From sequence record NC_041869.1: a DNA stretch of 64,000 bases. The stretch is one strand, 5' to 3'. Origin of the DNA: Escherichia phage APECc02. A program made the translations under genes and the position numbers. Under the pieces are notes generated by a model that was not told the origin of the DNA, did not search any database, and worked only from the letters and a program-made list of their open reading frames with translations. Below, in pieces: positions 1 through 64,000 of the stretch. Within the stretch, counting starts at the first letter, position 1, and the number at the start of each line of letters is the position of its first letter.

Positions 1-561
1 CTCCCAGTTAAAATTGATAACTGTGTTGGAGCACCCTACAAGGATAACCATATCATTGCTCGTAAGAGAAGTCAACAGGTCATACATGTCTGTATACTTC
101 GGAGCTACTTCTCCGAAGAACACCACATTAGGCTTAACCCAGGTATACTTTCCTGCGTCTACCTCAGAGTATCCAATGTCCTTAATGACGTCACTTCCTT
201 CATCGTCCTCATAGACTATTTCTGGCAAATACCCGTGGACATGTAAAATATCTTCATGTTTTACACCAGCACGCTCCAGCAAATCATCTACATTGGTGGT
301 AAGGTTGATCACACGACCAGACCAGCGGGAATACCACTCAGCGATCCGAAGATGTGCAAGGTTAGGCTCAACACTGCCTAAAGCTACACGACGTGCATTG
401 TAAAAGTCATGCACCTTATAGTAGTTCTTGGCAAAGGTGTGGATGTTGCACACCTCATCGATGCTGAAATTCTCCCACATTGCAGTGCTACCAGATCGGA
501 AAGTGGGAATACCAGATTCAGCGCTCAAACCAGCACCGGAGATAATAATCAGTCGTCGCAT
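1..561 (-). CDS. Sir2-family NAD-dependent deacylase/NADase-like protein (C-terminus cut by window edge)
   Basis: Reverse ORF running off window start; ATG at 561..559 with GAGGA upstream; translation MRRLIIISGAGLSAESGIPTFR...TTNVDDLLERAG...HVHGYL...VVFFGE...ILVGCSNTV matches the canonical Sir2 motifs (GAGxSxxSGIPxFR, TQNIDxLhxxAG, HG, VVFFGE); no Zn-ribbon cysteines. Confidence 0.7.
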   Translation of the reverse strand, partial: MRRLIIISGAGLSAESGIPTFRSGSTAMWENFSIDEVCNIHTFAKNYYKVHDFYNARRVALGSVEPNLAHLRIAEWYSRWSGRVINLTTNVDDLLERAGVKHEDILHVHGYLPEIVYEDDEGSDVIKDIGYSEVDAGKYTWVKPNVVFFGEVAPKYTDMYDLLTSLTSNDMVILVGCSNTVINFNWE

Positions 562-569
562 AAGTGTCC

Positions 570-920
570 TCAGTAGATGTTTTGTTTAATCTCTATTCCA
601 AACTTTTTAAACGAGTCAGCTGCAAGCATGAATTTACGAGCCGCTGATGGGTTAGAAGTATGCACGAAAATCTTCACGTTGTCAACTACAGGAGGCTTAC
701 CAAATACAAATTTTTCCTCTAGGATGCAGAAGCAATCGTATCCTTCAAAAATTTCTCCCAAGTCGCTGTCAAAATGCCACTCAGAAACTCGTCTATAAAG
801 CTTTCTCTTGTCATTGATGAAATCCATAAACTCAGAAGAGTTCTTCAGCCAAAGAGCATCTTGGAGCCCGTAATTTGACGGATCTCTCAAGTCATCCAGC
901 CACACAATCAACTTCTTCAT
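570..920 (-). CDS. hypothetical protein (116 aa), translationally coupled between RNA ligase and Sir2 genes
   Basis: ORF from track; start overlaps ligase stop by 4 nt; stop 8 nt before Sir2 start; no motif recognised. Confidence 0.5.
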   Translation of the reverse strand: MKKLIVWLDDLRDPSNYGLQDALWLKNSSEFMDFINDKRKLYRRVSEWHFDSDLGEIFEGYDCFCILEEKFVFGKPPVVDNVKIFVHTSNPSAARKFMLAADSFKKFGIEIKQNIY

Positions 921-1852
921 TGCATATAGTCCTCGTTGTGGAAATAGTAGTCAAGTATCTCGCGGCGTTCCTGCTCAAGGAGACAGTTCCACACATCTTC
1001 TGTGTAATTGCTACGAATGAAGTTTACCATGCCGTAAAACTCTTCGTCAACACGTTTAAAGATATCCTCATCCCAAATCTTCCAAGCTTTACCTCTCATT
1101 ACGGCCTTCCGTGCCAAATAGTACGGAGACTTGATCTTCAGCTGCAGATCATAAGGGTAGTAAGGCTTACGAATCATATACCCTTCACCTCTTGTTTCTG
1201 CAGCTAATTCTTTTGCATAACTGAACGGAATTTCACGCACAGTGTGAGGACGTTTTGCACCAAGGTATTTGGCAATCCCATCTAAAGCTGCCTCTGGTAG
1301 CATTATTCCAGAATCATTATATCTGCAACCTATCAAATATGCGCCATGATCTTCCTGAACAATATGCGGATCTGAAGGGTGACAAATTTCAAACATGAAT
1401 GTCATGTTTTCATTGCCCATAACCTTCTTGATAAGATCTAAATTACCACATTGCTCCTGGATGGTTTCCTTTGCGAGGTTACAATATGGAGAATCAAGAG
1501 ATCCGGTTGTTGAGAACAATAGTTCACCTTTATGAGAGGATACCACACCAAGGAATCCGTTCTTTTTCTCTACCGCCGTCACAAGCTTATTGTCAGGCAG
1601 GTTGGTGGAGTTTTCTCCCAAGTTAAACACTTTTGTGAAGGGCCATGCCACAACATTTCCTTCATTACCGACAACAATGCCTCGGCACTCCAGTAAACGA
1701 GGGGACAAATGCCATAAATTGTTGTAAAATACTTTTCTGGCATATTTATAGATCTTTAACCCAAGATCCGGGTAATATCTACTGGTTACAAGACCTTTGT
1801 CAACTAGGTCGTCTGCATTAAAATACTTCATCATACGTTCCTCATTTGTCAT
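917..1852 (-). CDS. ATP-dependent RNA ligase-like nucleotidyltransferase
   Basis: 311 aa ORF; covalent nucleotidyltransferase motifs in correct order: motif I KxNG (EKKNGF), motif IV EGxxxK (EGYMIRK), motif V LKIK; adjacent to kinase and phosphatase genes. Confidence 0.6.
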   Translation of the reverse strand: MTNEERMMKYFNADDLVDKGLVTSRYYPDLGLKIYKYARKVFYNNLWHLSPRLLECRGIVVGNEGNVVAWPFTKVFNLGENSTNLPDNKLVTAVEKKNGFLGVVSSHKGELLFSTTGSLDSPYCNLAKETIQEQCGNLDLIKKVMGNENMTFMFEICHPSDPHIVQEDHGAYLIGCRYNDSGIMLPEAALDGIAKYLGAKRPHTVREIPFSYAKELAAETRGEGYMIRKPYYPYDLQLKIKSPYYLARKAVMRGKAWKIWDEDIFKRVDEEFYGMVNFIRSNYTEDVWNCLLEQERREILDYYFHNEDYMQ

Positions 1853-1895
1853 TTTGTCAGTCTATCCTGCCACACAAATAACCTAGTGTCAACAC

Positions 1896-1924
1896 TTGAA
1901 ATTAACAAAACAGTTAGGTATACT
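1896..1924 (+). promoter_or_regulatory. sigma70-like promoter TTGAAA-17-TATACT upstream of kinase gene
   Basis: -35 at 1896-1901, -10 at 1919-1924, in divergent intergenic region. Confidence 0.4.
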
Positions 1925-1952
1925 ATCGTTGAAATTAAAACGGAGTATTACT

Positions 1953-2363
1953 ATGTCTAAAATGCTATATATCGTGCGTGGTCTACCAGGGTCTGGCAAA
2001 TCAACACTGGCAAATGCGCTATCTTTAGAAGGTCTGTATCCACATTTTGAGAACGACATGTTCTGGTACGACGATGATGGAAATTACAACTGGGATGCAA
2101 GTAAAGTAACACTTGCAGCAAAATGGTGCAAAGATAACGTAGAAGATATGATGCGTATGGGATACGACCGTATCGTGGTAAGTAATACGTTTACAAAAGA
2201 AAAATATGTGCAAGAATATATTGACATGGCGATCAGTCATGGGTATAGTTATACCGTGATCGTGGTTGAAAACCGCCATGGTAATAAAAGCATTCATGAT
2301 GTTCCAGACAGGGTTGTGGATCGTATGGAACGCCAGCTTAAAAATTGCATTAAACTTAAATGA
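1953..2363 (+). CDS. P-loop polynucleotide kinase-like protein
   Basis: ATG at 1953 with GGAG upstream; Walker A GLPGSGKST near N-terminus; small AAA_33/Pnk-kinase-like size (136 aa). Confidence 0.6.
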   Translation: MSKMLYIVRGLPGSGKSTLANALSLEGLYPHFENDMFWYDDDGNYNWDASKVTLAAKWCKDNVEDMMRMGYDRIVVSNTFTKEKYVQEYIDMAISHGYSYTVIVVENRHGNKSIHDVPDRVVDRMERQLKNCIKLK

Positions 2364-2370
2364 GGAATGT

Positions 2371-2925
2371 ATGAAATACTTTGTAACAAGCGACACACAC
2401 TTTCTCCACCAGCGGGTCATGGAGTTCGACTCATGTCAAAAACACAGATCTCAGTATGATCACAATCTTGACAGTATGAATGCGGGAATCATCACCGAGT
2501 GGAACTCTGTTGTGTCACCTGCAGACACTGTGTTCCACCTGGGAGATATTGCGTGCACTAATGATAAGAATATCAACAAATTGCTCCCAGATGTTCTAAA
2601 TATGTTGAACGGACATATTATTCTTGTTCGTGGTAACCATGACACAAGGACGACTGTCAGAATTATGAAAGAGTTCGGTCATGAGGTTGTAGATTATTAC
2701 GAGCTTCGCCACAACAAGAATTTGATCTGTATGAGCCATTACCAGTTTGCAAAGTGGAACAGAAAGCCTCACGGATCAGTCCAACTGTTCGGTCATGCTC
2801 ACGGAACCACACAGCAGTTGTTTGGCAGGCAGTTTGATGTCGGTTGGGATGTGTGGGGGAGACTCTTACCATTAGAAGAGGCATACCGTATTGCAATGAG
2901 TCTTGCTATTGACAGCGGGGAGTAA
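2371..2925 (+). CDS. calcineurin-like metallophosphoesterase (putative 2',3'-phosphatase)
   Basis: ATG 2371 with GAGG upstream; motifs DTHF, GDI, GNHD typical of metallophosphoesterases. Confidence 0.75.
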   Translation: MKYFVTSDTHFLHQRVMEFDSCQKHRSQYDHNLDSMNAGIITEWNSVVSPADTVFHLGDIACTNDKNINKLLPDVLNMLNGHIILVRGNHDTRTTVRIMKEFGHEVVDYYELRHNKNLICMSHYQFAKWNRKPHGSVQLFGHAHGTTQQLFGRQFDVGWDVWGRLLPLEEAYRIAMSLAIDSGE

Positions 2926-2972
2926 TCCCTGCTATTTTAAAGAAAATTGCCACACAAGGAGAATCAGGAGAT

Positions 2973-3323
2973 ATGAAAGATGGGGATAAGCTGCTATATC
3001 TTAAAGTCCCCCTTGAAATACTGTCTATGTCAAAAGTTTTGAATGACACAACTGGGGAGGTTGTTGTTCTTGACTTGTATGACAAGATCGTATACTGCTA
3101 CCTGCACAACTGGTATAAGCTTGGAGGAAGTTCACGCTTCACACCCAGCACAAGGAAAATTGCAGCAGATGTTGGGATAAAGAAAACAAAAGCAGCAGCG
3201 TGCGTTAAAACTTTAGAATGTGCAGGAGTGGTTGAAATATCCACACAAGGGAGAGGTAAAAGATGCACATTTTCCAAAGTTTTGCCACCAGAAGAGGTTA
3301 TTCGAATGTCAACAACTGGTTAG
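2973..3323 (+). CDS. hypothetical protein, possible DNA-binding (helix-turn-helix-like segment)
   Basis: 116 aa ORF immediately upstream of iteron array; segment TPSTRKIAADVGIKKTKAAACVKTLECAGVVE resembles HTH. Confidence 0.4.
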   Translation: MKDGDKLLYLKVPLEILSMSKVLNDTTGEVVVLDLYDKIVYCYLHNWYKLGGSSRFTPSTRKIAADVGIKKTKAAACVKTLECAGVVEISTQGRGKRCTFSKVLPPEEVIRMSTTG

Positions 3324-3397
3324 ACCAGTAAAAACTTAAATATCTGTACTATAAGGATTCGTATGTTTTATGTTCGCTCTGGAACAGAGGTTAGTAA

Positions 3398-3480
3398 CTG
3401 TCCGTGATACGGACACTACTGTCCGTCACGCGGACACATCTGCCCGTAATACGGACACTAACTGTCCGTGATACGGACAC
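3398..3480. repeat. array of four 17-bp palindromic sites TGTCCGT-N3-ACGGACA at 21-bp spacing (iterons/operators)
   Basis: Copies at 3398-3416, 3419-3437, 3440-3458 (one arm degenerate CTGCCCGT), 3462-3480; followed by an AT-rich tract 3481-3600. Confidence 0.75.
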
Positions 3481-3983
3481 ATAAAGAATATAACTAAAAT
3501 AACTAAATAATAAAAAATAAAAGATCTAGTACTTATGGTACTAAGTACATATACTTAACTTATGTAGAATATACTAGATCCTAAGTACCATGTTTTAAAT
3601 TTATTACTTACTATGGGTAGTGTCGGCCCTTCATTGGCACTCGCCTACGAGGGGCGAGATGCCGGGCCTCCCTGGTGCACACAATAACAGAAGTGCATAC
3701 ATGCAGGTCTGTTAACATGTGTGGGAGCGAAGCGATAGCGCAGGCCAAAGGCCGAGCACTGATGTGGACCACCGACGAAAGCTTGCCAGCGCCGTAAGGA
3801 GTCGGTTGAGAGTCTCCCGCGCGAGCTTGGATGAAGTTTATGTGTGGAAACGGACAAGAAGGCCCCTAAATCGCTCCACAGCTATATAAACTATACCAGG
3901 TAAGGCAATCGCACCAGTTTGATAGAAAAGCTCGTTACAAAGCGATACAGTGAGTTTTTCTATAACTTGAAGAGGAGGTAGTT

Positions 3984-4562
3984 ATGAGTCCACGCAAAGA
4001 TGACCGTGAAAAGATTGCAAAACGTTATCAGAATGAAGAACAGATGGAGAAAACTTTCAAGTGGAAGCCAGGTTTCCAGCGTAATCATTCTAACGCTCGT
4101 GATCGTAAGCATCCGGATAAGTGGTTAACACCGCCAAATGATGGCATTCAGGTTGGTGATGAGAAGGAGCTGTCACCTGGAAAAGATGGCAACTACATTC
4201 GAACTAAGGAAGCAGGTCCAAAGGATGACAGCTATCTTGTAGATAAGGTTCTTGACGGTGTTGATGTAGGTGTTGACACTGTACGAAACCTTTTTCTTGG
4301 TTGGTATCGCACAGGGTTTTTCGACATCAAGGCTATTCGTCGTGTTTGTGATATTAAAAAGTCTGCCTACGATGATGATTCCCTACATCGCACTCTGAGA
4401 CAATACTCAGAGAGATACGGTCATCCAGTTATCACTCTTGACGATATTAACGAAGTTATGTATCATGTAGAGGTTGTTGCAGGTAGGTTCGGTGATGCAT
4501 ATCTCGGTATTCTCTCTGCAAAGGATGAGGTAATGTTAAATAAGATTTACTATGAACGCTGA
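3984..4562 (+). CDS. hypothetical protein
   Basis: 192 aa ORF with GAGGAGG RBS. Confidence 0.5.
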   Translation: MSPRKDDREKIAKRYQNEEQMEKTFKWKPGFQRNHSNARDRKHPDKWLTPPNDGIQVGDEKELSPGKDGNYIRTKEAGPKDDSYLVDKVLDGVDVGVDTVRNLFLGWYRTGFFDIKAIRRVCDIKKSAYDDDSLHRTLRQYSERYGHPVITLDDINEVMYHVEVVAGRFGDAYLGILSAKDEVMLNKIYYER

Positions 4563-4572
4563 GGGGCGATTA

Positions 4573-4761
4573 ATGAACAATCCGGTAGCAAAGAACTGTA
4601 ATAAATTCAACAAGTCTGCGATTCACACTGACAGGAAAAAGAGTTGGTTTCCTGACATTGACGAGGAGCTTGAGAGTTACTTTGAAGATTTAGTCACCAA
4701 TGCAGAGGAGGTTGCGATTAAAGAATACGCAGACAGGAGGGATAAGGCCGGAATCTGTTGA
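4573..4761 (+). CDS. hypothetical protein
   Basis: ATG 4573 preceded by GAGGGG; 62 aa. Confidence 0.4.
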   Translation: MNNPVAKNCNKFNKSAIHTDRKKSWFPDIDEELESYFEDLVTNAEEVAIKEYADRRDKAGIC

Positions 4762-4786
4762 CAAAAATAATGTTACCTGATAAGAT
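4758..4786 (+). promoter_or_regulatory. sigma70-like promoter TTGACA-17-TAAGAT
   Basis: -35 4758-4763, -10 4781-4786, upstream of 4838 gene. Confidence 0.45.
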
Positions 4787-4837
4787 CTGCAATATGATGT
4801 GATACAATTTTAACTTACGAGGTCTACAGGTAATGCT

Positions 4838-5080
4838 ATGTTTAAGGTTAAGCTCGTTTTTCGTTCCATGAATGAGGATTATTTAGAAGATGAAGGTGAA
4901 TTTCGTGCACTGGATGATGCAATAGATTTTGCCAACGACTTAGCTTGTATGAATACGGGTTATGGGCTATGCTGTTGGGATGGTGGTGTTCAGATCGGTG
5001 ATAGCAAGATCTTCTACTTCTACCCTGAGCCCGATAACAAACAAATTAAGTATGTTTTATTTATTTGTGCTTTACAATGA
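4838..5080 (+). CDS. hypothetical protein
   Basis: 80 aa ORF. Confidence 0.45.
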   Translation: MFKVKLVFRSMNEDYLEDEGEFRALDDAIDFANDLACMNTGYGLCCWDGGVQIGDSKIFYFYPEPDNKQIKYVLFICALQ

Positions 5081-5367
5081 GGTTGTTTTCGTGTATCATG
5101 ATGAATATCCAATTTAAAGATGAATTTGATGGCTTTATCTCCGGATGCTTTGAAACAGGGTTCGGAGAAGGCTGAGTTACCCTTAGAGGGCTTGATAGTG
5201 CACCACACTTAAAATGGTAGGGGCAGCCAGCACATGACGATGTGACCCCAGCCAACCTGTAATAAGGTCGAGCCAAAGCGCGGTAATGGGCTCTGGTAAC
5301 CCACTTGTTGGGTCTTGCTGGTCCAGGACGCTGGACAAGTCGCAGGGAATACCACCCTGCGGCGAAC

Positions 5368-5396
5368 TTGACAATCAGTATTTGCTATGATAAAAT
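5368..5396 (+). promoter_or_regulatory. sigma70-like promoter TTGACA-17-TAAAAT
   Basis: -35 5368-5373, -10 5391-5396, 29 nt upstream of ATG 5425. Confidence 0.5.
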
Positions 5397-5424
5397 CCAC
5401 CTATCACGTGATAATGGAGGAAAC

Positions 5425-5763
5425 ATGGCGGATACAACTAAAAAGCGTCGCCGTAGAGGCAGACCTCTGAAAGAGGAGTCCAACGCCATTCAGCTAGAGA
5501 AGAACATCCTTGATATGAAGGAATCTTTTATAGCGATGGTTCCAGAAGCTCACAAAGTTTTAAGAGAGCTGATGTTGGACCCGAAAACCAAACAAAATAT
5601 TCGTCAAAGCATTGCAGAGTATGTTCTTGATAAGGCAGACCGAATGCAGGAAGAATATGATGAGATGTTTGGTGAAGAGGAAGAGGTGGTAGTAGAAGAG
5701 GCTGAAAAACCAGCACCTTTTATGCCATTTACCACAGAAATACAGCCTGTTGGCAATAGTTAA
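5425..5763 (+). CDS. hypothetical protein, basic N-terminus (KKRRRRGRP) and acidic C-terminus
   Basis: ATG 5425 with GGAGG RBS; 112 aa. Confidence 0.5.
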   Translation: MADTTKKRRRRGRPLKEESNAIQLEKNILDMKESFIAMVPEAHKVLRELMLDPKTKQNIRQSIAEYVLDKADRMQEEYDEMFGEEEEVVVEEAEKPAPFMPFTTEIQPVGNS

Positions 5764-5772
5764 AATATTTTC

Positions 5773-5801
5773 TTGACAAACTTTGCTTAACAGTGTAATA
5801 T
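5773..5801 (+). promoter_or_regulatory. sigma70-like promoter TTGACA-17-TAATAT driving tRNA array
   Basis: -35 5773-5778, -10 5796-5801. Confidence 0.5.
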
Positions 5802-5859
5802 TGTAAACATGGTCTCCCACCTTTTCTGGCGGCTAAGGTGTAAAAGAAAGCCACCCAGT

Positions 5860-5934
5860 GCCCTGTTAGCTTAGTGGATAAAGCAGCGGCCTTCTAAGCC
5901 GTTGACACTGGTTCGAGTCCAGTACGGGGTGCCA
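5860..5934 (+). tRNA. tRNA-Arg (anticodon TCT)
   Basis: Manual cloverleaf fold: acceptor GCCCTGT/ACGGGGT, anticodon loop CTTCTAA, T-loop TTCGAGT, encoded CCA. Confidence 0.8.
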
Positions 5935-5938
5935 AATT

Positions 5939-6025
5939 GGGGAGTTATCCCGTAGAGGTAGCGGTGTAGACTGTAAATCTATTGTCATTGCGACTCGGGT
6001 GGTTCGACTCCACCACTCCCCACCA
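5939..6025 (+). tRNA. tRNA-Tyr (anticodon GTA), long variable arm
   Basis: Acceptor GGGGAGT/ACTCCCC, anticodon loop CTGTAAA, T-loop TTCGACT, encoded CCA. Confidence 0.8.
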
Positions 6026-6139
6026 AATTTACATTTTTAAATGCATAAATCATACAGATAATGGCATTGATATTTATCGTCGTTTATACTAGTCACTAAC
6101 TGCTCGAAAATCAGTGTCATTATCAGTATTGTTTATAAA

Positions 6140-6230
6140 TGAGGGTAGGGAGCAATGGTGCTCAAGCGGTCTTGAAAACCGTCCCGTTGAGGATGACTCG
6201 ATGATGGTTCGATTCCATTACCCTCAGCCA
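6140..6230 (+). tRNA. tRNA-Ser (anticodon TGA), long variable arm
   Basis: Acceptor TGAGGGT/ACCCTCA, anticodon loop CTTGAAA, T-loop TTCGATT, encoded CCA. Confidence 0.7.
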
Positions 6231-6328
6231 TATTGTTGACCTTGTAATTAAGCGAAAGCCGGAAGCAGAACCGGATTATCAAATGTTACAGTCGTCATCG
6301 CCGACTAGCAACATGGTCAACATACTGA

Positions 6329-6427
6329 GCTAGGTAAGCCCTTTGGCAAGGGCGAGGATTTTTAATCCTGAAAATAGACGAGGTAGTCGTTGAATACATA
6401 GGTGGTTCGATTCCATCACCTAGCACC
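6329..6427 (+). tRNA. atypical tRNA-like gene (possible tRNA-Lys TTT variant or pseudogene)
   Basis: Perfect acceptor GCTAGGT/ACCTAGC, D-arm GCCC-TTTGGCAA-GGGC, T-arm GGTGG-TTCGATT-CCATC, but anticodon arm is AGGA-TTTTTAA-TCCT (4-bp stem) or 5-bp stem with 5-nt loop, then about 30-nt extra arm; only CC encoded at 3' end. Confidence 0.35.
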
Positions 6428-6432
6428 TTTTT

Positions 6433-6508
6433 GCTGATGTAGCACAATTGGTAGTGCAATTGATTTGTAATCAATAGGTTGCAGGTTCGAGTCCTGCTAT
6501 CAGCACCA
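6433..6508 (+). tRNA. tRNA-Thr (anticodon TGT)
   Basis: Acceptor GCTGATG/TATCAGC, anticodon loop TTTGTAA, T-loop TTCGAGT, encoded CCA. Confidence 0.8.
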
Positions 6509-6509
6509 T

Positions 6510-6584
6510 GGCCCTGTAGCTGGAAGGTTCAAGCAAGCGACTCATAATCGCCAGACGGTGGTTCAATTCCACCCAGGGCCACCA
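6510..6584 (+). tRNA. tRNA-Met/Ile2 (anticodon CAT)
   Basis: Acceptor GGCCCTG/CAGGGCC, anticodon loop CTCATAA, T-loop TTCAATT, encoded CCA. Confidence 0.75.
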
Positions 6585-6595
6585 AATAATAAATA

Positions 6596-6672
6596 CTCCG
6601 CGTAGCTCAGCTTGGTAGAGCGCCTGATTTGGGATCAGGAGGTCGAGTGTTCGAATCACTCCGTGGAGACCA
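6596..6672 (+). tRNA. tRNA-Pro (anticodon TGG)
   Basis: Acceptor CTCCGCG/CGTGGAG, D-stem GCTC/GAGC, anticodon loop TTTGGGA, T-loop TTCGAAT, encoded CCA. Confidence 0.75.
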
Positions 6673-6718
6673 CTTTCAGTTATACTTTAAACATATACAA
6701 ACAAAAGGAACCTTTAAA

Positions 6719-6988
6719 ATGTATACACTTAAAATTGTAGAGCGTGTAAATCCAACCCATACTGTAGATTTTCGTGACGATTTCAATCCTCTGGCTGTAA
6801 ATCTTCGAGAGTCATATCATGAACTCAGCTGCGATGCAGTGGTGGTCTTTTTTGAAGACAACTCTGAAGGGGCAGTAGCTTGTGTTGTTGATAGTGAGCA
6901 GAAGTTTTATATTTACAGAGATGTAGATGCATACTTGATGAATGAAAATGCAGTTACTGTTAGAATCATCCACCGAGTGCCTCGATAA
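6719..6988 (+). CDS. hypothetical protein
   Basis: ATG 6719 with AAGGAA RBS; 89 aa. Confidence 0.45.
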   Translation: MYTLKIVERVNPTHTVDFRDDFNPLAVNLRESYHELSCDAVVVFFEDNSEGAVACVVDSEQKFYIYRDVDAYLMNENAVTVRIIHRVPR

Positions 6989-7044
6989 GTATTAGTCTCC
7001 TTTTAGTTAGTTTCGATCTATTTAGGTTACTCAATTTTAACCCG

Positions 7045-7084
7045 CCCCGTTAGCTGTATAGCTGTATAGCTGCGGGGTTTTTTC
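7045..7084 (+). terminator. rho-independent terminator candidate
   Basis: CCCCG...CGGGG stem followed by T7 run; loop contains AGCTGTAT x3. Confidence 0.5.
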
Positions 7085-7101
7085 GTTTCTGGAGCCTTAA
7101 A

Positions 7102-7500
7102 ATGATTTCAGTTTTAACATGGCTGAGTAGGTATAGAGGGATCATAAAAGGTTTAGTTTTTGCAGCTGCGCTAGGTACAGCTTATCTTGGGGCCGTATAT
7201 TGGTTTAACTCTAAGCTTAATGAAGCCTACCAAGAGGGTGTGTCAGCAACAGAGTTAAAGTGGGAACGGATCCTTGATCAGCAACAAAAGCAGGCCGACA
7301 AAATTAAAATGGGCCACGCAGAGGAGGTTAAAAACCTTGAAAAATCCCTTTCTGATCTGCAGGATAAATTAAATATGGCTGAGAAGGCAGGTAAAGAAAA
7401 GCAGATTATCTACCTCCAGTCACCTGAAGGCAAGAAGTCAACACTTCCTGATCAGCTTATAGATATTTATAATGAGAGTATCAATCAGGAGGATCAATGA
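7102..7500 (+). CDS. i-spanin-like protein (N-terminal TM helix plus coiled coil)
   Basis: Hydrophobic segment LVFAAALGTAYLGAVYWF then charged coiled-coil; followed by overlapping lipoprotein gene. Confidence 0.55.
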   Translation: MISVLTWLSRYRGIIKGLVFAAALGTAYLGAVYWFNSKLNEAYQEGVSATELKWERILDQQQKQADKIKMGHAEEVKNLEKSLSDLQDKLNMAEKAGKEKQIIYLQSPEGKKSTLPDQLIDIYNESINQEDQ

Positions 7501-7784
7501 GAGTTGCTACACTGTTTATTGCGTGCTTGTTATTATGTGGGTGTGCAACCAGCGTTGAGAGAGAATACAAGATTGACCCTCCGGATGTAGGAAGGTTGAT
7601 TGTTAAACCCCCGGAAGGTGCCATGAAACCACCTGCTAAAGCTATGCCTTTGAAGAAAGGTGCTCCAGATGCAGTAAATTCTGGCATTATGAGGGATAAT
7701 AATTTGTCTTGTAGCAATGATAGAGCTAAATTGATCATTTTGCAAGACTATATTAGAACACTGTTTCCAAAGGAGAGAGGTTAA
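7497..7784 (+). CDS. o-spanin-like outer-membrane lipoprotein
   Basis: Signal/lipobox LLLCGC then Pro-rich mature region; start overlaps upstream stop (ATGA). Confidence 0.55.
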   Translation: MRVATLFIACLLLCGCATSVEREYKIDPPDVGRLIVKPPEGAMKPPAKAMPLKKGAPDAVNSGIMRDNNLSCSNDRAKLIILQDYIRTLFPKERG

Positions 7785-8218
7785 TGTCTAAGATTTCTAA
7801 GATTTACGGACCGTGTTCTGAAAAGCAGAAGATGATCCTCGAAAACGATGCAGATATTTTGGTAATCGGCGGTGCCGCAGGGTCTGGCAAGTCGTTCCTC
7901 TTGCAGTTGATGCCGCTTAAAATTATTGATGACCCACACAGCTCTGTGGTTATGTTCCGAAGAACAACCCCGCAGTTGGAAGGTGAGGGTGGACTATGGC
8001 CTAAAGCAGTAGCTATTTATAGTGATCTGCCTGAAAACATTAAGCCAAAGTTTAGAGAGAAGGATCATAAGTTCATTTTTCCACGGTTTGATCCGAGCAC
8101 TGGCAAGTGGGATAGAAGCAAAAAGGGAGCTGTTGTAAAATACTGCCACATGGAGTATGTACAAGATAAGCTTAACCATCAGGGGCTTGAGTACACCATG
8201 GTTTGCTTCGATGAGGGT
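7784..8218 (+). CDS. terminase large subunit, exon 1 (ATPase domain)
   Basis: Walker A GGAAGSGKS, Walker B-like MVCFDE; ORF stops at 8219-8221 immediately after DEG, inside intron. Confidence 0.75.
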
Positions 8219-9101
8219 TAATTTGTAGCTCTCGTAAAACCTCCCTAATTGCGGGGAAATCTTTATTATTGACACCACCAACCTGTTATGGTAACATAAT
8301 AGAGGCTTCGAAGAGAGATCGAAGGTATGGTAACAGTGTGTTAATTTAGATAATCCGCAGCGAAGCATCCGAGAGGATGAACGTTCAACGACTAGTCGAA
8401 AGACGTAGAATCAAGCGATTCGAAACGGGAGGGTGAATGTGTAATACTAAAAAATGTATGGATTGCCAAAGAGTTCTGCCTATTGATGATTTCTTTTTAT
8501 CATCTAAGAGCAAGGATGGATACTCAGGTACATGCAAGGAATGCTATATGTACTACAGGAAGGGTGGATCTCGTAAAAACAAAAATATGGTTAAGAGAGA
8601 TGACGCAGCATTGTTTATTCAAGACTTGCTGAAGAAAGGTGAACTTTTTGAATGCAAATCTTGTCATGAAAGTATGCTCGCTGATAGTTTTTACACAAAA
8701 CGTGACTATGGTAAAGTATATCTGGTTACGAACAGGTGTAAGATGTGTGAAAAGTTTTATCAGATTGAGAAGAAATTTCACATAACAAAAGATGAATACT
8801 ATCGTCTACTCTCAGATCAAGATCATAAGTGTGCCATTTGTAGAATATCTCTTAATGAGTATAGGACGCAAGGGTACAGAGATTTCTTTTGTGTTGATCA
8901 TGACCATAAAACTGGTGCTGTAAGAGGGTTGCTTTGTGATAAATGCAACAGAGCTTTAGGTTTCTTCCAAGAAGATGAGGAAACTATTCTTAGAGCGGCA
9001 GAGTATTTACACATTCATAAGATATAGTCTGGTCTGCATGGAGACATGCAGCTGCCTGAAAATGGCGGGGCAAGACTAGCGACCTTGCCCGAACATAAAC
9101 G
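8219..9101 (+). mobile_element. group I intron with embedded HNH homing endonuclease gene
   Basis: Conserved core elements P (aattgcggggaaatc 8247-8260), Q (aatccgcagc 8352-8361), R (gttcaacgactagtc 8383-8397), S-like (9072-9084); exon 1 ends in T 8218, intron ends in G 9101; flanking exons are in frame. Confidence 0.75.
8437..9027 (+). CDS. HNH (endonuclease VII-like) homing endonuclease, intron-encoded
   Basis: GGGAGGG RBS; Cys-rich N-terminus; motif FCVDHDHKTGAVRGLLCDKCNRALG. Confidence 0.8.
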   Translation: MCNTKKCMDCQRVLPIDDFFLSSKSKDGYSGTCKECYMYYRKGGSRKNKNMVKRDDAALFIQDLLKKGELFECKSCHESMLADSFYTKRDYGKVYLVTNRCKMCEKFYQIEKKFHITKDEYYRLLSDQDHKCAICRISLNEYRTQGYRDFFCVDHDHKTGAVRGLLCDKCNRALGFFQEDEETILRAAEYLHIHKI

Positions 9102-10223
9102 ACACAGTTCGAATGGGAGCAGATAGACTATCTGATGTCTCGTCTGCGATCTCAGTCAAAGTATCCATCAAGAATGGTTATCAGCTGTAACCCTGATTCA
9201 GAACACATGCTTGCCAAACTGGTTAGGTGGTGGTTGGACGATGAAGGGTATCCAGATCCGGAGAAATGTGGTAAGAAAAGGTATTTTATCAGGCGTGACG
9301 GTGAATTTATCTGGGGAGACTCTAAAGAGGAGTTGATAGAGAAATACACCACGGTTAACGGACTGGGTGTGGAGATCAAGCCAAGACCGTTGTCATTCTC
9401 GTTTATAGGCGCAACAATATTCGATAATCCTGTCTGCTTGAGAGACAACCCAGAATACCTTGCTTTCCTTGAAGGTCTGCCTGAGCTTGAAAAAGCCCAG
9501 CTTCTTCATGGTAACTGGTTTGCAAAGCCTGAGGGTGCAAACTATTTTCAAAGATCTTTCCTTCGTGATGCCGATAGAGTACCTCTTGGATCAGTGTCTT
9601 GCAGGGCATGGGATAAAGCAGGAACCGAGAGAACTTCCGGTAATAAATTTCCTGACTTTACCGCCAGTGTCAAGGTAAGTAAAGATAGCGACGGCTTTTA
9701 TTACCTGTCCGGGGATTATTGTCCTGAGAACGTGGATGACGGGAGGTATTCCACAGGTCTGGAAGGCAAGTTCTGTAAAAAGGCTGGTGAACGAGATGTG
9801 ATCATCAGGAAACAGGCGCAGTTTGATGGTGATGATTGTATAATCGTATTCTCTGTGGACCCCGGTCAGGCAGGTAAGAGTGAGTTCTTAACCTCCTCCA
9901 GATCCTTGCTTGCCGAAGGGTTTAGGGTTGAAGAAGACCCAATGCCTTCCAACAAATCTAAACTGACAAGGTTCTCACCTTTTGCCAATCTTGCCCAACA
10001 AGGAATGGTGAGGATTGTAAAATCCAGTTTCCATCCTGATACTCTGGAAGCATTTCTGACTGAACTTGAAAAATTCAACGGGGAAAGATCAACATTTAAC
10101 AGAAAAGACGACTGGGCCGACTGTGTAGCTTCTGCGATTAATTTCCTGGAGAAAGAGGAGGTAGCACTTCCTTGTGTGATTCCATCAATCTCATCACCTT
10201 CTATGTTCAAGCGTTTTATCTAA
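9102..10223 (+). CDS. terminase large subunit, exon 2 (nuclease domain)
   Basis: Same frame as exon 1 when 8219-9101 is removed, giving ...FDEG-TQFEWEQIDYLMSRL...; long ORF directly upstream of portal gene. Confidence 0.7.
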   Translation, partial: TQFEWEQIDYLMSRLRSQSKYPSRMVISCNPDSEHMLAKLVRWWLDDEGYPDPEKCGKKRYFIRRDGEFIWGDSKEELIEKYTTVNGLGVEIKPRPLSFSFIGATIFDNPVCLRDNPEYLAFLEGLPELEKAQLLHGNWFAKPEGANYFQRSFLRDADRVPLGSVSCRAWDKAGTERTSGNKFPDFTASVKVSKDSDGFYYLSGDYCPENVDDGRYSTGLEGKFCKKAGERDVIIRKQAQFDGDDCIIVFSVDPGQAGKSEFLTSSRSLLAEGFRVEEDPMPSNKSKLTRFSPFANLAQQGMVRIVKSSFHPDTLEAFLTELEKFNGERSTFNRKDDWADCVASAINFLEKEEVALPCVIPSISSPSMFKRFI

Positions 10224-10226
10224 GTG

Positions 10227-10255
10227 TTGCCAATCTTAATTAGATGTGGTAGAAT
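10227..10255 (+). promoter_or_regulatory. promoter TTGCCA-17-TAGAAT (TGGTAGAAT extended -10)
   Basis: Between terL and portal. Confidence 0.35.
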
Positions 10256-10273
10256 AGAGTAATCGGAGATACT

Positions 10274-10300
10274 AGCCCTCTAACACGAGGGCTATTTTGT
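10274..10300 (+). terminator. hairpin AGCCCTC-TAACAC-GAGGGCT followed by T-rich tract (attenuator/terminator candidate)
   Basis: Perfect 7-bp stem, then ATTTTGTT. Confidence 0.35.
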
Positions 10301-10325
10301 TATACTGTTTTGAGGGGTAAAGCTT

Positions 10326-11882
10326 GTGTCCAAAAAGAACCGCAGGAAACACAACGCCACAGCCAAAACTGTGAATAAATCTGGGAACGCAGGCGCACCA
10401 ACTCATAATGTTCGTATGAGTGAGATCGGTTCTGGCGCACTTTCCCAAATTATGGCAGAATCGCAATCTATGATGGTTGAGGAATTGCGTTGGCCTCAGC
10501 TGATTGCCACCGTGGAGACTATGAAATGTGATTCCACAGTTGCTACTGCCTTAGATACAAAATATGTTTTCATCACGAAAGCATTCAATGATTTTAAGAT
10601 CCTCTATAATGTTAAAAGTGAAGACTCTAAGAAAGCTGCCGAGCTTATAGAGTATTCTTTGCGTAATTTGGCAAACCAACAAACTCTTCGAGATATTGCA
10701 AGAAGCGCAGCTACCTTTAACGAGTATGGTTTTTCACTGTTTGAGAAAGTATACCGCAGAGAGAAAGAAGGTAAATATGCCGGGATGCTTCTTATTGATA
10801 AAATTGCATTCCGACCTCAGGCCAGTTTGTCCAGATCAGAGCCGTTTGTCTTTGACAAGAATAGTAGAACACTGACAGGTATTTATCAATCACCTAATGC
10901 ATTTCTAAACACTCAGAATGCACGCTGGGCTGGACCTCTTGCTGCAATGCCTTCAAAAGGCTTTAATGAGCCTGAAATTTTCATCCCTGCTAAAAAGCTT
11001 ATGCTCATGACCCTGTCAGGAACAGAATCTAACCCTGCAGGTGTGTCACCGATGATAGGTTGCTACAGATCTTTCCGTGAGAAAGTTCTGATTGAAAACC
11101 TTGAGGTTGTTGGCTGTTCCAAAGACCTTGGTGGTGTGCTTGAGCTGAAAATTCCTTCCAATATTTTGAACAAGGCCAGCATTGACCCGAATTCAATGGA
11201 AGGGAGAATGGTTGCAGACCTTATGCTTGACGCAGCAAACGCCCATAGTGGTGAGCAAAGTTTCTTTATACTTCCGTCTGATAGAGATAAGTCTGGTAAA
11301 GAGCTTTACTCCATGACCCTGAAGGGGGTTGACGGTATGGGTAAGCAGTATTCCACTAAAGATTTGATTGATGCCCGTAAGAAGGCGATTCTTGACCGTT
11401 TCGGTGCTGGCTTTATTAACCTCGGTAACGATAACGTTGGATCCTTCTCTCTGTCTGAGTCAAAACAGTCTATCCATGGTCATTTTGTTCAGCGTGATAT
11501 AGATATTATCACTGAGGCCTTCAATAAAGATCTTATTCCACAGCTTCTGGCATTGAATGGTATCATCCTTGAAGATGATGATATGCCTAAACTGAAACCT
11601 GGTCTGATTGAAGAAGTGGATATGGAGAGCTTCTCCAAGTTTGTCCAGAGGATCGGTGCTGTAGGTTACTTGCCAAAAACTCCTGCAGTAATTAATAAGA
11701 TTCTTGAAGTTGGCGGGTTTGATGAAAGATTTGACGAGGACATGGATCAGGAAGAGCTGATGAAGCTCTTGGGCCAGGACATTAGTAGGGCTGGTGATGG
11801 AATGGCTGCAGGATCCACTGGCAACGGCACTTCTAAGATGTCATCAACCAGAGATAATTCCATATCCAACATGGAAAATTAA
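10326..11882 (+). CDS. portal protein (putative)
   Basis: GTG start; 518 aa; position directly after terminase and before scaffold/capsid genes. Confidence 0.55.
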   Translation: MSKKNRRKHNATAKTVNKSGNAGAPTHNVRMSEIGSGALSQIMAESQSMMVEELRWPQLIATVETMKCDSTVATALDTKYVFITKAFNDFKILYNVKSEDSKKAAELIEYSLRNLANQQTLRDIARSAATFNEYGFSLFEKVYRREKEGKYAGMLLIDKIAFRPQASLSRSEPFVFDKNSRTLTGIYQSPNAFLNTQNARWAGPLAAMPSKGFNEPEIFIPAKKLMLMTLSGTESNPAGVSPMIGCYRSFREKVLIENLEVVGCSKDLGGVLELKIPSNILNKASIDPNSMEGRMVADLMLDAANAHSGEQSFFILPSDRDKSGKELYSMTLKGVDGMGKQYSTKDLIDARKKAILDRFGAGFINLGNDNVGSFSLSESKQSIHGHFVQRDIDIITEAFNKDLIPQLLALNGIILEDDDMPKLKPGLIEEVDMESFSKFVQRIGAVGYLPKTPAVINKILEVGGFDERFDEDMDQEELMKLLGQDISRAGDGMAAGSTGNGTSKMSSTRDNSISNMEN

Positions 11883-11949
11883 AAATTATCAACACAGGGG
11901 GTTGCAAAACCTCCTTTGGCGTGATAAAATAATCCACATGGGGAATAAG

Positions 11950-12369
11950 ATGCCACAGGAAGAAATGATTTCCTACGAAATCATCTACGAACCTGACACT
12001 AAAGATGCTCACGGTGAGTGGATGAGTAAAGACACCATCAAAAAGGCTAAAGATAACTGGGACGCAGCATACGCCGCAGGCCTAGTTTCTGAAAACCTTT
12101 TTCACTTGACCTCTACAGATGCTTTCACTATTGAAAAGACGTGGATTCAAGAAGAGTTTGATGTTGTAGTAATTGGCACTGAGCAGGTCATCAAGGCTGG
12201 CTCTTGGGTTGCTAAAGTTAAATACAATAATCCTGAATTATGGGAAGCTAAGAAGGCTGGCATTGTTGGTGGCCTAAGCATTCAGGCAACAGGTAATGTT
12301 GATGAAGAAACTGGTGAAATTACCAACGTAAACTTCGGGATCAGTGTTGTAGAAGAGGGCAATGAATAA
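11950..12369 (+). CDS. head morphogenesis protein (hypothetical)
   Basis: 139 aa ORF between portal and scaffold. Confidence 0.4.
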   Translation: MPQEEMISYEIIYEPDTKDAHGEWMSKDTIKKAKDNWDAAYAAGLVSENLFHLTSTDAFTIEKTWIQEEFDVVVIGTEQVIKAGSWVAKVKYNNPELWEAKKAGIVGGLSIQATGNVDEETGEITNVNFGISVVEEGNE

Positions 12370-13346
12370 TGTCTGAAAAAACGATTACTATTAAAGAGAA
12401 GGGGATTGCCCTGTGCCATAAGGCGCAAGGCTATAGCGCTAACAACAGACCTGTATCTCTTTTGATGAAGAGTGATCTTAAGCCTGAGCAGTTAACAGAC
12501 GATATTGTTAAGGCACTTCGCCAAGTTACTGTGGAGCTTAGTTTTGAAGAATACCTGCGTCGTTTCTTCGATATGTGGTATGATGATGCTAAAGCACTTG
12601 CACACATGCTCGGTTTTGAGATTGAAGAGGAGGCTTGGGCTAAAGAGCATCCTGATTGGGAATGGGCGCAAGCTGACGCAGAGTCTTGTATTGCATGGCT
12701 GGAAGAGCGTTGTGATAACGTGACCATTCATAAAGCTGCAAAAGAAGGTAAGCAGCTTAGCGTGGTAGATCAGTACAGCCTGTTAAAAACACAACAGATT
12801 TTTGAACAAGTAACCGCTGATCTCTTCGATAAAGAAGGGAACCTGATCAAGGCGGTACAGGAACCCGCTGAGGTGGATAAAACTGCCGAGGTGGATGATG
12901 TTGCAAAATCCGCAAATACCGAGGAGAATCCGGTGGACGTAACCAAAACTAAAGAGTATCTGGATCTGCTGAAGCAAGTAGAAGAGCTGAAAGCAACCCA
13001 GAGTAAAGCTGAAGAAATCATCAAGGCCCAGGTTGAAGTTGAAAAAGCTAAAATGCTGACTAAGGCTCAAGCTTTAAGCTTTGTTGGTGAAGAAGATCAT
13101 GCAACCCTGGTTGACTTCATGCTGGAAAAAGCTAACGAACCTATCGTAGCTATGCTGGAGAAAGCTCAAGCAAAAATTGAAGAGCTGGAAGCAGAGGTGC
13201 ATAAAACCAAAGAAGAGTTTGCCACCACTGAACATGGTAATGATGGCGAACCTGTTGTGGATGATATTGCGAAATCCGCAGAAGAAATTCTTGCTGAAAA
13301 CGTTGCAAAAGCACTTGCTCGTGCACGTGCAGAATCTACCAAATAA
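12369..13346 (+). CDS. capsid scaffolding protein (putative)
   Basis: 325 aa, acidic, long predicted coiled coil, immediately upstream of decoration and capsid genes. Confidence 0.5.
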   Translation: MSEKTITIKEKGIALCHKAQGYSANNRPVSLLMKSDLKPEQLTDDIVKALRQVTVELSFEEYLRRFFDMWYDDAKALAHMLGFEIEEEAWAKEHPDWEWAQADAESCIAWLEERCDNVTIHKAAKEGKQLSVVDQYSLLKTQQIFEQVTADLFDKEGNLIKAVQEPAEVDKTAEVDDVAKSANTEENPVDVTKTKEYLDLLKQVEELKATQSKAEEIIKAQVEVEKAKMLTKAQALSFVGEEDHATLVDFMLEKANEPIVAMLEKAQAKIEELEAEVHKTKEEFATTEHGNDGEPVVDDIAKSAEEILAENVAKALARARAESTK

Positions 13347-13365
13347 GACATTAACGGGGAAATAA

Positions 13366-13755
13366 ATGATTACCGCTCAATATTCTGATATCGTGCTCGG
13401 CAAAGTTGATTCTAGCGATGCTGGCTACAATTTTAAAGAGATGGAAATTACACTGACAGAGCACCATCATGCTGGTACTGTTGTAACAGAAACTGGCACT
13501 ATCGCTAACGATGATGGCTCAGACGTTTATGGTGTTCTTGTAGACCGAGCTCTGGTAAAAGATGCAGGAAAAGTTCATCTCGCTGAGCCTCTGCAAACAG
13601 GTCAGAAATATAAACTGGTTGTTGCAGTTCACGGTGTTACCTTTGCAAAAGATAAGCTGCTAGGGTCTAACGGTGAAGCAGCTAAGCAGGCTGTTCTTGA
13701 AAAGCTGGAAGCTCTGGGTAACAAAGTTCACGTCCAGACTCTTGGTGAAGAGTAA
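13366..13755 (+). CDS. head decoration protein (lambda D-like position and size)
   Basis: 129 aa ORF between scaffold and major capsid gene. Confidence 0.5.
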   Translation: MITAQYSDIVLGKVDSSDAGYNFKEMEITLTEHHHAGTVVTETGTIANDDGSDVYGVLVDRALVKDAGKVHLAEPLQTGQKYKLVVAVHGVTFAKDKLLGSNGEAAKQAVLEKLEALGNKVHVQTLGEE

Positions 13756-13803
13756 GCCCTAAATTGTTCGGGAAAATATTTAAGTTTTACTTTGGAGAAA
13801 TAA

Positions 13804-14811
13804 ATGATTACTCGTAAAGATGAATTTGGCATTGTTGATTTAGGTGCTACTCTGGACCTTGTTCCGCGTCAATTCCGACTGATTACTGGTATGGATCTGT
13901 TCGAAACCCGTCTCGGCACCTCAACAATTGCTCAGATTGAGCGTGTTGATGAAGTTGTAACCGACATTCCGGCACGCCGTCGTGGTGGTGAGCGTAACTA
14001 CGTTGGTAGTGAACGTGCTCAGGTTAAAAACCTGAACATCCCGTTCTTCCCTCTGGACAAAGGCATCACCGCAGCAGATGTTCAGAACTTCCGTCGTTAC
14101 TTCACCCCTGATGCTCCGAAAACTGTTCAGGACGTAGTAACCCGCGTTGTTCGCCGTATCCGTGTTTCTCATGAAGCACTGCGTGAGAAAGCGCTGTTCC
14201 AGGCTATTCTGGGTAAATCCTATGCACCTGGTGACACAACCTGTCAGTATGACTACTACACTCTGTGGGGTGTGTCTCAGAAGTCTGTTGAGATTGACCC
14301 TGCAAAAGCAGATCAGGATCCGATGGAGGTTCTGGAAGAAGCTCGTCTGCACATCGCGCTGCAAGCTGGCGATAACGCAGCTGGCTATCGTATTGTAGCC
14401 CTGTGCTCACCAGAGTTCTTCAGTGCTATTACCCATCACCCTCTGGTAGAACTGGCATACACCTATTACGGCTCTGCTCAGGAACCTCTGCGTCGCCGTC
14501 TGGGTGCTGGCGGTCAAGACAGCGTATACCGTGTGTTTGAGCATAAAGGTATCACCTTTATCGAAGATATCTCTGGCAATATTCCTAAGAAAGAAGCTCG
14601 CATTCTGCCGATGGGTATTGATCAGATGTTCCAGCTGCACTTTGCTCCGGCAGACGATGTTAACGAAGCAAACACTCCAGCACAGGAACTGTACATGTGG
14701 TATAAACACTCTGCATACCTGCGTGAAGAGAAGATTGAATCTGAAACTTCCATGCTGGCAGTTAACACCCGCCCAGAGCTGGTTGTTAAAGTAACTCTGA
14801 AAAGTGAATAA
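13804..14811 (+). CDS. major capsid protein
   Basis: 335 aa; gene order; highly expressed-type codon usage; strong terminator downstream; C-terminal SMLAVNTRPELV resembles lambda E-type ending. Confidence 0.7.
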   Translation: MITRKDEFGIVDLGATLDLVPRQFRLITGMDLFETRLGTSTIAQIERVDEVVTDIPARRRGGERNYVGSERAQVKNLNIPFFPLDKGITAADVQNFRRYFTPDAPKTVQDVVTRVVRRIRVSHEALREKALFQAILGKSYAPGDTTCQYDYYTLWGVSQKSVEIDPAKADQDPMEVLEEARLHIALQAGDNAAGYRIVALCSPEFFSAITHHPLVELAYTYYGSAQEPLRRRLGAGGQDSVYRVFEHKGITFIEDISGNIPKKEARILPMGIDQMFQLHFAPADDVNEANTPAQELYMWYKHSAYLREEKIESETSMLAVNTRPELVVKVTLKSE

Positions 14812-14835
14812 TCACTAAGGTGATTCATCCCATAT

Positions 14836-14866
14836 GGGGAGGGGGTTCTCCCCTCCCCTTTTTATT
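14836..14866 (+). terminator. rho-independent terminator
   Basis: GGGGAGGGGG-TTCT-CCCCTCCCC followed by TTTTTATTTATT. Confidence 0.7.
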
Positions 14867-14891
14867 TATTAGGGTTTACCAGGAGTGTCCC

Positions 14892-15737
14892 GTGAAGAGA
14901 GCTGTATATCCAGTTGAGTATGATCCTCTATTAAGAGTTTTCAACAATCAGTTAAGTTTTTATCAATTTTTAGCACAATATAATCCAGAAATCAATGTTG
15001 GTTTATCAGCCCTGCTGCCACCAACAGAATTCGTTATCGGCAGTGTTCACTATCCATGTAGAACGATTGTAGACTTCTTCGAGAAGATTGCAAAACATAC
15101 AGGCCTGCCAATTGATACTGGTATTTCAACTATCCGTATGGGTGTTATTCTTCTGTTCTTCACAGAGAACCTTGATGAAAGCACTTTAACACTGCAAAGC
15201 GGGGATGTCAATATCACACTCACCCCGTCAGTGTTTAAAGAGGTAGATGCGGCTTTCCAAGTTTCCGTGGCAGAGGGCCATCTATGGGACCCTGTAGGGA
15301 TGCCTAAAAAAGTGACCATAAACGATGAGCAATGCAACATTGTTTATGAAGAAGATACCCAAACTTTCACCATTGAGTGGCCTAAGAAACGTTCTCAGGT
15401 TGTAAATCTTGGGCTGGTTTCTACGATAGCTCCACCGCCTGAACCAGAGCCTGAGCCGCCTGTAGGCCCTACTGAACCCAGTGGTGACGGTGAAGAATCT
15501 CCAGATCCGGCTGCACCGGAAGGCACTGAGCAGGATCCTGAACAGGCACAAGAATCAAGATCTTCTCGCAGTGATGTTGATGCCCTACTACAGCAGGCCG
15601 CAGCTCTTAACAACGAAGATGACAAAAGTGGTTCAAAAGATGCACTCCAAACCTTCGCCAAAGAGTACGGTGTTACCTTAAGTAAGGCAAAAACTTTCCA
15701 AAATATGATGAAAGATTTTGAGGCTGCACTGGCATAA
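14892..15737 (+). CDS. hypothetical structural protein with PEPEPEPP low-complexity linker
   Basis: GTG 14892 with AGGAG RBS. Confidence 0.45.
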   Translation: MKRAVYPVEYDPLLRVFNNQLSFYQFLAQYNPEINVGLSALLPPTEFVIGSVHYPCRTIVDFFEKIAKHTGLPIDTGISTIRMGVILLFFTENLDESTLTLQSGDVNITLTPSVFKEVDAAFQVSVAEGHLWDPVGMPKKVTINDEQCNIVYEEDTQTFTIEWPKKRSQVVNLGLVSTIAPPPEPEPEPPVGPTEPSGDGEESPDPAAPEGTEQDPEQAQESRSSRSDVDALLQQAAALNNEDDKSGSKDALQTFAKEYGVTLSKAKTFQNMMKDFEAALA

Positions 15738-15796
15738 TTTTGTTAAGGCCCCTTCCAAATCAGGAATGGGGCTTTATTTTTACGAGGTATTTTCAA

Positions 15797-16417
15797 ATGG
15801 CATGGTATGAAGATGAAGAGATTATCACGTCCCCGCCTAACCATGATGGTGTAGTTGATACCCCAGAAGAACCACCAAAAGAAGATCCTGTACCTCCGGA
15901 ACCTGATCCAGACCAACCTCTTATTAATATTATGAGGTTGTTGCTTGGCAATGTTGATGAGGAAACCCTCCCTGACGAGGTAATTAAAACATTCCTTGAC
16001 ATGGAGAAGCTGAAACTAAATTATCCGGCAGACCCTGATAAGCTACCTCTGCTTAAGTACAATGTGCTTGTGCAGCTTGTGCGGTGGCTGATGATGCAGG
16101 AAGTGTCCAGCGGTAATGCAAGTATAACTTCCCGTCTGGAAAAAATAGGTGATGAGACCATAGAGATTCGTGGTGGATCTTCCTACGCCCAATGGAAAGA
16201 CTTTCTTGATTGGCTGCTGGCACACCCTGACTATGTAGATTCTGAGCTGGATGCTTACAGCAGAATGATTATCATTGGTGGTGTTCGTGTAGACGAAGGA
16301 ATTCGGGTTAAATTTAATGAAAACAGCAACGGACCGTTCGATGTCCAGGGGATTACACCTATCAGTGGTCTAAATAACCAACCTCCTCGCCACCCAAGAC
16401 GCAAACGCAGTTTTTAA
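15797..16417 (+). CDS. head-tail connector/adaptor protein (putative)
   Basis: 206 aa; position between capsid and tail genes. Confidence 0.4.
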   Translation: MAWYEDEEIITSPPNHDGVVDTPEEPPKEDPVPPEPDPDQPLINIMRLLLGNVDEETLPDEVIKTFLDMEKLKLNYPADPDKLPLLKYNVLVQLVRWLMMQEVSSGNASITSRLEKIGDETIEIRGGSSYAQWKDFLDWLLAHPDYVDSELDAYSRMIIIGGVRVDEGIRVKFNENSNGPFDVQGITPISGLNNQPPRHPRRKRSF

Positions 16418-16423
16418 AAATTG

Positions 16424-16452
16424 TTGCTTTTGATGTATCTTTGTGGTAAAAT
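16424..16452 (+). promoter_or_regulatory. promoter TTGCTT-17-TAAAAT with TGGTAAAAT extended -10
   Basis: Upstream of 16471 gene. Confidence 0.4.
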
Positions 16453-16470
16453 ACATTAGTGAGGGATATA

Positions 16471-16929
16471 ATGCTAAAGGTTAAATGTCAAACAAGGTTC
16501 AACCTAAAGCGCTTAGATCGCTTCTACAAAGACCTTGTGAGACTTGAAAGTAAAACAATAACCTACGGCTTTTATGACGAACCTCACCCGTCAGGCTTAA
16601 ATATGGCAACATTGGCAGCCATTCACAACTTCGGTTGGAACGGGCTGCCTGTTCGCAATTTCATGGAGACAGCCTTTGCATTTCATAGTGCTCAACTGCA
16701 GACTTTGACAGAAAAATTGTTGAGAGCTATGGCTAGAGGATCAAGTGCAGAGGCTATTCTTAAGCAGATGGGGGACACAGGGGCCAAAGCTATCCAGTTT
16801 GTTATTGAGGCTGGGCAGTTTAGTAATCCTACTGTTAGTGAGCAGTGGGCACAAGAAAAGGGCTTCAACGAGGCTATGCGGCATTACGATGTGCTGCTTG
16901 AATCTGCAACCTTTAAAATCGGACAGTAA
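16471..16929 (+). CDS. hypothetical head-tail joining protein
   Basis: 152 aa, GAGGGA RBS. Confidence 0.4.
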   Translation: MLKVKCQTRFNLKRLDRFYKDLVRLESKTITYGFYDEPHPSGLNMATLAAIHNFGWNGLPVRNFMETAFAFHSAQLQTLTEKLLRAMARGSSAEAILKQMGDTGAKAIQFVIEAGQFSNPTVSEQWAQEKGFNEAMRHYDVLLESATFKIGQ

Positions 16930-16944
16930 AAATAAGGGGGTTGA

Positions 16945-17370
16945 GTGGCAGCAGGTTATAAGCTGATAGGAAAGAACAGACTAATACCTCGTAAAACATT
17001 CAAAGGTCGCCACAGAGTGTATAACAAAACAGTTGGTGGCCCTTTTGCCAACGAGGGGTTAGAACTTGAGTATGAAGAGTTCGATGTCTTAGAGTGCGTT
17101 GTGCAGCCGTTGACAGGAAGGGCAGCTAAAGATTACTCCTCTCAAATAAACCCTGAAGGTGACAGACAGTACGAGGCTTTTACAGTTTACTCCTCAACCA
17201 AGTTGTATAGTCCGGATGAAGGAACATATGCAATGGCTGACCAAATTCAGCTGCCCGACATCCGTGGTGACTTGAAATGGTTTACTGTTTTAAAATGCGA
17301 TGCATATGTTACCTCTGGTGGTGGGAGATATAGATTTTTTGTGGTAGAAGAGCCTGAAGGAGAAAACTGA
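16945..17370 (+). CDS. hypothetical head-tail joining protein
   Basis: GTG start, 141 aa. Confidence 0.4.
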   Translation: MAAGYKLIGKNRLIPRKTFKGRHRVYNKTVGGPFANEGLELEYEEFDVLECVVQPLTGRAAKDYSSQINPEGDRQYEAFTVYSSTKLYSPDEGTYAMADQIQLPDIRGDLKWFTVLKCDAYVTSGGGRYRFFVVEEPEGEN

Positions 17371-17921
17371 TGGAAGCTTTCGAAAAAGTTTTTTCTGATC
17401 TTGAAACAACCATTGCTAAGCTCGTCAAGGTTGCCACAGGAAGAACTGTAGTTCTGGCAGAAAGCTTTACCATACCTAAGCCGGAAGGTGAGTTTGTACT
17501 TTTACAAACCTTGGCGATCAATCCAACCACTTGGGAAGATAATGAGTTTCAAGACGCGGAGGGTAATGCCTACGTCACCCACAGTTACACTGTTACTTAT
17601 CTGTTAACAGCTTATCGTGGCAGGGCATATGCTGCACTTAGCAGAGTATTGCAAGCAATAAACCTTCCGATGTTTTATGACAAGTATTTCCCTCTGGGAT
17701 CGTGCTTTGCCTACTCTAACAATTCAACAATCTCACCTCAAAGAGTGCCGTTGAATAAGCAGACGTATGAAAATAGAGCCACTGTGATGCTGACATTTAA
17801 CGTAAGGTTTGTTGAAACAGACATTGGGGCTTTTGAGGATCTTCAGGGAATTAAGGCTGAAATAACCACACACTTCCCTTCACCCAATTCTGGTAAAGCG
17901 GTTACAGACAGTGGTCAGTAA
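17370..17921 (+). CDS. hypothetical tail completion/terminator protein
   Basis: 183 aa, overlapping start/stop with upstream gene. Confidence 0.4.
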   Translation: MEAFEKVFSDLETTIAKLVKVATGRTVVLAESFTIPKPEGEFVLLQTLAINPTTWEDNEFQDAEGNAYVTHSYTVTYLLTAYRGRAYAALSRVLQAINLPMFYDKYFPLGSCFAYSNNSTISPQRVPLNKQTYENRATVMLTFNVRFVETDIGAFEDLQGIKAEITTHFPSPNSGKAVTDSGQ

Positions 17922-17993
17922 TCGTTATAATTGTGTAGTGTAATGATTACACTGCGTGTTTGATATCCGTGCACAGATATTAAGAGGAAACAA

Positions 17994-19370
17994 ATGCCAT
18001 ATTTAGATAAAGTGGTAGATGTTACAGTTAACCTCGGAACCCAGCCTATTGACACTGTAGGTTTCGAAACTCCCCTGTTCATCGCTATCCACAACAACTT
18101 TACTGAGCGAGCTCGCGTATACGCTGAGCTGGATCAGATGGTGGAAGATGGTTTCGCACAAGGCTCTGCAGCGTATGAGTTTGCAGCAAAAGCTTTTGGT
18201 GGTGTATTCCCTCCACAATACGTTATGATCGGCAGACAGGCCAAAGAAAAGACCACTGTAGATTTTAAAGGTATTGCTGCCGCAGCTGATACCGATGTCG
18301 TAATGACTATTGCAAAAGGTAGCTACAATACTTCTTTGATAGTGCCTATCTCTGGTGGAACAGGTGCAACTCAGATTGCAGAGTCAATGAAGACTAAAAT
18401 TGAAGCAGATGATAGCTTGAACGATATCACTGTAGAGGCTGCTGAAGGTGTTCTCACCATCACGGGTGATTGTACTGTTGGTTATCATACTGGCAACTAT
18501 ACAATCAAAAATATCGCCAATGCTGAAAAACCTTCTACAGTAGTTGATAAGATCAATGCTGAGCGTGACAATTGGTACTTCCTGTGCCATGAAGACCACA
18601 CCGACATTGAAGCATGTGCTAAGTGGGCTCAGGCTAACTACAAGCTGCATGTCTACTCTACTGCAGAAGATGTGACTGGTAAAGATAATAACATCGCCAC
18701 CAAACTGATGGCTGCACAATATGACAGTGTTGGCATGTACGATCCTCGTGCTGATAAAGATTTTCCAGAGGGTGGTATCGTAGGCGCTATGGCATCCAAC
18801 GATCCGTCTTACGGTGACAGCTTGCACTTAAAACAGATGCCGGGTGTGATTGCACCATCTCTGACTTTAACTCAGCGTATGGCGATTTGGGAAAACCACG
18901 TTAACTTCTACAGGATGATTAACGGTGTCGGTGCTTTCTGGGAAGGCAAGTGTGCTTCAGGTCAGTATGCAGACGCTATTCGTTTTGCACACTGGATCAA
19001 GTTCAGATCTGAAGAATCCATGTTTGGGTACATGCATCGTCGCTCCAATATGGGTTTAAGCATGAAGATGTCTGATGATGATCTTCCGGTTATCAAGTCT
19101 GTCCTGATGAACAACCCAATCAACACTGGCATTAAGAATGGTGCGATCCTGACAGGTTTCGACGAAGACAATAATGTATTCTACGACCCGATCATCACAG
19201 TTCCTAAACGTGCAGAAATCCCAACCAATCAGTTGGCTGCTCGTGTTCTGGAAGGTGTGAAAGTAGAACTGGTGTATAACAACGCCCTGCACTTCGTTCG
19301 TATCCGGATCAATGTCCTTCTGGACAAAGTTGGTTCTAAATCCACCAATGCTGTTGCAATGACTGAATAA
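17994..19370 (+). CDS. major tail protein (sheath-sized, 458 aa; sheath vs tube not resolved)
   Basis: Large ORF two genes upstream of the frameshifted tail chaperone; strong RBS. Confidence 0.45.
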   Translation: MPYLDKVVDVTVNLGTQPIDTVGFETPLFIAIHNNFTERARVYAELDQMVEDGFAQGSAAYEFAAKAFGGVFPPQYVMIGRQAKEKTTVDFKGIAAAADTDVVMTIAKGSYNTSLIVPISGGTGATQIAESMKTKIEADDSLNDITVEAAEGVLTITGDCTVGYHTGNYTIKNIANAEKPSTVVDKINAERDNWYFLCHEDHTDIEACAKWAQANYKLHVYSTAEDVTGKDNNIATKLMAAQYDSVGMYDPRADKDFPEGGIVGAMASNDPSYGDSLHLKQMPGVIAPSLTLTQRMAIWENHVNFYRMINGVGAFWEGKCASGQYADAIRFAHWIKFRSEESMFGYMHRRSNMGLSMKMSDDDLPVIKSVLMNNPINTGIKNGAILTGFDEDNNVFYDPIITVPKRAEIPTNQLAARVLEGVKVELVYNNALHFVRIRINVLLDKVGSKSTNAVAMTE

Positions 19371-19380
19371 GGAAGCCTAG

Positions 19381-19854
19381 ATGGAAACTCAAATTTTAAC
19401 TCCTTATGCGTATGACCCTAAAAAGGTCAAACTGTATCTGATGCAGCAGCGTGTCACTGGCTTCGCTGCTGACACCAAGATTGTTGTTTCAAGAAACGAA
19501 GACAACATTTACCCTCACGTCGGTGTGGATGGTGAAATGTCTGCGGCTCTGTCTCGTAACCAATCTGGTGTTATGACCGTGTCTTTGCAGAACACTTCTG
19601 TATGGAACGCTTACCTTTCTGACTGGCAGAAACAGGCATCGATTACTGGTCTGGTATTCTTCCCAGTTCTGCTGGAAGGTAGCCAGGGTCCTGGTATTTC
19701 CACAATTGGTTGGATCCAGAAACAGCCTGACCTGACTTACGGAACCGAAGTAGGTCAACTGGACTGGGATATCGGTATTCTGGATGCATGGCTCAACCGT
19801 GATAACATCACTGGTGCTCTTACTGGCCTCGCAGGTCTTGCAGGTATTATCTAA
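19381..19854 (+). CDS. tail tube-like protein (putative)
   Basis: 157 aa ORF immediately upstream of chaperone; followed by strong terminator. Confidence 0.4.
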   Translation: METQILTPYAYDPKKVKLYLMQQRVTGFAADTKIVVSRNEDNIYPHVGVDGEMSAALSRNQSGVMTVSLQNTSVWNAYLSDWQKQASITGLVFFPVLLEGSQGPGISTIGWIQKQPDLTYGTEVGQLDWDIGILDAWLNRDNITGALTGLAGLAGII

Positions 19855-19872
19855 GGGCACACTTTAGCATAA

Positions 19873-19900
19873 GCCTCACCTTCGGGTGGGGCTTTTTGCT
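19873..19900 (+). terminator. rho-independent terminator
   Basis: GCCTCACC-TTCG-GGTGGGGC then TTTTTGCTTTT. Confidence 0.7.
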
Positions 19901-19944
19901 TTTATGGTTTTGACACACGTTCTTGAATTGCTTGGAAGGTTAAA

Positions 19945-19973
19945 TTGACAATGCACCATAATCATGGTAAAAT
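19945..19973 (+). promoter_or_regulatory. promoter TTGACA-17-TAAAAT (TGGTAAAAT)
   Basis: -35 19945-19950, -10 19968-19973. Confidence 0.5.
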
Positions 19974-20016
19974 ACACAAATATGGTGCACAACATGACTA
20001 ATAAGGATGCTATAAA

Positions 20017-20490
20017 ATGGCTATAAACTTTAGACCTACAACAGAGATTGATTTAGCAGGGCACAACTTTGTGATCACCCACTGGGGACCGATGAAAGCA
20101 ATGAAAAACATGCCTAAAATCGGTAAGATTGTGGCTGTCCCGCTAGGTGCTATCGGTGGATCTATTATCTCAGGCGGTCAGAACATGGCAGAGGTCCTTC
20201 CTACAGCTCTGGCTTACCTGTTCCAAGAACTTGATGATAACTCTATCGAAGAGTTATTTAAAATTTTGTTCGAAGATATTACCGTAGATGGTGTGGATAA
20301 GCTTAACCCGGATGTTGTGTTTGCAGGGCATCTGCTGGAGATGATTAAGCTGGCAGGTAAGGTTCTGGAGGTTAACTACGGCTGTTTTTTCACACAAGAC
20401 GGTTTAGGAAGCCTTCTGGAGATGTTACAGCAGATGGGTATGATTCAGCAGGTGAACAACCTGGATCAGACTCCGGAAGAGCAGGAATAA
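20017..20490 (+). CDS. tail assembly chaperone (G-like)
   Basis: 157 aa ORF directly upstream of tape measure with slippery heptamer near 3' end. Confidence 0.7.
   Translation: MAINFRPTTEIDLAGHNFVITHWGPMKAMKNMPKIGKIVAVPLGAIGGSIISGGQNMAEVLPTALAYLFQELDDNSIEELFKILFEDITVDGVDKLNPDVVFAGHLLEMIKLAGKVLEVNYGCFFTQDGLGSLLEMLQQMGMIQQVNNLDQTPEEQE
20385..20391 (+). other. -1 programmed ribosomal frameshift slippery site T TTT TTC
   Basis: X XXY YYZ heptamer in chaperone frame; -1 frame is open from 20376 to 20750. Confidence 0.65.
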
Positions 20491-20750
20491 GCAAGGTTGT
20501 TGTGAGGGCCAGTGAGTGGGCAGCCAAGAACAGTTCACTCAACTGGTTCGACTTTCTTTGGTGTAGGGTGCTCAAGAATTTCAAAGGGGAAAATTTTGAA
20601 TCGCTAAATCTTGCAGATATGGCGTATTTCCTGAAGCTCTGTGAGTATCTTGATATCGAAGAATTCCTAGATACCGTCCAAAACAGGGAAATGGAGCGGG
20701 AGCAGAAGGCTGCCGCAGCTGCTGCGAAAGCTAAGCGCAGGAGAGGATAA
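20385..20750 (+). CDS. tail chaperone -1 frameshift extension (GT-like product with 20017..20390)
   Basis: -1 frame open across the 3' end of the chaperone gene and through ORF 20502..20750. Confidence 0.6.
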   Translation, partial: FFHTRRFRKPSGDVTADGYDSAGEQPGSDSGRAGISKVVVRASEWAAKNSSLNWFDFLWCRVLKNFKGENFESLNLADMAYFLKLCEYLDIEEFLDTVQNREMEREQKAAAAAAKAKRRRG

Positions 20751-20754
20751 TCTA

Positions 20755-20792
20755 AGGGCCGGATTCCTTTTCTGGGATCTGGCCCTTTTTAT
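20755..20792 (+). terminator. hairpin plus T-run
   Basis: GGGCC...GGCCC then TTTTTATT. Confidence 0.45.
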
Positions 20793-20804
20793 TATGAGGA
20801 AACC

Positions 20805-23141
20805 ATGGCTACAAACAAAATAGTTGCCACAACAGTCAACAAGATTGGCTTTGAGATAGAGAACTCCTCCTACAAAAAAGCTGTAGAGAAAATTCGCAGT
20901 ATTGGGAGGGAGTTCAGGAAACTGGGCGAGGATTTTAACTCAGCCAACCCCATGAGTAGATGGCAGGCGGTAGCTGTTAAAACCCAGCAGACAATGCAGC
21001 GGGTTGCCAGACAGCAATCTCAGGCAAATGCTAAACTGCACAGAGAGAGCGTAGCACAGGCCAAGAAAGAGGCTGCAGTAAGGGCTGCAATAGAACGTAG
21101 GGAGAATGCGAGACGTAAACAAGCTGTAGGTAATCTTACCGCTAAAAATCCAGAAATGGCTAGGATGCGTAAGTTCTACCAGCAGCAAGCTAAAGAGGCC
21201 AAAAAGGCTGCCAAATCTGCACCAGTGTCTTACGGTGGTTATAAGGCACCTAAGGCAAGAGTTTTGGCTAATGCCAAATCTTTCAAATATATCCCAGGTA
21301 ACCCTAATATGGGTGGTGTGGCTTCCGACCCTAACCTTGTGAAAGCTCAGACAGCCGCTATGAATCGTTATCATAGACAGCTAAGAAGAGACAGTAAAGC
21401 TGGTATGGATAATAGGCTTATGTCGGATCGTGAGGCAAGGAGAACCCACCTCTACAACTCCGCGATAAGACTTTCTGCCAAGTATGGGGCCGGATTCCGT
21501 GGAAGCTTGCCAGGATACTCAGAGTTAGAGTCCAGGTTTGCTCGCGGGGAGATGAAGAAGTCAACCTTTAACGCCCACCTGTCAGCGCTGCAGTCTGGGT
21601 TTAAAAGCGCCACCAGCCAAACGCTTACACTAGGCGATGCCATGAGAGACTTACGTAGATCTGTTATTAATGCAACAGCTGCGTATACAGCTTTTTCTGG
21701 ATTTGCTGCGGTTAACAGATCCGGTCACATGATGGAGGGGGCAAGTGCTGCTCTTACTGCTGTCACTGGAGATCCAAACAAAGCCAACAGTGAGGTTGCG
21801 TTTGTCCAGCAAGAGGCTATGCGTCTTGGTTTTGATCTCAAATCTGGTCTTCAAGGTTACGCCCAGATGTCGGTAAACGCCAAAAACCAGATGACAAATC
21901 AGGAAGTGCATGAGCTGTTTTCTGCATACTCCCAGTATGCTGCTGCTTATGGTGCCGATGAGGTAAAATACCAGCGCGGTATTATGGCTATCCAACAGAT
22001 GCTTGGCAAGGGACAAGTAATGTCCGAAGAACTGAAGCAACAACTTGCTGAAGCATTGCCTGGTGCATACGAACCTTTTATCAAGGCCACCAAAGAGGCT
22101 TTTGGTCTTTCTGAACTCTCCATGGATCAGTTCATGGACATGATGAAGAAAGGTGAGGTTAAAACAGCCAAGATCATGAAGTATGTGGCTAAGTACATGA
22201 ACGAGGCATCTGCAGCTGGTTATGAAAGAATGCAGAAGTCTAACGTGCTGGCAGAAAACAGACTGAAAACCTTCATCGAACTGACTCGTCAGAAACTGTT
22301 CACCCGTTGGTCTGACGAACTAACAGAGTTCTATTATACACTAATCCGCACTGGTGAGACTCTGCAATTTGTGTGGGATGCCTCTGGTGATTTTGTTAGC
22401 GGGTTTGTGAGAGGCCTTAACTGGGTAGTTGGTGAACTAAACAACACTATAGTCAAGATCCGCATGTTTTTCCTTGAATGGGGGATTAAATGGGGATTCA
22501 TAACAGCTAAGACGAAGGAATATTCTGAAGAGCTTCATGACACCTTTAGCTATGCTAAATGGGCAGGGTTTGCTGCTGCCATCATGCTGGTAGTCAACGC
22601 CCTAACAAAAGGTTTTGTCATGGCATCCATGCTTGTAAAAACCTTTAAATTCCTTAACTCTCTAAGGGGTGCAGCTGGAGCAGCGGGTGCCGCTACTACA
22701 GAAGGATCTGGTGGTGGAGCTCCGGCAGGAAAAGGTGGGGGTGGCCTCAAGACACCTGGTGGCAAAGTTGGTCTGCTCGGTAAGCTGGGCATTATCGGTA
22801 CAATACTAAGCGCCGGGGAATTATTTAATGACCGTTACAACCCACTAAGTGAAAGAAATCAGCAGCTAGATACTATCAGCGATATGATTCGCAAAGATAT
22901 CATATCGGGAGGTAACGGGTTTGTTAATCCTTTGGACACCTTACCTGGCGGGACTCTTCCGTTGCCGGGTGGCCCTGGTTTTGCTTCTCAATTAAGAACT
23001 ATGGAAATGCTACCTTTAGAGATCAGTGATGGGAAAATCACGATTTCAATAGATGAGGGTGAGTTTAACAAAATATTTGATGCAAAACTTGAGTGGGAGA
23101 ACAATAAAGATATCAACTTCATGTCTACCGACCTTTGGTAA
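20805..23141 (+). CDS. tail tape measure protein
   Basis: 778 aa, coiled-coil-rich, Gly-rich stretch GAAGAAGAATTEGSGGGAPAGKGGGG, follows chaperone/frameshift pair. Confidence 0.8.
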   Translation: MATNKIVATTVNKIGFEIENSSYKKAVEKIRSIGREFRKLGEDFNSANPMSRWQAVAVKTQQTMQRVARQQSQANAKLHRESVAQAKKEAAVRAAIERRENARRKQAVGNLTAKNPEMARMRKFYQQQAKEAKKAAKSAPVSYGGYKAPKARVLANAKSFKYIPGNPNMGGVASDPNLVKAQTAAMNRYHRQLRRDSKAGMDNRLMSDREARRTHLYNSAIRLSAKYGAGFRGSLPGYSELESRFARGEMKKSTFNAHLSALQSGFKSATSQTLTLGDAMRDLRRSVINATAAYTAFSGFAAVNRSGHMMEGASAALTAVTGDPNKANSEVAFVQQEAMRLGFDLKSGLQGYAQMSVNAKNQMTNQEVHELFSAYSQYAAAYGADEVKYQRGIMAIQQMLGKGQVMSEELKQQLAEALPGAYEPFIKATKEAFGLSELSMDQFMDMMKKGEVKTAKIMKYVAKYMNEASAAGYERMQKSNVLAENRLKTFIELTRQKLFTRWSDELTEFYYTLIRTGETLQFVWDASGDFVSGFVRGLNWVVGELNNTIVKIRMFFLEWGIKWGFITAKTKEYSEELHDTFSYAKWAGFAAAIMLVVNALTKGFVMASMLVKTFKFLNSLRGAAGAAGAATTEGSGGGAPAGKGGGGLKTPGGKVGLLGKLGIIGTILSAGELFNDRYNPLSERNQQLDTISDMIRKDIISGGNGFVNPLDTLPGGTLPLPGGPGFASQLRTMEMLPLEISDGKITISIDEGEFNKIFDAKLEWENNKDINFMSTDLW

Positions 23142-23153
23142 TAAACTGTGCAA

Positions 23154-23178
23154 GGGGGCTCCGGCCCCCTTTATTTTA
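23154..23178 (+). terminator. rho-independent terminator
   Basis: GGGGGC-TCCG-GCCCCC then TTTATTTTAT. Confidence 0.65.
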
Positions 23179-23184
23179 TCGGTG

Positions 23185-23213
23185 TTGTAAAAACGGCTAT
23201 TTTATGATACAAT
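23185..23213 (+). promoter_or_regulatory. promoter TTGTAA-17-TACAAT
   Basis: Upstream of 23247 gene. Confidence 0.4.
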
Positions 23214-23246
23214 ATCTAGATGGTATCGGAGTGTCCTGGAGAGGTT

Positions 23247-24131
23247 ATGCCAAGCAATATAGTTGATGAAAAAGACCTGTACAAGCCTCAAGAGGTTAAA
23301 TCTCCAAAGGCTGAAAAGGCAGAGCAGCAAACTGAAAGCGATGTAAAGTACACTATGTTTGTCAGCGGTCTTAACTATGGCGGTCGCAATACGGGGATGA
23401 AGGGTAAAAACTTTACTAACGATCTTGCCATTATCTTCGATCAGGTTGAGAATTACTCTTTCAAACATTCTGTTGATAAGACTGGGTTTGCGGTGGAAGA
23501 TAAATCTACCCTGTCAGACCACGCCGTAATTAAAGATGGTGTATTTTCTTTTACTGGTAGGGTAAATACATCCCCACACATAATCTATGAGCAAAACTAC
23601 ATTGATAGGAATACTGACTCTAAAAACCCTGCAGCATCTATGCGACCAGGCGCTGCATTGGAGGCTTTGACTGAGATTATCAATAAGCGACAGTTGGTTT
23701 CTTTGGTTACCGAGGAGAGACTTCTTGAGAACTACATCATAACCAGTCTTTCTGCCAACAAGTCTGTTGGTGAAGGCGCTGCAATGGTGTTTGATGTAGA
23801 ACTTACAGAGTTCCGCACATTCTACTTGAATAAGGTTGTTAATGCAACTGTATACAGCAATCCTAAGAAAGTAGGCAAGACCCAACAAAAAGGCGCTGTC
23901 AACGACTGTAAGAATGGTAGTAACGTAGGTAACAAGAGGGACACAGGAGCATTCGCAGACACTGCATCCACAAACGCTGCAGAGGAGTGGCAGCCATACA
24001 AATCTATGATGTGGACAGATGAAAACGGTGTTACCCAATCGGCTGCGGATTGGTATTATCAGGAATATGGAAGACCTTCTACCATAGTCCCATCTGAGCA
24101 GGGAAACTACAACAAAGTTAACGGGAAATAA
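23247..24131 (+). CDS. hypothetical tail protein
   Basis: ATG 23247 with GGAGAGG RBS; 294 aa. Confidence 0.45.
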   Translation: MPSNIVDEKDLYKPQEVKSPKAEKAEQQTESDVKYTMFVSGLNYGGRNTGMKGKNFTNDLAIIFDQVENYSFKHSVDKTGFAVEDKSTLSDHAVIKDGVFSFTGRVNTSPHIIYEQNYIDRNTDSKNPAASMRPGAALEALTEIINKRQLVSLVTEERLLENYIITSLSANKSVGEGAAMVFDVELTEFRTFYLNKVVNATVYSNPKKVGKTQQKGAVNDCKNGSNVGNKRDTGAFADTASTNAAEEWQPYKSMMWTDENGVTQSAADWYYQEYGRPSTIVPSEQGNYNKVNGK

Positions 24132-24143
24132 GGGGAGCGTATA

Positions 24144-24524
24144 ATGGAGCTTAAAGATTGGTGCATAATCACCTTTGTGTGGGACATTGACGGCTTTCCT
24201 GACCAAACCATGCGTGTTGTTTTAGACAATGAAACGTATGAAATGCGTATGCAATGGAATGAGAGGGATGAGTCCTGGTGGTTATCTCTTGGTCCAGTAG
24301 GTGATAGCCCTTTAGTAACCAGAAAAGTAACAGCTTGTCAAGATATTTTAGACGGGCTGCATTACAGAGATGATTTACCGAAAGGAAGACTGATGGTGCT
24401 GTCGTTTAAAGACGATCAATATTGGGGTAGAGTTGGAAGATATAACCTTGGGGCGAGATCTGAGCTACAACTTGTATACGGCACCCCGGTTGATCTTTAC
24501 AAGGAACAGCAAGGGTTAGAATAA
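24144..24524 (+). CDS. hypothetical tail protein
   Basis: 126 aa ORF. Confidence 0.45.
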   Translation: MELKDWCIITFVWDIDGFPDQTMRVVLDNETYEMRMQWNERDESWWLSLGPVGDSPLVTRKVTACQDILDGLHYRDDLPKGRLMVLSFKDDQYWGRVGRYNLGARSELQLVYGTPVDLYKEQQGLE

Positions 24525-25528
24525 TGGCAGAGTACAGACGTAGAACATGGCGATTATTGTTTGGTCGTCCTGTAGAACATGGCGGCAAATCAAAAACCAA
24601 TATCCCAAAATCTGTTGAAAAGAAAGGGGAGAGTGATTCCGGAGTTTATGAAGTTAGCTCGGACACTGGTGCTGCCAATATAGAGTTTGACATACAAAAG
24701 GACAATACCAAAGAGCCAAACAAAGGTTATGTGACAGTTTACAACCTGTCTGACGATACAGTTAACTATCTGGACATGCATCAGGCTGATGCCCTTGCAG
24801 TTATGTTTGAAGCTGGCTATGATGATGAGAACCAGTTAATATTCTCCGGAACTGTGGAGTTTGTTGAAGACAGATGGGAAGGTCCGACCAGAAAAACTAA
24901 GTTCATCTTCGGGGATGGCACTGAGAACATCATTAAGTGCCAAAGCACAAGATCTTATCAGAAAGGCACACCTCTGAACTCTGTGCTTAATGACCTGCTG
25001 AAGGATATGAACTTGCCAAAAGGTAGGGTTGTTGGTTTTGGAAACCAGACTTTGCAATACTCTATGGCTTTCTCTGGAAACACTGCAGAGAACCTCCGCA
25101 GGTTTGCAAGGCTGACCAACTCCACATTTAGCGTTCAGGATGGGGCTTTGTATTGGACCAAGGTTGGAAAAAGGTTCAAAGACTCTGTGTTTGAAATAAG
25201 TGCAGAGTCTGGGATGCACGGATCTCCTACCCCTAAAAACCCAGAACCTGCTAAAAAACGAAAAGCTAAAGCTGCTGCCAAAGGTGGTTCGACATCTAAA
25301 AAGAAAAAGAAAAACCCGAGAGAGGATGTTGGCCTTACTGTAACCACATGCCTTAACGGAGCTATCCTCCCAGAGTCCACTATTTATCTTAAAAGCAAGC
25401 AATATACAGGCTTCTATAAGGTGATCACGGTGCATCATAAGGGCACCATAGAAGGTGGTGATTACACTACAGAGCTTGGCCTTGGGGAAACAGTGGGTGG
25501 AGTTGTTGACAAAACTGAGGAGGTATAA
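24524..25528 (+). CDS. hypothetical tail/baseplate protein
   Basis: 334 aa; Lys-rich internal linker. Confidence 0.4.
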   Translation: MAEYRRRTWRLLFGRPVEHGGKSKTNIPKSVEKKGESDSGVYEVSSDTGAANIEFDIQKDNTKEPNKGYVTVYNLSDDTVNYLDMHQADALAVMFEAGYDDENQLIFSGTVEFVEDRWEGPTRKTKFIFGDGTENIIKCQSTRSYQKGTPLNSVLNDLLKDMNLPKGRVVGFGNQTLQYSMAFSGNTAENLRRFARLTNSTFSVQDGALYWTKVGKRFKDSVFEISAESGMHGSPTPKNPEPAKKRKAKAAAKGGSTSKKKKKNPREDVGLTVTTCLNGAILPESTIYLKSKQYTGFYKVITVHHKGTIEGGDYTTELGLGETVGGVVDKTEEV

Positions 25529-26205
25529 TGGCAATAAATAGGAAAGATGCTGCTGTAAGATCCTTTATAGAAAAAATAATGAGGGACTACCACACCAGTA
25601 TCAGGGCCAGAGTTGTCAGTGTAGACTACAGTATCCCTTCTGCAGCCGTGCAGCCAATTGCTGAAACCACGTTTGATGACGGGGATGTAGAGAGATACCC
25701 TCTTATCTATGACGTTCCAATTCAGGTGATGTCTGCAAACAGCGGAAAGGCAAGGTTAACACTCCCTATTAAGGCTGGAGATGTTGTAGGATTGCAGTTT
25801 TCAGAGAGAAATGAAAACAATAACGACGATCAACAAACTCACGGTCTGTTTCCGGGGTGGGCAATAACCTCTGTTCATTCAGACTCAAACGCTTTACAGA
25901 TCGATCCTGATAACGTAGAGTTATGGAATGATAGGGTTTATTTTAAACTGACACCTTCTGGAGATTTTGAGCTTCAAACACCCGGTGGGACATTACGGTG
26001 CGACAGCAGCGGGGAGTTTTCTTTCACTAACGGGGCTGCCAATTTGCGAGCTGCTGTGGATGGGAATATCAGAATGAATGGTGCTACAATAGACCCATCT
26101 GGTAGAATTATAACTGCTGCTGGCGTGGATTTGGATTCATTCTATGCAGAATATAAAGGTCATACCCACTCTTGCCCTGATGGCGAGACAAGTGGACCAC
26201 ACTAA
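25528..26205 (+). CDS. baseplate spike-like protein (gpV-like apex motif)
   Basis: C-terminal GHTHSCPDGETSGP resembles the HxH metal-binding apex of P2 gpV-type spikes. Confidence 0.45.
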   Translation: MAINRKDAAVRSFIEKIMRDYHTSIRARVVSVDYSIPSAAVQPIAETTFDDGDVERYPLIYDVPIQVMSANSGKARLTLPIKAGDVVGLQFSERNENNNDDQQTHGLFPGWAITSVHSDSNALQIDPDNVELWNDRVYFKLTPSGDFELQTPGGTLRCDSSGEFSFTNGAANLRAAVDGNIRMNGATIDPSGRIITAAGVDLDSFYAEYKGHTHSCPDGETSGPH

Positions 26206-26217
26206 TAGAGGGCTTTA

Positions 26218-26934
26218 ATGGCTACGCTTTATAGTGATATATTGATGGACCCACAGACAGGCGATTTGGCGATAGACAAAGGTCTTGAGTTGATAGATTC
26301 AAACCAGGTAAGTCTGCGCCAGCGCTTGTGGATGAGGTTTAATACGTGGAAGGGGAGCTGGTACTTTGACGAACTGTTTGGCTTCCCTTATATGGACTTT
26401 CTCAGTAAGAAGGTCATGAAGACTGTTCTTGATAACAAGATCATGGAAGTGGCAAGACAAGAGCCGGATGTGCTAAACATCATAAACTTCCAGTCTACCA
26501 TGGACCGAAGATCGAGAACATACCAAGCGTTCTTTGAGGTTGTTACCAAAGAGAACGAGATTGTAAGGCTGGCTTTCGTAGGTCTTGATCAGTTCACCTA
26601 CCCACAACCTGATTCTGGGACAACCTCTCTCTGTGATGATGAGGGTTGGATTAAGTGGGCTAATAAACTGTACTACCTGATCAACTTCAGATTACCTAGA
26701 ACCGGAGATGCCACATGGTGGAACCAGTATGCTGGTCCTGAGATGGAAAACCCGATCCCTGTAGGCTCTCTGTTGACTCAGGATAAAGATCTGCTGATGA
26801 CTGAGGCAGAACAAACCATTAACCGCAATACCTGGACGCTTGCTCCAGATGAGCGCGAATACTCTGGTGTTATTGCTACCTCCAATGATGAGGCTATTGC
26901 CAACCAGTCTGGTCGTGCTATTGATGTTAACTAA
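26218..26934 (+). CDS. baseplate wedge-like protein (gp25/W-like N-terminal domain, extended)
   Basis: N-terminal pattern GDLAIDKGLELIDSNQVSLRQRLWMRFNTWKGSWYFDELFG typical of small baseplate wedge proteins. Confidence 0.4.
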   Translation: MATLYSDILMDPQTGDLAIDKGLELIDSNQVSLRQRLWMRFNTWKGSWYFDELFGFPYMDFLSKKVMKTVLDNKIMEVARQEPDVLNIINFQSTMDRRSRTYQAFFEVVTKENEIVRLAFVGLDQFTYPQPDSGTTSLCDDEGWIKWANKLYYLINFRLPRTGDATWWNQYAGPEMENPIPVGSLLTQDKDLLMTEAEQTINRNTWTLAPDEREYSGVIATSNDEAIANQSGRAIDVN

Positions 26935-26943
26935 GGAGAAATC

Positions 26944-27612
26944 ATGGCTGTAGCTTATCCTACAATACCAATTCCAGATCTTGAAGATGCAGAAACAGTC
27001 CTGAGTGATGACTTCTTGGTTGTCAACCAGACTGATGGGACAAGAAAGGCTAAGATTGACGATGTTGTCAACGATCTTAGCATTACTAAGATAGTCTATT
27101 TCACAGAAGGTGGTTATCTTAAGAGCAAGAAGGACTTTGCTTATGACCCAGAGACTAAGCGCTACTACACGTGGAACGGGGATTATCCTAAAATAATCCT
27201 ACCAGACTCCACTGTAGAGGGTGCTGGGGGCGTGTCTGCAAATGCCTGGTCTGTTTTTGGTGAGCTTGCTGCAACTTCTTCTGGCAGAATAGTTGATTAC
27301 GGATCTATCGGTGGTCAGCTTGATATGGATCTTGAAGTTGCGGATACCTTTAAGGTTCGACTAACTTCAAATACTACAATCTCTTTTGAAAATCAAACAG
27401 AAGGTCTTGAAGGGGTGGCGAGAACTATAACCGTATGCATTACTCAGACCTCTGGCGGCAACAAAGTCTATTGGCCTGGTAATGTTAAATGGTCCTACGG
27501 AAGAGATCCTATCCTAACATTTACAGCTGGTGCAACAGATATTTTCAAGTTGGAAACCTACGACAACGGGTTAACTTGGTACGGGGCACTGATTATCGCA
27601 GGAGCTATCTAA
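26944..27612 (+). CDS. tail fibre-like protein sharing N-terminal anchor domain with 30247 gene
   Basis: N-terminal 100 aa alignable with N-terminus of the 1479-aa fibre. Confidence 0.45.
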   Translation: MAVAYPTIPIPDLEDAETVLSDDFLVVNQTDGTRKAKIDDVVNDLSITKIVYFTEGGYLKSKKDFAYDPETKRYYTWNGDYPKIILPDSTVEGAGGVSANAWSVFGELAATSSGRIVDYGSIGGQLDMDLEVADTFKVRLTSNTTISFENQTEGLEGVARTITVCITQTSGGNKVYWPGNVKWSYGRDPILTFTAGATDIFKLETYDNGLTWYGALIIAGAI

Positions 27613-27613
27613 G

Positions 27614-30211
27614 ATGCGTATTCAACATAACATTGATAACGTATTTCAGATGATTGAGGGGCACAGGAAGTGCCTCGATAACAACACAGGTATTACCAAC
27701 ACCCCTACACAAAATAAGCTAGTAAACCCTGATGGTCTTATAGCTGCAGGGTGGGCAGGTAATAAGATAAATAATGATTGGGCAATGCATGAGTCCCAAG
27801 CTGTGTTGATTCTGGGATACATTGAAGCATACAGGGCATCGAAAAGCGATTTCTATCTGGATAGGGCAAAAGATGCTTGGGAAGCTTACAATAGCCATCT
27901 TCTGGGTGCATATGCAGTAGAAAGTAAAATGCAAAGATTGTCCCACTACCCTCTATCCACAGATGGGGTTCCATCACATGGTGGGTTTAAAGATGTGGTG
28001 GTGTCTTTTACCAACGGTAGAGGAAAAATCCCAGCTGGATCTCCGACATGGGGGGAATACCTTGACAAGGCATTCCAAGCGTATAACGGTGTGTTAGGAA
28101 GAAACACTGTAGACTCTGATGTTTACGGTGGCACAGATGCTAACCCAGATTGGACAACATCCGGATTAAGTTGGTGGGTTGAGTGGTACATAGCATGGGA
28201 TGGTAACCGCTATTGGGCTAACGGTAGCATAGCCGACAGTGGTCATACGTCTGTAGAGTTCGGCACAATCCAATTACAAGATAAGGGTGTTACAGGAAGC
28301 CACAAGGTAACCTATTGTGTGAGATTACCTCAAGAGCAAGGTGGATCGGTGATACCTGCAGGATCCCCTGTAATTGTAAATCCCATAAACGTGGTTGCAG
28401 ATAATCAGGCCCCAGAGTTGGACGGGGAAGAAATGTGGTGTGACGCTTGTTATCAACTCTACACCTTGACAGGTGAGGAAAAGTATTACACCGCGTTTAA
28501 ACAGTCTTACAACAAATTGCTTAATTTCAGTGATATAAACGCCTACGACAAACTGTTTAGGAAGACCACGTTGATTAAGGCACCGTTTACAGATGGTACT
28601 TGTCTTGTTGCAGGAACAGTTCCTGTCATGAGCAGGGACAGTGACGGGTATATCAATTTTAGAATGAACGCACGCCAGCCTTGCGAAATAATTCAAAAAG
28701 GGACTACATACAAAATAGGCAGAGATGCTGAAATTGTTATGAATTTCGGAGGAGAAGGGGTTCTGTTCCAGCCACATTTCATCCTTAATGATGGCAACAA
28801 TAACAAAAAACAGTACAGGATAGGGGTTCCTTTTGGAGGGGCAGGGGTAACAGAAATAGTTGCCAAGGTTACTGATTTCGTAGAGGTAGTTGGTAAAGAC
28901 GGTAATCCGTATCTCTTACCTAAAGAGGAAAACATTGCCGTAAGCGGTGGTGCTGGTGTTAGTATGCAGTATGATACCGACATCTACAACCACTCTGACA
29001 ACTTCACCCGTTGTAATATAGCAAGAGGTAAAGTAACTTTCAATTTTGGAAGAGAGATTTCTTTAAACTCAGTAACTTATCGATCAGATGATGAGATGGT
29101 AAGGGTCAAATTTCTTGACAAAGATAGGTGGTTATGGTATGCTGATCTATATGCCACTAATGGACAATGGATAACAGAAACTCTTACTCTAGGAGACTTC
29201 AAACTAGATCCGACACAACCTCATCACACCGAAGAAGAGATTAAACCTTTCTTTGCTAATCCTAAGGGGCTCACCTCTGTAGATTTCAGCCTAAGCGACA
29301 GACAGATAGGTAATGGCTTGTTTGATCTATATTGCGTCAACACACTGCCGCAATTTTATATTGCAGATAGGGATGCTTATCTAATCTGGTTTAGCGTATG
29401 GATGGCAAGCAAGACAGAATCAACCGCTAAGGTTGGCGATTGCTATGTCAGAAACTACAAGCAAGGTGCATACAGGCACACACCAGGTGTGTTCCCTGCC
29501 GGAAAGGTGATAGATAAGGAAAACTATCTCTTAGAGGAAAAGCCAAATTGGCCCTACCCTGGCATGCAATACCCAGCAGTATACTGCATGGGTGCAGAAA
29601 ACATAGATCGCCATAGATTGTCAAATACAATAGGCTTTCTGTATGACGCTCAAGTCTGGTATAATAATACATTTAAGACAGAGGGTCCAGTTGCCTCGCG
29701 TTATGTATGGCAGAGAGGTAATGAAGGGCTGACTGGTTGGTGGGAGATGGTAGATAACTCTAAGCTCCAGTCAAGATCTTTTGTTGCTGCGTGCCGCACA
29801 ATCTATGAGCTCAAGAAACATAAAGAACCTGTTGATGAAAGATTATTCCTGTTCTGCCAGAAATGGGCATGGTTCCTCAACAGATTCCAGTCATCTCATT
29901 CAGGAAATCTACCTACAGACTTTAACACCTCTGGGGGATATTCTTATCAGGACAGAGGAGACAGGATGTGGGTGGTAGGTGAATGGCTTGCAGGTTGCTG
30001 CTGGCTAGGTCTGTGCGGGTATTCAGAGACAATACCTCAAATAGATATTGTTGTAGAGGCCTGTGTGAAGCTACTGCAAAAGCACCACTTCATTAATGGG
30101 GATAATGTTTTAAACGGCTGCTGGGCAGTTTCTGATCCGGTTGGCTATCACTCTGGCGAAATCCTTCGCGGTCTGGGCCTTTATGCTCAATACCGTGGAT
30201 TGTACCTTTAA
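27614..30211 (+). CDS. large tail-associated protein, possible glycan-degrading domain
   Basis: 865 aa; no confident motif. Confidence 0.4.
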   Translation: MRIQHNIDNVFQMIEGHRKCLDNNTGITNTPTQNKLVNPDGLIAAGWAGNKINNDWAMHESQAVLILGYIEAYRASKSDFYLDRAKDAWEAYNSHLLGAYAVESKMQRLSHYPLSTDGVPSHGGFKDVVVSFTNGRGKIPAGSPTWGEYLDKAFQAYNGVLGRNTVDSDVYGGTDANPDWTTSGLSWWVEWYIAWDGNRYWANGSIADSGHTSVEFGTIQLQDKGVTGSHKVTYCVRLPQEQGGSVIPAGSPVIVNPINVVADNQAPELDGEEMWCDACYQLYTLTGEEKYYTAFKQSYNKLLNFSDINAYDKLFRKTTLIKAPFTDGTCLVAGTVPVMSRDSDGYINFRMNARQPCEIIQKGTTYKIGRDAEIVMNFGGEGVLFQPHFILNDGNNNKKQYRIGVPFGGAGVTEIVAKVTDFVEVVGKDGNPYLLPKEENIAVSGGAGVSMQYDTDIYNHSDNFTRCNIARGKVTFNFGREISLNSVTYRSDDEMVRVKFLDKDRWLWYADLYATNGQWITETLTLGDFKLDPTQPHHTEEEIKPFFANPKGLTSVDFSLSDRQIGNGLFDLYCVNTLPQFYIADRDAYLIWFSVWMASKTESTAKVGDCYVRNYKQGAYRHTPGVFPAGKVIDKENYLLEEKPNWPYPGMQYPAVYCMGAENIDRHRLSNTIGFLYDAQVWYNNTFKTEGPVASRYVWQRGNEGLTGWWEMVDNSKLQSRSFVAACRTIYELKKHKEPVDERLFLFCQKWAWFLNRFQSSHSGNLPTDFNTSGGYSYQDRGDRMWVVGEWLAGCCWLGLCGYSETIPQIDIVVEACVKLLQKHHFINGDNVLNGCWAVSDPVGYHSGEILRGLGLYAQYRGLYL

Positions 30212-30215
30212 CATA

Positions 30216-30235
30216 GGGGGCTGTTTGCCCCCTTT
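30216..30235 (+). terminator. hairpin GGGGGC-TGTTT-GCCCCC with short T tract
   Basis: Weak T-run. Confidence 0.35.
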
Positions 30236-30246
30236 CAGGAGAAAGA

Positions 30247-33200
30247 ATGGCTGATATTAAAGTTGTCAGAATCGAATCTCTTCCTGCCACTACCGCAGTG
30301 ACAGAGGATGATTACCTGGTTGTTCAACAACCAGACCTGACCCGTCGTGTAAAAATTGGCGATGTTGTCCATGTGGATGGGACTGTTTCTCATGTAATCT
30401 CCTTTAAGGAAGGTGGTAAGTTAAACGGCCCAATGGATTTTGCCTACTTCGAAGAGGAAGACCTCTACCTGCGTTGGAAAGGCGAATTTCCACACACTGT
30501 TCCTGCACTATCTTCACCGTACTCCGATGGTGGGATTACTGACGCTGCATGGATGGTATATACAGATCCGTCCTTAAGGGAGGAGCTGGAATCTACCATT
30601 GGCGCATCTATGATCATGACAGCCGAAGGGCAGTCTGTCCAGGATGTAATGGATGTTACTGTTCAAACAGCTAACGATGCTAAAGCACTTGCACAGCGTG
30701 TGGATTTTGGTACAGTGCACACTGTAGGTGATGTTATTCACCTTGATAACTTTGTAGGTCCTGCAGTTATTGAAGAGGGAAGAACCACCAACTACCCTTC
30801 TGTAGCAGCTGGTGAAAAATTTCTGAACGGTGTGGTATCTCGTCGTGATACTACAACTGTTGATGGTATTTTCCGTGGCGCTACCTCCGGGGCCATGTAT
30901 ACCATTGCAGTAACCAATGGTGTAGCAACAACAAAAAGAATAGCACTTCGTGATGAATTTAAACGCCTGGAGGCAAACAGCCCAACAAGAACAGTTATCC
31001 GTGCTGGAGATGATTTAAACACGGCAGGGTACTTGCAGCTTGATGCAACAGGCCGCTGGGGTATGTGGAACCAACAAACAGCCTCGTGGCAACCTCTTGC
31101 TATAGAGCAAGGCGGTACAGGAGCCAGGGATGCCGCAGGTGCACGTATTAACTTAGGGGCTTTCTATAAGCAACGTGCAGCCCTTGAGCCAAATTTCAAT
31201 ATCAATAACTTGACTGGTAATCAGGATGGTGTATACTACCAGCCGATGACTGCTTATGCAACCGAGGCAAATGGTTACCCTGCAGGTTCTGGTGCTGGTC
31301 ACTTGATTGTTTGGCAGAACAATGCTAACGGCGGTACAGGTTGTCGTCAGGAATACTATCCATTCTCTAACGTAGATGTTTGGTATTTGAGAACCTATCA
31401 AGCCAACACAAACCAGTGGACTGCATGGCAGCCGATGGTCAGACCTCGTAACGATGATACCTTTAGATCGCACATCGGTCTCGGGTCTAGAAATTCCCCT
31501 ACCTTCGGGCACCTTTACCTGTCTCAAAGTTCTGCTGATGTTAAGTCAGCATCAGGTATTGTTAACGGGGACAAATACAGCGCTGACGGTGTCCTTGAGC
31601 ATGGTTATAGGATCTACTCTGAGGTAAGAAACGACAATAAGGCTTGGTTGACAATCCACCTGCACAAAGGTGCAAAAGGATCTGAAACCCATAGATATTT
31701 AGGTTTCCGCGAAGACGGTGTATTAGACTGCCCTAAATACATGCAGGTTGGGGATCTTACTGGTCAGCTGACAAACTGGGGACTTGGAGAGTGGATACGT
31801 AGTTCAGGAGCAGAAAGAGGCTTCTGGGGATCTAAGAAAGCCGCCAAGATGGTTATCTGGGATGGCGGGATGGACGAATCCGGTAACGGCACTCTGGAAT
31901 GGGGTGTTTATAACAACCGGAAGGCCAAGTGGGAACCTCTACCTCAAGCCGCAGGTGGCACCGGGGCTACAACTCTAGTAGATGCTCAGAATCTGTTCAA
32001 AGTTCCTATAGCAGCAGGTGTGAAAGACTTCTTAACACTGCCAAGAACCGCAGGGATGGAAGATGGGAAATACTACCCGATCATCGTTAGAACAGATCCG
32101 TACTATGCTCCAGCAACTGGTACTGATATTACCATAGTTACCAGATCGTCATCTGGAAATGACCCTATGAACTGTGCTACCTTACAGTGTCACTATAGAA
32201 CTGGTGGTTGGACAGACAGAGGAGACTCTTTCTACGGGGTAGTAAATTTCTACCAGAATGAAAAAGCAATTCTTGGGATGGTTGCTCCAACAAGGGGTAA
32301 ACAAGAATATGTTGCTTTCTATGCAGAGGCGCGTGCTTTCCCTGTCAGCATATACGCAAGTAGAAATGTTGTCGAGGTGTTTACCAGGGAGCAAGATTAC
32401 CAGGTTGGCTCTGTAACAGACAATCAGGACGGTGTTAAGTTCGTTGCACCTCTCCAGTCAGCAGATTTGAATCTTGCTGTTCTTGGAGATAATAATACCA
32501 ACACCAGACCTATTGTTGACTTCAAAGGGACTTCAGGGTTCTACACTGGTGGCGGCACACAGTGGCACTATATAGGCACTGCTGAACGCTATGCTGTGAT
32601 GAGCAAAATGAATATGCCAAAAGTCGAGCTATGGGCAGACGGTCTTGACTATTTGTGCTACGGCAGTCCTAGAAAGGCGTTATTCTCTAATGCAGGCTTC
32701 CAGTGTGCATCAGATGGGACAGAGGATCTGACTAACGGTACGTTTACCTCTAAATGCGGTAATGGTGCTGGTCTCAAAGGTCAGGCAGAGTTCAGATCTA
32801 CTCCAGAGGCTGGTCAAGTTATTGTTCGTGATGTTGTAGGTTCTGCTCACAGATTCTACAACTTCAACAAAGATGGCACTTTCTCAGCTCCTGGTGGTTT
32901 TGTATGCCACACAGGTGCAGACTGGAACAACCAGTTCGGGAATAACAACCCTTCTAAAATAATGGCTGGTAACGTCAACGGACCTGAAGGTTCCATGGTT
33001 GTAGCAGGGTTGTCGGTTGGTTTTTCTGGAAACTACGCTTTCCAGATGGCAGGTCGTTTAGACCAGCTGTATACTCGTTCCATAGAGCAGGGAAACCACA
33101 GAGCGTGGAACAAAGTTATTCAGCACCGTGGTCAAGGGTTGGGAACTAATGACCTTAACGACTACAAGGCAGATCGTGAAGGGATTTACCATCAAGAGGC

Positions 33201-34686
33201 AAATGCCAACGCCACAGCGGAAAGAAATTACCCACCAGGACAGCAGATGGCTGGTACGCTGATCGTTCTTAGAAACTCCGCTAACGAAGGAACAGGTTGT
33301 ATCCAGATATATAAAATGTATCTTGGTGGAACATGGGAAAGGTATTACAATAACCTTGGCAGCGGAATGGCTTGGAGTCCTTGGAAGAGAACAAGCTTCC
33401 CAGAAAACACAACTGCTCCAGTTATGCCTGACTTGTGGTTGCCTTTAACCTCTAACCTAAAACCTGCATTGGGTGAAGGTGAGATGGTCTTCTCCAGACC
33501 TTCCACAGCAACCTATTTCACTAAGCGGGGTGTTATGGCTGTTGCACAAGCAAACCAACCACGTTTTGAAAGAGATGGGTTGCTTATCGAGGGGCAAAGG
33601 ACAAACCTCATGCTCAACAGTGAGGACCCAAGCAAGTGGGGTGCACAGCAAGCGATTACTGTCGGTAGCACTGTAACAAATACTAACGGCACAAAAGGCG
33701 CAAGATTTACAGTAAACACCACATCCGGTGTAGAAACAACAGCGTTAAACCTTGCCACTGTTCCAGCCACTAGGGGTGCCGATGTGACAGGTGCTGAGAA
33801 ATTCTGTACTGGGTCTATTATTGCAAGGGGAGGTAAAGCGAACCAGAGATTACGTGTAAGATTCGACATGTATGACGGATCCACCACAGTATTCCAAGGT
33901 GACGCTTATGTTAACCTGTCAACACTTGAAGTTAAAACAACAGGGGATGCAGCTGGGAGAATTAAAGTAAAAGCTGAGAGATGGCAAACAGCCGGACCTG
34001 CTTGGGTAAGGATTGCCGCTACGTTTGAGGCAGCGGCCTCTGACAAGAATATCGGTTGCCAGTTCCAGATTGCCCCGCCGGAGAGTTCTCAACATGCCGT
34101 AGGGGATTGGGTTGACGTTGCAATACCTCAGTTTGAGTTGGGATCTTGTGAGTCCTCGTTTATCCCTACAGGGTCTTCACCTGTAACCAGGGCGGCAGAT
34201 CTTTGTAAATTTCCAATGACGGATAACCTAGCGCCCAGACCGTTCACTATCGCCGCTACGGTTGATGCCAACTGGAGAGGCTGGGGCAAAGCTCCTAACG
34301 CAGCTCCTAGGGTTATTGATACAGAAGGTCATCAATCCGGTGCTGCATTTATCATGGGGTTTGGCTCTGCAACAAATATTGCAGATGATGGTTATCCATA
34401 CTGCGATATTGGTGGGTCAACCAGACGTGTCTATGAGATGGCTAAAGCGCGTAAATTGAAGATTGGGTTCAGGATAAAAGGGGACGGTAAAACATGCTCT
34501 TTTGCTAATGGATTGGTAAGTACGGAAACACAGTCTTCTTGGGAGTTCCTGGCAGGAGGCGCTTTCCTCCGCATTGGTGGTAAAACGGCGACAGGTGAAA
34601 GACACCTATTTGGTCATATTAAGGACATAAGAGTTTGGAACTCTGCGTTGACAGATACTCAACTCATGATGGGGAGTGTTGAATAA
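30247..34686 (+). CDS. tail fibre/tailspike protein (1479 aa)
   Basis: Very long ORF, Gly/Thr/Asn-rich; N-terminal anchor domain shared with 26944 gene. Confidence 0.6.
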   Translation: MADIKVVRIESLPATTAVTEDDYLVVQQPDLTRRVKIGDVVHVDGTVSHVISFKEGGKLNGPMDFAYFEEEDLYLRWKGEFPHTVPALSSPYSDGGITDAAWMVYTDPSLREELESTIGASMIMTAEGQSVQDVMDVTVQTANDAKALAQRVDFGTVHTVGDVIHLDNFVGPAVIEEGRTTNYPSVAAGEKFLNGVVSRRDTTTVDGIFRGATSGAMYTIAVTNGVATTKRIALRDEFKRLEANSPTRTVIRAGDDLNTAGYLQLDATGRWGMWNQQTASWQPLAIEQGGTGARDAAGARINLGAFYKQRAALEPNFNINNLTGNQDGVYYQPMTAYATEANGYPAGSGAGHLIVWQNNANGGTGCRQEYYPFSNVDVWYLRTYQANTNQWTAWQPMVRPRNDDTFRSHIGLGSRNSPTFGHLYLSQSSADVKSASGIVNGDKYSADGVLEHGYRIYSEVRNDNKAWLTIHLHKGAKGSETHRYLGFREDGVLDCPKYMQVGDLTGQLTNWGLGEWIRSSGAERGFWGSKKAAKMVIWDGGMDESGNGTLEWGVYNNRKAKWEPLPQAAGGTGATTLVDAQNLFKVPIAAGVKDFLTLPRTAGMEDGKYYPIIVRTDPYYAPATGTDITIVTRSSSGNDPMNCATLQCHYRTGGWTDRGDSFYGVVNFYQNEKAILGMVAPTRGKQEYVAFYAEARAFPVSIYASRNVVEVFTREQDYQVGSVTDNQDGVKFVAPLQSADLNLAVLGDNNTNTRPIVDFKGTSGFYTGGGTQWHYIGTAERYAVMSKMNMPKVELWADGLDYLCYGSPRKALFSNAGFQCASDGTEDLTNGTFTSKCGNGAGLKGQAEFRSTPEAGQVIVRDVVGSAHRFYNFNKDGTFSAPGGFVCHTGADWNNQFGNNNPSKIMAGNVNGPEGSMVVAGLSVGFSGNYAFQMAGRLDQLYTRSIEQGNHRAWNKVIQHRGQGLGTNDLNDYKADREGIYHQEANANATAERNYPPGQQMAGTLIVLRNSANEGTGCIQIYKMYLGGTWERYYNNLGSGMAWSPWKRTSFPENTTAPVMPDLWLPLTSNLKPALGEGEMVFSRPSTATYFTKRGVMAVAQANQPRFERDGLLIEGQRTNLMLNSEDPSKWGAQQAITVGSTVTNTNGTKGARFTVNTTSGVETTALNLATVPATRGADVTGAEKFCTGSIIARGGKANQRLRVRFDMYDGSTTVFQGDAYVNLSTLEVKTTGDAAGRIKVKAERWQTAGPAWVRIAATFEAAASDKNIGCQFQIAPPESSQHAVGDWVDVAIPQFELGSCESSFIPTGSSPVTRAADLCKFPMTDNLAPRPFTIAATVDANWRGWGKAPNAAPRVIDTEGHQSGAAFIMGFGSATNIADDGYPYCDIGGSTRRVYEMAKARKLKIGFRIKGDGKTCSFANGLVSTETQSSWEFLAGGAFLRIGGKTATGERHLFGHIKDIRVWNSALTDTQLMMGSVE

Positions 34687-35018
34687 TGAATATTTTTACC
34701 CTTGGATTCACTGACAGGGAGGACTTTAACGGTTTCATGGATGAAATCGGCTTTTATGAGAATGAGGTGTTGCAAAACACCCTTCTTGTAGAGGTTGTCG
34801 GGTTCATTTACACAGAGACTGGAGACACTTATGAGGCCGAAGATGAATTTGGCAACATGGTTGTCTACCCGGTTTGCGAGAAAAGTGAATTGTTTTATGT
34901 TAACGTTCTGGCTCTGGACGAGGATGCAGAAAACATCGTCTCTAAAAGCGGAAAAGTTGTAGATCCGATAAGGTTGAACATGTTCGACCCATCAGTATCC
35001 ACCTTGGAAGCACTTTAA
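34686..35018 (+). CDS. hypothetical protein (possible fibre chaperone)
   Basis: 110 aa, overlapping start with fibre stop. Confidence 0.35.
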   Translation: MNIFTLGFTDREDFNGFMDEIGFYENEVLQNTLLVEVVGFIYTETGDTYEAEDEFGNMVVYPVCEKSELFYVNVLALDEDAENIVSKSGKVVDPIRLNMFDPSVSTLEAL

Positions 35019-35025
35019 AGTATTG

Positions 35026-35050
35026 CCCTCGCTTCGGCGGGGGTTTTTTG
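35026..35050 (+). terminator. rho-independent terminator
   Basis: CCCTCGC-TTCG-GCGGGGG then TTTTTTG. Confidence 0.7.
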
Positions 35051-35086
35051 TTTGTATTGCGTATTAACTTAAAATCTGGTAAAATA

Positions 35087-35095
35087 ACTATCATA
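35087..35095 (+). promoter_or_regulatory. extended -10 element TGGTAAAAT
   Basis: Same motif as other late promoters in window; no clear -35. Confidence 0.3.
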
Positions 35096-35116
35096 ATTGT
35101 TTAACCTGGAGGCATA

Positions 35117-35707
35117 ATGTTTTTATGGGAAAGGCCTAGATACCTTCCAGATATTAGATTAGAGTTGCTGGCAGATATTGTCACGTTTAAAAGTCCGTTT
35201 ACAGGTAAAACGCAAAAAGTAACCTATGCCACGCCTAACTGGAAAGGCACTTTGACGGTCTCCAATATCAGCGAGTCACAGTTACTAGAGCTTAAGAGCT
35301 TTGTTGATCAGGTGTATAAAGATGGGAACATCTTTCTTATTAAAACTTACGGTCACTCGGTAACAGCTAACGAGCCAATCGCCCTTGGGCCTACTGGTAA
35401 CGACGATTTTTTGAAGACTGTTGGGTGGGAGCCAAACAGAGACATAGCCAGAGCCGGGGATAAAATATCTGTCAATGATGAATTGAAAGTGGTAACAGCT
35501 CCAGTGCGTAGCGATGGTGTTGGGTCTGCTGTTATAGGCATATCTCCAAGACTTAGAAAACCTATTGCCGCAGGGGACACCATGAAGATAATAACTCAAT
35601 CTCCGAAGGGTAGGTTTCATATCAGAGATATTTATAAAATTAAGCAAAAAGTCGATGCTATGCAAAAAGGTGATAATATAGTTATCAACTTCTTTGAGGA
35701 TTTCTAA
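35117..35707 (+). CDS. tail tip protein (lambda M-like position)
   Basis: 196 aa; first gene of L/K/J-like block. Confidence 0.35.
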   Translation: MFLWERPRYLPDIRLELLADIVTFKSPFTGKTQKVTYATPNWKGTLTVSNISESQLLELKSFVDQVYKDGNIFLIKTYGHSVTANEPIALGPTGNDDFLKTVGWEPNRDIARAGDKISVNDELKVVTAPVRSDGVGSAVIGISPRLRKPIAAGDTMKIITQSPKGRFHIRDIYKIKQKVDAMQKGDNIVINFFEDF

Positions 35708-36260
35708 GATGATCAGAGCGCCATTAGATAATTTATTTCTTGAAAAGCTGGAGCTTGATGGTGTTGAGATCTTAATTGCTGCAAAGCTGGAGCTACCGAC
35801 AGGAACTGTCAGGGTGTGCTCAGGCACTGGTGTTGTAGTAATTGAGGGGCAACATTTTATAGGGATAGGTGGATCAGCAACATTAACCGCTGTGTCTGAG
35901 AAAGATGCCACCAACTTCGGATCTGTGGTAGCGACATTGAACGGGTTTGATCCTAAGTATGTGGGTGATCTGCTAAAGACTGAGTATTCTGGTTGTCGTG
36001 CCACGTTGTACATTACCGCTATGGAGAATGGTCTGCCTGTTACAACTAATGGCTTGTTTGACGGCCTTATAACAGATATGGCTATTCAGACAGGTGAGAA
36101 TAGCGCTTTGTCCATATCCATCTCTTCCATCTTTAACAGTTGGTTAAGAGGTTTTCCTTATCGGTACACGGAGGAAAGCCACAGCTCAAGAAACGATAAT
36201 GACAGATTTTTTAAATATGTGGATCAGGTGGCGAGCCGCCCGATCATTTGGGAGGTTTAA
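35694..36260 (+). CDS. minor tail protein L-like
   Basis: 188 aa; N-terminal pattern LFLEKLELDG...VRVCSGTGVVVIEGQHFIGIG resembles lambda gpL family. Confidence 0.45.
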   Translation: MRISKMIRAPLDNLFLEKLELDGVEILIAAKLELPTGTVRVCSGTGVVVIEGQHFIGIGGSATLTAVSEKDATNFGSVVATLNGFDPKYVGDLLKTEYSGCRATLYITAMENGLPVTTNGLFDGLITDMAIQTGENSALSISISSIFNSWLRGFPYRYTEESHSSRNDNDRFFKYVDQVASRPIIWEV

Positions 36261-36685
36261 TGAGCACACACCCTCGTTTAGTGGATTGGCAAGAAAGATT
36301 GTGGAAAGTGTTTGACGAAGAGGCCACCATACCTTTTGAATGGGGATTCCACGATTGTTGCACCTTTGCAGCTAAGTGTGTTGATGCCCAATACGGAACA
36401 GATTTTCTTTCTAACTTCGAAGGAACGTATAAAACAGAGTTGGAAAGCAAAAGATGGTGCATGCTTCGTTTCAAAACTACACACCTGCCTACTATTTTTG
36501 ATCTCTTTATGACTCGACTGGATACTCCTAAACAGGTTCAGCGTGGCGATATTGTTATTTTCGAAGGTCTGAACGGGCTCACCGCTGGTGTGTTCTGGAA
36601 CAACCAGATTTGGGCGAAAGGTGATAAAGGGGTCTTTATGTTCGACATGAAAGATTCTATCGTTGTTGATGTCTGGAGGTATTAA
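36260..36685 (+). CDS. tail assembly protein K-like (NlpC/P60-like Cys motif)
   Basis: ATG 36260 with GGGAGG RBS; HDCCTF and GDIVIFEG motifs. Confidence 0.45.
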   Translation: MSTHPRLVDWQERLWKVFDEEATIPFEWGFHDCCTFAAKCVDAQYGTDFLSNFEGTYKTELESKRWCMLRFKTTHLPTIFDLFMTRLDTPKQVQRGDIVIFEGLNGLTAGVFWNNQIWAKGDKGVFMFDMKDSIVVDVWRY

Positions 36686-39600
36686 TGCCAATTGCAATGA
36701 TTGATAACATCGTTGCTTCTGCAAGATCTTCAAGTTATGACTGGAACGCATCCAAGGCAGCTCTGGCTGACAGCCTGAACACTGTGACCACCAGAACTTT
36801 GGATAAGATTTTTGAGGGCAACAAATCTTACAGAAGTCAGCAAGATAGACAAAAGCTTCTCAGATCTTCTGCTGCACCTTGCTCTGTAGTGTATGGAAAG
36901 ACACGCACATCTGGATTGCTTGCGTTTTTGGAGCAGGATAGCGACAGAACCCTCCATTGTGCTATTGTTCTTGCCAATCACCCTCTGGAAGGTATAGAAG
37001 ATATACTTATCGACGGTAATCCTATTTCCTCGTATGGAGATCTGGTATCGTGGGAGCTACATAACGACAGAAAAACATCTGATCCTTTCATGGGTACACA
37101 CTGCCCATCATGGTCACCTGACATGATAGGTAGAGGGATCAGTTGGCTACGTGCCAGCTTCAGGTTTGACCCTAACAAGTTTCCTTTTGGGTTGCCAAAC
37201 GTTACACTCGTTAAGGTTGGTAAAAAATGCTATGATCCTCGCATCAGTAAAGAGGTGTATACCAATAACGCGGCCTTGGTGATTCTAGACTATTTAAGAA
37301 CGTACCTTAAATGTCCTGACGAAACCATCAACTGGGAGTCCTTCAAGGAGGCTGCTAACATATGCGACGAGGCGGTAAAAAACGCAGACGGAACCAGTGA
37401 GCGCCGATACACCATTAATGGCGAGTTTGACATGGACGAGGCTCCGGCAAGCATTATGGCAGAAATGCTGAAAGCTTGTGGCGCAGATCTCAGCTATGTA
37501 GCTGGTAAGTATGGTTTGCTGGTTGGTGCATACTATGGCCCGGCAACAATGACGCTGAGTGAGGATTGTGTCTGTGGTGAGGTCAAGATCTATCCGGAAG
37601 CCTCATTTGACAAAAGATCCAACACAATAACTGGCAGATTCACTAGTCCGACCAAAGGGTATTCTGAAACAGATTTTCCATCAGTGTTTGTCCCAGAGTG
37701 GATAGAGAAGGATGGAGAAAGAAAGATAATCGATATAGACTATCGCTTTGTTACCAGTCCTTATCAAGCTCAGCGTGTTTCTGCAATCTTCCTAAGACGT
37801 GCCAGAGCTGGCAGGATTATTGAAGTCACCTGCAATATGCGAGGTTTCAAATTTAAACCTGGTCGTTACGTTACAATGGACCTCCCAAGTATTGGTATAG
37901 TGGGCCAAGAAATGAGAGTTCTTGAATGGGAGTTTACCAAAAAGGGTGGTGTCAAGGTAAAACTTCGTCAAGATGCTAAAGAGTGGAATGATGCCACAGG
38001 ACAACTTCCGGATTCTGGCGATGTAGATATTCCAATATCTCCATCTGGTGTAGCTCAACCGCAAAACTTCAGATATTCCGTTCTCCAAGCTGGAGAAGTA
38101 ACTCACGGTGTTTTGGCTTGGGACAACGTTGGGACCTACGCTCAAAATATTGTGCAGGTAAGAAAGAACGGAGAGATTGTTTGGACAGCACAAACAGTTG
38201 AGCAGTTTGTCCGAGTAGAAGGCTTGACCAAAGGGTCATACACAGCAACCGTGGTTGCAACATCTTATAAAGGTGGCGTATCTCCGGAAGCATATTGTGA
38301 GTTCAACATTCAGGCACCTGAAGCTCCTGTTTCTGTGGAGGTTAAACAGGGATACTTTGCTATTACCCTGATCCCGCACAGCAGAGACTTGGCTAGTGTA
38401 AGCACCCAGTACGACTTTTGGACATCTGGGATGACAAGATTGCCAGATACCAGTGATGCAACCGTTACTTCAAAAGCCACTCGTATGGGTGTTGGTTCAA
38501 CTTGGACATCTGAAGGTCTGCAGAACGATAAGATTTATTACTGGTATATCAGGACAACAAATGCTTTTGGTTCATCTGCTTTTGTGGAGTGTGCAGCCCA
38601 CTGTTACACATCCATAGAAGATCTTATGCCACAGATTGATGCTGAGTTCAAAAAGACAGAGACTTATAAAGAGCTTACCGCCAATCTTGATAATGCAGTC
38701 AAGGAAATGGATAAAAATGTTGGTGCAGTCAATGACCGTGTTACTAGCATTTTTGAAGAGCTTGGGGATACAATAGAGGGTGTTGTCAGAGAGACGACAG
38801 AAAAATTTACAGGGGTTAATGGAGAAATTTCTGCCCTTAACAGTAAGCTGGTAGCAGCTCAGCAATCCTTTGACGATAAACTTGCAGCAGAGTCTGGTAG
38901 GCTTGGGTCACTAATCGAGACAACAAATAGATCAACCGTTGATCTTGTTAATCGTAAAACTCAAGCATTGAGTGAGCAAATAACTGCAACGCAAGGTACT
39001 CTGCGGGAAGAGTTGAAGAACACTGAGAGCAAACTTAACTCCTCTATTCAAGAAACCAACAAGGCAACAACCGATCTGCTAAATAAGACAACGGAAGCTA
39101 TTAAGCAGGATCTGGTGGCAGCTACAGGGAAGATCACCAAGCTGGAAGATGATGTGCAGAAAGAGGTTGCCAATCTGCAAGCATCTATTCAAGAAACTAA
39201 TAGTACAACAGTTGATCTTGTTAATAATACAGCCACAGCGATCCGTCAAGAACTTACCTCTGCAAAACAAGAAATTGTTGACGAAATGGGTAATATTGAT
39301 GAGCTCAGGGCTACAGTATCTAATACCTCTAAAGCTGTAACAACACTTGAGGGTAAAATAGATGCTCAGTGGGGAGCTAAGATTCAGGTAGACTCCGCAG
39401 GGAATAAATATGTTGCAGGTATCCAGCTGGGGATGGAAGGATCTGGGGGCCAAGTTCAATCCTACTTCATGGTTAGTGCAAACAATTTTGCGGTATACAA
39501 CCCCGGAAATGGAACAGCAACCCTTGCTTTCGCAATCAAGAACAACCAAGCGTTCTTGAAAGACGCTTTTATAGAGAATGGCACGATCTCCTCTGCCAAG

Positions 39601-40284
39601 ATCGCACAAGAAATTTCGTCAAACAACTACGACGGCAACGGGTACCATAAATACGGTTGGTATATTAACAAGAACGGGCACGCCCAATTCATGGATGTGT
39701 GGGTGAAAGGCAACATCAACGCCAGTTCTGGTAACTTCACAGGGGCAGTTAACGCCACTAGTGGTACCTTCCGTGGGGATGTTTATGCCAATAATGGTAG
39801 CTTTAGAGGCACCATAGATGCAACCGGAGGTACCTTCCGTGGTCGTGTAGAGGCTTCTGTTATCCGCGCTAACCAGTTCGAAGGTGCAATTGTTGCACAC
39901 AGGACTTACGGGGATTGTGCCCCAGTATATAACTCCCAGCAAAGGGTTTGCCGTTGGAGGTGGAGATACGTAGATAACGTTTCAGGTCAGGGTAAGAACG
40001 TAACATTCTTCTTTAAACTGAATGGTACTCTTGCCAGCTCCCAACTGAATGCATGGATAGCTGGTCATCAGATCCTTGCTGGCAAGAAGTATTTTAACGA
40101 CAACAACGGCATGTGTGCGGTAGGGATAACAGGTCTGGGTGAACAAACTATAGACATTGTTATCGAGATTTACACACCGTGGTCAACGTCGAGCGTGACA
40201 GGTGTCACAATCTCCTGTCCTACTGTGATAGTAAGTCGTTCAAACTCTAGCTTCCAGGGACCTTGGAACGAGTCTCACGACTAA
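36685..40284 (+). CDS. host specificity protein J-like central tail fibre
   Basis: 1199 aa; segments QGYFAITLIPH, IYYWYIRTTNAFGSSAFVE, KYVAGIQLGMEG align with lambda gpJ (recalled from memory, not searched); C-terminal G(S/T)FRG repeats. Confidence 0.65.
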   Translation: MPIAMIDNIVASARSSSYDWNASKAALADSLNTVTTRTLDKIFEGNKSYRSQQDRQKLLRSSAAPCSVVYGKTRTSGLLAFLEQDSDRTLHCAIVLANHPLEGIEDILIDGNPISSYGDLVSWELHNDRKTSDPFMGTHCPSWSPDMIGRGISWLRASFRFDPNKFPFGLPNVTLVKVGKKCYDPRISKEVYTNNAALVILDYLRTYLKCPDETINWESFKEAANICDEAVKNADGTSERRYTINGEFDMDEAPASIMAEMLKACGADLSYVAGKYGLLVGAYYGPATMTLSEDCVCGEVKIYPEASFDKRSNTITGRFTSPTKGYSETDFPSVFVPEWIEKDGERKIIDIDYRFVTSPYQAQRVSAIFLRRARAGRIIEVTCNMRGFKFKPGRYVTMDLPSIGIVGQEMRVLEWEFTKKGGVKVKLRQDAKEWNDATGQLPDSGDVDIPISPSGVAQPQNFRYSVLQAGEVTHGVLAWDNVGTYAQNIVQVRKNGEIVWTAQTVEQFVRVEGLTKGSYTATVVATSYKGGVSPEAYCEFNIQAPEAPVSVEVKQGYFAITLIPHSRDLASVSTQYDFWTSGMTRLPDTSDATVTSKATRMGVGSTWTSEGLQNDKIYYWYIRTTNAFGSSAFVECAAHCYTSIEDLMPQIDAEFKKTETYKELTANLDNAVKEMDKNVGAVNDRVTSIFEELGDTIEGVVRETTEKFTGVNGEISALNSKLVAAQQSFDDKLAAESGRLGSLIETTNRSTVDLVNRKTQALSEQITATQGTLREELKNTESKLNSSIQETNKATTDLLNKTTEAIKQDLVAATGKITKLEDDVQKEVANLQASIQETNSTTVDLVNNTATAIRQELTSAKQEIVDEMGNIDELRATVSNTSKAVTTLEGKIDAQWGAKIQVDSAGNKYVAGIQLGMEGSGGQVQSYFMVSANNFAVYNPGNGTATLAFAIKNNQAFLKDAFIENGTISSAKIAQEISSNNYDGNGYHKYGWYINKNGHAQFMDVWVKGNINASSGNFTGAVNATSGTFRGDVYANNGSFRGTIDATGGTFRGRVEASVIRANQFEGAIVAHRTYGDCAPVYNSQQRVCRWRWRYVDNVSGQGKNVTFFFKLNGTLASSQLNAWIAGHQILAGKKYFNDNNGMCAVGITGLGEQTIDIVIEIYTPWSTSSVTGVTISCPTVIVSRSNSSFQGPWNESHD

Positions 40285-40292
40285 CCTTTAAA

Positions 40293-40318
40293 GCCCCGCT
40301 TCGGCGGGGTTTATTTTT
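40293..40318 (+). terminator. rho-independent terminator
   Basis: CCCCGC-TTCG-GCGGGG then TTTATTTTTAT. Confidence 0.7.
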
Positions 40319-40327
40319 ATGCTCAGA

Positions 40328-40356
40328 TTGACTATTGTTACAAAATTTGGTAAAAT
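40328..40356 (+). promoter_or_regulatory. promoter TTGACT-17-TAAAAT (TGGTAAAAT)
   Basis: -35 40328-40333, -10 40351-40356. Confidence 0.5.
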
Positions 40357-40389
40357 ACCTTGTAGAGATTTTCATACCGGAGGAGTGAC

Positions 40390-41880
40390 GTGGCTAAGTA
40401 TGGATTGACAGAGGCTGGTTTCGTTATACCAACCCTAAATGACCTAATCGTTGAAACTAAGCAAAGCCTGATCCGTGCTTTTGGCGAAAACTTCAACGTA
40501 CAGAGTAACTCCGTTGCAGATAAGCTGACCACTATCTTCAACGAGCGAGAGTATCAACTTATTCTTATGGCAGCATCTGTATACGCATCACAGACGCTGT
40601 ATGGGGCAGAAGGTATTTATCTGGATGAGCTTCTTGGAAGACAGGGTATTTACCGAAGAGGCCGTTCTAAATCATCAGGTACCTGCCAGTTGACGATCAA
40701 CACAACTGTGCCGTACAATATGATTTATGATTCCAAAACTTATACGCTGGATAGTGGCAACTTTGTTCTTAGCAATGATGTGCAAGTGGCAGGGAATCTT
40801 ATTGCTCACAGAATAAATGCTCCAGACCTGAGGATTGGTAAATACAACTTTCAAATTACCAACCAGACAGATGGAAGTATCAAAACAAAAAGTTTGGTTT
40901 TAACAGATAAGGCTCTGGACTCTTCTGATCTGCCAAGCTTTTACGGAGAGATTAAGCAATTCATTGTCGATAATACAACCCTGTTGAACGACGATTTGAT
41001 TCAGATCGATATGTTGACAGGAACGTTGTGGATAGGGTACAATTCGAATCTTGATCAAGTTGGACTTAATAGTAGGGTAGATTTCAGAGTATCCCCGATT
41101 GTAGGGGAAAGAACTATCACCCTGGATGTTATCGCTAACGAGGCTGGTGAGCTGTCAAGAGAGGCAGAAACCGTGACAACAATGTCACCTACTCCCAGTG
41201 GATTTATCAAGCTTACCAACAGAGAAAGATTCAATGAGGGCAGGGATGTTGAGAAAGACTCAGAGTATCGCTTAAGAGCTTCCAGCACAAAACAGTTAAC
41301 ATCTAAGGCTACCCGTCCTGCAATCCTTAGCGCTGTAAGCGAGGTGAAAGGTGTTGAGAAAGTGAGAGTGTTCTCTAACAATACCGATAAAACTGATGCT
41401 AAAGGTATACCTCCTTACAAGTTCCAAGTGGTTGTGTTTGGTGGTGCAACGGAGGACATTTGCCAAGCACTTTACCAAACTATAGCCTGTACGAACAGGA
41501 CTTATGGTAATATTTTCTACGATGTCACTACATCTGACGGTCAAACTGAAAGAATTTATTACTCCAAGGCAAATACCTACCGCTTGGATGTAAGAATTAC
41601 CTACTCCGGTGCTGCGCTTTCCACAACCGAAAAAGATGCCATTGTAGAGGCTCTTTTGCAGGTTGTTAACGGACTGGATGTTGCAGATACGTTATACAAT
41701 ATCCAATTGGTCGGTGCTGCATCCGCTGCTGTGTCAATAGGCAGATTTAATAGACTGGTAATTCAAGTTAAATCCGTAGGAGCTTCTGATGAAGCTTACA
41801 CTACAAACGATATTGTTGCGAACATGACCGAGGTGTTTGACCTCGACGAAAGTAATATAACTTTCCAACAAACTATTTAA
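40390..41880 (+). CDS. baseplate J-like/tail protein (putative)
   Basis: GTG start; segment GIYLDELLGRQGIYRRGRSKSSGTCQLT resembles baseplate J family signature. Confidence 0.4.
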   Translation: MAKYGLTEAGFVIPTLNDLIVETKQSLIRAFGENFNVQSNSVADKLTTIFNEREYQLILMAASVYASQTLYGAEGIYLDELLGRQGIYRRGRSKSSGTCQLTINTTVPYNMIYDSKTYTLDSGNFVLSNDVQVAGNLIAHRINAPDLRIGKYNFQITNQTDGSIKTKSLVLTDKALDSSDLPSFYGEIKQFIVDNTTLLNDDLIQIDMLTGTLWIGYNSNLDQVGLNSRVDFRVSPIVGERTITLDVIANEAGELSREAETVTTMSPTPSGFIKLTNRERFNEGRDVEKDSEYRLRASSTKQLTSKATRPAILSAVSEVKGVEKVRVFSNNTDKTDAKGIPPYKFQVVVFGGATEDICQALYQTIACTNRTYGNIFYDVTTSDGQTERIYYSKANTYRLDVRITYSGAALSTTEKDAIVEALLQVVNGLDVADTLYNIQLVGAASAAVSIGRFNRLVIQVKSVGASDEAYTTNDIVANMTEVFDLDESNITFQQTI

Positions 41881-41891
41881 GGCGGCGAGAT

Positions 41892-42578
41892 ATGGCAGAG
41901 ATTAAGTCGGATGTTAACCACATCCACACTCTGCCAGATTTTGTTCAGGGGGGTCTTGACTACCTGCCTGGAGATTTTCTGGCTGAGAAGGTTAATTTAG
42001 TCACATTCTTAACCGTATACCTTAAAAGGTTGGAGGATGTTGATAAGATGCTGGTAGGTTTGGCTGAAGGAAGATTGCTTAACAATGCCAGCGGAAGATA
42101 CCTTGACGAAGTTGGTAATCAACTTGGTATTCTTAGGAATGGACTTTCAGATGCTGATTTTCGTGCCACACTAATTATTCAGCAGGCCGCAGCATCAAGG
42201 GGCGGGACTCGCGAAGATGTCATCTCCACCTTGCGACAATTGTTCGGAAGAGACAATTTCGATACGTGGAAAGGAGACAACTTCAGGTTTGACATAAATA
42301 TTAGAAAAACTTGCTTTGACATATTGCAGTCTATAGATCAGATCTTAGATATGCTACCATTGCCTTGTCATTTGCGTCTTACAGAATCGCAAGGGCAAGC
42401 TTTTGGTTTTGAAGGGGACTCTACAGCTCTTGGCTTCGGATCAGTGTGGGAAGAAAACCAATTCGGAGTTGGTGGGCTGGCTACTTTGCTATATGTTCCT
42501 GACGTAAGACCTGATTGGGACACCACAACCATTTATTGTGAAAGTATTACAGTAAACGCAACTAGACAGGAGGGTTAA
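41892..42578 (+). CDS. hypothetical tail protein
   Basis: 228 aa. Confidence 0.35.
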   Translation: MAEIKSDVNHIHTLPDFVQGGLDYLPGDFLAEKVNLVTFLTVYLKRLEDVDKMLVGLAEGRLLNNASGRYLDEVGNQLGILRNGLSDADFRATLIIQQAAASRGGTREDVISTLRQLFGRDNFDTWKGDNFRFDINIRKTCFDILQSIDQILDMLPLPCHLRLTESQGQAFGFEGDSTALGFGSVWEENQFGVGGLATLLYVPDVRPDWDTTTIYCESITVNATRQEG

Positions 42579-44650
42579 TGGCAACAGCTGTTTTTAAACC
42601 TTACCGTGATTACTCTACAATGGCTGCACAGTTTCACTACCGAACAGTTCAGGATACTGCCGTTCCTGGTAGGGATTATAATCATGTTGAGGGCGATGTA
42701 ACTATCCCAATTGGGGCAACCAGTATTGAGATCCCCGTGGAAATTGTTGACAAATTACCCAACAGGTTACCAAGAAGCTTCTTTATGGAGTTTTCATCAA
42801 AATCTCAAGGGGTGATGATTGGGACACAAAGGGCGAAATGTACAATAGTTTCAGATGAGAATCTTGACAGGATATCCTGGGATACTGTTGAGGAGAGAAT
42901 GTTTCACCCAAGATATTGGGTTACAACCACTCAGCAGACTGAAAGTACCTGTATTGTTGCAGATGACAACTGTTGTATTAACCGTTTAGTGTCAAGAACA
43001 TATGGAGGTATGGCTGGGTGCATTTGGGAAACAGTTGACAAGTATGACCATTTCGGTATTGGGTTTGATGATCACTATGAGATGAGAAACACCAAGCTTT
43101 GGTTCAGAATGTCAATAACCAATGCCAGCAACTTCTCCACTCCTGAAAAGATGATTATGACTGTAGACCTTGTTGATGGCACAATCATCTATGTTCCTTT
43201 AGCTCAATATGCTGTCAGCATCTCAGAGGATAAGAATGTTGCAGAGATTCATATTGATTTCGAGGACTGCGTCGGGATGGATCAGAACAACAACATGATG
43301 GGTGTTGATCCTCGGCAGGTGAGAAGGATTTTAATACCGCTTATGCCTAAAGACTGGGTAAGTAATAGCACAGACCCGAGAACGGAAAATGTAGAGTGTG
43401 AGTTGCGCCTAGATCTGCTTCAGCCAGACACGGGCTGGAAAATGATGCAACTTAACAATATTCAGGTTAAAGAGCACGACGTCGGGATCTGCACCGCATA
43501 TGACGATATGTGGAACGTATCTCCTTTAAGGGTGTTGAACAATATCAAGCGTCTGGGCTATACCGGAACCATAAACCACTATGTTGGTATGAGTCATTAT
43601 TATGACTACACATGGTCAGGAACCCAATGGTCTATAAACAGAACAGGGGCGCTAAACGCTGCAGCTTATAAATGGCATGATGATTTTATGTACAATGCCA
43701 AACGACACAACTTCGACGTTATGCAGTCTGTAAGTTTTGAGCTTTACAGCGATGCCTGTCCGTTGGAATGGACCCAAAGAGACTGGAACGATAACTACGC
43801 TAAAACAGGGTATACACCTTGTAGCTACCTCCTGTCTCCAACCATTGAAGAGGGTATGAATTTCCTTACGGCAGTATTTAAGAATTTTGCATCAGCCGCT
43901 ATGAGAAACAACCTGCCAGTGATTATGCAGGTTGGTGAACCGTGGTGGTGGTTCAATACCGATACTCGTAGACCTTGTATTTATGATTACCCTACAAAAC
44001 AGGCGTTTTATGATGAGACAGGTGAGTATGCATTAGATATTGGGACTATTGACGATCCTAAAACTGGCGGTGTTTACGACAAGTATGTAGCATTTTGTCG
44101 TGGTAAGCTTGGCGCTCGTATTGCGGCTATTTCAAAGGCAATAAAGGCACACGCTGCATCAGCTCAGATGACAGCTTTACTGTTTTTCCCAACTATTATG
44201 GAAACCGAGCTTACGCAAAAGCTGAACCTTGCCGACCAATATAAAAAAGAAGCAGGTGCTCTTGATTTCTTCTGCACCGAGTGCTACGATTGGGTGATGC
44301 AGGGAGGTATTGAAAAGGCAAAAGAGTCTGTAAACATACCTATCGTTAAGTTAGGTTGGCAACCGTCTGAAATACAATACCTTGCAGGGTTCGTTCCTAG
44401 TAAAGAGCTTGCTCCGGTATATGGCTACGACCCAACCAGGAATTACCAAGAATTTTTATGGAGATGTATTTGCGGAAACATGGCAACTATAGAGTATAGA
44501 TATCCTGAGGTAAAACAGTATGTGTGGGCATACCCGCAAGTAATGTCTGACAGCATCACTGTTACCGCTAGAGATTCTACCGTGCTTCATATGGGGCAGG
44601 TTGCTCTGAAAGGGTATGTAGAAGATGTTGTCCCGCCAGACTTCTCATAA
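42578..44650 (+). CDS. tail fibre/tailspike protein, possible glycosidase-like C-terminal domain
   Basis: 690 aa, aromatic-rich C-terminal half. Confidence 0.4.
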   Translation: MATAVFKPYRDYSTMAAQFHYRTVQDTAVPGRDYNHVEGDVTIPIGATSIEIPVEIVDKLPNRLPRSFFMEFSSKSQGVMIGTQRAKCTIVSDENLDRISWDTVEERMFHPRYWVTTTQQTESTCIVADDNCCINRLVSRTYGGMAGCIWETVDKYDHFGIGFDDHYEMRNTKLWFRMSITNASNFSTPEKMIMTVDLVDGTIIYVPLAQYAVSISEDKNVAEIHIDFEDCVGMDQNNNMMGVDPRQVRRILIPLMPKDWVSNSTDPRTENVECELRLDLLQPDTGWKMMQLNNIQVKEHDVGICTAYDDMWNVSPLRVLNNIKRLGYTGTINHYVGMSHYYDYTWSGTQWSINRTGALNAAAYKWHDDFMYNAKRHNFDVMQSVSFELYSDACPLEWTQRDWNDNYAKTGYTPCSYLLSPTIEEGMNFLTAVFKNFASAAMRNNLPVIMQVGEPWWWFNTDTRRPCIYDYPTKQAFYDETGEYALDIGTIDDPKTGGVYDKYVAFCRGKLGARIAAISKAIKAHAASAQMTALLFFPTIMETELTQKLNLADQYKKEAGALDFFCTECYDWVMQGGIEKAKESVNIPIVKLGWQPSEIQYLAGFVPSKELAPVYGYDPTRNYQEFLWRCICGNMATIEYRYPEVKQYVWAYPQVMSDSITVTARDSTVLHMGQVALKGYVEDVVPPDFS

Positions 44651-44662
44651 TCAGGAGATAAA

Positions 44663-45703
44663 ATGTCAAAACCTAGTTTTCCATTAGAGATTTGGGCAGA
44701 GGAGGATCAGGTTCTGCCTAACACCCACAGACAGAACAGGCTACGCCCGATTGATGATTTGTGGAGAAAAGGTTGGGATCTTGGTCAAAAGCCCTCATGT
44801 GAAGAACTTAACTATATTTTCAATATGCTCGGGACTTGGGCAAAATACATTGCTGACGAGCAGATCCCCGCTCAAGAAGGCCGTTATCTGGTACGTGATA
44901 ATAACTTGAGCGATCTTTTGAACATCCCTGTTGCCCGTAGAAACCTTGGGATTATCACTAAGGAAGAGGCAGACGCCAGGTATGTAAAAGTTACAGGTGA
45001 TACAATGACAGGCCCCTTGGGGTTGCAACGTATCAACTTTAAAGCTGCCGAGACAGATAAGGCTTGGATAGAGACAACTATTGGCCCAGATAAGACAACT
45101 CTCGACTTTGGGTTAAGTGATAATACCGGGTCGTTTGATGATGGTGGTACATCTACAGTGGATGCGTTCCGTTGGAGATTCCAGCCAACTCAGCCGGATA
45201 TTAATCCAGAGTTCACTTTGATGTACCTTAACGCGATCACGGCTAACCGTGCGCTGTTGAAAGTGGTAGGCAATGTTGAAGTTGTCGATAACATGAGGTG
45301 CAATAACCTTACTATCAGCAATACAGCGACATTCACCAACTGTAATGTGGCTAGTCAGTTGACGGCTGGGTCAGTGTATGTTAATGGTGGTGCAAGTTGT
45401 GACAGTATGGTTGTAAGAAGCCAGCACTGTGTTGTCGGTAACAGAAATGTGGTTCGCTCTGTGAACGGAGTGACGGCTAACGGTAACGGTGATGTAACGA
45501 TCACTATCCCGCAGACAGGTGTGCAAGACATCAGAATCGGTGCAAGACTTGTGGACGGAGTTTCTGAATCTCCAATCCGCAACGGCTACGTTGTCACAGG
45601 CTGGCATTTCGGTGACAAAAAAGAGATGCGTGGTTCAACCTACTGGGCAGGACCTTTACAAAAACTTGTAAATGGTCAATGGATCACTGTTAATTATGCA
45701 TAG
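44663..45703 (+). CDS. receptor-binding tail fibre protein (paralog A)
   Basis: 346 aa; termini conserved with 46718 gene (ends GPLQKLVNGQWITVNYA). Confidence 0.55.
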   Translation: MSKPSFPLEIWAEEDQVLPNTHRQNRLRPIDDLWRKGWDLGQKPSCEELNYIFNMLGTWAKYIADEQIPAQEGRYLVRDNNLSDLLNIPVARRNLGIITKEEADARYVKVTGDTMTGPLGLQRINFKAAETDKAWIETTIGPDKTTLDFGLSDNTGSFDDGGTSTVDAFRWRFQPTQPDINPEFTLMYLNAITANRALLKVVGNVEVVDNMRCNNLTISNTATFTNCNVASQLTAGSVYVNGGASCDSMVVRSQHCVVGNRNVVRSVNGVTANGNGDVTITIPQTGVQDIRIGARLVDGVSESPIRNGYVVTGWHFGDKKEMRGSTYWAGPLQKLVNGQWITVNYA

Positions 45704-45717
45704 ATCGGAGGACTAGC

Positions 45718-46302
45718 ATGAAAATACTTCAAGAGTTTAAACTTTACCAACCGGGATCTGGCGAATACCGCACCAACAAGGAAACCAAGGAGCTGACCCC
45801 TCAAGAGGTTGAGGATTACACAGCATACACTGGGTATTTTTTACGTAATGATGATGGCGATTGGTATGTGCAGTCACGAACATTGCGACAAGAAAATCCG
45901 GGTTGTATCTTCCTACTTGTTGACGAGAAGGGAATTCTTAAGACATCTACAGAAGAACCTGATGCCTTATGGCCTGCTCCAGGTCTTCGTGTGGTTATCG
46001 CCAAAAAAGAAGAGGTACCAGAAAACATTATGCTTCACCACGACGCTTTGCGTTTAGTTGGTGATGAATTTGTCACAGATAATGAATTCTTTGTTCAACA
46101 GGCAGAGGGTGTCATAGAGACAGAACTTGCTTGGGCTACTGCTAGAATTGGTGCCTATCAAGACGTGATTGACCTTGAATATGATCTTACTGATGACCAG
46201 AAACGTAACATCAGAGATTTGAAAATGTACAGGGTAAAACTTCTTGAAATAGATACATCTAAAGCCCCTGACATTTTCTTCCCGGAGCGACCTACCCTCT
46301 AA
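45718..46302 (+). CDS. tail fibre assembly protein (Tfa-like)
   Basis: 194 aa; C-terminal DDQKRNIRDLKMYRVKLLEIDTSKAPDIFFPERP matches the conserved Tfa ending. Confidence 0.7.
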   Translation: MKILQEFKLYQPGSGEYRTNKETKELTPQEVEDYTAYTGYFLRNDDGDWYVQSRTLRQENPGCIFLLVDEKGILKTSTEEPDALWPAPGLRVVIAKKEEVPENIMLHHDALRLVGDEFVTDNEFFVQQAEGVIETELAWATARIGAYQDVIDLEYDLTDDQKRNIRDLKMYRVKLLEIDTSKAPDIFFPERPTL

Positions 46303-46313
46303 GAGGAGGTGTT

Positions 46314-46628
46314 GTGGAGTTGGATTTGGCGGCATTGTACGGTATCTGCATGGGTACCGTTGTCCCGATCTGTGTATGGGCTTTCAACCAGTGGCACACC
46401 AAATGGAAAGGCATTTCCAAGAGGTTGGATGAACTGGAGAAAGACCTCATCTTAGTGAAAAACAGTATGGTTACAAAAGATAAACTTGATTCCGTTATCG
46501 AGACCCGGTTAAGCAAGCTAGAGGCCGATATTAACGACCTTAAGCAGGATGTCAGGACAGATGTCTCCGGTATCCGAGCTGATGTACAAAAGATTTTGCA
46601 CATGCTCGTAGAGCATAGTAAAAGGTAA
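46314..46628 (+). CDS. hypothetical membrane-anchored coiled-coil protein
   Basis: GTG start with AGGAGG RBS; N-terminal hydrophobic helix LAALYGICMGTVVPICVWAF. Confidence 0.45.
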   Translation: MELDLAALYGICMGTVVPICVWAFNQWHTKWKGISKRLDELEKDLILVKNSMVTKDKLDSVIETRLSKLEADINDLKQDVRTDVSGIRADVQKILHMLVEHSKR

Positions 46629-46717
46629 ACAAAGGTCAGAACGGAAAGGACTCCGTTCTTGCATTTTGTTCTCTAAAGTGTTAAAATAGTCCTAAGGAAT
46701 TTTCTCAGGAGAACGCG

Positions 46718-47761
46718 ATGACTAAACCAGTTATCCCTCTTGATATTTGGGCCAATCAGGATGTTGTGCTTGAAAATACGGGAGAGTTGAATAAGTCTCA
46801 ACCAAAAAAAGAAGAGAGATTGAAAGGTTGGGATATGGCACAAAGAGTGGCATGTGAAGTTGTTAACTTTGAACTTCACATGCTTTCTGCGTGGTTAAAG
46901 CATCTAACAGAAGATGTTGTCCCAGGATGGGATAATAGATTCTTAAGGGTCACTAATAATCTAGCAGACGTTCCAGACAAAGCTGCTGCACGTCAAGTTC
47001 TCAATGTATACTCGCCTGAAGAAATGGACGATTTGTATGTTGACAAGTCTGGAGACATAATGACTCAGACTCAAACTTTAGGTCTTCAAAGAATCGAGTT
47101 TGCATCTGCGTCAACAGACAATGCGGCAATATATACCACCATAACTCCAGACAAGACGACGATGGATTTCTGGATTATGGACAACATCGGTGGTGCTGAC
47201 GGCACAGACCTTGATGATCCTTCTCACCAAATAGACGGGTTCCGTTGGAGATTTCAACCTTCTGGTGGGCAGCCTGTGTTTTCGGCTATGAAGCTCAATG
47301 CTATAACTGCCAACCGTGCAAGACTGGCCATCCAAGGAAATCTTGAATGCAACGATGCAAAAAGTTCCTCTGCAAATGCCAATGCGGTCACGATACCAAG
47401 AGCCACTGTTAACGGACAACAATCCTGCGGAAGCGCTCAAATAGGTGGAAGAGTTGATTGTAACGATGAAACAGTCAGGGGTCAATATGCAACAGTTGGT
47501 GGAAGAAACGTGGTCCGCAGGGTAAATGGTAACGGCGCAGACAGTAGTGGTAACCTTACTATCCCTATGCCCAGCAGAGGGGTTGATGATGTAAGGATAG
47601 CAAACCGTTTCAAAACCACCTACAGAGAGTCAAGAGTCTACCCTGGACATGTGATGTGCTCTGGTAACTACGCTTATAAACACCCTTATCAAGGTGATTA
47701 CTGGACAGGTGCTATCCAAAAACTTGTAAATGGTCAATGGATCACTATATCTTATGCTTAA
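46718..47761 (+). CDS. receptor-binding tail fibre protein (paralog B)
   Basis: 347 aa; ends GAIQKLVNGQWITISYA; N-terminus similar to paralog A. Confidence 0.55.
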   Translation: MTKPVIPLDIWANQDVVLENTGELNKSQPKKEERLKGWDMAQRVACEVVNFELHMLSAWLKHLTEDVVPGWDNRFLRVTNNLADVPDKAAARQVLNVYSPEEMDDLYVDKSGDIMTQTQTLGLQRIEFASASTDNAAIYTTITPDKTTMDFWIMDNIGGADGTDLDDPSHQIDGFRWRFQPSGGQPVFSAMKLNAITANRARLAIQGNLECNDAKSSSANANAVTIPRATVNGQQSCGSAQIGGRVDCNDETVRGQYATVGGRNVVRRVNGNGADSSGNLTIPMPSRGVDDVRIANRFKTTYRESRVYPGHVMCSGNYAYKHPYQGDYWTGAIQKLVNGQWITISYA

Positions 47762-47772
47762 AAAGAGGGTAA

Positions 47773-48039
47773 ATGAAACTAACTCAGTTTTTATGGGGAC
47801 TGGTTGCGGCATCTGATGACCCTACGAAAGTGTCCCAAACTAAGCTATGGTCGAACATAGGCATGGCGGTGATGACTGGGGTGTTTATTCATATGGGGTA
47901 TAATGATACGCTTCCTGAATGGTATGCGTGGATATACGCGCCTTCAGTAGCTTGCCCCCAGCTTATTAGCAAATTCATCTCGCTCCGGTGGGGTTGCCAG
48001 CACCCTGACCACGTTAAAAACGAAGAGCAAAAAGCTTAA
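47773..48039 (+). CDS. hypothetical small membrane protein (two predicted TM segments)
   Basis: 88 aa; hydrophobic segments FLWGLVAASD and IGMAVMTGVFIHM, charged C-terminus. Confidence 0.4.
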   Translation: MKLTQFLWGLVAASDDPTKVSQTKLWSNIGMAVMTGVFIHMGYNDTLPEWYAWIYAPSVACPQLISKFISLRWGCQHPDHVKNEEQKA

Positions 48040-48048
48040 GGAGAAATC

Positions 48049-49809
48049 ATGGCGCAAGACATGACAAGCTTTGAGCAGGCGGTAGATCAAGTAATTGTTG
48101 ATTCTGAACGTTTGCACTTGGTTGTCAACGGTAACGCTGTGGATGAAGTTGTCGTAGAGGATGGGACCACCATCCCTACGGTACGAAAAGCCATGCTTGA
48201 CAACCTTTATTTTAAAACGCCACCGATCCCTTGGGCGTATGGTGCATCCACAACAGTTTTTAACCAGCTGTACGAGTTTAAAGGGGACACAGGCCCTCAG
48301 TGGTGGTACGCTCCCGCAGCATCAAAATCTAACCCGGTTAGAATGCCAGCAGATCCTTCACAATCTCCAAACTGGAGATTATATACCGACTCTGCAGTAA
48401 TGGCAAAATACTACGCAAAACTTAACAGCCCGAGGTTCGAAGGTGACCCACGAGTACCTACACCTCCAATGGACGATAAGTCAGAGTCCATAGCAAACAC
48501 AGAGTTTGTTGTTGACTATGTTGATAGCATATTTAAAGCCATGGAGGGGATGAAAGTTACTGTAGGGTCTTTGGTGGTAAAAGGTCTTACAGAACTCGCT
48601 AACACTATAGTTGGTGGCACCCTTACCTTACATGGACCTGTTAATGGGGCAGATTCTACTGCACGCTTTAGGAATCTAATCCTCACGGCAAATACTTCTA
48701 CACTTACTTTTGCGTGGAGCGATCCTAAGCATGCAGACTGGAGAAGTACAGAGCTGCAACCTCATGAAGTGTCCACCCACAGGGTTATAGCTGACAGGGT
48801 TATAGCTGACACTATAACTTCTGGGAAACCAGTGGCTAATAATAACGATGTGCATTTTGATGGTCTGGGTAATAACTTTTTTGACTACGTGTACATTCGT
48901 GGTAATGCCATGAAGGCAGCAACCGAACCGACATTGCAGGTCGATGGGACCACCAGGGTTAAGAACCTTGAGGTGACAGGTACCGTTACAGGGATAACAT
49001 ACTCTGTCGATGGCACCATGATCTACCCTAGCTATATTGAAAGCACGGGTGATGCATTGATAAATGGCGATTTGGAGGTTGGCGGGTCTGTAGTTATTCG
49101 AGGTACAGCCTCTATCCAAAATATAGCTCTGAATACTCTAAGAGTCAATGAGCGTGCAACTTTTGAAGGAGAAGGGCTTACAGCCAATAAAGGTACAATT
49201 ACCGAGCTAACCACCACCACTTTAACTGCAACAACTGCAAACTCTGAAAACTGCAACATTACCAGAAACTTGCAGGTAAATGGAGATGTTAGTTTAAACG
49301 CCGCAGGGACTGGCACCACCCACCTTCACAACCTTGAAATATCCGGCACAGTGACCGGGTGGCTGCCAGACTTCTCTAATGTCAACTTTGTCTGTAATGG
49401 CATTAACTCCAGTGGTAAGATAACCACCTCTCAAGAAATTGAGGCGGGTAAAACCATTACTGCCCCTACTTTCCACGCAGGAAAGGTAGATTTTGACTTA
49501 GAGGAGGTTGACGCGTCCAGTGGGACATGGACACCTAACGGGCAGGCCAGCATGTATGTTGTCCACGCGAAAGGGGATTTTACAATAGGACAGTGGCCTG
49601 GGACATCAGCGGAAGATAAACCTTATCCATTCACTGCAGTTATCTATGTCATTCAGGATGCTGTAGGTCACAACGTGACTTTGCACGATAAGTATGCTAT
49701 CCTGTCGGCAACACCTGTTATTAACAACAAGGCTAACAGTGTTACCTTGCTGCAATTAACGTATTGTGGTGTTGGTGATATTGTAGACGTAGTAATTGCA
49801 CAACGTTAA
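48049..49809 (+). CDS. tail fibre protein
   Basis: 586 aa, Thr/Gly/Asn-rich repetitive beta-type sequence. Confidence 0.5.
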   Translation: MAQDMTSFEQAVDQVIVDSERLHLVVNGNAVDEVVVEDGTTIPTVRKAMLDNLYFKTPPIPWAYGASTTVFNQLYEFKGDTGPQWWYAPAASKSNPVRMPADPSQSPNWRLYTDSAVMAKYYAKLNSPRFEGDPRVPTPPMDDKSESIANTEFVVDYVDSIFKAMEGMKVTVGSLVVKGLTELANTIVGGTLTLHGPVNGADSTARFRNLILTANTSTLTFAWSDPKHADWRSTELQPHEVSTHRVIADRVIADTITSGKPVANNNDVHFDGLGNNFFDYVYIRGNAMKAATEPTLQVDGTTRVKNLEVTGTVTGITYSVDGTMIYPSYIESTGDALINGDLEVGGSVVIRGTASIQNIALNTLRVNERATFEGEGLTANKGTITELTTTTLTATTANSENCNITRNLQVNGDVSLNAAGTGTTHLHNLEISGTVTGWLPDFSNVNFVCNGINSSGKITTSQEIEAGKTITAPTFHAGKVDFDLEEVDASSGTWTPNGQASMYVVHAKGDFTIGQWPGTSAEDKPYPFTAVIYVIQDAVGHNVTLHDKYAILSATPVINNKANSVTLLQLTYCGVGDIVDVVIAQR

Positions 49810-49818
49810 TATATCTAA

Positions 49819-49844
49819 CCGCTCCTGACGGGGCGGTTTTCTTA
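49819..49844 (+). terminator. rho-independent terminator
   Basis: CCGCTCC-TGAC-GGGGCGG then TTTTCTT. Confidence 0.6.
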
Positions 49845-49857
49845 TCTGGAGAACACA

Positions 49858-50295
49858 ATGCTTCCAATCCCTTTGCTAAAACTTGGTCGTCATTTCCTCG
49901 ATAAGAGGGGTGGAATTAAGGAACTTGCTGTTCTGTCATACCCAATAGACAACAGTGATGGTACAAGCAACACAGTATCCTATGTAAATAGCTTAGCTAT
50001 ACTTTTTGATGATGGTCAGCTTAATATTACTGGCTATAATAGGTTCGGAGAGTGTCGGACTGGAGATCTTGATACAATAAACTATCCTAATGAGGCAGCT
50101 TGGAACGTAGACCATGTTTGGAGAGCTGACCGTGCATTTGTAATCCGCACATTCGATAATAAATTTTTCTATATTGGTTGCACAGCTGGTCTTATCGGGA
50201 TCGGAGGCAGCAGGTGGAAACGATGTTTGTGTCAGAGAGTGGGCACCTTTGCCGGAACAGATCGTAACAGGGTTGCATTTGGACACCCATCCTGA
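49858..50295 (+). CDS. tail fibre-like protein, N-terminal segment (frame 1)
   Basis: GGAG RBS; overlaps open frame 2 from 50144. Confidence 0.4.
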   Translation: MLPIPLLKLGRHFLDKRGGIKELAVLSYPIDNSDGTSNTVSYVNSLAILFDDGQLNITGYNRFGECRTGDLDTINYPNEAAWNVDHVWRADRAFVIRTFDNKFFYIGCTAGLIGIGGSRWKRCLCQRVGTFAGTDRNRVAFGHPS

Positions 50296-51223
50296 GAGAC
50301 TTGTTGAAGTAATGGGTGGCGTAAACAATACAGTGTGGGTAATTGCTGCACCAGAGGCTGATGGTATGCTTCACCTGTACGGCTCTGGCAATAATACTTA
50401 CGGCTCTCTTCATGTTGACAAAAGTCAACACGCTACTCCAGTTAAGATCGGTGAAACATCTGAAAGTCCAGAGACAGGTCCTTGGAAAAATCCAAGAATT
50501 AATTGTGAAGTTCATGACAACTCGGTTATTTTTGGTGGTCCTAACGGATTCTGGATTGCAGGTTACGATTTCTTAAGAAATAACAGCAAAAACACACTAG
50601 TTTATCCAGCCGAGCATGTGACTCTTGACCAGTTTAAAGGCATCCCGGTGGGCGAGACATGGAAAGGGTTCATGTGTGGACCTAATGGTGCAATTATAGC
50701 CACAGAAAGGATGCACAAACCTGATGACCAACAGCTTGTTAATGTGTTTTATGGTCAGGATGTTTGGGGTGACGACACGTGGAGAAGCCTTAACATCACC
50801 TATACCCATGAAGTAATTATGGCTCGCGGGTACGGGACTAGTGGAATTTTCTTCAATAATGGTACAAAACAGTACCGTGGTTTCTCCAGAAACCTGTGTA
50901 ACGATATTGGTGCTCAATCTGCTAATAATAGTCCTAGGGCCAATTTTATTCATTACAGAGCGCTGGCAACAGCTAAGTTTGTTGAACAGACAGAGCCAGT
51001 AAGCTGGACAGAAAGCGTTTATTTTCAAGGGATCCACAGGGAAGGTTTCTTAGGCACATTCTGTGTGGTAAATGGAAAGCTTTGGTGGTCAGGAATACCA
51101 CGTGGTAGTTTTTCAGGATCTAATAACCTCTTTAGCGGCAGACTTAACAGCCAAGGGTTGCTAAAGTTTTCTCAGGTATTAAATGGAATCTACCTGTCCA
51201 AAGTATTTCATGGAAGCAAATAG
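50174..51223 (+). CDS. tail fibre-like protein, middle segment (frame 2; no ATG/RBS, likely continuation)
   Basis: 349-codon ORF; first in-frame start candidate is TTG without RBS. Confidence 0.4.
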   Translation: MVAQLVLSGSEAAGGNDVCVREWAPLPEQIVTGLHLDTHPERLVEVMGGVNNTVWVIAAPEADGMLHLYGSGNNTYGSLHVDKSQHATPVKIGETSESPETGPWKNPRINCEVHDNSVIFGGPNGFWIAGYDFLRNNSKNTLVYPAEHVTLDQFKGIPVGETWKGFMCGPNGAIIATERMHKPDDQQLVNVFYGQDVWGDDTWRSLNITYTHEVIMARGYGTSGIFFNNGTKQYRGFSRNLCNDIGAQSANNSPRANFIHYRALATAKFVEQTEPVSWTESVYFQGIHREGFLGTFCVVNGKLWWSGIPRGSFSGSNNLFSGRLNSQGLLKFSQVLNGIYLSKVFHGSK

Positions 51224-51324
51224 GTGATAACAAGCTGCTGGTTACCCCTGCCTGTCAGTTCAACGCAACTCTTAACGTTGATCCTGCTGTTGCGGCAAAC
51301 TCAGCTAAAGCTTCTGACTTCTCT

Positions 51325-52530
51325 GTGTCTAACACTGCTATGGCAGATGTGAGGAAGATTGACACGCTGAACGCCAGAATTACCTGTAAAAACACTTATG
51401 GCACATTCCAAATCATCAACAACTTCACAGATGCTGATTCTAAGGTAGTGAGGACAGCAAGCCAGACTCTGAGTTTAGGGACTCTGGCCTATGCGGCCCT
51501 GATCACCGAACAGTCGGCAACACTCCAAGGAGGCGGTGTAGGCAAGTCCATTGCAACACCTGTGTGGAAGCCGAATGAGTGGGTTGTGTTTGATTTGACT
51601 GTGGACTTCTCCAGTGATAATAACTGGACATGGGTAAGGAATTGTTTGTCACAGTTGATGGGCGGTCCAAGCTCCGTTAGTGATAGTCACGACTCTACTG
51701 ACCCGAGTGTGTTCCAGGTAGGTAAAACTCACCCAGAGACTGGAGAAACGTTGCCTGACAGGAAGTATGCGTTGGTTTGCATCTCTTACGGGAAGGCAGA
51801 TGTCACCTTCTCAGGGACACACACTTATAACGGAACCTACAATTTCTCAAGGAAGTATAGTCTCAAAGCAGGGAACATTATAGACGAGGTTGGTGCACTG
51901 TATAATCCTGGCAACGGCATAGGGATTGTGGGTGGTCAACTGCAGATGCAGGAACCTTCTATTACCCCTTCCAACGTATCTGGGATTAGAAAGACTTGGG
52001 AAAGTAGCAATACCAACATTGCAACAGTGGATGCTACCACAGGACTGGTAACATTTAAAGCTACTGGGAATGTCACCATAAAGTTTGTAGTTACAGATGA
52101 TGCAGGCCGCAAAACGTCCTCAACATCATTCACTGTCAAACAGATGGCACCTCAGTGGTTTATTTGGGAAGGAAATCCTCTTGACGGGGCCTACCCTAGA
52201 CCTGCAGGAACGTCTAATATGAGGGTCTTTACCGGTCCGGTAATGAACAATCCGACCACAACCACCAACCCTACATTTTTTGGTGCTTACATACCTGAAA
52301 TTATTGGCCTACCAAGGAACCAGATACAACTGCTTTTCGGAGCAGGTGTTGATGGTCTAGCCACTTTTGGGTACAGTGACAACATTGATGCAGCCAGAAG
52401 CTCGGGTTGGATTGGATTTAAGTTTCAGTGGAACCCTGGTGGTAGAACATTAGGTCTTGCAAGCATAGGTGTTATGCTACCTGGTAACCAGCAATACCAT
52501 CTCGAAGCTTATACAAACTTCCCTAGTTAA
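51325..52530 (+). CDS. tail fibre-like protein, C-terminal segment with bacterial Ig-like (BIG2-type) domain
   Basis: Frame 1 is open from 51148; Ig-like segment ITPSNVSGIRKTWESSNTNIATVDATTGLVTFKATGNVTIKFVVTDDAGRKTSSTSFTV. Confidence 0.45.
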   Translation: MSNTAMADVRKIDTLNARITCKNTYGTFQIINNFTDADSKVVRTASQTLSLGTLAYAALITEQSATLQGGGVGKSIATPVWKPNEWVVFDLTVDFSSDNNWTWVRNCLSQLMGGPSSVSDSHDSTDPSVFQVGKTHPETGETLPDRKYALVCISYGKADVTFSGTHTYNGTYNFSRKYSLKAGNIIDEVGALYNPGNGIGIVGGQLQMQEPSITPSNVSGIRKTWESSNTNIATVDATTGLVTFKATGNVTIKFVVTDDAGRKTSSTSFTVKQMAPQWFIWEGNPLDGAYPRPAGTSNMRVFTGPVMNNPTTTTNPTFFGAYIPEIIGLPRNQIQLLFGAGVDGLATFGYSDNIDAARSSGWIGFKFQWNPGGRTLGLASIGVMLPGNQQYHLEAYTNFPS

Positions 52531-52540
52531 CAGGAGGAAA

Positions 52541-52572
52541 ATAAAAAGGGGCCAAACGGCCCCTTTCTTTTT
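52541..52572. terminator. bidirectional rho-independent terminator between convergent operons
   Basis: A-run, GGGGCC-AAAC-GGCCCC, T-run. Confidence 0.7.
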
Positions 52573-52576
52573 ATAA

Positions 52577-52777
52577 TTAGTAATATTCCCAACACGACCC
52601 ATCTTCAGACGGCTGGACACGCTTACCTTCATGATCGACATAGGTGTAACCACAGCCTTCACAGATAACAGGTGCCGCATAACCTTCCTTCCACTGCTTC
52701 TCCGTGATCAATCCTTTCAGATCTCCGCAGTCACGACCAAACAACTCTTCAGAACAGTCTTTACAAAAATCAGCCAT
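52577..52777 (-). CDS. hypothetical Cys-rich (zinc-ribbon-like) protein
   Basis: 66 aa; CKDC...CEGCG. Confidence 0.4.
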   Translation of the reverse strand: MADFCKDCSEELFGRDCGDLKGLITEKQWKEGYAAPVICEGCGYTYVDHEGKRVQPSEDGSCWEYY

Positions 52778-52843
52778 CTCTATCAGTCTCCATATTTAAC
52801 CAATCTATATTACATATTGCCGAAGAAACAGTATTTCATTTCA

Positions 52844-53062
52844 TCACAGATCTCCAACAACTTCCCAAATACCCCAGTGAGCATCTATATCCTTGATAAA
52901 GTATCTTTCTCCACGGTTTGTCCACACACCTATCCCAACTTTACCATCTATCCCATTGTATACATCTGCCTCATACTCTTTGCCCGGTGTAAAGTGTACA
53001 CCCATCATAAGGGCTGTTATTCCGTTAGGATTTTTAAATTTAACAAATTTTACTTTGCTCAT
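52844..53062 (-). CDS. hypothetical protein
   Basis: 72 aa. Confidence 0.4.
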   Translation of the reverse strand: MSKVKFVKFKNPNGITALMMGVHFTPGKEYEADVYNGIDGKVGIGVWTNRGERYFIKDIDAHWGIWEVVGDL

Positions 53063-53063
53063 A

Positions 53064-53393
53064 TTACTTAATCCTTGCAGTTACAGTAGCGCTATACCCC
53101 ATGTAGTTATGAGACATAAAGAATGTAAGCCCTTTAAGTTCAGGATTCTTTCTAAGAAATCGTTTCAATTTTCGAATGCAATTAACACCATGATCATAGT
53201 TTGAGAAATTAAATTTAATACCCTGCTCCATCATAGTGCACACTTCTTCATGGGTATGCCATTGTCTATCGTGGTCACAAAACCAGTAACCAATACCTTC
53301 TTTTTCTTGGATATGCAATCCCCAAAATACTTTATGCATTGGATATTTTGGTTTTCTACCATGATAATGTAGTTTAATATTCACATGTGCCAT
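53064..53393 (-). CDS. hypothetical protein
   Basis: 109 aa. Confidence 0.4.
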   Translation of the reverse strand: MAHVNIKLHYHGRKPKYPMHKVFWGLHIQEKEGIGYWFCDHDRQWHTHEEVCTMMEQGIKFNFSNYDHGVNCIRKLKRFLRKNPELKGLTFFMSHNYMGYSATVTARIK

Positions 53394-53562
53394 TTTTTGT
53401 TACTCCGTTCTGTATCTGTGATAATGAGAATAGCAAACTGGGGTGTGTGCTGTCAACAACATTTTTTAAGCGTTTTGGGGAAGTTTTTTGAAAGGTGGGT
53501 GTAATCACAAGAGAGGGTGGAGTTATTGAAGGCACAGGCCTCTTTTGAGGCCTTAAAATCGA

Positions 53563-53943
53563 TTATGACACTTTGACGTAGCGCTCTGACAGAGCTGGAA
53601 AGCCAAAAGCAGTACCTACACTGCCGTACGCTATCCACCATTGAAGTTCATCGTGACACCATTTTCCGATCAGAAAGGTGCTTGGGTAGCGGGTCAGTAT
53701 TTTGGCATAAGCTTTAGGGTCTGCATCCTCTGGGATAATGATGCTTGGAACATCTTTGTTATGACCACAGCAGCAGTTTAGAGTTTTCAATCCTGCCGCC
53801 CATAGACTCATGATAGGCTTAGCCATGCACTTATCAAGGCACACACGTTTTTTGCCGTCTCGAAGTTTTTTAGGCACATCGACGATAACATTTGGATGCT
53901 TGGCACCTTTCACTTTCCAATTATAGGATTTACACTTGCACAT
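53563..53943 (-). CDS. hypothetical Cys-rich protein
   Basis: 126 aa, CxC...CCCGH. Confidence 0.4.
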   Translation of the reverse strand: MCKCKSYNWKVKGAKHPNVIVDVPKKLRDGKKRVCLDKCMAKPIMSLWAAGLKTLNCCCGHNKDVPSIIIPEDADPKAYAKILTRYPSTFLIGKWCHDELQWWIAYGSVGTAFGFPALSERYVKVS

Positions 53944-54150
53944 TTAATCAGTCTCCGTCTAGAAAGCAATACTTTACTTAAAATCTTTGTCACCTATTAC
54001 GATTGCACGAATCCACTCATTGTGATGTTCAATGGCGGTAAGGTGTAACATAATGCAGTGATTGTCATTACTAAACACGGTGCGGTAAGCTTTGGCAGCA
54101 CCATGATATAACTTCCACATCAGGTAATGATATCTTCGCCTCATGACTCT

Positions 54151-54621
54151 TTACTCCGGTTCAGGGTCTGGGTAATCTTCAATAATAAAGGGCCATCCGT
54201 TCCGCTTAGCCTCAGACTTATACTCAATCTCCTTCATTGCAAACTCTAACTGATTCTTAGCCGGAATACATGCCGGAGAATCATCAATCCAGATATCTGG
54301 GTAGATATCAAACTGCGCCAGATAGGCTGCCTTCTGAACACCACCAGTATAAAACACACCAACATCAAGCTCCTTGCGCCAATACTCAATGTCTACATTG
54401 TCTTGAGTAATGAATCGGAAAGTCACAAGGTAGACTGTCCACCCCTCCTTCTTCAGATCCCTGGTCAGGCGGGAGAAGATGAAAGGGCTCGCATTAAACG
54501 TTCCATCAAAGTCAATGGCAATGATGTGCGTGCCGTGGCGAGTCTCATATGGATTGCTCGTGGTAAGATTGCTGTAATTAAAAGGGACTTCTTCCCCGCA
54601 GTAGCTGTAGTCCATATTCAC
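54151..54621 (-). CDS. HAD-superfamily phosphatase
   Basis: Motif I IAIDFDGT (DxDGT). Confidence 0.6.
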   Translation of the reverse strand: MNMDYSYCGEEVPFNYSNLTTSNPYETRHGTHIIAIDFDGTFNASPFIFSRLTRDLKKEGWTVYLVTFRFITQDNVDIEYWRKELDVGVFYTGGVQKAAYLAQFDIYPDIWIDDSPACIPAKNQLEFAMKEIEYKSEAKRNGWPFIIEDYPDPEPE

Positions 54622-54893
54622 ACCTTCTCGTTGATAAATTTACGGGCGGTTTGGTGAGTTGTTTCTGCTGTCTTCAGAATGATATTAATTTTATTGTCAA
54701 GATCATTCATCTCTGCAGTTAATTCAGGAATCTCTCCGGCATGCATGGTAAAATCATACATAGACATGCCCAGAATCTCATTGATGCGGCGGTTGCATTC
54801 TGCAGCACGCTGGTTCATTTTCCAAGCTAACACCAAAGCCTCCTGCGTAGCCTCTAGTGCAAAATCTAATACGTCGGCCTCTTCTTTCGTCAT
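54618..54893 (-). CDS. hypothetical protein
   Basis: 91 aa, overlaps downstream start by 4 nt. Confidence 0.4.
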   Translation of the reverse strand: MTKEEADVLDFALEATQEALVLAWKMNQRAAECNRRINEILGMSMYDFTMHAGEIPELTAEMNDLDNKINIILKTAETTHQTARKFINEKV

Positions 54894-54952
54894 CTCAGTC
54901 TCTCCTGTTGTATTGTTGTTGGTAGGTGCATGAATACCTTATAACTCACCTT

Positions 54953-55519
54953 TTATTCAAACTGTAATAGCAAGTCCACTACCGCGCTAGGTCTGTCAAC
55001 AAATTCCCCAGGTCCACATGCCCACAGAGGGTATCCGTCTACATACCGCCAAATCCAACCTGCGGTGTGGAGTTCGAGCAGGGCAGTGCCGTCCTTACTG
55101 TCAACCACTCTTTCCCACAGTGTTGGGCAGCGAAGCTTGAGAATCGGATCACCCCCCTTATACCCGTCCATGTAGATACCCATTGCAAAGTTCAGCATCA
55201 TCTTTTTGTGCACTGATCTCTTACTGAGGGTGCTCATCACTTCCTCTTTGTGAATGTTTGTAAGCTTCTCTTTGGCTACCCGCAGATCGTTGCAACCATT
55301 GTTCAGCAGATCTTCCAAACACTTAATCCGAAGGTCGTGAATGTCTTTGTCGTGTACCGTTGGCACAGGGTCGTAGCGGTATAGCACTGTTGATACGAGG
55401 TTGCTCGGGTGTGGGTCTGACAGCAACCCATAGCCCCAATACTCTTCTGTATCTGAAAGGACAAGACACCCAATGTCTCTGTCAAGCTTTCCTGTGTTGT
55501 AAGCCACATTGACCGCCAT
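54953..55519 (-). CDS. hypothetical protein
   Basis: 188 aa. Confidence 0.45.
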   Translation of the reverse strand: MAVNVAYNTGKLDRDIGCLVLSDTEEYWGYGLLSDPHPSNLVSTVLYRYDPVPTVHDKDIHDLRIKCLEDLLNNGCNDLRVAKEKLTNIHKEEVMSTLSKRSVHKKMMLNFAMGIYMDGYKGGDPILKLRCPTLWERVVDSKDGTALLELHTAGWIWRYVDGYPLWACGPGEFVDRPSAVVDLLLQFE

Positions 55520-55521
55520 GA

Positions 55522-55767
55522 CTATAGCTCCACTAGCAAAGTGCTTTCAAAGTGACGTTCATGCAGACCGTTGTAAGGGACCACTTCCACAACGCCATCA
55601 CGGACATATGGGGCCATCATGGTGGTATAATCTCCAAACGGGTTGGTATTGTCACTAACCACAACCACCTTCTGCCCTTCCTTGGCAGAGTGCCAAATAG
55701 ATCTGCACTTCATCAGGTGTTCGAGAGCCCCAGGTAAAATTTTGTTACGTTCTTTACGGGTCTTCAT
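55522..55767 (-). CDS. hypothetical protein
   Basis: 81 aa. Confidence 0.4.
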   Translation of the reverse strand: MKTRKERNKILPGALEHLMKCRSIWHSAKEGQKVVVVSDNTNPFGDYTTMMAPYVRDGVVEVVPYNGLHERHFESTLLVEL

Positions 55768-56213
55768 AACAGGTATAGCTCCTTATGAAAGTGATCTTTT
55801 AATTTCTCACTGAGAAACTTCTTGATACCTTCCTCTAAAGTGTTTTCGATGTAGTCCAGCTTAACTGCTTCGATGGACATATCATAGATCGCCAGCTCTA
55901 AGCTGTCAAGTCCCATCATAGCATGAACCATAAGATTTTCATCTTCAGATACATTCAGGGGACTTCCTATGACATCTGGAGGCAGAATAGTTTCCCAATT
56001 ATTCTGGGTGGTAGTTCTCCCTCCCTCTGCTTTACGGCGCAGTTCGAATGTGTTCTTAGTGTAGAACACTTCATAAGAAACGATACGACTGTCGCTCTCA
56101 TAATAAACGAAGTTCAGGTAGGAGCCTAGCCGCAGTCGGCAAACTTCCACCCCAAACCATTGTTTCTTATAAGAATTTAGGCTAATGCTGTCGCATTCAC
56201 GTTTGCTCAACAC
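55764..56213 (-). CDS. hypothetical protein
   Basis: 149 aa. Confidence 0.45.
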   Translation of the reverse strand: MLSKRECDSISLNSYKKQWFGVEVCRLRLGSYLNFVYYESDSRIVSYEVFYTKNTFELRRKAEGGRTTTQNNWETILPPDVIGSPLNVSEDENLMVHAMMGLDSLELAIYDMSIEAVKLDYIENTLEEGIKKFLSEKLKDHFHKELYLL

Positions 56214-56229
56214 GGCTCTCTCCTTTTTG

Positions 56230-56463
56230 TTAATCTTCGTAAATCAAGATTTCTGCTTTAGGTTTTCGTGCTTTCAGGTCCAGCTCTATCCAGTGCACCA
56301 TAGCTGTTTCAAGAAAAACAGCTTGGATGCATCCGTCCTCAGCGTGCCCTACCAACATAACAAGATCTTCACCTTCGTCATCTGCATCACGAACATAAAG
56401 AATCTCTCCAGATTCAAAGTCTTTCACAACCTGATTGTTGGATAATTTACGAATTTTTGCCAT
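56230..56463 (-). CDS. small paralog family member D (77 aa)
   Basis: Shares G-E-(I/V)-h...D...V core with upstream paralogs. Confidence 0.5.
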   Translation of the reverse strand: MAKIRKLSNNQVVKDFESGEILYVRDADDEGEDLVMLVGHAEDGCIQAVFLETAMVHWIELDLKARKPKAEILIYED

Positions 56464-56464
56464 A

Positions 56465-56728
56465 TCAGAAACCCTCTAAAAAGCTCTTGTAGAAAACAAT
56501 CTCAGTATCCACACCAGTCACGATCTTGTCGTTCCTGATTTCATCGGTAAGATAGGTGTCAAAACGCAGAACCTGTGTGGTGTTGTCACACATCCACTCT
56601 GCTGTGACCATGGCGAAAATCTTAGCATCTTCATTATCTGGTGTGAATGTTACCACCTCACCGCATTTAAACTTTTCGATAGGTTGAGTGTTAGCTTTCG
56701 GTTCTGCGATAGTGATTTTTGTGGTCAT
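56465..56728 (-). CDS. small paralog family member C (87 aa)
   Basis: KCGEVVTFTPDNEDAKIFAMV aligns with PCGTVVSCDGDGIQNIVMIV of member B. Confidence 0.55.
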   Translation of the reverse strand: MTTKITIAEPKANTQPIEKFKCGEVVTFTPDNEDAKIFAMVTAEWMCDNTTQVLRFDTYLTDEIRNDKIVTGVDTEIVFYKSFLEGF

Positions 56729-56991
56729 TATTCTCCTCCTTCTTTTGAATAGCTTGTCTCTCCAAGGATGGTAATTTTGGTGTCAAGCTCTGTAACTTTC
56801 ATGTTTGGTGGCAGATCGTACAACTCATTATTTTCTAAATCAAACCCCCACACACAATGTTCTCCTGTTTTGACAATCATAACTATGTTTTGAATGCCGT
56901 CTCCGTCACAACTTACCACGGTCCCACACGGGAAGCTGTCTGCACGCTTTTTGTTCTTCACCTTAGAATTGAATACAATGCTAGTAGCCAT
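56728..56991 (-). CDS. small paralog family member B (87 aa)
   Basis: About 40 percent identical to member A by eye (MAT..F.S..K.KK, GTVV, VK, FDL, LP..VTE.D..I.ILGE). Confidence 0.55.
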   Translation of the reverse strand: MATSIVFNSKVKNKKRADSFPCGTVVSCDGDGIQNIVMIVKTGEHCVWGFDLENNELYDLPPNMKVTELDTKITILGETSYSKEGGE

Positions 56992-57254
56992 TATTGTTCC
57001 TCCACCATAACTTCGCCAAGAATTTCTATGCAGGCATCCATTTCTGTAACAACCAAACTGTGAGGTAGTTCTACAAACACCTTTCTGAACAAGTCAAATA
57101 CCCCAACATATATGTTTGCAGGATGTGATTTTACAACAAGTGCTGTATTCACATCCCCAAGCTCATCAACAAACATCACCACAGTGCCTGGAGCTACGGA
57201 AGACAGATACTTCTTAGTTTTACGGTTTGATGCAAATTTTAACTCTGTTGCCAT
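56991..57254 (-). CDS. small paralog family member A (87 aa)
   Basis: Identical length to B and C; TAATG stop/start overlaps. Confidence 0.55.
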   Translation of the reverse strand: MATELKFASNRKTKKYLSSVAPGTVVMFVDELGDVNTALVVKSHPANIYVGVFDLFRKVFVELPHSLVVTEMDACIEILGEVMVEEQ

Positions 57255-57269
57255 AAATAATCTCCTCCT

Positions 57270-58751
57270 TTATTTAGCGTACTCGATTAATTCCACAGTT
57301 TTCCCAAAGCTCGGGATATAATTTTTATTATACCCCTCGGTGAGAACCCATAAAGTATCGTACTTTTTCCACTTGTTGTCAACAGCCTTTTGTTCAAAGT
57401 TATGCTCAAAGTATAGGTCGGTCAGGACGATGACATCTTTTGCATTCGGTATATTGGCATCCAGATACTCGAACACGCAAGCAGCTGTTGTGCCCCATGT
57501 TGAGTGGACCTCATAGTTGATCATCTCGTCTATGTTGCCGCGAGTGTATACTTTGACCTCTCCAACCTCGGTTGACCAACAGAACATTGTAACCTTAAAC
57601 TCTTTATACAGATTGCACAATCCGGTGATTTCATTGAACATTTTCTTTAAAGTTCTTTGAGAGATCGAGCCAGAAACGTCTAAAGCCACCACAATATCTA
57701 TAGTGTTTTCAGGATTACGACCGGGAACAATAACGTGCTGGTTCTTGTTTATAGCCCCAACTTTTCGCATTGTGCTGGTCAAAGAACCAGATCGGCGACC
57801 AGGTTTTCTGTAGGTCAGTTCAGCCTTTCGTTTAGACAACATGCGTTGCTTAATAATGTCTATATAGTTGATTACAGGCTTACCCCTGTTCTTGACAAAC
57901 TCACGCACCGCCTCAGGGCAACGGCCTCCGGAAGCTTGCATTGCTGCCTCCAGCATGTCACCAGAGTCCTGCATGGCCTGATCTTTATCAGATTGGCTGA
58001 TTACAGGTTGTGGCTGATCATACCCCATAGCCTTTCCAAGATCATCGCTGGTGCCACCGTTCCCACTCATGTGATCATCGGTTTGTCGCTTATCTCCTTG
58101 AGAGTTCTCACCTTTACCGCTCTTACTTTTACCGTTATTCTGATCTCTTTGCTTATCAAGAACTGCATAGACGTTCTCAGCAATCCATCCATGAAACTTC
58201 ATGTCACAGTAGCAGCTGGCTAAGAAGCCAAAAGGCTTACCTTTTACGAACGTAGTGCTTTTCCCTTTCGGGAAGAAAACACAAGGTGGCTTGCTAAAGT
58301 CAACCACAAGACCTGTGTTGATAACGTGATCACAAGCAATATTGAACAGTTCCGGCTCAAAGCTTTTACCACGGACCAGGTGATCACAGATAATATGACC
58401 CACCTCATGTGACAGAAGAAAGGCTACCTCTTTCACAGATTTGGGGGAATAGAAAACTTCAGCCATCTCAAACTGCTCGTCAGTTAGAGAAGCCTTAAGA
58501 ATAGCCTTGCGTTCATCAGCCAACCCCATAATGAACTCAGGACTGTAATAGATGCGTTTATGGTCGGTTGCCATGGTGGAGCACCATGTGTGGTTTTCTA
58601 CGAACTGCAACCCTGACAGCAGTGTGCCATAAAACGGCAGCTTTTCAAGGAGATACATACGTGCAGCCTGCAACATTCTCAGGGCATCATCTTTTTGTGA
58701 GGCAATGATTTCTGAACTTCTGCTATCCATTAAAACTCCAGAAGGGGCCAT
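57270..58751 (-). CDS. metallopeptidase-vWA fusion protein (HExxH N-domain, von Willebrand A C-domain)
   Basis: HEVGH zinc-binding motif; MIDAS-like VVALDVSGSIS. Confidence 0.65.
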   Translation of the reverse strand: MAPSGVLMDSRSSEIIASQKDDALRMLQAARMYLLEKLPFYGTLLSGLQFVENHTWCSTMATDHKRIYYSPEFIMGLADERKAILKASLTDEQFEMAEVFYSPKSVKEVAFLLSHEVGHIICDHLVRGKSFEPELFNIACDHVINTGLVVDFSKPPCVFFPKGKSTTFVKGKPFGFLASCYCDMKFHGWIAENVYAVLDKQRDQNNGKSKSGKGENSQGDKRQTDDHMSGNGGTSDDLGKAMGYDQPQPVISQSDKDQAMQDSGDMLEAAMQASGGRCPEAVREFVKNRGKPVINYIDIIKQRMLSKRKAELTYRKPGRRSGSLTSTMRKVGAINKNQHVIVPGRNPENTIDIVVALDVSGSISQRTLKKMFNEITGLCNLYKEFKVTMFCWSTEVGEVKVYTRGNIDEMINYEVHSTWGTTAACVFEYLDANIPNAKDVIVLTDLYFEHNFEQKAVDNKWKKYDTLWVLTEGYNKNYIPSFGKTVELIEYAK

Positions 58752-58763
58752 TGGCCCCTGTCA

Positions 58764-59804
58764 TTATTTAACGTGTTTGAAAATACCTGCCAACTCGGTC
58801 ATTGTCATGCGGGTGGTCTTCATAAGATCTGTCATAGCTTTCTCCATAATTGGAGATACTACCATAAAGTTTCCTTTAGTGAAACCTTTATTCCAGTCGG
58901 TCACCAGTAGTGGTTTAAGTCCAGCTCCGAGACGTTCACCAGTTAAAGCACAGCATTTGCGAATATACGAACTCTTAAACTGGCTGAACGACAGATCAAC
59001 TTTCATACCTGCATCGTAGAACGTTTGACAATAGAAAGTGTAAGCCTTAGCAACCTCAACATCATCAGGCAGTGCAGGAACCTCTTCTGCAATCTCCTCT
59101 TCGACCTTCTGAGGCTCTTTTTCCTTTTCAGAGTTCTGTTCTTCAATTTCTTCTGTCACAGTTTCGTTTACGATGTCTGAAATGTGTTTGTTGGCTGCAC
59201 GATCAGCCATGAAATTTTTAAAGTCCTGCATTGGTGACATATCTTCTTCCTCTTCGTCAAAAAGTGCTAGTTTATCTTCTTCTGTCCCGTATTGCAAGAT
59301 GAAATCTTCAAAAGTATAATCACCTTTCAACTTCTCCATACGCTCTTCGCTCAGGTGGAGCATCATCTGCTGGACAATTTTTCGATCAGTTTTGTCTTTA
59401 ATCAGGATTGCAGTCTTTTTATCTACCAGACAGTCCTTCAGAGAGTTGCACCTCAATCCTACCACACAACAATTATCAATTGCGTAAGGACCTTCATCAT
59501 CTATCCGCTCCAGAGATGGATAGAAAGGATTTCCCAGCCCGTTTTCATCTGTGTGCATGTCGAAAGGTATAAGAGTGTAGTCGCATACCCCTTCTCCTAA
59601 AAGTTTTTTACCAAATAGGAGGTATTCTTCCCACGACAGGTCGAACTCTATATCTCGTTTCCGTGCATTATTCTGTTTGCGTCTATATTTTTTGAGCAGG
59701 CGCTCTAACTCTTCTGGTGTATAATATTTTTCAAGATTCATGAGTTGTTTCTCGTGCTCTGTAAGTGAAGAAATCGTATCAACTGTCCCAACAGATGTCA
59801 ACAT
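58764..59804 (-). CDS. hypothetical protein with acidic linker
   Basis: ATG at 59804 (track uses TTG at 59807); first gene of leftward operon. Confidence 0.45.
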   Translation of the reverse strand: MLTSVGTVDTISSLTEHEKQLMNLEKYYTPEELERLLKKYRRKQNNARKRDIEFDLSWEEYLLFGKKLLGEGVCDYTLIPFDMHTDENGLGNPFYPSLERIDDEGPYAIDNCCVVGLRCNSLKDCLVDKKTAILIKDKTDRKIVQQMMLHLSEERMEKLKGDYTFEDFILQYGTEEDKLALFDEEEEDMSPMQDFKNFMADRAANKHISDIVNETVTEEIEEQNSEKEKEPQKVEEEIAEEVPALPDDVEVAKAYTFYCQTFYDAGMKVDLSFSQFKSSYIRKCCALTGERLGAGLKPLLVTDWNKGFTKGNFMVVSPIMEKAMTDLMKTTRMTMTELAGIFKHVK

Positions 59805-59814
59805 CAAAAACGTG

Positions 59815-59843
59815 TTGACTTTACGCTAAATCTCCGATATAGT
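59815..59843 (+). promoter_or_regulatory. sigma70-like promoter TTGACT-17-TATAGT
   Basis: In divergent intergenic region 59805-59883. Confidence 0.5.
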
Positions 59844-59883
59844 GCACCCATTCGAAAGAAAACTAACATAGGAGCACTTACTC

Positions 59884-60783
59884 ATGGCAAATCTTAACAG
59901 TTTTAGCACCAGGTGGCAACAGGATATAACAACCAATCTCTCAGCTGGAGATATCCTTTCTGCAATTTACGAAGCTCTGGATGATAAAGCTACTTCAAAA
60001 GCGGTTTGTACCAACCCACTAATTCCTATAGTGATGAAGGTGATTGAGCGTAGATTGGTATCTGGGTCTGATAAGTGGACATATTTAGATAATGAAGGAC
60101 ACACCTATTCCAACGGGTATGTCGATATAAAAGTAGAATACGCGGTATCATACCGCCGGAGCGGTTCTGTAACTTTCAACTTCTCTGGAGGTTTTCGATC
60201 TCTGGCTACTTCACCTTTTGTTTCCTCAGAGGAGAAGTATGAGCTGCCATTTCTTTGGATGATGGCTAACGCGACAGGAAAAACCCCCGTTAGCATCCGA
60301 GTAAAATACAACTACAACGGATCTAGTAAGATCTATGCCGAAAGTGCCTCAGCAAGTTTTTATTTTGTGATGGGAGATGGAATCCTCAAACATATAAAGA
60401 TGTGTGATATGCATGATGTTATAAATGAAGTGACTGATAAGAATGTTCTGGTGAAGGATCTCAACAATTTTTATACACCGGGAGACTATTACGTCAACCG
60501 TCCACTGTGCATCTTTAATGCTGCACACCCTTTAGGTGAGTATTTGATTGCCAATAGTGATATTGCCAATAACCGCTTCGAGGTAGCAAGAGTACAGAAT
60601 GAGGTATTGACATCTTGCAAGAGCGGTGATAAGTTCACCGAAGAAGAGATGGGCGTTTTAGAAATGATGGGATATAAGTGTAGCCTTTGGGTAGATGAGG
60701 TGTTTAATGACGGCATCTATGGACAGGATATTTACCCGTTAAAGAAGTATACTGATTCCAGTTTAATTTGCGCGGAGATTTGA
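59884..60783 (+). CDS. hypothetical protein
   Basis: 299 aa. Confidence 0.5.
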   Translation: MANLNSFSTRWQQDITTNLSAGDILSAIYEALDDKATSKAVCTNPLIPIVMKVIERRLVSGSDKWTYLDNEGHTYSNGYVDIKVEYAVSYRRSGSVTFNFSGGFRSLATSPFVSSEEKYELPFLWMMANATGKTPVSIRVKYNYNGSSKIYAESASASFYFVMGDGILKHIKMCDMHDVINEVTDKNVLVKDLNNFYTPGDYYVNRPLCIFNAAHPLGEYLIANSDIANNRFEVARVQNEVLTSCKSGDKFTEEEMGVLEMMGYKCSLWVDEVFNDGIYGQDIYPLKKYTDSSLICAEI

Positions 60784-60785
60784 CT

Positions 60786-61058
60786 ATGATGAAGGCATGT
60801 GGTAGTGTATACTATGTGGGTGAGAATGTTCAGGCAGATAGCGTGTGGAAATCTATTAAGTCTACCACCGACGATGCCTTCTTGAGCGGACTATGTTTCC
60901 CCAACCCGGGAGACATCCTCCCTCACCCTGGAGATTTTGTTGTTAACAAGATGGACGGTTATACCGTGTGCCTGATGGTTGAAAAAATCTTTTTAGACAC
61001 TAGACACAATCACCGTCTTGTGTTAAAATTTCAAGAATGTAAAATGACAATTGCCTAA
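60786..61058 (+). CDS. hypothetical protein
   Basis: ATG 60786; 90 aa. Confidence 0.4.
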   Translation: MMKACGSVYYVGENVQADSVWKSIKSTTDDAFLSGLCFPNPGDILPHPGDFVVNKMDGYTVCLMVEKIFLDTRHNHRLVLKFQECKMTIA

Positions 61059-61071
61059 GGAGGCCTTACCT

Positions 61072-61428
61072 ATGTCTAAAGTTACTTATCGTGCAGCTAT
61101 TTACTGCAATGAACACCCAATCAATAATGATGGTCACTGTCTTTTTAAAGAAAATCAGTTGGGCTGTATTGTCCTCCCTGATGAAGGGAAAGGTTATCTG
61201 ATTGCATTGACAGGGTTTGAGCCTGAAGCTTTGGAAGCCAACCTGGACTACCTGGTAGAAGAGGGTGCTGCAGACCTGGTTGCCAATGGCCTCTCCATAA
61301 ACCTCGACGAAGTGGAGCGCTTCATGGGCAATTACCGTGTAGTGCGTGAGTTTACTATCGAGGTGGAAACTCCAGAGTGGGGTAGCACTGAAACTAACGC
61401 CGAAGAAAAAGAAGAGGAGGTAGAATAA
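61072..61428 (+). CDS. hypothetical protein
   Basis: ATG 61072 with AAGGAGG RBS. Confidence 0.5.
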   Translation: MSKVTYRAAIYCNEHPINNDGHCLFKENQLGCIVLPDEGKGYLIALTGFEPEALEANLDYLVEEGAADLVANGLSINLDEVERFMGNYRVVREFTIEVETPEWGSTETNAEEKEEEVE

Positions 61429-61685
61429 TGAAAGTGCAGATTTTGACTAATGCCGAGAAGATGTTTATTGAAGATACGCCTTTTGAAGCTGGTGAGCTAC
61501 AGTTCGTTTATTTTGTTGACTTAGATAAGGTGTTCCCTGCACTGAATCTGGGTCTGGATGAAGTTCCTCATAAGGTTTTGTGCCAAGTTGTTCGTGCTTT
61601 AGCGGCAGATGGGGAGTTCCACACTCTTGAAGATATCCAGACCTACGGGTATCTTGAACTACAACGAGAAGAAGAGGTGGATTGA
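61428..61685 (+). CDS. hypothetical protein
   Basis: 85 aa. Confidence 0.4.
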   Translation: MKVQILTNAEKMFIEDTPFEAGELQFVYFVDLDKVFPALNLGLDEVPHKVLCQVVRALAADGEFHTLEDIQTYGYLELQREEEVD

Positions 61686-61687
61686 TA

Positions 61688-62068
61688 ATGGCCCGATGGA
61701 AGACAACAGTTGACCTTCATGATCAGTGGTTAGGACGCATCGCTGAAGACGGGAAACTAGTAGAGTGGGACAATAAGCATGTTAGCGAGTTGGCAAGCAT
61801 TGTGGCTGGCAAGTTACGCTCCAAGTTCCCTGAACAACTGGATCCTGATAATTCAAAGTTCGATCCTGAGTTGGAGGATGTTGTATACTACTTCGATACC
61901 GTGGATGACTACGATGCGTGGCTTGCAGCACGGGAGCTTTACCCACAAGGCTCCGCTATGCGCCAGATGGAAGAAGATTATCCTCCGTGTGAGCAATTCA
62001 ATAGCGCAATGACTTGCCTCTATGATTGGGCAGATAAGAACCTTGTCTGGATTCGAACTGCATTCTAG
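61688..62068 (+). CDS. hypothetical protein
   Basis: ATG 61688. Confidence 0.4.
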   Translation: MARWKTTVDLHDQWLGRIAEDGKLVEWDNKHVSELASIVAGKLRSKFPEQLDPDNSKFDPELEDVVYYFDTVDDYDAWLAARELYPQGSAMRQMEEDYPPCEQFNSAMTCLYDWADKNLVWIRTAF

Positions 62069-62083
62069 TAGGTGGTGGCAGGG

Positions 62084-62377
62084 ATGCCGCTTAGAAGAGT
62101 AATAAACATGTTATACCAGAAACACGAACTTTGTGCAGAAAAAGAGTTAAATTTTGACAAAGTTATCCACAGATATTGTTACGGGAAACCCGGAAGATAC
62201 CTAAAAAGGTGCACTCCAGCATTCTTTCACCCCAGCAGGCGACTAAGCCCTGAAGAAGCAACAGCAGAAAGGGTTGCATACAACTGGGAAGTTGTGTACG
62301 ATATTGACAGATCCGATGTGACATCTGTTTTGGAAAACTTCGAAAACACTTACACACAAGTAGAGGACTTTTACTAA
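62084..62377 (+). CDS. hypothetical protein
   Basis: ATG 62084. Confidence 0.4.
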   Translation: MPLRRVINMLYQKHELCAEKELNFDKVIHRYCYGKPGRYLKRCTPAFFHPSRRLSPEEATAERVAYNWEVVYDIDRSDVTSVLENFENTYTQVEDFY

Positions 62378-63561
62378 TGTCAAGAAACGTATTTGAAAGT
62401 GGTCAAATCACTGTCCGTGAGTTGCCAGCTATCATTCAGTTTGCCCAGCGTCATAACCGATCTGTCCTGATTTTAGGACCAATGGGCGTGGGAAAGAGCC
62501 AGGTGATGAAGCAGATCGCCGATAATATGTTCGGTGAGCGAGATGACAACCTGGTTGACGTGCGGCTGTCAGATAAAGATCCTGCCGACTTATCTGGGCT
62601 ACCTATCCCTGTAGAAGCTGATGGAACTACACGTACAGTGTTTGCAATTCCAGAATTTTGGCCTGCAGATCCGAACTGGAGTGGAATTATCTTTCTGGAT
62701 GAGCTTACTCATGCAGATAACTATCTGCAAAAGGTTGCAATGCAGATTATGCTCGACCACAAGTGCGGCACCTATGCATTCCCTAAAGGCTCTGTTTTTG
62801 TGGCTGCGGGTAACCGTTCTACAGATGGTGCTGTTCTTTCGGCGCTCGAAGCTCCTCTGGCTAACCGCTTTATCATTGTAGAGGTTACAAGCAATGCAGA
62901 GGTGTTTATTGAGGACTACGCATTCCTCAATGGGGTGCACTCCTCTGTAATTGGGTATCTGAAAAGAGTTCCATCAGCTATCGATAATTATGAGGCTATG
63001 GCTGAGATTAATTGTCCATCTTTTGCCACACCGCGATCTTGGGTTGCTGCATCTGACATCTTGCACGATTTTGACAGCGGTATTATTTCTGACGCTATGG
63101 CCCGTGTTCTTCTGCAAGGTGCTATTGGTCACACTGCAGCGGTAGAGATCTGGACCTACCACACCAAGAAACGCAACTTACCGGAAATCGGTCGGATTAT
63201 GGCAGGGGGTTGCAAAGAATACATAGGTCCTAAACAGCCAGACATCTTGTGGATTCTTGGGTCTGAAGGTTGTATCGCTATTCGTAATATGATGGAAAAT
63301 GCAAGTATCTCCGACGAAGATCTTGTTAGCTGTGTGGCAAACTTCCTCGATTTCCTTTGGGAAAATTTCAAGGACGAGAACCGAGATTTTGTATTCTCAG
63401 TCTTTATGGCGATGATGAAACCTAATGCCTTAGGAAATGCCTTGCTTATCGGTAAAGGGCGTGACAAGATTGTTGCTCAGCTGATTAAAGCATACCCAAA
63501 CCTGATGAAGATTGTAAAAGAGTTTGGTGAAGAGTTTAGCGCCATTTTGGCTAAAGCTTGA
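62377..63561 (+). CDS. AAA+ ATPase (MoxR/CobS-like)
   Basis: Walker A LILGPMGVGKS, Walker B IIFLDELTHA. Confidence 0.7.
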   Translation: MSRNVFESGQITVRELPAIIQFAQRHNRSVLILGPMGVGKSQVMKQIADNMFGERDDNLVDVRLSDKDPADLSGLPIPVEADGTTRTVFAIPEFWPADPNWSGIIFLDELTHADNYLQKVAMQIMLDHKCGTYAFPKGSVFVAAGNRSTDGAVLSALEAPLANRFIIVEVTSNAEVFIEDYAFLNGVHSSVIGYLKRVPSAIDNYEAMAEINCPSFATPRSWVAASDILHDFDSGIISDAMARVLLQGAIGHTAAVEIWTYHTKKRNLPEIGRIMAGGCKEYIGPKQPDILWILGSEGCIAIRNMMENASISDEDLVSCVANFLDFLWENFKDENRDFVFSVFMAMMKPNALGNALLIGKGRDKIVAQLIKAYPNLMKIVKEFGEEFSAILAKA

Positions 63562-63570
63562 GGAGGTTGT

Positions 63571-63951
63571 ATGGCTAAAGTAGGTAAGCGGGGAAACTAC
63601 CTGGTAGTATTGACCGAAGAGCCGGAGAAGGAGTACGAATGCAGCTCCACTTGCGTGATCGATATCCGAGAAAAAGATGTAGATGAAATCTGGTTTGAAA
63701 TATTGGACGCTTGCGATAGCAGTGATTATTTCTTCATCTATGTCAACGATAAGGCTGGGTTCTTCCATGACGACGGAGAGTTGCCGTATGAAATCTATGA
63801 ACTTGTAGAGGCTTGCCATCGTGGAGATGCGGAGTTGTTTGGCTTACGGCTGAAAAGCGGTAAATTCTTCTATCAAGATGAGTGCATGAATCTTCATAAC
63901 TTTGTAGAGGGAACTTGCAACGATGGAGAGATTTTGGCACACTACGATTAA
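63571..63951 (+). CDS. hypothetical protein
   Basis: 126 aa, GGAGG RBS. Confidence 0.45.
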   Translation: MAKVGKRGNYLVVLTEEPEKEYECSSTCVIDIREKDVDEIWFEILDACDSSDYFFIYVNDKAGFFHDDGELPYEIYELVEACHRGDAELFGLRLKSGKFFYQDECMNLHNFVEGTCNDGEILAHYD

Positions 63952-63963
63952 TTTCTAAGACCT

Positions 63964-63986
63964 CCCCCGCTTCGGCGGGGATTTTC
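63964..63986 (+). terminator. rho-independent terminator
   Basis: CCCCGC-TTCG-GCGGGG then ATTTTCT. Confidence 0.6.
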
Positions 63987-64000
63987 TATTTGGAGTTATT

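What the first reader, a model, noticed from the sequence alone, without database searches (positions are those of the whole stretch)
3600..3900. GC-rich structured non-coding island upstream of an early gene
Seen in sequence: about 300 bp of locally high GC with many short inverted repeats (for example CTCGCC...GGCGAG, GGCC..GGCC) inside a non-coding interval; the only ORF of 60 aa or more is a 70-aa antisense reading frame with no start context. Inference: a structured RNA (sRNA, leader or RNA mimic) or a horizontally acquired fragment.
Basis: inference. Interest (0 to 1): 0.45.

Follow-up and report, generated by a model that had tools for sequence, protein, structure and literature searches.

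The report
Conserved folded element beside phage origin
The GC-rich island is a real, strongly conserved, non-coding element about 345 bases long that folds into hairpins, matches no described RNA family, sits beside what looks like the replication origin of an rV5-like E. coli phage, and also occurs in small E. coli plasmids that look like satellites of this phage group.

Summary
Window 3621-3900 is the most GC-rich 250-nt stretch of the 64-kb window (0.57 against a mean of 0.44) and follows a 21%-GC stretch. No reading frame is conserved across 11 related phages. The window is a Vequintavirus (rV5-like), 99.9% identical here to phage AlexBoehm.

The conserved unit is larger than reported: 3621 to about 3965. 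In the most divergent relative, its best parts are 90-94% identical. That equals codon positions 1-2 of the next gene, whose third positions are 68% identical.

Two helices are backed by compensatory changes:
- the first hairpin, P1 (2 double changes);
- the closing stem of a three-way junction (3 double changes); a GNRA loop in the junction switches between GUAA and GGAA.

Rfam 15 has no match.

Homologues occur only in Vequintavirus and in a family of roughly 13.5-kb circular E. coli replicons. These carry capsid and tail genes related to Vequintavirus, and I found no paper describing them. In both settings the element lies next to an iteron array and a Rep-like wHTH gene.

Best reading, about 0.4: it is the single-strand-folding flank of a lambda-type origin module, either a primer or activator transcript or a priming signal, shared by helper and satellite. 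The main rival is a regulatory leader or ncRNA. Function and strand chemistry are untested.

The parts
2973..3323 (+). 116-aa winged-helix gene that may encode the origin-binding initiator
   Evidence: Pfam HTH_36 and DUF6945 match below their cut-offs. PHROG 12838 is labelled 'replication initiation protein'. By tblastn the gene is specific to the genus. A sigma-70-like promoter lies at 2909-2938.
3395..3480 (.). Four iterons spaced 21-22 bp apart, each an inverted repeat (TGTCCGTGATACGGACA)
   Evidence: They are not conserved in the divergent relative L003 (identity 0.62).
3481..3617 (.). AT-rich stretch (21% GC) with inverted repeats; candidate DNA-unwinding region
   Evidence: It is not conserved in L003 (identity 0.45).
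3622..3671 (+). P1, a bulged hairpin with pairs 3625-3629/3664-3668 and 3636-3646/3652-3663
   Evidence: MFE -28.1 kcal/mol, and this fold makes up 82% of the ensemble. Of 16 pairs, 99% are paired, and 2 pairs change G-C to U-A on both sides in satellites L021 and L037. Identity to L003 is 94%.
3678..3721 (+). Variable hairpin 2 (CACACA..UGUGUG)
   Evidence: Inverted repeat I1. An 18-nt deletion in rV5 and Pr121LW still leaves a shorter hairpin. The apical pairs are not conserved. Identity to L003 is 0.73.
3718..3725 (+). Conserved motif UGUGUGGG
   Evidence: It is kept in nearly all phages and satellites, with one-base variants in phage B9-1 and three satellites. TGTGTGGR is enriched: 13 found against 0.75 expected in satellite L021, and 16 against 5.3 in the window.
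3762..3823 (+). Core: AUGUGGA, then a three-way junction, then GAGUCUCCCGCGCG. The junction has closing stem 3771-3776/3801-3806, an inner GCU-UGCC-AGC hairpin, and a CC-GNRA-GG hairpin with its loop at 3794-3797.
   Evidence: The closing stem has 6 pairs, all paired, and 3 of them changed on both sides; slid controls give 10-56% paired. The loop varies between GUAA and GGAA. Covariance model R1 finds one copy in the window and one in each tested satellite of the junction-bearing type, and none elsewhere.
3824..3900 (+). 3' domain holding the conserved motif CCCCUAAAU (3863-3871); its folding is uncertain
   Evidence: Motif AAG(G/C)CCCCUAAAU is kept in the satellites and, with one-base changes, in most phages. 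The helices proposed here are not consistently supported.
3901..3965 (+). Conserved tail: GCAAUCGCACC, then a 12-13-bp hairpin (3922-3933/3952-3963) with an A-tract arm and a U-tract arm. It may act as a weak two-way terminator. The Shine-Dalgarno site of the 3984 gene follows.
   Evidence: Identity to L003 is 90%. The satellites have a hairpin of the same design with different base pairs at its foot.
3984..4562 (+). Downstream 192-aa gene of unknown function; a neighbour, not shown to belong to the element
   Evidence: PHROG 12226 only. It has no Pfam or PDB match, and the structure model failed. It is genus-specific and absent from the satellites.

Best explanation
Window 3621-3965 is a conserved non-coding element whose + strand folds into a set of hairpins: P1, a variable hairpin, a three-way junction, a 3' domain and a tail hairpin. 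Invariant single-stranded motifs separate the hairpins.

It forms the GC-rich flank of a lambda-type origin module. That module has a small winged-helix initiator gene (2973-3323), four iterons spaced 21-22 bp apart (3395-3480), and a 137-bp stretch of 21% GC that could unwind (3481-3617).

I think it most likely serves the origin. Either the rightward transcript or the + strand exposed by unwinding folds, and a replication factor common to helper and satellite reads it. That factor could be a primase-helicase, RNA polymerase with RNase H, or a host primase. DNA synthesis would start there, as a primer or activator RNA or as an ssi-type priming signal.

A family of plasmid-like satellites with their own, unrelated iterons and Rep carries the same element at the same relative place. 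This would let them use the same factor.

Shown here:
- conservation of the element;
- absence of coding potential;
- base-paired helices with compensatory changes;
- the layout next to iterons in both settings.

Inferred:
- that the locus is an origin;
- that the element acts in replication;
- whether the folded strand is RNA or DNA.
For: Non-coding and under selection:
- No ORF is conserved in any frame across 11 phages.
- P1, the core and the tail are 90-94% identical to the most divergent relative. Third codon positions of the next gene are 68% identical, and the upstream iteron and AT-rich regions 45-62%.

Structure:
- MFE z-scores are -3.3 and -3.5 on the + strand.
- P1 has 16 pairs, 99% paired, with 2 double changes.
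- The junction's closing stem has 6 pairs, 100% paired, with 3 double changes; slid controls give 10-56% paired.
- In satellite L028 a plain 8-bp hairpin replaces the junction at the same place.
- An 18-nt deletion in rV5 keeps a hairpin.

Origin context in the phage:
- four iterons spaced 21-22 bp, each with its own dyad symmetry;
- a 21%-GC stretch next to them;
- a wHTH gene in a PHROG labelled 'replication initiation';
- the cumulative GC-skew minimum about 1.5 kb away; the rV5 paper places a skew switch at the matching position (PMC3606486).

Same layout in the satellites:
- at least 7 palindromic iterons (CGGTAAATATTTCCG), then the element, then promoters and a Rep-like HTH_36 protein;
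- the iterons differ in sequence from the phage's and the two proteins show no detectable similarity; among these non-coding parts only the element is shared.

Other points that fit:
- The phage has no sigma-70-like promoter within 680 nt upstream. This fits an element that does not need a promoter of its own.
- There is a single copy per phage genome.
- The folding strand is the + strand. By standard fork geometry that is the lagging-strand template of a fork leaving the AT-rich region rightward (my inference).
Against: - No origin has been mapped in any Vequintavirus (PMC3606486). The iterons could instead be operators of a repressor.
- The GC-skew minimum coincides with a switch in gene orientation, so it is weak evidence.
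- GNRA and UUCG loops are marks of RNA rather than of ssDNA priming signals.
- A 345-nt element with a three-way junction is larger and more complex than known ssi signals (from my knowledge of G4-type and RSF1010 ssi sites).
- Hairpin modules differ a lot between satellites. That would be odd for a precise priming site.
- No DnaA boxes lie nearby.
- The element also lies early in a long rightward transcription unit, and its tail runs straight into a ribosome-binding site. Both fit a leader.
Confidence: 0.4

Rival explanations
1. It is a regulatory RNA. It could be a cis-acting leader at the start of the long rightward transcription unit, giving read-through (antitermination), processing or stability control, or acting as a platform for a helper-encoded RNA-binding protein. 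It could instead be a separate non-coding RNA. The satellites would have copied it so that their operon responds to the helper.
For: - The + strand is the sense strand of all neighbouring genes.
- GNRA (GUAA or GGAA) and UUCG loops are present, and the + strand folds better than the - strand in both phage and satellite.
- The tail hairpin, with an A-tract arm and a U-tract arm, sits about 6 nt before the Shine-Dalgarno site of the next gene and is 90% conserved.
- Invariant single-stranded motifs between exchangeable hairpins suggest sequence-specific recognition.
- In the satellites, terminator-like hairpins follow the element before the next promoters, as for a separate RNA gene.
- The rV5 paper places this region at the start of the transcription unit of genes 81 to 27 (PMC3606486).
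Against: - No sigma-70-like promoter is found upstream in the phage within 680 nt, nor in satellite L023.
- The downstream genes of phage and satellite are unrelated, and in the satellites strong promoters lie between the element and those genes. A gene-specific leader or riboswitch is therefore unlikely.
- No Rfam family matches, even at E = 10.
- In L023 the terminator-like hairpins at the left edge of the array face leftward.
Confidence: 0.3
2. It is an array of selfish or generic palindromic hairpins, in the manner of REP/BIME elements. It would have only a general effect, such as protecting mRNA ends, blocking transcription or binding gyrase, and would spread between phage and satellite by recombination.
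For: - In the satellites the region is a string of 30-45-nt hairpin modules separated by UGUGUGGG. Different satellites carry different sets of modules.
- One triple-hairpin module also sits inside the Rep coding region of the satellite and in a 2.5-kb ORF-free stretch of the phage.
- TGTGTGGR is enriched on both strands.
Against: - The phage has a single copy.
- P1, the junction and the linear motifs are 90-94% conserved, well above the neutral proxy.
- The junction interior is identical in every phage and in every satellite that carries the junction. That points to a specific function.
- None of the 12 satellite proteins scanned matched a REP-associated (RAYT) transposase family.
Confidence: 0.12
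3. It is the DNA packaging recognition (pac) site of these headful-packaging phages, copied by the satellites so that the helper terminase packages them.
For: - Vequintaviruses are circularly permuted and package by the headful mechanism (PMC8407724; PMC13211470).
- The satellites have no large terminase.
- This element gives the two most significant nucleotide matches between satellite and phage.
Against: - Double-stranded pac sites need no hairpin pairing, yet five compensatory changes keep pairing.
- P1 and the junction are each missing from some satellites.
- The element is far from the structural and terminase genes.
- A 161-aa satellite protein with an HTH could be the satellite's own small terminase.
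- Other shared patches lie in a different phage region.
Confidence: 0.08
4. It encodes small proteins, as annotated in some records: 31 aa at 3620-3715, and 56 aa at 3719-3889 (rV5 ORF 78).
For: BASEL and rV5 records annotate hypothetical proteins here. Several indels are multiples of 3.
Against: - The 56-aa frame has a stop at codon 3 in phage B9-1 and an early stop in the IMG/VR relative.
- The 31-aa frame is shifted by -1 and +1 indels in that relative.
- The antisense frames carry stops in most phages.
- Starts are GTG, and I saw no Shine-Dalgarno-like sequence directly upstream (read by eye).
- Several records annotate nothing here.
Confidence: 0.02

Closest known systems
Lambda-type origin (oriλ: four dyad-symmetric iterons bound by the O protein, an AT-rich region, then a flanking palindrome); also the G+C-rich flank of plasmid RK2 oriV
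   Same: Four iterons about two helical turns apart, each with its own dyad symmetry. An adjacent AT-rich stretch. A GC-rich, palindrome-bearing flank. An adjacent small wHTH protein with a PHROG 'replication initiation' label. The lambda and RK2 layouts are from my own knowledge.
   Different: The flank here is 345 nt and its structure is conserved through compensatory changes. The iterons lie outside the initiator gene. No origin activity has been shown.
Single-strand initiation (ssi) signals and primer RNAs at origins (phage G4 oric hairpins, RSF1010 ssiA/ssiB, ColE1 RNA II, phage T4 oriE/oriF primer transcripts)
   Same: A folded single strand next to the unwinding region of an origin. Elements with different initiators could share it because the replication machinery reads it, not the initiator. 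The known systems are from my own knowledge.
   Different: It is larger and more complex than ssi sites. It has no sequence similarity to any of them that I could test. No promoter is placed as in ColE1 or T4. It carries RNA-type tetraloops.
Cis-acting phage and satellite leader RNAs (HK022 put antiterminator RNAs; the satellite P4 leader with CI RNA and its seqA/seqB/seqC sites)
   Same: A structured untranslated RNA near the start of a long operon in a phage or satellite. The short repeated motifs (UGUGUGGG, with CCCACACA copies upstream in the satellite) recall the complementary seq sites of P4. The known systems are from my own knowledge.
   Different: No sequence or Rfam match. It is not placed just after a recognisable promoter. 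put RNAs are about 70 nt. P2, the helper of P4, does not share the P4 leader, whereas here helper and satellite share the element.
REP/BIME palindromic arrays of E. coli
   Same: In the satellites, strings of short hairpins are separated by conserved linkers, and the module content varies.
   Different: The phage has a single copy. There is a unique three-way junction and long invariant linear motifs. No RAYT transposase family matched. The modules are not dispersed around the genome.

Membership tests
Any Rfam 15 RNA family (4,227 models) | The covariance model reaches its gathering score, or at least gives a convincing sub-threshold match | tested here: not met
   The whole window searched at gathering scores gives only tRNAs. 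Window 3300-4050 at E up to 10 gives only an AT-rich match to rli43 (23.9 bits against a cut-off of 100), mostly outside the island, plus two short chance-level matches. Satellite copies give nothing relevant.
Riboswitch or gene-specific cis-regulatory leader | The conserved fold is linked to the same downstream gene family across genomes | tested here: not met
   The phage has a 192-aa genus-specific protein downstream. The satellites have 49-aa and 70-aa ORFs and a Rep-like protein, with sigma-70 promoters in between. tblastn finds no similarity.
Riboswitch or gene-specific cis-regulatory leader | An expression platform (terminator, or pairing that hides the Shine-Dalgarno site) with an alternative pairing | tested here: inconclusive
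   A conserved tail hairpin lies about 6 nt before the Shine-Dalgarno site. CGAGCUU (3822-3828) could pair with AAGCUCG (3928-3934), but no covariation bears on it (read by eye).
Lambda-type iteron origin | An array of directly repeated initiator sites at helical spacing, next to an AT-rich region | tested here: met
   Four copies spaced 21, 21 and 22 bp at 3395-3480. Window 3481-3617 is 21% GC.
Lambda-type iteron origin | A cognate initiator protein encoded nearby | tested here: inconclusive
   The 116-aa wHTH protein matches HTH_36 (22.8 bits against a cut-off of 25) and DUF6945 (24.9 against 28). PHROG 12838 is labelled 'replication initiation protein'. It could equally be a repressor.
Lambda-type iteron origin | Replication starts there | not testable with these tools
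   This needs marker-frequency or 2D-gel mapping. The rV5 paper found no origin (PMC3606486).
ssi-type priming signal or origin primer RNA | A folded single strand whose hairpins are kept by selection, placed beside the unwinding region | tested here: met
   Five compensatory pairs in two helices. The element starts 4 nt after the AT-rich stretch.
ssi-type priming signal or origin primer RNA | Primer synthesis or primase binding at the site | not testable with these tools
   This needs a biochemical or in vivo assay.
REP/BIME-like repeated palindromes | Many dispersed copies in the genome | tested here: not met
   There is one copy in the window and none in the rest of the AlexBoehm genome, by nhmmer and by the covariance model.
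Type III toxin-antitoxin RNA (ToxI) or pseudo-ToxI mimic, as in the related phage ΦTE | Tandem, near-identical repeats of about 34-36 nt | tested here: not met
   Tandem Repeats Finder reports no array inside 3621-3965, only the iterons and AT-rich repeats upstream.
Small protein-coding gene | An open frame kept across relatives | tested here: not met
   Every frame has stops or frameshifts in at least one of the 11 phages.
Host-derived (horizontally acquired) fragment | A homologue in the host chromosome | tested here: not met
   There are no matches on chromosomes in 5,426 complete E. coli genomes; the 6 matches are all on small plasmids. Two pattern scans of 185,579 species genomes found nothing.

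The most novel reading that the evidence does not exclude
The element is the shared cis-acting handle through which an undescribed family of plasmid-resident satellites plugs into the replication or gene-expression machinery of Vequintavirus.

The satellites are about 13.5 kb. They have their own capsid, baseplate, neck and tape-measure genes and their own Rep and iterons. They have no integrase and no large terminase.

The element would be a new class of folded RNA or single-stranded DNA: exchangeable hairpins strung between invariant linear motifs, read by a helper or host factor.
Probability: 0.35. Interest if true: 0.85.

Novelty: new variant of a known kind. Interest (0 to 1): 0.68.

Why it matters
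No origin or regulatory RNA has been described for rV5-like phages, which are widely isolated and used as therapy and biocontrol candidates. This element, together with the iterons next to it, gives a concrete and testable candidate origin module.

The element matches no Rfam family and has clear covariation. It is therefore a candidate new structured nucleic-acid family.

Searching with it also uncovered small E. coli replicons that look like satellites of these phages and share only this module and a few other short patches at the DNA level. If that holds, the element marks the point where helper and parasite use the same machinery. It would be a direct entry into how such satellites sense or exploit a large lytic phage.

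Tried and rejected
Searches for the family:
- Rfam at gathering and permissive thresholds, on phage and satellites, found nothing. ARAGORN found no tRNA or tmRNA in the island.
- Distant blastn in phages found only Vequintavirus, at 90% identity or more.
- Both flanking proteins are genus-specific, so they gave no syntenic loci in other genera. One divergent IMG/VR relative was useful.
- Loci of Mydovirus, Seunavirus and phage TH18, fetched through the phosphoesterase gene, have a different gene order and no copy of the element.

Collection scans:
- The metagenome scan with a 20-mer found four Vequintavirus contigs (one of them the IMG/VR relative) and one chance match.
- Two scans of species-representative genomes found nothing.
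- IMG/VR scans found only the one relative or nothing.

Ideas dropped:
- That the 480-nt leader of the satellite capsid operon is a paralogue of the element. The local alignment score is within the shuffle range. Only short motifs are alike.
- That a 35-nt satellite match at window 15553-15587 is regulatory. It lies inside a coding region.
- That the small GUGGACCAC hairpin is well supported. It has one double change but does not beat the shuffles, and it competes with the junction stem.
- That the RNAalifold consensus of the whole element can be trusted. The deletion variants upset it and it showed little covariation, so I report only helices checked by hand.

Other dead ends:
- The AlphaFold model of the downstream 192-aa protein had mean pLDDT 35 and is unusable. 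The protein has no PDB or Pfam match.
- There is no enrichment or cluster of DnaA boxes.
- Literature searches found no description of the element, of an origin in rV5-like phages, or of the satellites.

Full report
**What the window is.** The region 3300-4000 is 99.9% identical to Escherichia phage AlexBoehm (BASEL collection, genus Vequintavirus, rV5-like). It is 90-99% identical to 117 phage records. Nearby genes on the + strand are a polynucleotide kinase-like ATPase, a metallophosphoesterase, a 116-aa winged-helix protein (2973-3323), the island, a 192-aa protein of unknown function (3984-4562), several small ORFs, and a tRNA cluster (5860-6672). An RNA ligase and a Sir2 gene lie on the other strand to the left.

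**Check of the observation.** The island is real.
- GC is 0.54-0.56 in 200-nt windows, against 0.34-0.45 in the flanks.
- With 250-nt windows, the maximum of the whole 64-kb window starts at 3621 (0.572; mean 0.441, sd 0.033). The stretch just before it, 3481-3617, is only 21% GC.
- The + strand folds better than every dinucleotide shuffle: z = -3.3 for 3600-3900 and z = -3.5 for 3618-3968. The - strand gives z = -2.6.
- The 70-aa antisense frame is the only ORF of 60 aa or more.

**Not coding.** I translated all six frames in 11 phages that span the diversity of the genus.
- The 56-aa frame annotated in rV5 and in the BASEL records (3719-3889) has a stop at its third codon in phage B9-1 and an early stop in the IMG/VR relative.
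- The 31-aa frame is broken by -1 and +1 indels in that relative.
- Both antisense frames carry stops in most phages.

**True extent and conservation.** The most divergent relative is an IMG/VR contig (L003) whose downstream protein is 83% identical. It shows a sharp edge. The iterons and the AT-rich stretch upstream are not conserved (0.62 and 0.45 identity). From 3621 onward, identity is as follows:

| Part | Identity |
|---|---|
| P1 | 0.94 |
| variable hairpin | 0.73 |
| core | 0.90 |
| 3' domain | 0.69 |
| tail, up to the ribosome-binding site | 0.90 |
| next gene, codon positions 1 / 2 / 3 | 0.90 / 0.94 / 0.68 |

The best parts of the island are therefore as constrained as amino-acid-determining positions. 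The unit spans about 3621-3965, not 3600-3900.

**Homologues outside the phages.** A distant blastn against 5,426 complete E. coli genomes found no chromosomal match. It did find matches on small circular plasmids of 13.2-13.7 kb, plus a 39.6-kb record that is a trimer of such a unit.
- These replicons encode a major capsid protein (PHROG 29), a tape measure protein (PHROG 5255), and a Dit-like baseplate protein that is 50% identical to the product of window 23310-23933.
- They also encode a Neck1/tail-completion-like protein (44% identical to window 16477-16899), a Rep-like HTH_36 protein, a resolvase-type HTH protein and some small ORFs.
- They have no integrase and no large terminase.
- Their capsid protein family was found only in E. 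coli, on contigs of about 13.4-14.3 kb. The largest cluster has 441 member sequences.
- I found no paper describing them.

They look like plasmid-resident satellites of Vequintavirus. That is an inference from gene content and from the shared DNA.

**Structure evidence.** The satellite copies supply the divergence that the phages lack.
- P1 (3622-3671). Satellites L021 and L037 change GGCA/UGCC to GUCA/UGAC, and CUCGCC/GGCGAG to CUCUCC/GGAGAG. Of 16 pairs, 99% are paired and 2 changed on both sides; 4 of 500 shuffles reach this, and slid registers give 33-51% paired.
- Closing stem of the three-way junction (3771-3776 with 3801-3806). ACCGAC/GUCGGU becomes GCUGCC/GGCAGC. Three of 6 pairs changed on both sides, all cells are paired, 0 of 500 shuffles reach the covariation score, and slid registers give 10-56% paired.
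- All five double changes trace to one split, phage against satellite, so they are few independent events. Even so, 10 of the 15 substitutions in these two segments fall into compensating pairs (my count).
- The tetraloop at 3794-3797 varies only between GUAA and GGAA, both GNRA.
- In another satellite type (L028, L030, L031, L035, L036, L040) a plain hairpin, GUCCGGAU..AUCCGGAC, replaces the whole junction at the same place.
- In rV5 and Pr121LW an 18-nt deletion shortens hairpin 2 but leaves a hairpin.
- The small GUGGACCAC hairpin and the helices of the 3' domain are not well supported.

**Architecture.** Across phages and 16 satellite copies, several linear motifs are kept:
- UGUGUGGG;
- AUGUGGA;
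- GAGUCUCCCGCGCG (altered to GGGAUUCCGCGCGC in satellites L030 and L031);
- AAG(G/C)CCCCUAAAU;
- a UAAAC/UUAAC loop;
- GCAAU(C/U)GCA;
- a final hairpin with an A-tract arm and a U-tract arm.

The hairpins between them are exchanged, added or lost. In the satellites the region grows to 500-700 nt of 30-45-nt hairpin modules separated by UGUGUGGG. Some modules carry C(UUCG)G loops and show compensatory changes between satellites. TGTGTGGR is enriched: 13 found against 0.75 expected in one satellite, and 16 against 5.3 in the window. UGUGUGGG could pair with CCCGCGCG through three G-U pairs and close a multi-branch junction, but neither side varies informatively (my reading).

**Not a known family.**
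- Rfam 15 gives nothing at gathering scores or at E up to 10, for either phage or satellite.
- There are no tandem repeats inside the element, which excludes a ToxI-like array.
- A covariance model of the junction and an nhmmer profile of the core find one copy per phage genome. They find none in loci from Mydovirus, Seunavirus or phage TH18.
- Scans of metagenomes, IMG/VR and species-representative genomes found only Vequintaviruses.

**Context and mechanism.**
- In the phage, the element follows four iterons spaced 21-22 bp apart, each a dyad (3395-3480), and a 137-bp stretch of 21% GC. These follow a wHTH gene in a PHROG labelled 'replication initiation'. From my knowledge of lambda, this is the layout of a lambda-type origin.
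- The cumulative GC-skew minimum lies about 1.5 kb to the left. The rV5 paper reports a skew switch at the matching place but ties it to gene orientation, and it defines no origin (PMC3606486).
- In the satellites, the homologous element follows at least seven palindromic iterons of a different sequence. It precedes sigma-70 promoters, two small ORFs and a Rep-like HTH_36 protein.
- The two wHTH proteins show no detectable similarity. So there are two modules with different initiators and iterons but the same folded flank.
- The simplest reading is that the flank is read by machinery common to both: helper or host replication proteins, or RNA polymerase.
- The folding strand is the + strand. 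By fork geometry this is the lagging-strand template of a fork moving right from the AT-rich region (my inference).
- No sigma-70-like promoter lies within 680 nt upstream in the phage.

I therefore put an origin-linked role first, at about 0.4: a primer or activator transcript, or an ssi-type priming signal.

**Main rival.** A regulatory RNA is nearly as likely, at about 0.3.
- GNRA and UUCG loops are typical of RNA.
- The element lies on the sense strand, early in the long unit of genes 81 to 27 (PMC3606486).
- Its tail runs into a ribosome-binding site.
- In the satellites, terminator-like hairpins follow it before the next promoters.

A gene-specific leader or riboswitch is unlikely, because the downstream genes are unrelated. 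In satellite L023, two terminator-like hairpins at the left edge face leftward and a weak leftward promoter lies to the right. Antisense transcription there cannot be excluded.

**Lesser rivals.**
- A REP/BIME-like hairpin array (0.12). The single copy and the high conservation argue against it.
- A pac site (0.08). These phages do package by the headful mechanism (PMC8407724; PMC13211470), but compensatory pairing would be unexplained, and some satellites lack P1 or the junction.
- Small proteins (0.02).

**Novelty and verdict.** Its 'structured RNA' idea is supported as far as structure goes. Its 'acquired fragment' idea holds only in the sense of exchange with satellites. The element is a new family of folded non-coding sequence, found so far only in one phage genus and its presumed satellites. 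Its function is untested. The link to the satellites is the most interesting result and was not part of the original finding.

Noticed in passing
window 3395-3617, with the gene at 2973-3323: Four dyad-symmetric iterons spaced 21-22 bp apart are followed by 137 bp at 21% GC, directly after a small wHTH gene in a PHROG labelled 'replication initiation'. This is a candidate lambda-type origin, and no origin has been defined for rV5-like phages.
   Followed up: partly
window 5180-5365: A second GC-rich (0.50-0.53) non-coding island. A strong sigma-70-like promoter (5368-5396) lies after it, not before it. It has no Rfam match and a weak fold signal (z = -1.9). It is conserved at about 93%, together with its flanks, in the IMG/VR relative.
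   Followed up: partly
loci L021-L025, L028 and L030-L040 (for example NZ_CP020521.1, NZ_CP035869.1, CP134895.1; NZ_CP043822.1 is a trimer): A family of circular E. coli replicons of 13.2-14.3 kb. They carry capsid, Dit-like baseplate, Neck1-like and tape-measure genes (25-50% identical to Vequintavirus proteins), their own Rep and iterons, and no integrase or large terminase. They look like an undescribed plasmid-resident phage satellite. The largest capsid-protein cluster has 441 member sequences.
   Followed up: partly
L026 34471-36995 (MZ501048.1 90470-92994; outside the window): A 2.5-kb ORF-free stretch where the two gene arms converge. It has four CTCTTCAGG copies within 550 bp. It shares a 24-nt patch and a triple-hairpin module with the satellite.
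   Followed up: partly
L021 10884-10934: A triple-hairpin module (CUGGC..GCCAG, GUGAC..GUCAC, CCCUUCGGG) lies inside the linker-coding part of the satellite's Rep-like gene. It is 86% identical to a non-coding phage sequence, as if hairpin modules can insert into coding DNA.
   Followed up: no
window 6329-6427: ARAGORN calls a 99-nt tRNA with a four-base anticodon (atcc). Its Rfam tRNA score is only 35.5 bits. Public records call it tRNA-Lys or 'OTHER'.
   Followed up: no
window 1-3000: An RNA-repair-type gene set (RNA ligase, kinase-like ATPase, metallophosphoesterase, Sir2) sits next to the candidate origin and 3 kb from the tRNA cluster.
   Followed up: no
whole window and L021: The octamer TGTGTGGR is over-represented on both strands: 16 found against 5.3 expected in the window, and 13 against 0.75 in the satellite. 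In the satellite most copies are in non-coding DNA, often as the 3' arm of CCACACA..UGUGUGG hairpins.
   Followed up: partly
GenBank records MG0656xx: Eighteen records named 'Campylobacter phage' are more than 97% identical to E. coli Vequintaviruses across this locus. This suggests a wrong host label or mixed phage stocks.
   Followed up: no

What the first reader, a model, noticed from the sequence alone, without database searches (positions are those of the whole stretch)
5150..5370. Second GC-rich non-coding island before a consensus promoter
Seen in sequence: about 220 bp of elevated GC with hairpins (for example CAGGGAATACCACCCTGCGG) between a small ORF and the TTGACA-17-TAAAAT promoter of the 5425 gene; overlapping antisense ORFs lack start signals. 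Possibly a small RNA or regulatory leader paired with the 3600-3900 island.
Basis: inference. Interest (0 to 1): 0.35.

Follow-up and report, generated by a model that had tools for sequence, protein, structure and literature searches.

The report
Conserved phage RNA three-way junction motif
The GC-rich gap holds a small folded RNA, absent from the RNA family catalogue, whose 43-base core is nearly identical in rV5-like, T4-like and several unrelated phages and usually sits beside phage tRNA genes; its function is unknown.

Summary
Window 5150-5370 has 54.8% GC against 44.1% overall (z=3.0). It lies between a 33-codon ORF and a TTGACA-17-TAAAAT promoter and contains the quoted hairpin. The window is a Vequintavirus (rV5-like coliphage), and no genome record annotates the gap.

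The composition is not the main point. Window 5250-5292 (+) is a 43-nt motif that is 90-97% identical in T4-like phages, 150-kb Escherichia, Shigella and Pseudomonas phages, N4-like Klebsiella phages, a 45-kb coliphage and several metagenomic phages. It matches no Rfam 15 family and was not found in 185,579 representative genomes or 5,426 complete E. coli genomes.

It folds as a three-way junction:
- The closing helix covaries perfectly: 33 distinct sequences, 100% paired, every pair changed on both sides, with G-U pairs that fix the strand.
- Divergent second copies give compensatory changes in the other two helices.
- The junction strands (CGA, GGUAA) and a bulged G are invariant or nearly so, while the hairpin loops vary.

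In every non-T4 lineage but one it lies in or next to a co-oriented tRNA array. In T4 it lies under the annotated N-terminus of Vs.8, which is probably a mis-annotation.

Best reading: a stable structured small RNA expressed with the phage tRNAs that binds a conserved host factor. The mechanism is inferred. The proposed link to the 3600-3900 island is not supported.

The parts
5250..5292 (+). Core 43-nt three-way-junction motif. P1 = 5252-5254 with 5287 and 5289-5290, G5288 bulged. P2 = 5255-5258 with 5265-5268, loop GUAAUA. J2/3 = CGA 5269-5271. P3 = 5272-5274 with 5278 and 5280-5281, triloop 5275-5277, bulge C5279. J3/1 = GGUAA 5282-5286.
   Evidence: blastn to T4-like and other phages. Column-pair scan. 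Pair counts: 330 of 330 cells paired, and all 3 P1 pairs have changes on both sides. Compensatory P2 and P3 changes in the second copies of L069 and L071. Model R1 scores 66.4 bits here and finds a single copy in the window.
5220..5249 (+). Upstream stem / internal loop / stem hairpin. Outer stem GGGG/CCCC (5220-5223 with 5246-5249). Inner stem CACAU/AUGUG (5231-5235 with 5240-5244). Loop GACG. Seven-nt 5' internal loop CAGCCAG.
   Evidence: Read from the sequences. The L055 lineage has GGAAC/GUUCC and CUACG-GACG-CGUAG in the same place. T4 has GGGAA/UUCCC with CCUCAU/AUGAGG, and L020 has GGGAG/CUCCC with CCUCA/UGAGG. L059 has GUGUAU/AUACAC. RNAalifold recovers part of the outer stem with compensatory changes.
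5180..5219 (+). 5' block CCCUUAGAGGGCUUGAUAGUGCACCACACUUAAAAUGGUA, including the small hairpin CCC/GGG (5180-5182 with 5188-5190). It is nearly invariant between Vequintavirus and the L055 lineage. GGCUUG (5189-5194) is complementary to CGAGCC (5269-5274).
   Evidence: Alignments A2 and A3. RNAalifold and the unconstrained MFE prefer the GGCUUG/CGAGCC pairing. That complement is present only in the vequinta-type lineages and does not vary, so it is untested.
5293..5336 (+). 3' part. CUGG 5293-5296 is a tentative pseudoknot partner of CCAG 5227-5230. Hairpin CCCA/UGGG 5300-5312. Hairpin GUCCAG-GACG-CUGGAC 5321-5336.
   Evidence: Alignment A3. The 5300-5312 hairpin is deleted in L057, so it is dispensable. 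The L055 lineage has GCUGG-AGACGGA-CCAGC in place of the 5321-5336 hairpin. The pseudoknot was seen by eye in several lineages but is not significant in a duplex-energy test.
5341..5361 (+). It has no U tract and is specific to Vequintavirus.
   Evidence: Sequence. Absent from L055, L066 and L052. Not called as a terminator.
5368..5396 (+). Sigma-70-type promoter TTGACA-17-TAAAAT for the 5425-5763 gene. It marks the right boundary of the element.
   Evidence: Annotated as P74 in rV5. An equivalent promoter follows the element in the L055 lineage, and a TTGACA -35-like hexamer follows it in phage Ivi.
5071..5099 (+). Candidate upstream promoter TTTACA-17-TATCAT that could drive the element. The alternative is read-through from the promoter at 4758-4786.
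   Evidence: 10 of 12 matches. Consensus match only. The L055 lineage has a clearer dedicated promoter, TTGACA-N16/17-TATACT, about 45-50 nt upstream of the conserved block.
5116..5136 (+). Invariant 21-nt block AAAGATGAATTTGATGGCTTT upstream of the element. It is part of the 33-codon ORF here and an 8-codon mini-ORF (MKDEFDGF) in the L055 lineage. Its relation to the RNA is unknown.
   Evidence: Alignment A2. Not followed up.

Best explanation
Window 5180-5365 (+) encodes a structured non-coding RNA. Its functional heart is a 43-nt three-way junction (5250-5292), preceded by a covarying hairpin (5220-5249). The helices serve as scaffolding and their loops vary. The junction strands CGA and GGUAA are invariant and the bulged G nearly so, so they probably form a specific binding surface or pocket. 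I propose, by inference, that the RNA is made as part of or next to the phage tRNA transcription units. The nucleases that mature the neighbouring tRNAs would release it as a stable RNA of roughly 100-200 nt. It would then act in trans, binding through its junction a component that is conserved across gammaproteobacterial hosts, most plausibly from the tRNA or translation machinery, as a decoy or modulator. Shown here: the motif, its fold, its strand, its phage-only distribution and its association with tRNA clusters. Inferred: transcription and processing, action in trans, and the nature of the partner.
For: (1) Cross-family conservation. blastn finds the core at 90-97% identity in T4-like phages and in a Pseudomonas phage (679 records matched the gap in all, 117 of them full-length vequintaviruses). 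It is also in N4-like Klebsiella phages and 150-kb coliphages, the 45-kb phage Ivi and metagenomic phages.
(2) Fold. All three P1 pairs are paired in 33 of 33 distinct sequences, with 2, 5 and 4 pair types. 28 cells are changed on both sides, against 6.2 +/- 1.9 in shuffles (0 of 500 shuffles reach the observed value). Only 21-38% of cells pair when the partners are slid. Ivi adds a further P1 variant, CGG/C(G)CG. The second copies in L069 and L071 change P2 from ACCU/AGGU to GCCU/AGGC and P3 from GCC/GGC to GUC/GAC.
(3) RNA, on the + strand. P1 contains U-G and G-U pairs, which would be mismatches on the other strand. The motif is co-oriented with the flanking genes and tRNAs in every lineage.
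(4) tRNA association. The motif lies 40-730 nt from, or inside, a co-oriented tRNA array in the window (tRNAs at 5860-6672) and in L004, L028, L055, L059, L061, L063, L064, L066, L070 and L076. In L059 it fills the gap of about 110 nt between a tRNA and a tRNA-like gene.
(5) Stand-alone units. The L055 lineage has a dedicated promoter. In Ivi the element lies between two intrinsic terminators, and in L028 a terminator follows it by about 80 nt.
(6) No protein gene is shared among the neighbourhoods of different lineages, which argues against a cis regulator of one gene family.
(7) The motif was not found in bacterial genomes.
Against: There are no expression data, so transcript ends and stability are unknown. 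In T4-likes the motif is 6-8 kb from the tRNA cluster. There it always sits 92-119 nt upstream of a start codon and has its own conserved 3' domain, which looks more like a leader. Phage Ivi has no tRNA in the 6 kb examined. In the window the comparative fold is 13 kcal/mol less stable than the unconstrained MFE, which pairs GGCUUG (5189-5194) with CGAGCC. No binding partner is identified. The resemblance to the 16S 530 loop is a post-hoc lead, and the motif model does not score helix 18. The 33 sequences represent only about 10 independent lineages.
Confidence: 0.4

Rival explanations
1. It is a cis-acting regulatory RNA. It would be either a riboswitch-like aptamer or an RNA-polymerase- or ribosome-binding element, such as a processive antiterminator of the HK022 put type. 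It would control expression of whatever lies downstream: vs.8 in T4-likes and tRNA arrays or early genes elsewhere.
For: The anatomy fits an aptamer: a compact junction with invariant unpaired nucleotides, variable loops and a possible pseudoknot. Tandem copies occur upstream of vs.8 in L069 and L071. The distance to the vs.8 start codon is constant at 92-119 nt, with a conserved 3' domain. The motif often lies upstream of tRNA arrays and just after a promoter. Intrinsic terminators lie downstream in L028 and Ivi. In the vequinta lineage an alternative pairing, GGCUUG with CGAGCC, competes with P3.
Against: The downstream genes are unrelated across lineages. In the window, the L055 lineage and Ivi, a strong promoter or -35-like site sits between the element and the next gene, so most downstream transcripts would not carry it. 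In L028 and L059 it lies after the tRNAs. No terminator or Shine-Dalgarno-sequestering platform is shared: downstream terminators occur in 2 of 19 representatives. The anti-core complement is present only in the vequinta-type lineages.
Confidence: 0.25
2. It is a self-cleaving or otherwise catalytic RNA of a new class that helps cut polycistronic tRNA or early transcripts.
For: It has a three-way junction with invariant junction nucleotides and a location inside tRNA arrays. From general knowledge, small ribozymes such as hammerheads and HDV-like 'theta' ribozymes occur next to phage tRNAs.
Against: No known ribozyme family matches, even at E<=10. My remembered resemblance to the twister CCCAAGC/GGUAA strands fails, because the 'CAA' is a freely variable triloop and the 'UAAU' lies in a variable hairpin loop. 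Nothing marks a cleavage site.
Confidence: 0.08
3. It is a DNA-level element: a homing-endonuclease target, a recombination or packaging site, or a hitch-hiking fragment spread by horizontal transfer, with no RNA function.
For: Near-identity across unrelated phages suggests horizontal transfer. Homing endonucleases are common in phage tRNA regions, for example segB in T4.
Against: Compensatory and wobble (G-U) changes keep an asymmetric, strand-specific fold. Orientation relative to transcription is constant. The loops vary while the stems and junctions are held, which a protein-recognised DNA site would not predict. No endonuclease gene is consistently adjacent.
Confidence: 0.05
4. The composition reflects a small protein-coding gene on one of the two strands. 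Candidates are the antisense ORF 5183-5374 or, in T4, the N-terminus of Vs.8.
For: ORFs of 34-63 codons overlap the island. T4 NC_000866 annotates Vs.8 across the motif. Antisense ORFs over the core recur in six lineages.
Against: 14 of 16 T4-like representatives have an in-frame stop between the motif and the vs.8 start, and the phase varies (92-119 nt). The family profile phrog_1488 covers only the short Vs.8. The window + frame that matches T4's has a stop just upstream of the core and no start before the ATG inside it. Variation is not three-periodic and instead falls on loops and on covarying pairs. The antisense 'family' simply mirrors the nucleotide conservation, and the variable triloop would change its residues non-conservatively.
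Confidence: 0.02

Closest known systems
Phage T4 stable RNAs species 1 and 2 (rnaC, rnaD) in the tRNA cluster
   Same: They are small non-coding RNAs of unknown function encoded with phage tRNA genes and, from established T4 literature, matured with them. That matches the genomic setting of this motif in most lineages.
   Different: There is no sequence or structural similarity. The rnaC and rnaD sequences were read, and model R1 finds nothing in the T4 tRNA region L081. In T4 itself the motif lies elsewhere, between denV and vs.8. This motif spans many phage families.
Riboswitch aptamers built on three-way junctions (purine or TPP type), as a general architecture
   Same: A short closing helix, two hairpins, invariant junction nucleotides, variable loops, a possible pseudoknot and occasional tandem copies.
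   Different: No Rfam riboswitch model matches. There is no consistent downstream gene class or expression platform. Hairpins P2 and P3 are only 4 and 3 bp long. No ligand is known.
16S rRNA helix 18 ('530 loop')
   Same: E. coli 16S reads CCAGC-AGCC-GCGGUAAU. The motif reads CGAGC-C-NNN-G-N-GCGGUAAU. The local layout is the same: helix, 3-nt 5' strand ending in A, a small G-C/C-G-closed hairpin, a 3' strand GGUAA, then helix.
   Different: The resemblance was recalled from memory and then checked only by eye. The motif has an extra hairpin (P2) in the 5' strand, G where 16S has C519, and no 505-507/524-526 pseudoknot, since its triloop is variable. Model R1 does not score helix 18. An 8-mer match to rRNA is not improbable by chance.
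HK022 put / processive antitermination RNAs
   Same: They are phage-encoded folded RNAs that act on a universally conserved host machine. Some copies of the motif lie just upstream of terminators (L028, Ivi).
   Different: There is no sequence relation. Most copies have no downstream terminator. Copies occur after or inside tRNA arrays.

Membership tests
Any Rfam 15 family (4227 models) | Covariance-model score at or above the family's gathering threshold | tested here: not met
   No match overlaps 5081-5424 at gathering thresholds or at E<=10. The homologous elements in 8 other loci also gave nothing.
tRNA / tRNA-like gene | Cloverleaf detected by ARAGORN or by Rfam RF00005 | tested here: not met
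   The window tRNAs are called only at 5860-6672. The motif has three helices of 3, 4 and 3 bp and no T or D arm.
Riboswitch | Conserved aptamer fold supported by covariation | tested here: met
Riboswitch | Recurrent position in the 5' UTR of functionally related genes | tested here: not met
   No gene family is shared downstream across lineages. Copies lie after or inside tRNA arrays. A promoter intervenes in the window.
Riboswitch | Expression platform (terminator or Shine-Dalgarno sequestration) coupled to the aptamer | tested here: inconclusive
   Terminators lie downstream in only 2 of 19 representatives. T4-likes have a conserved 3' domain of unknown role. An alternative pairing is present only in the vequinta-type lineages.
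Riboswitch | Specific ligand binding | not testable with these tools
   Needs in-line probing, ITC or similar.
Known self-cleaving ribozyme classes (hammerhead, twister, twister-sister, pistol, hatchet, HDV-like) | Match to the class consensus or covariance model | tested here: not met
   The nucleotides that resemble twister fall in variable loops.
Known self-cleaving ribozyme classes (hammerhead, twister, twister-sister, pistol, hatchet, HDV-like) | Site-specific self-cleavage | not testable with these tools
   Needs an in vitro transcription and cleavage assay.
T4 rnaC / rnaD stable RNAs | Sequence or structure homology to rnaC or rnaD | tested here: not met
   The sequences were read. R1 has no hit in L081.
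T4 rnaC / rnaD stable RNAs | Encoded within or next to a phage tRNA array, on the same strand | tested here: met
   Met for the window and 10 other non-T4 loci. Not met in T4-likes or in Ivi.
Intrinsic terminator | GC-rich hairpin followed by a U tract | tested here: not met
   No + strand terminator is called in 4600-6100 or within +/-500 nt of the motif. The 5341-5361 hairpin is followed by GCGAACUU.
Small protein-coding gene | Open frame with a start signal that is conserved in relatives, with codon-like variation | tested here: not met
16S rRNA helix 18 mimic | Shared sequence and local secondary structure of the 530 internal loop | tested here: inconclusive
   A(G-C, C-G hairpin)GGUAAU is shared. 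The model does not score helix 18, C519 is replaced by G, and the pseudoknot is missing.

The most novel reading that the evidence does not exclude
The 43-nt junction is the sensor or active core of a new functional RNA class shared by T4, rV5, N4-like and other virulent phages. It could be a new ligand-binding (riboswitch-like) or catalytic RNA. It could also be a molecular mimic, for example of the 16S rRNA 530 loop or of a tRNA 3'-end-binding GGU loop, that titrates a host translation, tRNA-modification or anti-phage factor. If so, it has gone unnoticed in T4 because it was annotated as the N-terminus of Vs.8.
Probability: 0.25. Interest if true: 0.85.

Novelty: new member of a known kind. 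Interest (0 to 1): 0.6.

Why it matters
Only a limited set of structured RNAs has been described in virulent phages: tRNAs, introns, a few small RNAs and the large GOLLD and ROOL RNAs. Here a 43-nt junction stays almost unchanged in phages that share essentially nothing else: Straboviridae, Vequintavirinae, 150-kb coliphages, N4-like phages and a 45-kb phage. It was not found in bacterial genomes. That pattern implies a strongly selected interaction with something common to their hosts. The element is present in T4 and in rV5-type therapeutic phages, so it is directly open to genetics: a deletion between denV and vs.8, or compensatory P1 mutants. It also has immediate annotation consequences. 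The T4 Vs.8 start is probably wrong, and hypothetical ORFs called over the motif in many genomes are probably spurious.

Tried and rejected
- Rfam gave nothing at gathering thresholds or at E<=10, on the window and on 8 homologous loci.
- Remembered resemblances were checked against the observed variation and dropped:
  - Twister (CCCAAGC...GGUAA): the relevant bases lie in variable loops.
  - The tRNA-Tyr D loop and anticodon loop (CGAGC..CCAAAG, CUGUAA): the bases are variable and in the wrong order.
  - The THF riboswitch and the RNase P GGUAA loops: no model hit.
  - T4 rnaC and rnaD.
- The 16S helix-18 resemblance is kept only as a lead.
- A pseudoknot between the loop of the upstream hairpin and the segment 3' of P1 looked convincing by eye in several lineages. 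A duplex-energy test was significant (p about 0.03) in only 2 of 19 representatives, so it is reported as tentative.
- A long-range CCAGC/GCUGG helix in the vequinta lineage overlaps P1 and the upstream hairpin, and in the L055 lineage GCUGG forms a local hairpin instead. It was rejected as part of the main fold.
- The GGCUUG/CGAGCC 'anti-core' is present only in the vequinta-type lineages and never varies.
- No conserved protein partner was found among neighbouring genes. Pfam and PHROG searches of the flanking genes were uninformative.
- The genome-contig scan gave only chance hits in GC-rich coding DNA.
- One viral scan was wasted on a pattern with the wrong spacer length.
- Six literature searches found no description, including searches for the sequence itself. 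One more failed on a too-short term.
- No similarity exists between this island and the 3600-3900 island.

Full report
**What the window is.** Megablast of 4800-5800 finds 153 phage records at 95-99.9% identity, almost all Vequintavirus (rV5-like coliphages). In rV5 the finding lies in the unannotated gap between gp071 (window 4838-5080) and ORF 74 (window 5425-5763). ORF 74 has an annotated sigma-70 promoter, and the phage tRNA array follows (window 5860-6672). Some relatives annotate a 33-codon ORF at 5077-5175, or extend ORF 74 to a TTG at 5305.

**Checking the observation.**
- GC content of 5150-5370 is 54.8% against 44.1% for the window (z=3.0). Only 0.28% of equally long windows reach this value.
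- The quoted hairpin is at 5343-5362.
- The TTGACA-17-TAAAAT site is at 5368-5396.
- Antisense ORFs with TTG and GTG starts overlap the region.
- Folding energy of the whole gap is only about 2 sd better than shuffles, and equally so on both strands.

The description is accurate, but composition and hairpins alone would not make the region special.

**The key result.** A sensitive blastn of the gap matched 679 phage records. Of these, 117 are full-length vequintavirus matches. The rest match only about 43 nt, window 5248-5290, at 90-97% identity. They are T4-like phages of Escherichia, Shigella, Yersinia, Salmonella and Klebsiella, plus a Pseudomonas phage.

- In T4 the match lies between denV and vs.8.
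- In Salmonella S16 it lies upstream of the Vs.8 homologue.
- In Pseudomonas phage PsgM04F it lies inside the tRNA array.

Pattern scans of IMG/VR and of metagenomes added further lineages (sequences):
- L028, a 96-kb contig
- L055, L066 and L052, a divergent 130-kb vequinta-like lineage
- L059
- L061, L064, L070 and L076, 46-kb contigs
- L063, a 70-kb contig
- L079, a 75-kb contig

Named relatives include the N4-like Klebsiella phages Pylas and KpCHEMY26, the 146-151-kb phages DE16, phiWec188/190 and SF1-1, and the 45-kb coliphage Ivi. A scan of one genome for each of 185,579 bacterial and archaeal species returned only chance hits in GC-rich coding DNA. blastn found nothing in 5,426 complete E. 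coli genomes. The single 'plasmid' hit is 137.6 kb, the size of a vequintavirus genome, and is presumably one mislabelled. On these searches, the element is confined to phages.

**The fold.** I anchored 36 distinct sequences on the invariant core and scanned all column pairs. The three bases just 5' of ACCU pair with bases 1, 3 and 4 after GGUAA in every sequence. On the 33-sequence, 43-column alignment A1 the model is P1 (3 bp with a bulged G), P2 (ACCU/AGGU with a 6-nt loop) and P3 (GCC/G-N-GC with a triloop and a one-base bulge).

- All 330 of 330 cells are paired.
- All three P1 pairs change on both sides. Their pair types are CG/GC; CG/UA/GC/AU/GU; and AU/UA/CG/UG.
- 28 cells are changed on both sides, against 6.2 +/- 1.9 in shuffles (0 of 500 shuffles reach the observed value).
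- Only 21-38% of cells pair when partners are slid by 1-3 columns.

P2 and P3 never vary in this set. A covariance model built from A1 (R1) found divergent second copies in two T4-like contigs. L071 has P3 as a perfect GCC-CGC-GGC. L069 has P2 as GCCU/AGGC and P3 as GUC/GAC. Both are compensatory changes. Phage Ivi adds another P1 variant, CGG/C(G)CG. The variable positions are the P2 loop (GUAAUA, AUAAUA, GUAAAA, GUAGAA, GUGAAA, GUAGCA, GUAACA), the P3 triloop (any sequence) and the P3 bulge (C, U or A). The junction strands CGA and GGUAA are invariant, and the P1 bulge is G in 32 of 33 sequences. The U-G and G-U pairs in P1 are valid only for + strand RNA. In window coordinates the core is 5250-5292, and R1 finds only this copy in the 64 kb.

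**Periphery.**
- A hairpin precedes the core in most lineages, and its stems covary:
  - Window: GGGG/CCCC around CACAU-GACG-AUGUG (5220-5249).
  - L055 lineage: GGAAC/GUUCC around CUACG-GACG-CGUAG.
  - T4: GGGAA/UUCCC around CCUCAU/AUGAGG.
  - L020: GGGAG/CUCCC around CCUCA/UGAGG.
  - L059: GUGUAU/AUACAC.
- In the vequinta lineages a 40-nt 5' block (5180-5219) and a second GACG-loop hairpin (5321-5336) are also conserved.
- The 5300-5312 hairpin is deleted in one relative.
- A pseudoknot between the loop of the upstream hairpin and the bases 3' of P1 can be drawn in many lineages. Examples are CCAG/CUGG here, UGAGG/CCUCA in L055, CUCCGG/CCGGAG in Ivi and CGGA/UCCG in the PsgM04F group. A duplex-energy test against shuffles is not significant, so I report it only as tentative.
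- A caveat applies to the window. The nearest-neighbour MFE (-68.9 kcal/mol) prefers to pair GGCUUG (5189-5194) with CGAGCC rather than form the comparative fold (-55.6 kcal/mol). That complement is present only in the vequinta-type lineages and does not vary.

**It is not coding.**
- T4 NC_000866 annotates Vs.8 as 219 aa starting upstream of the motif.
- The PHROG family covers only the 179-aa form.
- In 14 of 16 T4-like representatives an in-frame stop lies between the motif and the conserved start. The distance varies from 92 to 119 nt, so the phase is not kept.
- In the window the corresponding frame has a stop just upstream of the core and no start before the ATG inside it.
- The antisense ORFs that cluster across lineages overlap the core and only mirror its nucleotide conservation.
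- Variation falls on loops and on covarying pairs, not on third codon positions.

**Context.** In the window and in ten other non-T4 loci the motif is co-oriented with a phage tRNA array. It lies 40-730 nt from the array or inside it, sometimes before the tRNAs, sometimes after them and sometimes between them.

- In L059 it fills the gap of about 110 nt between a tRNA and a weak tRNA-like gene.
- The L055 lineage has a dedicated TTGACA-N16/17-TATACT promoter about 45-50 nt upstream of the conserved RNA, and the next promoter follows directly after it.
- In Ivi the element sits between two intrinsic terminators, and in L028 a terminator follows it.
- In the window there is no dedicated consensus promoter. 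Candidates are 5071-5099 or read-through from 4758-4786.
- No protein family is shared among the neighbourhoods, and the flanking window genes have no informative domains.
- In T4-likes the motif is 6-8 kb from the tRNA cluster. It lies in the vs/regB region and carries its own conserved 3' domain.

**Comparison with what is known.** No Rfam 15 family matches the element in any lineage. Literature searches, including searches for the sequence itself, found no description. The closest analogues in genomic setting are the T4 species 1 and 2 stable RNAs, but they are unrelated in sequence. The architecture resembles small three-way-junction aptamers. From memory, then checked against E. coli rrsH, the P3-plus-junction segment A-GC..GC-GGUAAU matches the internal loop of 16S helix 18, the 530 loop CCAGCAGCCGCGGUAAU. 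However, the model does not score helix 18, one loop base differs and the rRNA pseudoknot is missing. This is a lead and not a finding. A single-stranded GGU next to a helix is also how RNase P L15 and T-box bulges bind tRNA 3' ends (established knowledge). That is a second untested lead, which fits the tRNA context.

**Interpretation.** Four things are well supported (about 0.9): the island encodes a functional structured RNA on the + strand, its core is the junction at 5250-5292, it belongs to a widespread phage-only family, and it is not in Rfam. How it works is inferred.

1. I favour (about 0.4) a stable trans-acting small RNA produced with the tRNA transcripts. Its invariant junction would bind a conserved host component, probably from the translation or tRNA machinery.
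2. The main rival (about 0.25) is a cis-acting element of the riboswitch or antiterminator type. The T4 arrangement and the tandem copies support it, but the unrelated downstream genes, the intervening promoters and the copies placed after tRNAs weaken it.
3. A new ribozyme (about 0.08), a DNA-level site (about 0.05) and a small protein (about 0.02) are less likely.

That island occurs only in Vequintavirus, lies beside iteron-like repeats and a replication-initiator gene, and shares nothing with this element.

**Verdict.** This is a real and previously unannotated RNA family with clear comparative support and unknown function. It deserves experimental follow-up, which is easiest in T4.

Noticed in passing
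window 5116-5136: The 21-nt block AAAGATGAATTTGATGGCTTT is invariant between Vequintavirus and the divergent L055/L066/L052 lineage, although the flanks differ. There it is an 8-codon mini-ORF (MKDEFDGF, with a Shine-Dalgarno sequence) that abuts the -35 of the element's promoter. Here it lies inside the 33-codon ORF 5077-5175. It could be a peptide or a nucleic-acid signal.
   Followed up: no
window 3400-3480 and 3600-3900: Four iteron-like copies of CTGTCCGTGATACGGACAC follow the replication-initiator-like gene (2973-3323), so this is probably an origin. The adjacent GC-rich island (53.8% GC) occurs only in Vequintavirus. rV5 annotates a 56-codon ORF in it.
   Followed up: partly
window 6329-6427: A 99-nt atypical tRNA. 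ARAGORN reports a 4-base anticodon loop reading, the Rfam tRNA score is only 35.5 bits, and it is annotated 'tRNA-Stop(tta)' in phage JLBYU08. It may be a suppressor or an intron-containing tRNA.
   Followed up: no
L003 2491-2601 / L060 (T4 NC_000866 64792-64912): The annotated N-terminal ~40 residues of T4 Vs.8 overlie the RNA motif. Most T4-like relatives have in-frame stops there and the family profile covers only the short form, so the T4 start codon is probably mis-assigned.
   Followed up: yes
L064 8440-9300 (-), also L061, L063, L070, L076: The 46-70-kb phages, which include the Klebsiella phages Pylas and KpCHEMY26, have a non-coding array of about 0.8 kb upstream of their tRNAs. It is built of cassettes bounded by GUUGUGAC...GUCACAAC and AAGAGCAYU...AGUGCUCUU stems. 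One cassette holds the motif, and others contain tRNA-like T arms that ARAGORN does not call.
   Followed up: partly
L069 5095-5248 (-), L071 9023-9177 (+): Two tandem copies of the motif, about 110 nt apart, lie upstream of the Vs.8 homologue in some T4-like phages. The second copy is divergent and carries compensatory changes.
   Followed up: yes
T4-like loci, e.g. L003 2545-2600, L006, L012: The T4-like versions carry a conserved 3' domain, AUGGA...GCCA-NGGAA-UGGC-CCC, between the motif and the start codon. The GGA-in-loop hairpin resembles CsrA binding sites, but that is from memory only.
   Followed up: no
L028 12784-13079: A group I intron (Rfam RF00028, 54 bits) lies in the 96-kb metagenomic phage that also carries the motif. 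rV5 itself annotates its large terminase as joined from three pieces.
   Followed up: no
window 5236-5239 and 5327-5330: Both hairpins that flank the core in the vequinta lineages have GACG in the loop. The L055 lineage has CUACG-GACG-CGUAG and GCUGG-AGACGGA-CCAGC. This may be a shared protein or tertiary contact.
   Followed up: no

What the first reader, a model, noticed from the sequence alone, without database searches (positions are those of the whole stretch)
5860..6672. Seven-gene tRNA array next to RNA-repair genes
Seen in sequence: tRNA-Arg(TCT), Tyr(GTA), Ser(TGA), an atypical tRNA-like gene, Thr(TGT), Met(CAT) and Pro(TGG) lie within 0.8 kb behind a consensus promoter, with CCA encoded in the six canonical ones. 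Established knowledge: phage tRNAs supplement rare codons and can replace host tRNAs depleted by anticodon nucleases; Arg, Tyr and Lys isoacceptors are frequent nuclease targets. Inference: together with the ligase/kinase/phosphatase genes 4 kb away this suggests a two-layer counter-defence.
Basis: partly seen in the sequence, partly recalled or inferred. Interest (0 to 1): 0.5.

Follow-up and report, generated by a model that had tools for sequence, protein, structure and literature searches.

The report
Phage tRNA operon with tRNA mimic
This is a known cluster of six transfer-RNA genes in an rV5-type E. coli phage that mainly supplies codons the phage over-uses, but it also carries a conserved tRNA-shaped RNA that cannot decode normally and whose role is unknown.

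Summary
Six of the tRNAs were published in 2013. One label is wrong: the CAT gene is tRNA-Ile2 (reads AUA), not Met.

Codon counts favour codon supply as the main role. The array's cognate codons are among those the phage over-uses most relative to E. coli (AGA 13x, AUA 5x, ACA 4.5x; set p about 0.0007). An Rnl1-type ligase, a kinase, a metallophosphoesterase and a cyclic-phosphate REC protein lie 3-5 kb upstream. Counter-defence is plausible by analogy with T4 and T5, but untested.

The 'atypical' gene is the interesting part. It is a single-copy, tRNA-shaped RNA conserved across Vequintavirinae: 26 distinct sequences, 99% of pairs kept, 13 pairs with compensatory changes, and the G19:C56 elbow pair co-varies. 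Its anticodon arm is 1-3 nt too short, its loop is not conserved, and its extra arm is swapped between lineages. Only in the rV5 clade do the loop (UUUUUAA) and A73 resemble tRNA-Lys. It is probably not a normal decoder, and its function is inferred, not shown.

Both spacers hold conserved structured RNAs. One is shared with phage lambda and the P1-like phage D6.

The parts
5773..5801 (+). sigma-70-type promoter TTGACA-17-TAATAT, 10 nt after the stop of the upstream ORF (ends 5763)
   Evidence: 10/12 match; the promoter and leader are 97-100% identical in four other rV5-like loci
5860..5934 (+). tRNA-Arg(UCU), CCA encoded; reads AGA (and AGG by wobble)
   Evidence: 67.8 bits; AGA is 13.5x and AGG 11.7x enriched versus the E. 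coli sample
5939..6025 (+). tRNA-Tyr(GUA), long-arm type, A73, CCA encoded
   Evidence: 29.9 bits, just above the threshold of 29; Tyr codons only about 1.5x enriched
6045..6136 (+). spacer-1 long AU-rich hairpin (about 33 pairs in the main stem); candidate double-strand RNase processing site
   Evidence: z = -4.0, 0 of 200 shuffles fold as well; pairing kept in a divergent relative, with one double and several single compensatory changes; conserved only in Vequintavirus
6140..6230 (+). tRNA-Ser(UGA), G73, CCA encoded, tRNA-Sec-like long D-stem with tetraloop; can be drawn 8/4 or 7/5
   Evidence: tRNA-Sec model 40 bits, no tRNA-model hit; 78/87 identical to phage D6 tRNA-Ser(UGA); eighth acceptor pair A-U possible in all four related genes examined; class described in phages by PMC5389517
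6234..6322 (+). spacer-2 three-helix structured element (outer helix, CCGG[AAGCAGAA]CCGG hairpin, GUCG[UCAUCGC]CGAC hairpin)
   Evidence: the core is about 87-90% identical to lambda 44866-44934, D6 and ST1UNAM; the outer helix has at least five different sequences that all keep pairing; the third helix co-varies; no Rfam family
6329..6427 (+). tRNA-like RNA (non-canonical): 7-bp acceptor, 6-bp D-stem with tetraloop, 15-nt anticodon arm (AGGAU-UUUUA-AUCCU), 31-nt extra region with a 5-bp hairpin, canonical T arm, A73-C-C
6433..6508 (+). tRNA-Thr(UGU), CCA encoded; reads ACA
   Evidence: 76.2 bits; ACA 4.5x enriched
   Evidence: AUA 4.9x enriched, AUG 0.87x
6596..6672 (+). tRNA-Pro(UGG), C1-G72, A73, CCA encoded
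   Evidence: 66.4 bits; 82% identical to T4 tRNA-Pro
917..1852 (-). Rnl1-type (T4 gp63-like) RNA ligase
   Evidence: PF09511 6e-15; phrog_562 4e-66; annotated 'RNA ligase' in MaxTheCat
570..920 (-). cyclic-phosphate-processing receiver-domain protein (cREC_REC), co-oriented with the ligase
   Evidence: PF20274 1.7e-13
1896..2363 (+). P-loop polynucleotide-kinase-like protein (longest ORF; the true start is probably near 1953)
   Evidence: PF13671 4.8e-10; phrog_2071 and phrog_505 'polynucleotide kinase'
2371..2925 (+). calcineurin-like metallophosphoesterase (candidate 2',3'-phosphate end-healing enzyme)
   Evidence: PF12850 and PF00149; phrog_547 4e-51; PDB 1xm7 6e-11

Best explanation
The locus is one promoter-driven polycistronic tRNA operon of an rV5-like phage. 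Host RNA polymerase starts at 5773-5801. No terminator-like site follows tRNA-Pro before the next ORF (6719-6988), so the array is probably co-transcribed with downstream genes. Host tRNA-maturation enzymes then cut out six ordinary tRNAs: Arg-UCU, Tyr-GUA, Ser-UGA, Thr-UGU, Ile2-CAU and Pro-UGG. Their main job is to add decoding capacity for codons that this 44% GC phage uses far more than E. coli does (AGA/AGG, AUA, ACA, and to a lesser degree UCA/UCU and CCU/CCA). I put this part at about 0.75. The same processing would release three structured non-tRNA RNAs: the spacer-1 hairpin, the spacer-2 three-helix element, and the tRNA-like RNA. The tRNA-like RNA is a selected, L-shaped tRNA mimic of the tRNA-Sec/allo-tRNA architectural type that is not a normal decoder. 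It keeps everything needed by RNase P, the CCA-adding enzyme and elbow-binding proteins. It has a shortened anticodon arm and a lineage-specific, swappable extra arm. I put 'non-canonical, not a standard decoder' at about 0.8. My best guess for its role is that it occupies or distracts a tRNA-binding factor, such as a host tRNA nuclease or toxin. In the rV5 clade it would do so by imitating tRNA-Lys. That last step is inference only, at about 0.25. Shown: the gene set, the codon bias, the fold and its conservation. Inferred: transcription and processing, modification of CAU to lysidine, and any function of the three non-tRNA RNAs.
For: Identity and prior knowledge: the stretch is 100% identical to Shigella phage CM1 and 98-99% identical to many rV5-like phages, whose records annotate the tRNAs. 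Six tRNAs and a codon argument were published for rV5 (PMC3606486).

Codon demand: I compared 72 window ORFs (18,556 codons) with 42 annotated E. coli K-12 genes (14,748 codons). Frequencies per 1000 codons, phage versus host, are AGA 16.5 vs 1.2, AGG 7.9 vs 0.7, AUA 11.9 vs 2.4 and ACA 24.1 vs 5.4. These are the four most enriched codons. The six cognate codons rank 1, 3, 4, 12, 17 and 23 of 61, with permutation p = 0.0007; the p-value is 0.008 if the CAT gene were Met.

Ile2.

tRNA-like RNA: orthologs occur in Avunavirus, Seunavirus, Henunavirus and Mydovirus phages and in metagenomes. Among 26 distinct sequences, 99.2% of cells are paired (34-47% when partners are slid), 13 of 24 pairs show double changes, and the tertiary 19:56 pair is G:C in 17 and U:A in 9. 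There is one hit per genome at 102-124 bits, against 32 bits or less for any true tRNA. The anticodon arm is 14-16 nt in every member, where the canonical length is 17, and the loop varies: UUUUA, UUAUA, CAUCA, CAUCCA, CCUCAA, (C/U)AUCAAA, GUGAUA. ARAGORN does not call it in the other genera. The large arrays keep it. At least one (L030) keeps it alongside a genuine tRNA-Lys(UUU). AAA is not enriched (1.02x). The extra arm occurs in at least eight unrelated versions and is exchanged between lineages: GAACUAACAGUA is shared by Erwinia phages and some Klebsiella phages on different scaffolds.
Against: There are no expression, processing or aminoacylation data for any of these RNAs, and I found none in the searchable literature. 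The codon reference is a 50-kb sample of E. coli K-12, and the phage ORFs were picked heuristically. UAC, CCA and UCA are only 1.4-2x enriched, so codon supply alone explains Tyr, Pro and Ser weakly. In the rV5 clade the tRNA-like RNA passes Rfam's tRNA threshold (35.5 vs 29 bits) when drawn with a 4-bp stem and a 7-nt UUUUUAA loop. This clade alone also has A73. So a decoding Lys tRNA cannot be excluded for this window. The proposed decoy role has no direct support.
Confidence: 0.65

Rival explanations
1. The array exists mainly as a counter-defence. Phage tRNA-Tyr, tRNA-Arg and a Lys-like RNA replace host tRNAs destroyed by anticodon nucleases. The ligase, kinase and phosphoesterase genes upstream re-join whatever is cut. 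Together they would form two layers.
For: The principle is established elsewhere: T5 tRNA-Tyr versus retron-Eco7, and tRNA-Lys versus PrrC170 (PMC11555353); T5 tRNA-Lys versus PARIS (PMC11464382). tRNA-Tyr has the weakest codon-usage justification here (1.5x). A strong promoter drives the array. A complete heal-and-seal gene set lies 3-5 kb away. The ligase is conserved across Vequintavirinae.
Against: Three of the six tRNAs read the four most phage-enriched codons, which codon supply explains without invoking defence. No paper links rV5-type phages to tRNA-targeting systems. The ligase family occurs in hundreds of unrelated phages and lies about 9 kb from the element in Hena1, so the linkage is loose. 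I did not compare anticodon stem-loops with host tRNAs using tool-derived sequences.
Confidence: 0.3
2. In the rV5 clade the atypical gene is a working but structurally odd tRNA-Lys(UUU). It would have a 4-bp anticodon stem, a 7-nt loop UUUUUAA and A73. It would be charged by LysRS and resistant to Lys-specific anticodon nucleases.
For: The Rfam tRNA model aligns it that way at 35.5 bits. Several deposited records call it tRNA-Lys/AAA. The 12-nt core GAUUUUUAAUCC differs from E. coli tRNA-Lys GACUUUUAAUCA (sequence given in PMC11464382) at two positions. This clade alone changed the discriminator to A73, which is a LysRS identity element (my own knowledge). rV5-type arrays have no other Lys tRNA.
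Against: The arm is 15 nt instead of 17. The pair that must open (U31-A39) is kept as C-G in most orthologs. The sister clade Av-05 has UUAUA and U73. The long extra region with 7-9-nt single-stranded flanks and A8/U14 are unlike any Lys tRNA. There is no codon demand for AAA. CCA is not encoded, and one variant ends ACAT.
Confidence: 0.15
3. The tRNA-like RNA is a serine-accepting allo-tRNA-type recoder: an opal suppressor (UCA) in Erwinia-type members and a missense decoder elsewhere.
For: It has a Sec-like D-arm, a long extra arm and U73, which are the features Mukai et al. link to SerRS recognition. Erwinia-type members have a 7-nt loop (C/U)AUCAAA containing UCA, and Hena1 annotates it as sup(tca).
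Against: Position 33 is A or C, never the universal U, outside the rV5 clade. Loop length varies from 5 to 8 nt. The acceptor/T branch is 7/5, not 8/4 or 9/3. The anticodon arm is shorter, whereas allo-tRNAs have longer ones. The tRNA-Sec model scores 29 bits against a threshold of 47.
Confidence: 0.05
4. The atypical gene is a decaying tRNA pseudogene, or merely an RNase P punctuation signal with no function of its own.
For: It lacks a canonical anticodon loop. The loop and extra arm vary freely.
Against: All four stems and the G19:C56 tertiary pair are maintained by compensatory changes across at least five genera. The single-stranded flanks GAAAA(U)A and AAUACAUAGG are nearly invariant. It is single-copy in every genome examined. 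A processing signal would not need a conserved D arm, elbow pair or CCA.
Confidence: 0.07

Closest known systems
Published tRNA set of phage rV5 (Kropinski et al. 2013, PMC3606486) and GenBank annotations of rV5-like phages
   Same: Same genes, order and sequence (98-100% identity). The paper already argues codon compensation for Arg and Pro.
   Different: The paper lists six tRNAs, calls the CAT gene Met, and omits the atypical gene. Records label that gene inconsistently as tRNA-Lys, tRNA-OTHER, ???(atcc) or TERM, or leave it unannotated. Spacer RNAs and RNA-repair genes are not discussed.
Phage T4 tRNA cluster with the stable RNAs rnaC and rnaD (species 1 and 2)
   Same: A promoter-driven cluster of tRNAs for A-ending or rare codons (Arg-UCU, Ile-CAU, Thr-UGU, Ser-UGA, Pro-UGG are shared isoacceptors, 68-82% identical). 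It is interspersed with small stable non-tRNA RNAs of unknown function. rnaC ends in a tRNA-like T arm GGTTCGAATCC.
   Different: There is no sequence or model similarity between rnaC/rnaD and the window's spacers or tRNA-like RNA (51% identity or less; no hit in the T4 locus beyond true tRNAs). T4 has a homing endonuclease in the cluster.
allo-tRNAs and (8/4) phage tRNA-Ser (Mukai et al. 2017, PMC5389517)
   Same: tRNA-Sec-like long D-stem with tetraloop, long extra arm, G73/U73 discriminator, highly diverse 'anticodons', occurrence in irregular tRNA polycistrons and in phages, and a suspicion that many are not used for translation. The window's tRNA-Ser(UGA) fits the phage tRNA-Ser description.
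   Different: The tRNA-like RNA has a normal 7/5 acceptor/T branch. Its anticodon arm is shorter, not longer. It also has long conserved single-stranded flanks around the extra arm.
T5 tRNA-Tyr versus retron-Eco7, and T5 tRNA-Lys versus PARIS (PMC11555353, PMC11464382)
   Same: A virulent coliphage carries tRNA genes behind a strong promoter, including Tyr. In the window there is also an RNA with a tRNA-Lys-like loop.
   Different: Those are canonical, translation-competent tRNAs with demonstrated rescue phenotypes. Nothing comparable has been tested for rV5-type phages.
T4 Pnk + Rnl1 tRNA repair, and bacterial Pnkp-type heal-and-seal systems
   Same: An Rnl1-family ligase plus a P-loop 5'-kinase plus a 2',3'-phosphoesterase, encoded close together.
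   Different: The kinase and phosphatase are separate proteins. The phosphatase is a calcineurin-type metallophosphoesterase (as in bacterial Pnkp, my own knowledge) rather than T4's acyl-phosphatase domain. An extra cREC_REC protein is present. There are no sequence matches to solved ligase or kinase structures.

Membership tests
Canonical elongator tRNA (applied to 6329-6427) | 7-bp acceptor stem and 5-bp T stem with a 7-nt GTTCRAnY-type T loop | tested here: met
   100% of cells paired in both helices across 26 sequences; T loop UUCGAUU or UUAGAUU
Canonical elongator tRNA (applied to 6329-6427) | D-loop/T-loop elbow (G19:C56 pair) | tested here: met
   G:C in 17 and U:A in 9 sequences, never mismatched
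Canonical elongator tRNA (applied to 6329-6427) | 17-nt anticodon arm: 5-bp stem, 7-nt loop, U33 | tested here: not met
   The arm is 14-16 nt in all members. Position 33 is A or C outside the rV5/Av-05 clade.
Canonical elongator tRNA (applied to 6329-6427) | Anticodon conserved among orthologs | tested here: not met
   At least seven different loop sequences and four loop lengths
Canonical elongator tRNA (applied to 6329-6427) | U8 and A14 (tertiary pair) | tested here: not met
   Position 8 is A and the first D-loop base is U in all members (alignments). The numbering is by my own reading.
Canonical elongator tRNA (applied to 6329-6427) | Recognised by general tRNA models | tested here: inconclusive
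   Window copy: Rfam tRNA 35.5 bits (threshold 29) and ARAGORN '???'. Orthologs: no ARAGORN call and only sub-threshold tRNA-Sec hits.
Canonical elongator tRNA (applied to 6329-6427) | Aminoacylation and use on the ribosome | not testable with these tools
   Needs acid-gel northern, tRNA-seq or in vitro charging
tRNA-Ile2 (lysidine CAU; applied to 6510-6584) | Anticodon CAU with closest similarity to known tRNA-Ile2 rather than tRNA-Met | tested here: met
   All full-length E. coli matches listed (76-82% identity; 5,412 genomes hold one) are annotated tRNA-Ile. Acceptor stem shared with T4 tRNA-Ile.
tRNA-Ile2 (lysidine CAU; applied to 6510-6584) | C4-G69 and C5-G68 in the acceptor stem (TilS determinants, recalled from Ikeuchi et al. 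2005; my own knowledge) | tested here: met
   Acceptor GGCCCUG / CAGGGCC read directly from the sequence
tRNA-Ile2 (lysidine CAU; applied to 6510-6584) | C34 converted to lysidine by TilS | not testable with these tools
   Needs mass spectrometry of the RNA
T4-type tRNA repair (Pnk + Rnl1) | Rnl1-family ATP-dependent RNA ligase | tested here: met
   PF09511 6e-15; phrog_562 4e-66
T4-type tRNA repair (Pnk + Rnl1) | Bifunctional Pnk with P-loop kinase and DxDxT acyl-phosphatase domains in one protein | tested here: not met
   The kinase (1896-2363) and a calcineurin-type metallophosphoesterase (2371-2925) are separate ORFs.
T4-type tRNA repair (Pnk + Rnl1) | Repairs anticodon-loop breaks in tRNA | not testable with these tools
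   Biochemical assay required
Phage tRNA as anti-nuclease countermeasure (T5 tRNA-Tyr / tRNA-Lys type) | Phage tRNA is cognate to a host tRNA known to be a defence-nuclease target | tested here: met
   tRNA-Tyr(GUA) is present. Targets are from PMC11555353 and PMC11464382. For Lys there is only the non-canonical RNA.
Phage tRNA as anti-nuclease countermeasure (T5 tRNA-Tyr / tRNA-Lys type) | Rescue of infection on a host carrying the nuclease | not testable with these tools
   No experimental data found for rV5-type phages
allo-tRNA (Mukai et al. 2017) | 8/4 or 9/3 acceptor/T branch | tested here: not met
   The tRNA-like RNA is 7/5: position 8 (A) faces C, so there is no eighth pair. For tRNA-Ser(UGA) an eighth A-U pair is possible but invariant, so that case is unresolved.
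allo-tRNA (Mukai et al. 2017) | tRNA-Sec-like long D-stem with tetraloop, long V-arm, G73 or U73 | tested here: met
   6-bp D-stem with three co-varying pairs plus a 4-nt loop. Extra arm present in all. U73 in all but the rV5 clade.
T4 species 1/2 stable RNAs (rnaC, rnaD) | Sequence or model homology to rnaC/rnaD | tested here: not met
   51% identity or less. The covariance model finds only true tRNAs in the T4 locus.

The most novel reading that the evidence does not exclude
The tRNA-like RNA is the founding member of an RNA-based counter-defence family. It would be a tRNA-shaped scaffold, matured by the host's own tRNA enzymes, with two tuned parts: a shortened anticodon arm and a swappable extra arm. 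These would be adapted in each phage lineage to trap or mislead a particular tRNA-targeting nuclease or toxin. In the rV5 clade it would imitate tRNA-Lys(UUU) and act together with the nearby Rnl1/kinase/phosphoesterase repair genes.
Probability: 0.15. Interest if true: 0.8.

Novelty: new variant of a known kind. Interest (0 to 1): 0.45.

Why it matters
Three things are worth taking forward.

(1) The CAT gene is routinely mislabelled Met. Read as Ile2, it completes a clean codon-supply picture.

(2) A whole subfamily of widely used therapeutic and typing phages (Vequintavirinae) carries one strongly selected tRNA-shaped RNA that cannot decode normally and is annotated in at least five contradictory ways. 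It is small, single-copy and sits in genetically tractable BASEL-collection phages. Its function, whether decoy, non-ribosomal aminoacyl donor or regulator, can be tested directly on hosts carrying PrrC, PARIS, retron-Eco7, OLD or Schlafen systems.

(3) One spacer holds an undescribed structured RNA that is also present in phage lambda's late leader, one of the most studied stretches of DNA in biology.

Tried and rejected
- Homology of the spacers or the tRNA-like RNA to T4 rnaC/rnaD: none.
- Rfam families for spacer 1, spacer 2 and the lambda/D6 copies: nothing above noise, only a sub-threshold STnc100 hit downstream of the D6 copy.
- Spacer 2 as AgvB/AsxR or a Pas sRNA: Rfam, which holds AgvB and AsxR models (RF02702, RF02703), gave no hit. 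The Pas paper gave no matching description. No paper in the library contains the core sequence.
- tRNA-Sec identity for the Ser gene and the tRNA-like RNA: sub-threshold scores and wrong anticodon, discriminator and branch.
- Solved-structure relatives of the ligase and kinase by sequence: none.
- Genome-contig scan for spacer 2: the hits are short or low-coverage contigs from unrelated taxa, several about 48.4 kb long. I read this as lambda spike-in contamination and discarded them.
- Search for expression data on Vequintavirus: nothing relevant.
- Paralog analysis of the tRNA-like RNA against the tRNAs of a large array: uninformative because of end-gap effects. The covariance model gave the clearer answer, that type II tRNAs are closest.
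- 8/4 versus 7/5 fold for tRNA-Ser(UGA): the eighth pair is invariant, so it is unresolved.
- Not attempted: structure prediction, large protein-homology searches, and a tool-based comparison of phage and host anticodon stem-loops.
Full report
**1. What the window is**

Bases 5700-6750 are 100% identical to Shigella phage CM1 and 98-99% identical to dozens of rV5-like phages (genus Vequintavirus, genomes about 137 kb). Those GenBank records annotate tRNA genes here. The rV5 genome paper reports six tRNAs (Arg-AGA, Tyr-TAC, Thr-ACA, Met-ATG, Pro-CCA, plus Ser found only by ARAGORN). It already argues that Arg and Pro help translate phage mRNAs (PMC3606486). The array as such is therefore known.

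**2. The observation**

Rfam's tRNA model passes threshold for six of them, including the atypical one at 35.5 bits. Ser(tga) reaches only 40 bits on the tRNA-Sec model.

All six canonical genes encode CCA. The atypical one ends A-C-C-T.

The promoter TTGACA-17-TAATAT lies at 5773-5801. It matches 10 of 12 positions, with a perfect -35 and a 4/6 -10. The promoter and leader are conserved in four other rV5-like loci.

No terminator-like site lies between tRNA-Pro (ends 6672) and the next ORF (6719-6988). The array is therefore probably co-transcribed with downstream genes. One record annotates an i-spanin two genes further on.

**3. RNA-repair neighbours**

| Window position | Strand | Protein | Evidence |
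|---|---|---|---|
| 917-1852 | - | Rnl1-type ligase | PF09511 6e-15; phrog_562 'RNA ligase and tail fiber attachment catalyst' 4e-66 |
| 570-920 | - | cyclic-phosphate-processing receiver domain | PF20274 1.7e-13 |
| 1896-2363 | + | P-loop kinase | AAA_33; phrog_505 'polynucleotide kinase' |
| 2371-2925 | + | calcineurin-type metallophosphoesterase | Pfam, PHROGs, PDB 1xm7 |

The ligase family is present across Vequintavirinae; in Hena1 it lies about 9 kb from the tRNA region. It is also found in hundreds of unrelated Pseudomonas, Vibrio and Streptomyces phages. The linkage to the array is loose rather than specific.

**4. A label correction**

The CAT gene (6510-6584) matches annotated E. coli tRNA-Ile genes over its full length. 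Such a match is present in 5,412 genomes at 76-82% identity, and every record listed is annotated tRNA-Ile. It shares the acceptor stem GGCCCUG with T4 tRNA-Ile. It has C4-G69 and C5-G68, which I recall as the TilS determinants. The BASEL record MaxTheCat annotates it as tRNA-Ile/ATA. It is best read as tRNA-Ile2, decoding AUA.

**5.

I counted codons in 72 non-overlapping window ORFs (18,556 codons) and in 42 annotated E. coli K-12 genes (14,748 codons).

| Codon | Phage per 1000 | E. coli per 1000 | Ratio |
|---|---|---|---|
| AGA | 16.5 | 1.2 | 13.5x |
| AGG | 7.9 | 0.7 | 11.7x |
| AUA | 11.9 | 2.4 | 4.9x |
| ACA | 24.1 | 5.4 | 4.5x |

- These are the four most phage-enriched codons. They are read by the Arg(UCU), Ile2 and Thr(UGU) genes.
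- CCU (3.2x), UCU (2.1x) and UCA (2.0x) come next and could be covered by the U34 Pro and Ser tRNAs.
- UAC and UAU are only about 1.5x enriched. AUG is 0.87x and AAA 1.02x.
- The six cognate codons rank 1, 3, 4, 12, 17 and 23 of 61. As a set they are more enriched than random codon sets, with p = 0.0007; the p-value is 0.008 if the CAT gene is counted as Met.

Codon supply is therefore the best-supported role. The Ile2 reassignment improves the fit.

**6. The counter-defence idea**

The literature establishes the principle:
- Retron-Eco7 depletes tRNA-Tyr, and T5 tRNA-Tyr expressed from a very strong promoter rescues infection. Supplying tRNA-Lys rescues phages from PrrC170.
- PARIS cuts tRNA-Lys at position 40/41, and T5 carries a non-cleavable variant.
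- Bacterial Schlafens cut tRNA-Lys(UUU) and others.

None of these papers mentions rV5-type phages. The BASEL paper reports on their sensitivity to restriction-modification systems but says nothing about their tRNAs. The idea is plausible, compatible with codon supply, and untested. tRNA-Tyr is the member with the weakest codon rationale, so it is the best candidate for a defence-related role.

**7. The atypical gene is a conserved tRNA-shaped RNA**

*Distribution.* BLAST with the window copy and then with a 72%-identical Seunavirus copy found it in 180 phage records from Escherichia, Salmonella, Klebsiella, Cronobacter, Erwinia, Enterobacter, Proteus and Raoultella phages. In the eleven loci I fetched, and in IMG/VR and metagenome contigs, it always lies inside the tRNA array. 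Outside Vequintavirus it sits 2 nt after the tRNA that follows tRNA-Thr(UGU), or 2 nt after tRNA-Thr itself in the Erwinia phages and Av-05. ARAGORN does not call it in those genomes.

*Fold.* On 14 and then 26 distinct sequences the cloverleaf is kept in 99% of cells, against 34-48% when partners are slid. Ten and then 13 of 24 pairs show changes on both sides. The tertiary elbow pair co-varies: D-loop UUUGGCAA goes with T-loop UUCGAUU, and UUUGUCAA goes with UUAGAUU, giving G:C in 17 sequences and U:A in 9. A covariance model finds exactly one copy per genome at 102-124 bits. The best true tRNA scores 32 bits. In the window the runner-up is tRNA-Ser(UGA) at 25 bits. This rules out a decaying pseudogene.

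**8. Why it is not a normal tRNA**

- With G26 in place, the co-varying 5-bp stem occupies positions 27-31/39-43 and leaves a loop of 5-6 nt. The whole arm is 14-16 nt in every member, instead of 17.
- The loop differs between lineages: UUUUA (rV5 type), UUAUA (Av-05 type), CAUCA, CAUCCA, CCUCAA, (C/U)AUCAAA and GUGAUA. Outside the rV5/Av-05 clade, position 33 is never U.
- Position 8 is A and the first D-loop base is U.
- The D arm is a 6-bp stem with a tetraloop, as in tRNA-Sec.
- Between the anticodon and T arms lie nearly invariant single strands (GAAAAUA and GAAUACAUAGG) flanking a hairpin. That hairpin occurs in at least eight unrelated versions and is exchanged between lineages. Klebsiella phages KPP-1 and DP share the loop GAACUAACAGUA with Erwinia phages, although their scaffold equals that of KB57, which carries a different arm.
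- Most members encode U73-CCA. The rV5 clade has A73-C-C, and Av-05 has U73-A-C-A.
- Arrays with a genuine tRNA-Lys(UUU) keep the element as well.

**9. What the tRNA-like RNA might do**

The closest described class is the allo-tRNAs and phage (8/4) tRNA-Ser of Mukai et al. Those have a Sec-like D arm, a long V-arm, G73/U73 and very diverse anticodons, and some members are suspected of not being used in translation. The present RNA differs in two ways: it has a 7/5 branch and a shortened rather than lengthened anticodon arm.

The window's tRNA-Ser(UGA) does fit the phage tRNA-Ser description. It has a Sec-like D arm, and an eighth A-U acceptor pair is possible but invariant.

Functionally, the nearest analogues are T4's stable RNAs rnaC and rnaD, which also sit in a tRNA cluster. 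rnaC has a tRNA-like T arm. They are not homologous to the window's RNAs.

My reading is that this RNA engages RNase P, the CCA-adding enzyme and elbow-binding proteins but is not a standard decoder. Its role may be to occupy a tRNA-binding factor.

In the rV5 clade only, the arm GAUUUUUAAUCC resembles E. coli tRNA-Lys GACUUUUAAUCA (one search gives the host sequence), and the discriminator is A. That keeps two readings open: a tRNA-Lys decoy, or an odd Lys tRNA with a 4-bp stem. I rate the odd-Lys-tRNA reading at 0.15 and the decoy family at about 0.15-0.25. These are inferences.

**10. The spacers are not empty**

*Spacer 1 (6026-6139).* It folds into a long hairpin (z = -4.0). The pairing is preserved in a divergent relative with one double and several single compensatory changes. 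It is restricted to Vequintavirus. I suggest, but have not shown, that it is a double-strand RNase site.

*Spacer 2 (6231-6328).* It contains a core of about 70 nt that is 87-90% identical to four other elements:
- phage lambda 44866-44934, between orf-64 and S;
- lambdoid prophages, between Q and the holin gene;
- the P1-like phage D6, where it again follows a tRNA-Ser(UGA) that is 78/87 identical to the window's;
- the siphovirus ST1UNAM.

It occurs in 426 of 5,426 E. coli genomes and in more than 120 IMG/VR contigs.

The core is enclosed by an outer helix with at least five different sequences that all pair. One internal hairpin co-varies: GUCG/CGAC versus GGCG/CGCC. No Rfam family matches it, and no paper in the library contains its sequence.

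tRNA processing on both sides would release it as an RNA of about 98 nt. Its function is unknown.

**11. Verdict**

The array is known. The conserved non-decoding tRNA-like RNA and the lambda-shared structured spacer appear to be undescribed. They are new variants of known kinds, namely irregular phage tRNA-like RNAs and small stable RNAs in phage tRNA clusters.

Noticed in passing
window 6234-6322 (core 6246-6313); lambda NC_001416 44866-44934 (L004 1001-1069); D6 L005 1501-1566; ST1UNAM L006 1501-1568: An undescribed three-helix structured element is shared by rV5-like phages, phage lambda (late leader between orf-64 and S), lambdoid prophages (between Q and the holin gene), P1-like D6 (after tRNA-Ser) and a Salmonella siphovirus. 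Its outer helix has at least five co-varying versions. There is no Rfam family and no literature hit for its sequence.
   Followed up: partly
window 6045-6136: Spacer 1 is a conserved AU-rich hairpin (about 33 pairs in the main stem; z = -4.0) found only in Vequintavirus. Some records annotate it as 'repeat_region'. It may be a double-strand RNase processing site.
   Followed up: partly
window 6140-6230; L005 1391-1477: tRNA-Ser(UGA) has a tRNA-Sec-like D arm, fails the general Rfam tRNA model, can be drawn with an 8/4 acceptor/T branch, and is 90% identical to the tRNA-Ser of phage-plasmid D6. Together with the trailing spacer-2 element it looks like a horizontally shared module.
   Followed up: partly
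L019, L020, L021 1428-1502; L030 5383-5457; L012 and L014 1427-1502; L016 1429-1502: The tRNA gene immediately upstream of the tRNA-like RNA occupies the same slot in different genera but carries different anticodons: Ile-GAU in Seunavirus, Arg-GCG in LNA4, and an ARAGORN '???(ga)' two-base call in Klebsiella Mydovirus. This suggests anticodon remodelling, or a second irregular tRNA.
   Followed up: no
L006 1282-1371 and 1477-1590: ST1UNAM has two cassettes bounded by the same flanking arms (ACACAACAGG...AGTGCTnTTTCCGTTGTG) with different interiors. Lambda's 5' flank of the spacer-2 element matches ST1UNAM's 3' flank. The outer arms may be a reusable frame.
   Followed up: no
loci L151-L172 (genome-contig scan): Exact copies of the lambda element appear on low-coverage or short contigs, several about 48.4 kb long, in assemblies of Pseudomonas, Shewanella, Bacillus-group, Bradyrhizobium, Segatella and others. 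This is almost certainly lambda control-DNA contamination of public assemblies.
   Followed up: no
window 570-920 (-): A cyclic-phosphate-processing receiver-domain protein (PF20274) is co-oriented with, and overlaps the end of, the Rnl1-type ligase gene. Deposited records call it hypothetical.
   Followed up: no
GenBank MG0656xx records: About 18-23 records named 'Campylobacter phage' (host C. jejuni, unannotated) are 99-100% identical to E. coli rV5-like phages in this region. This suggests mislabelled hosts or contaminating coliphages.
   Followed up: no
L005 1587-1707: In D6 a sub-threshold STnc100 (RF02076) match (39.6 bits against a threshold of 47) lies just downstream of the spacer-2-type element. 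A 2026 preprint links STnc100 to the prophage PasD sRNAs.
   Followed up: no
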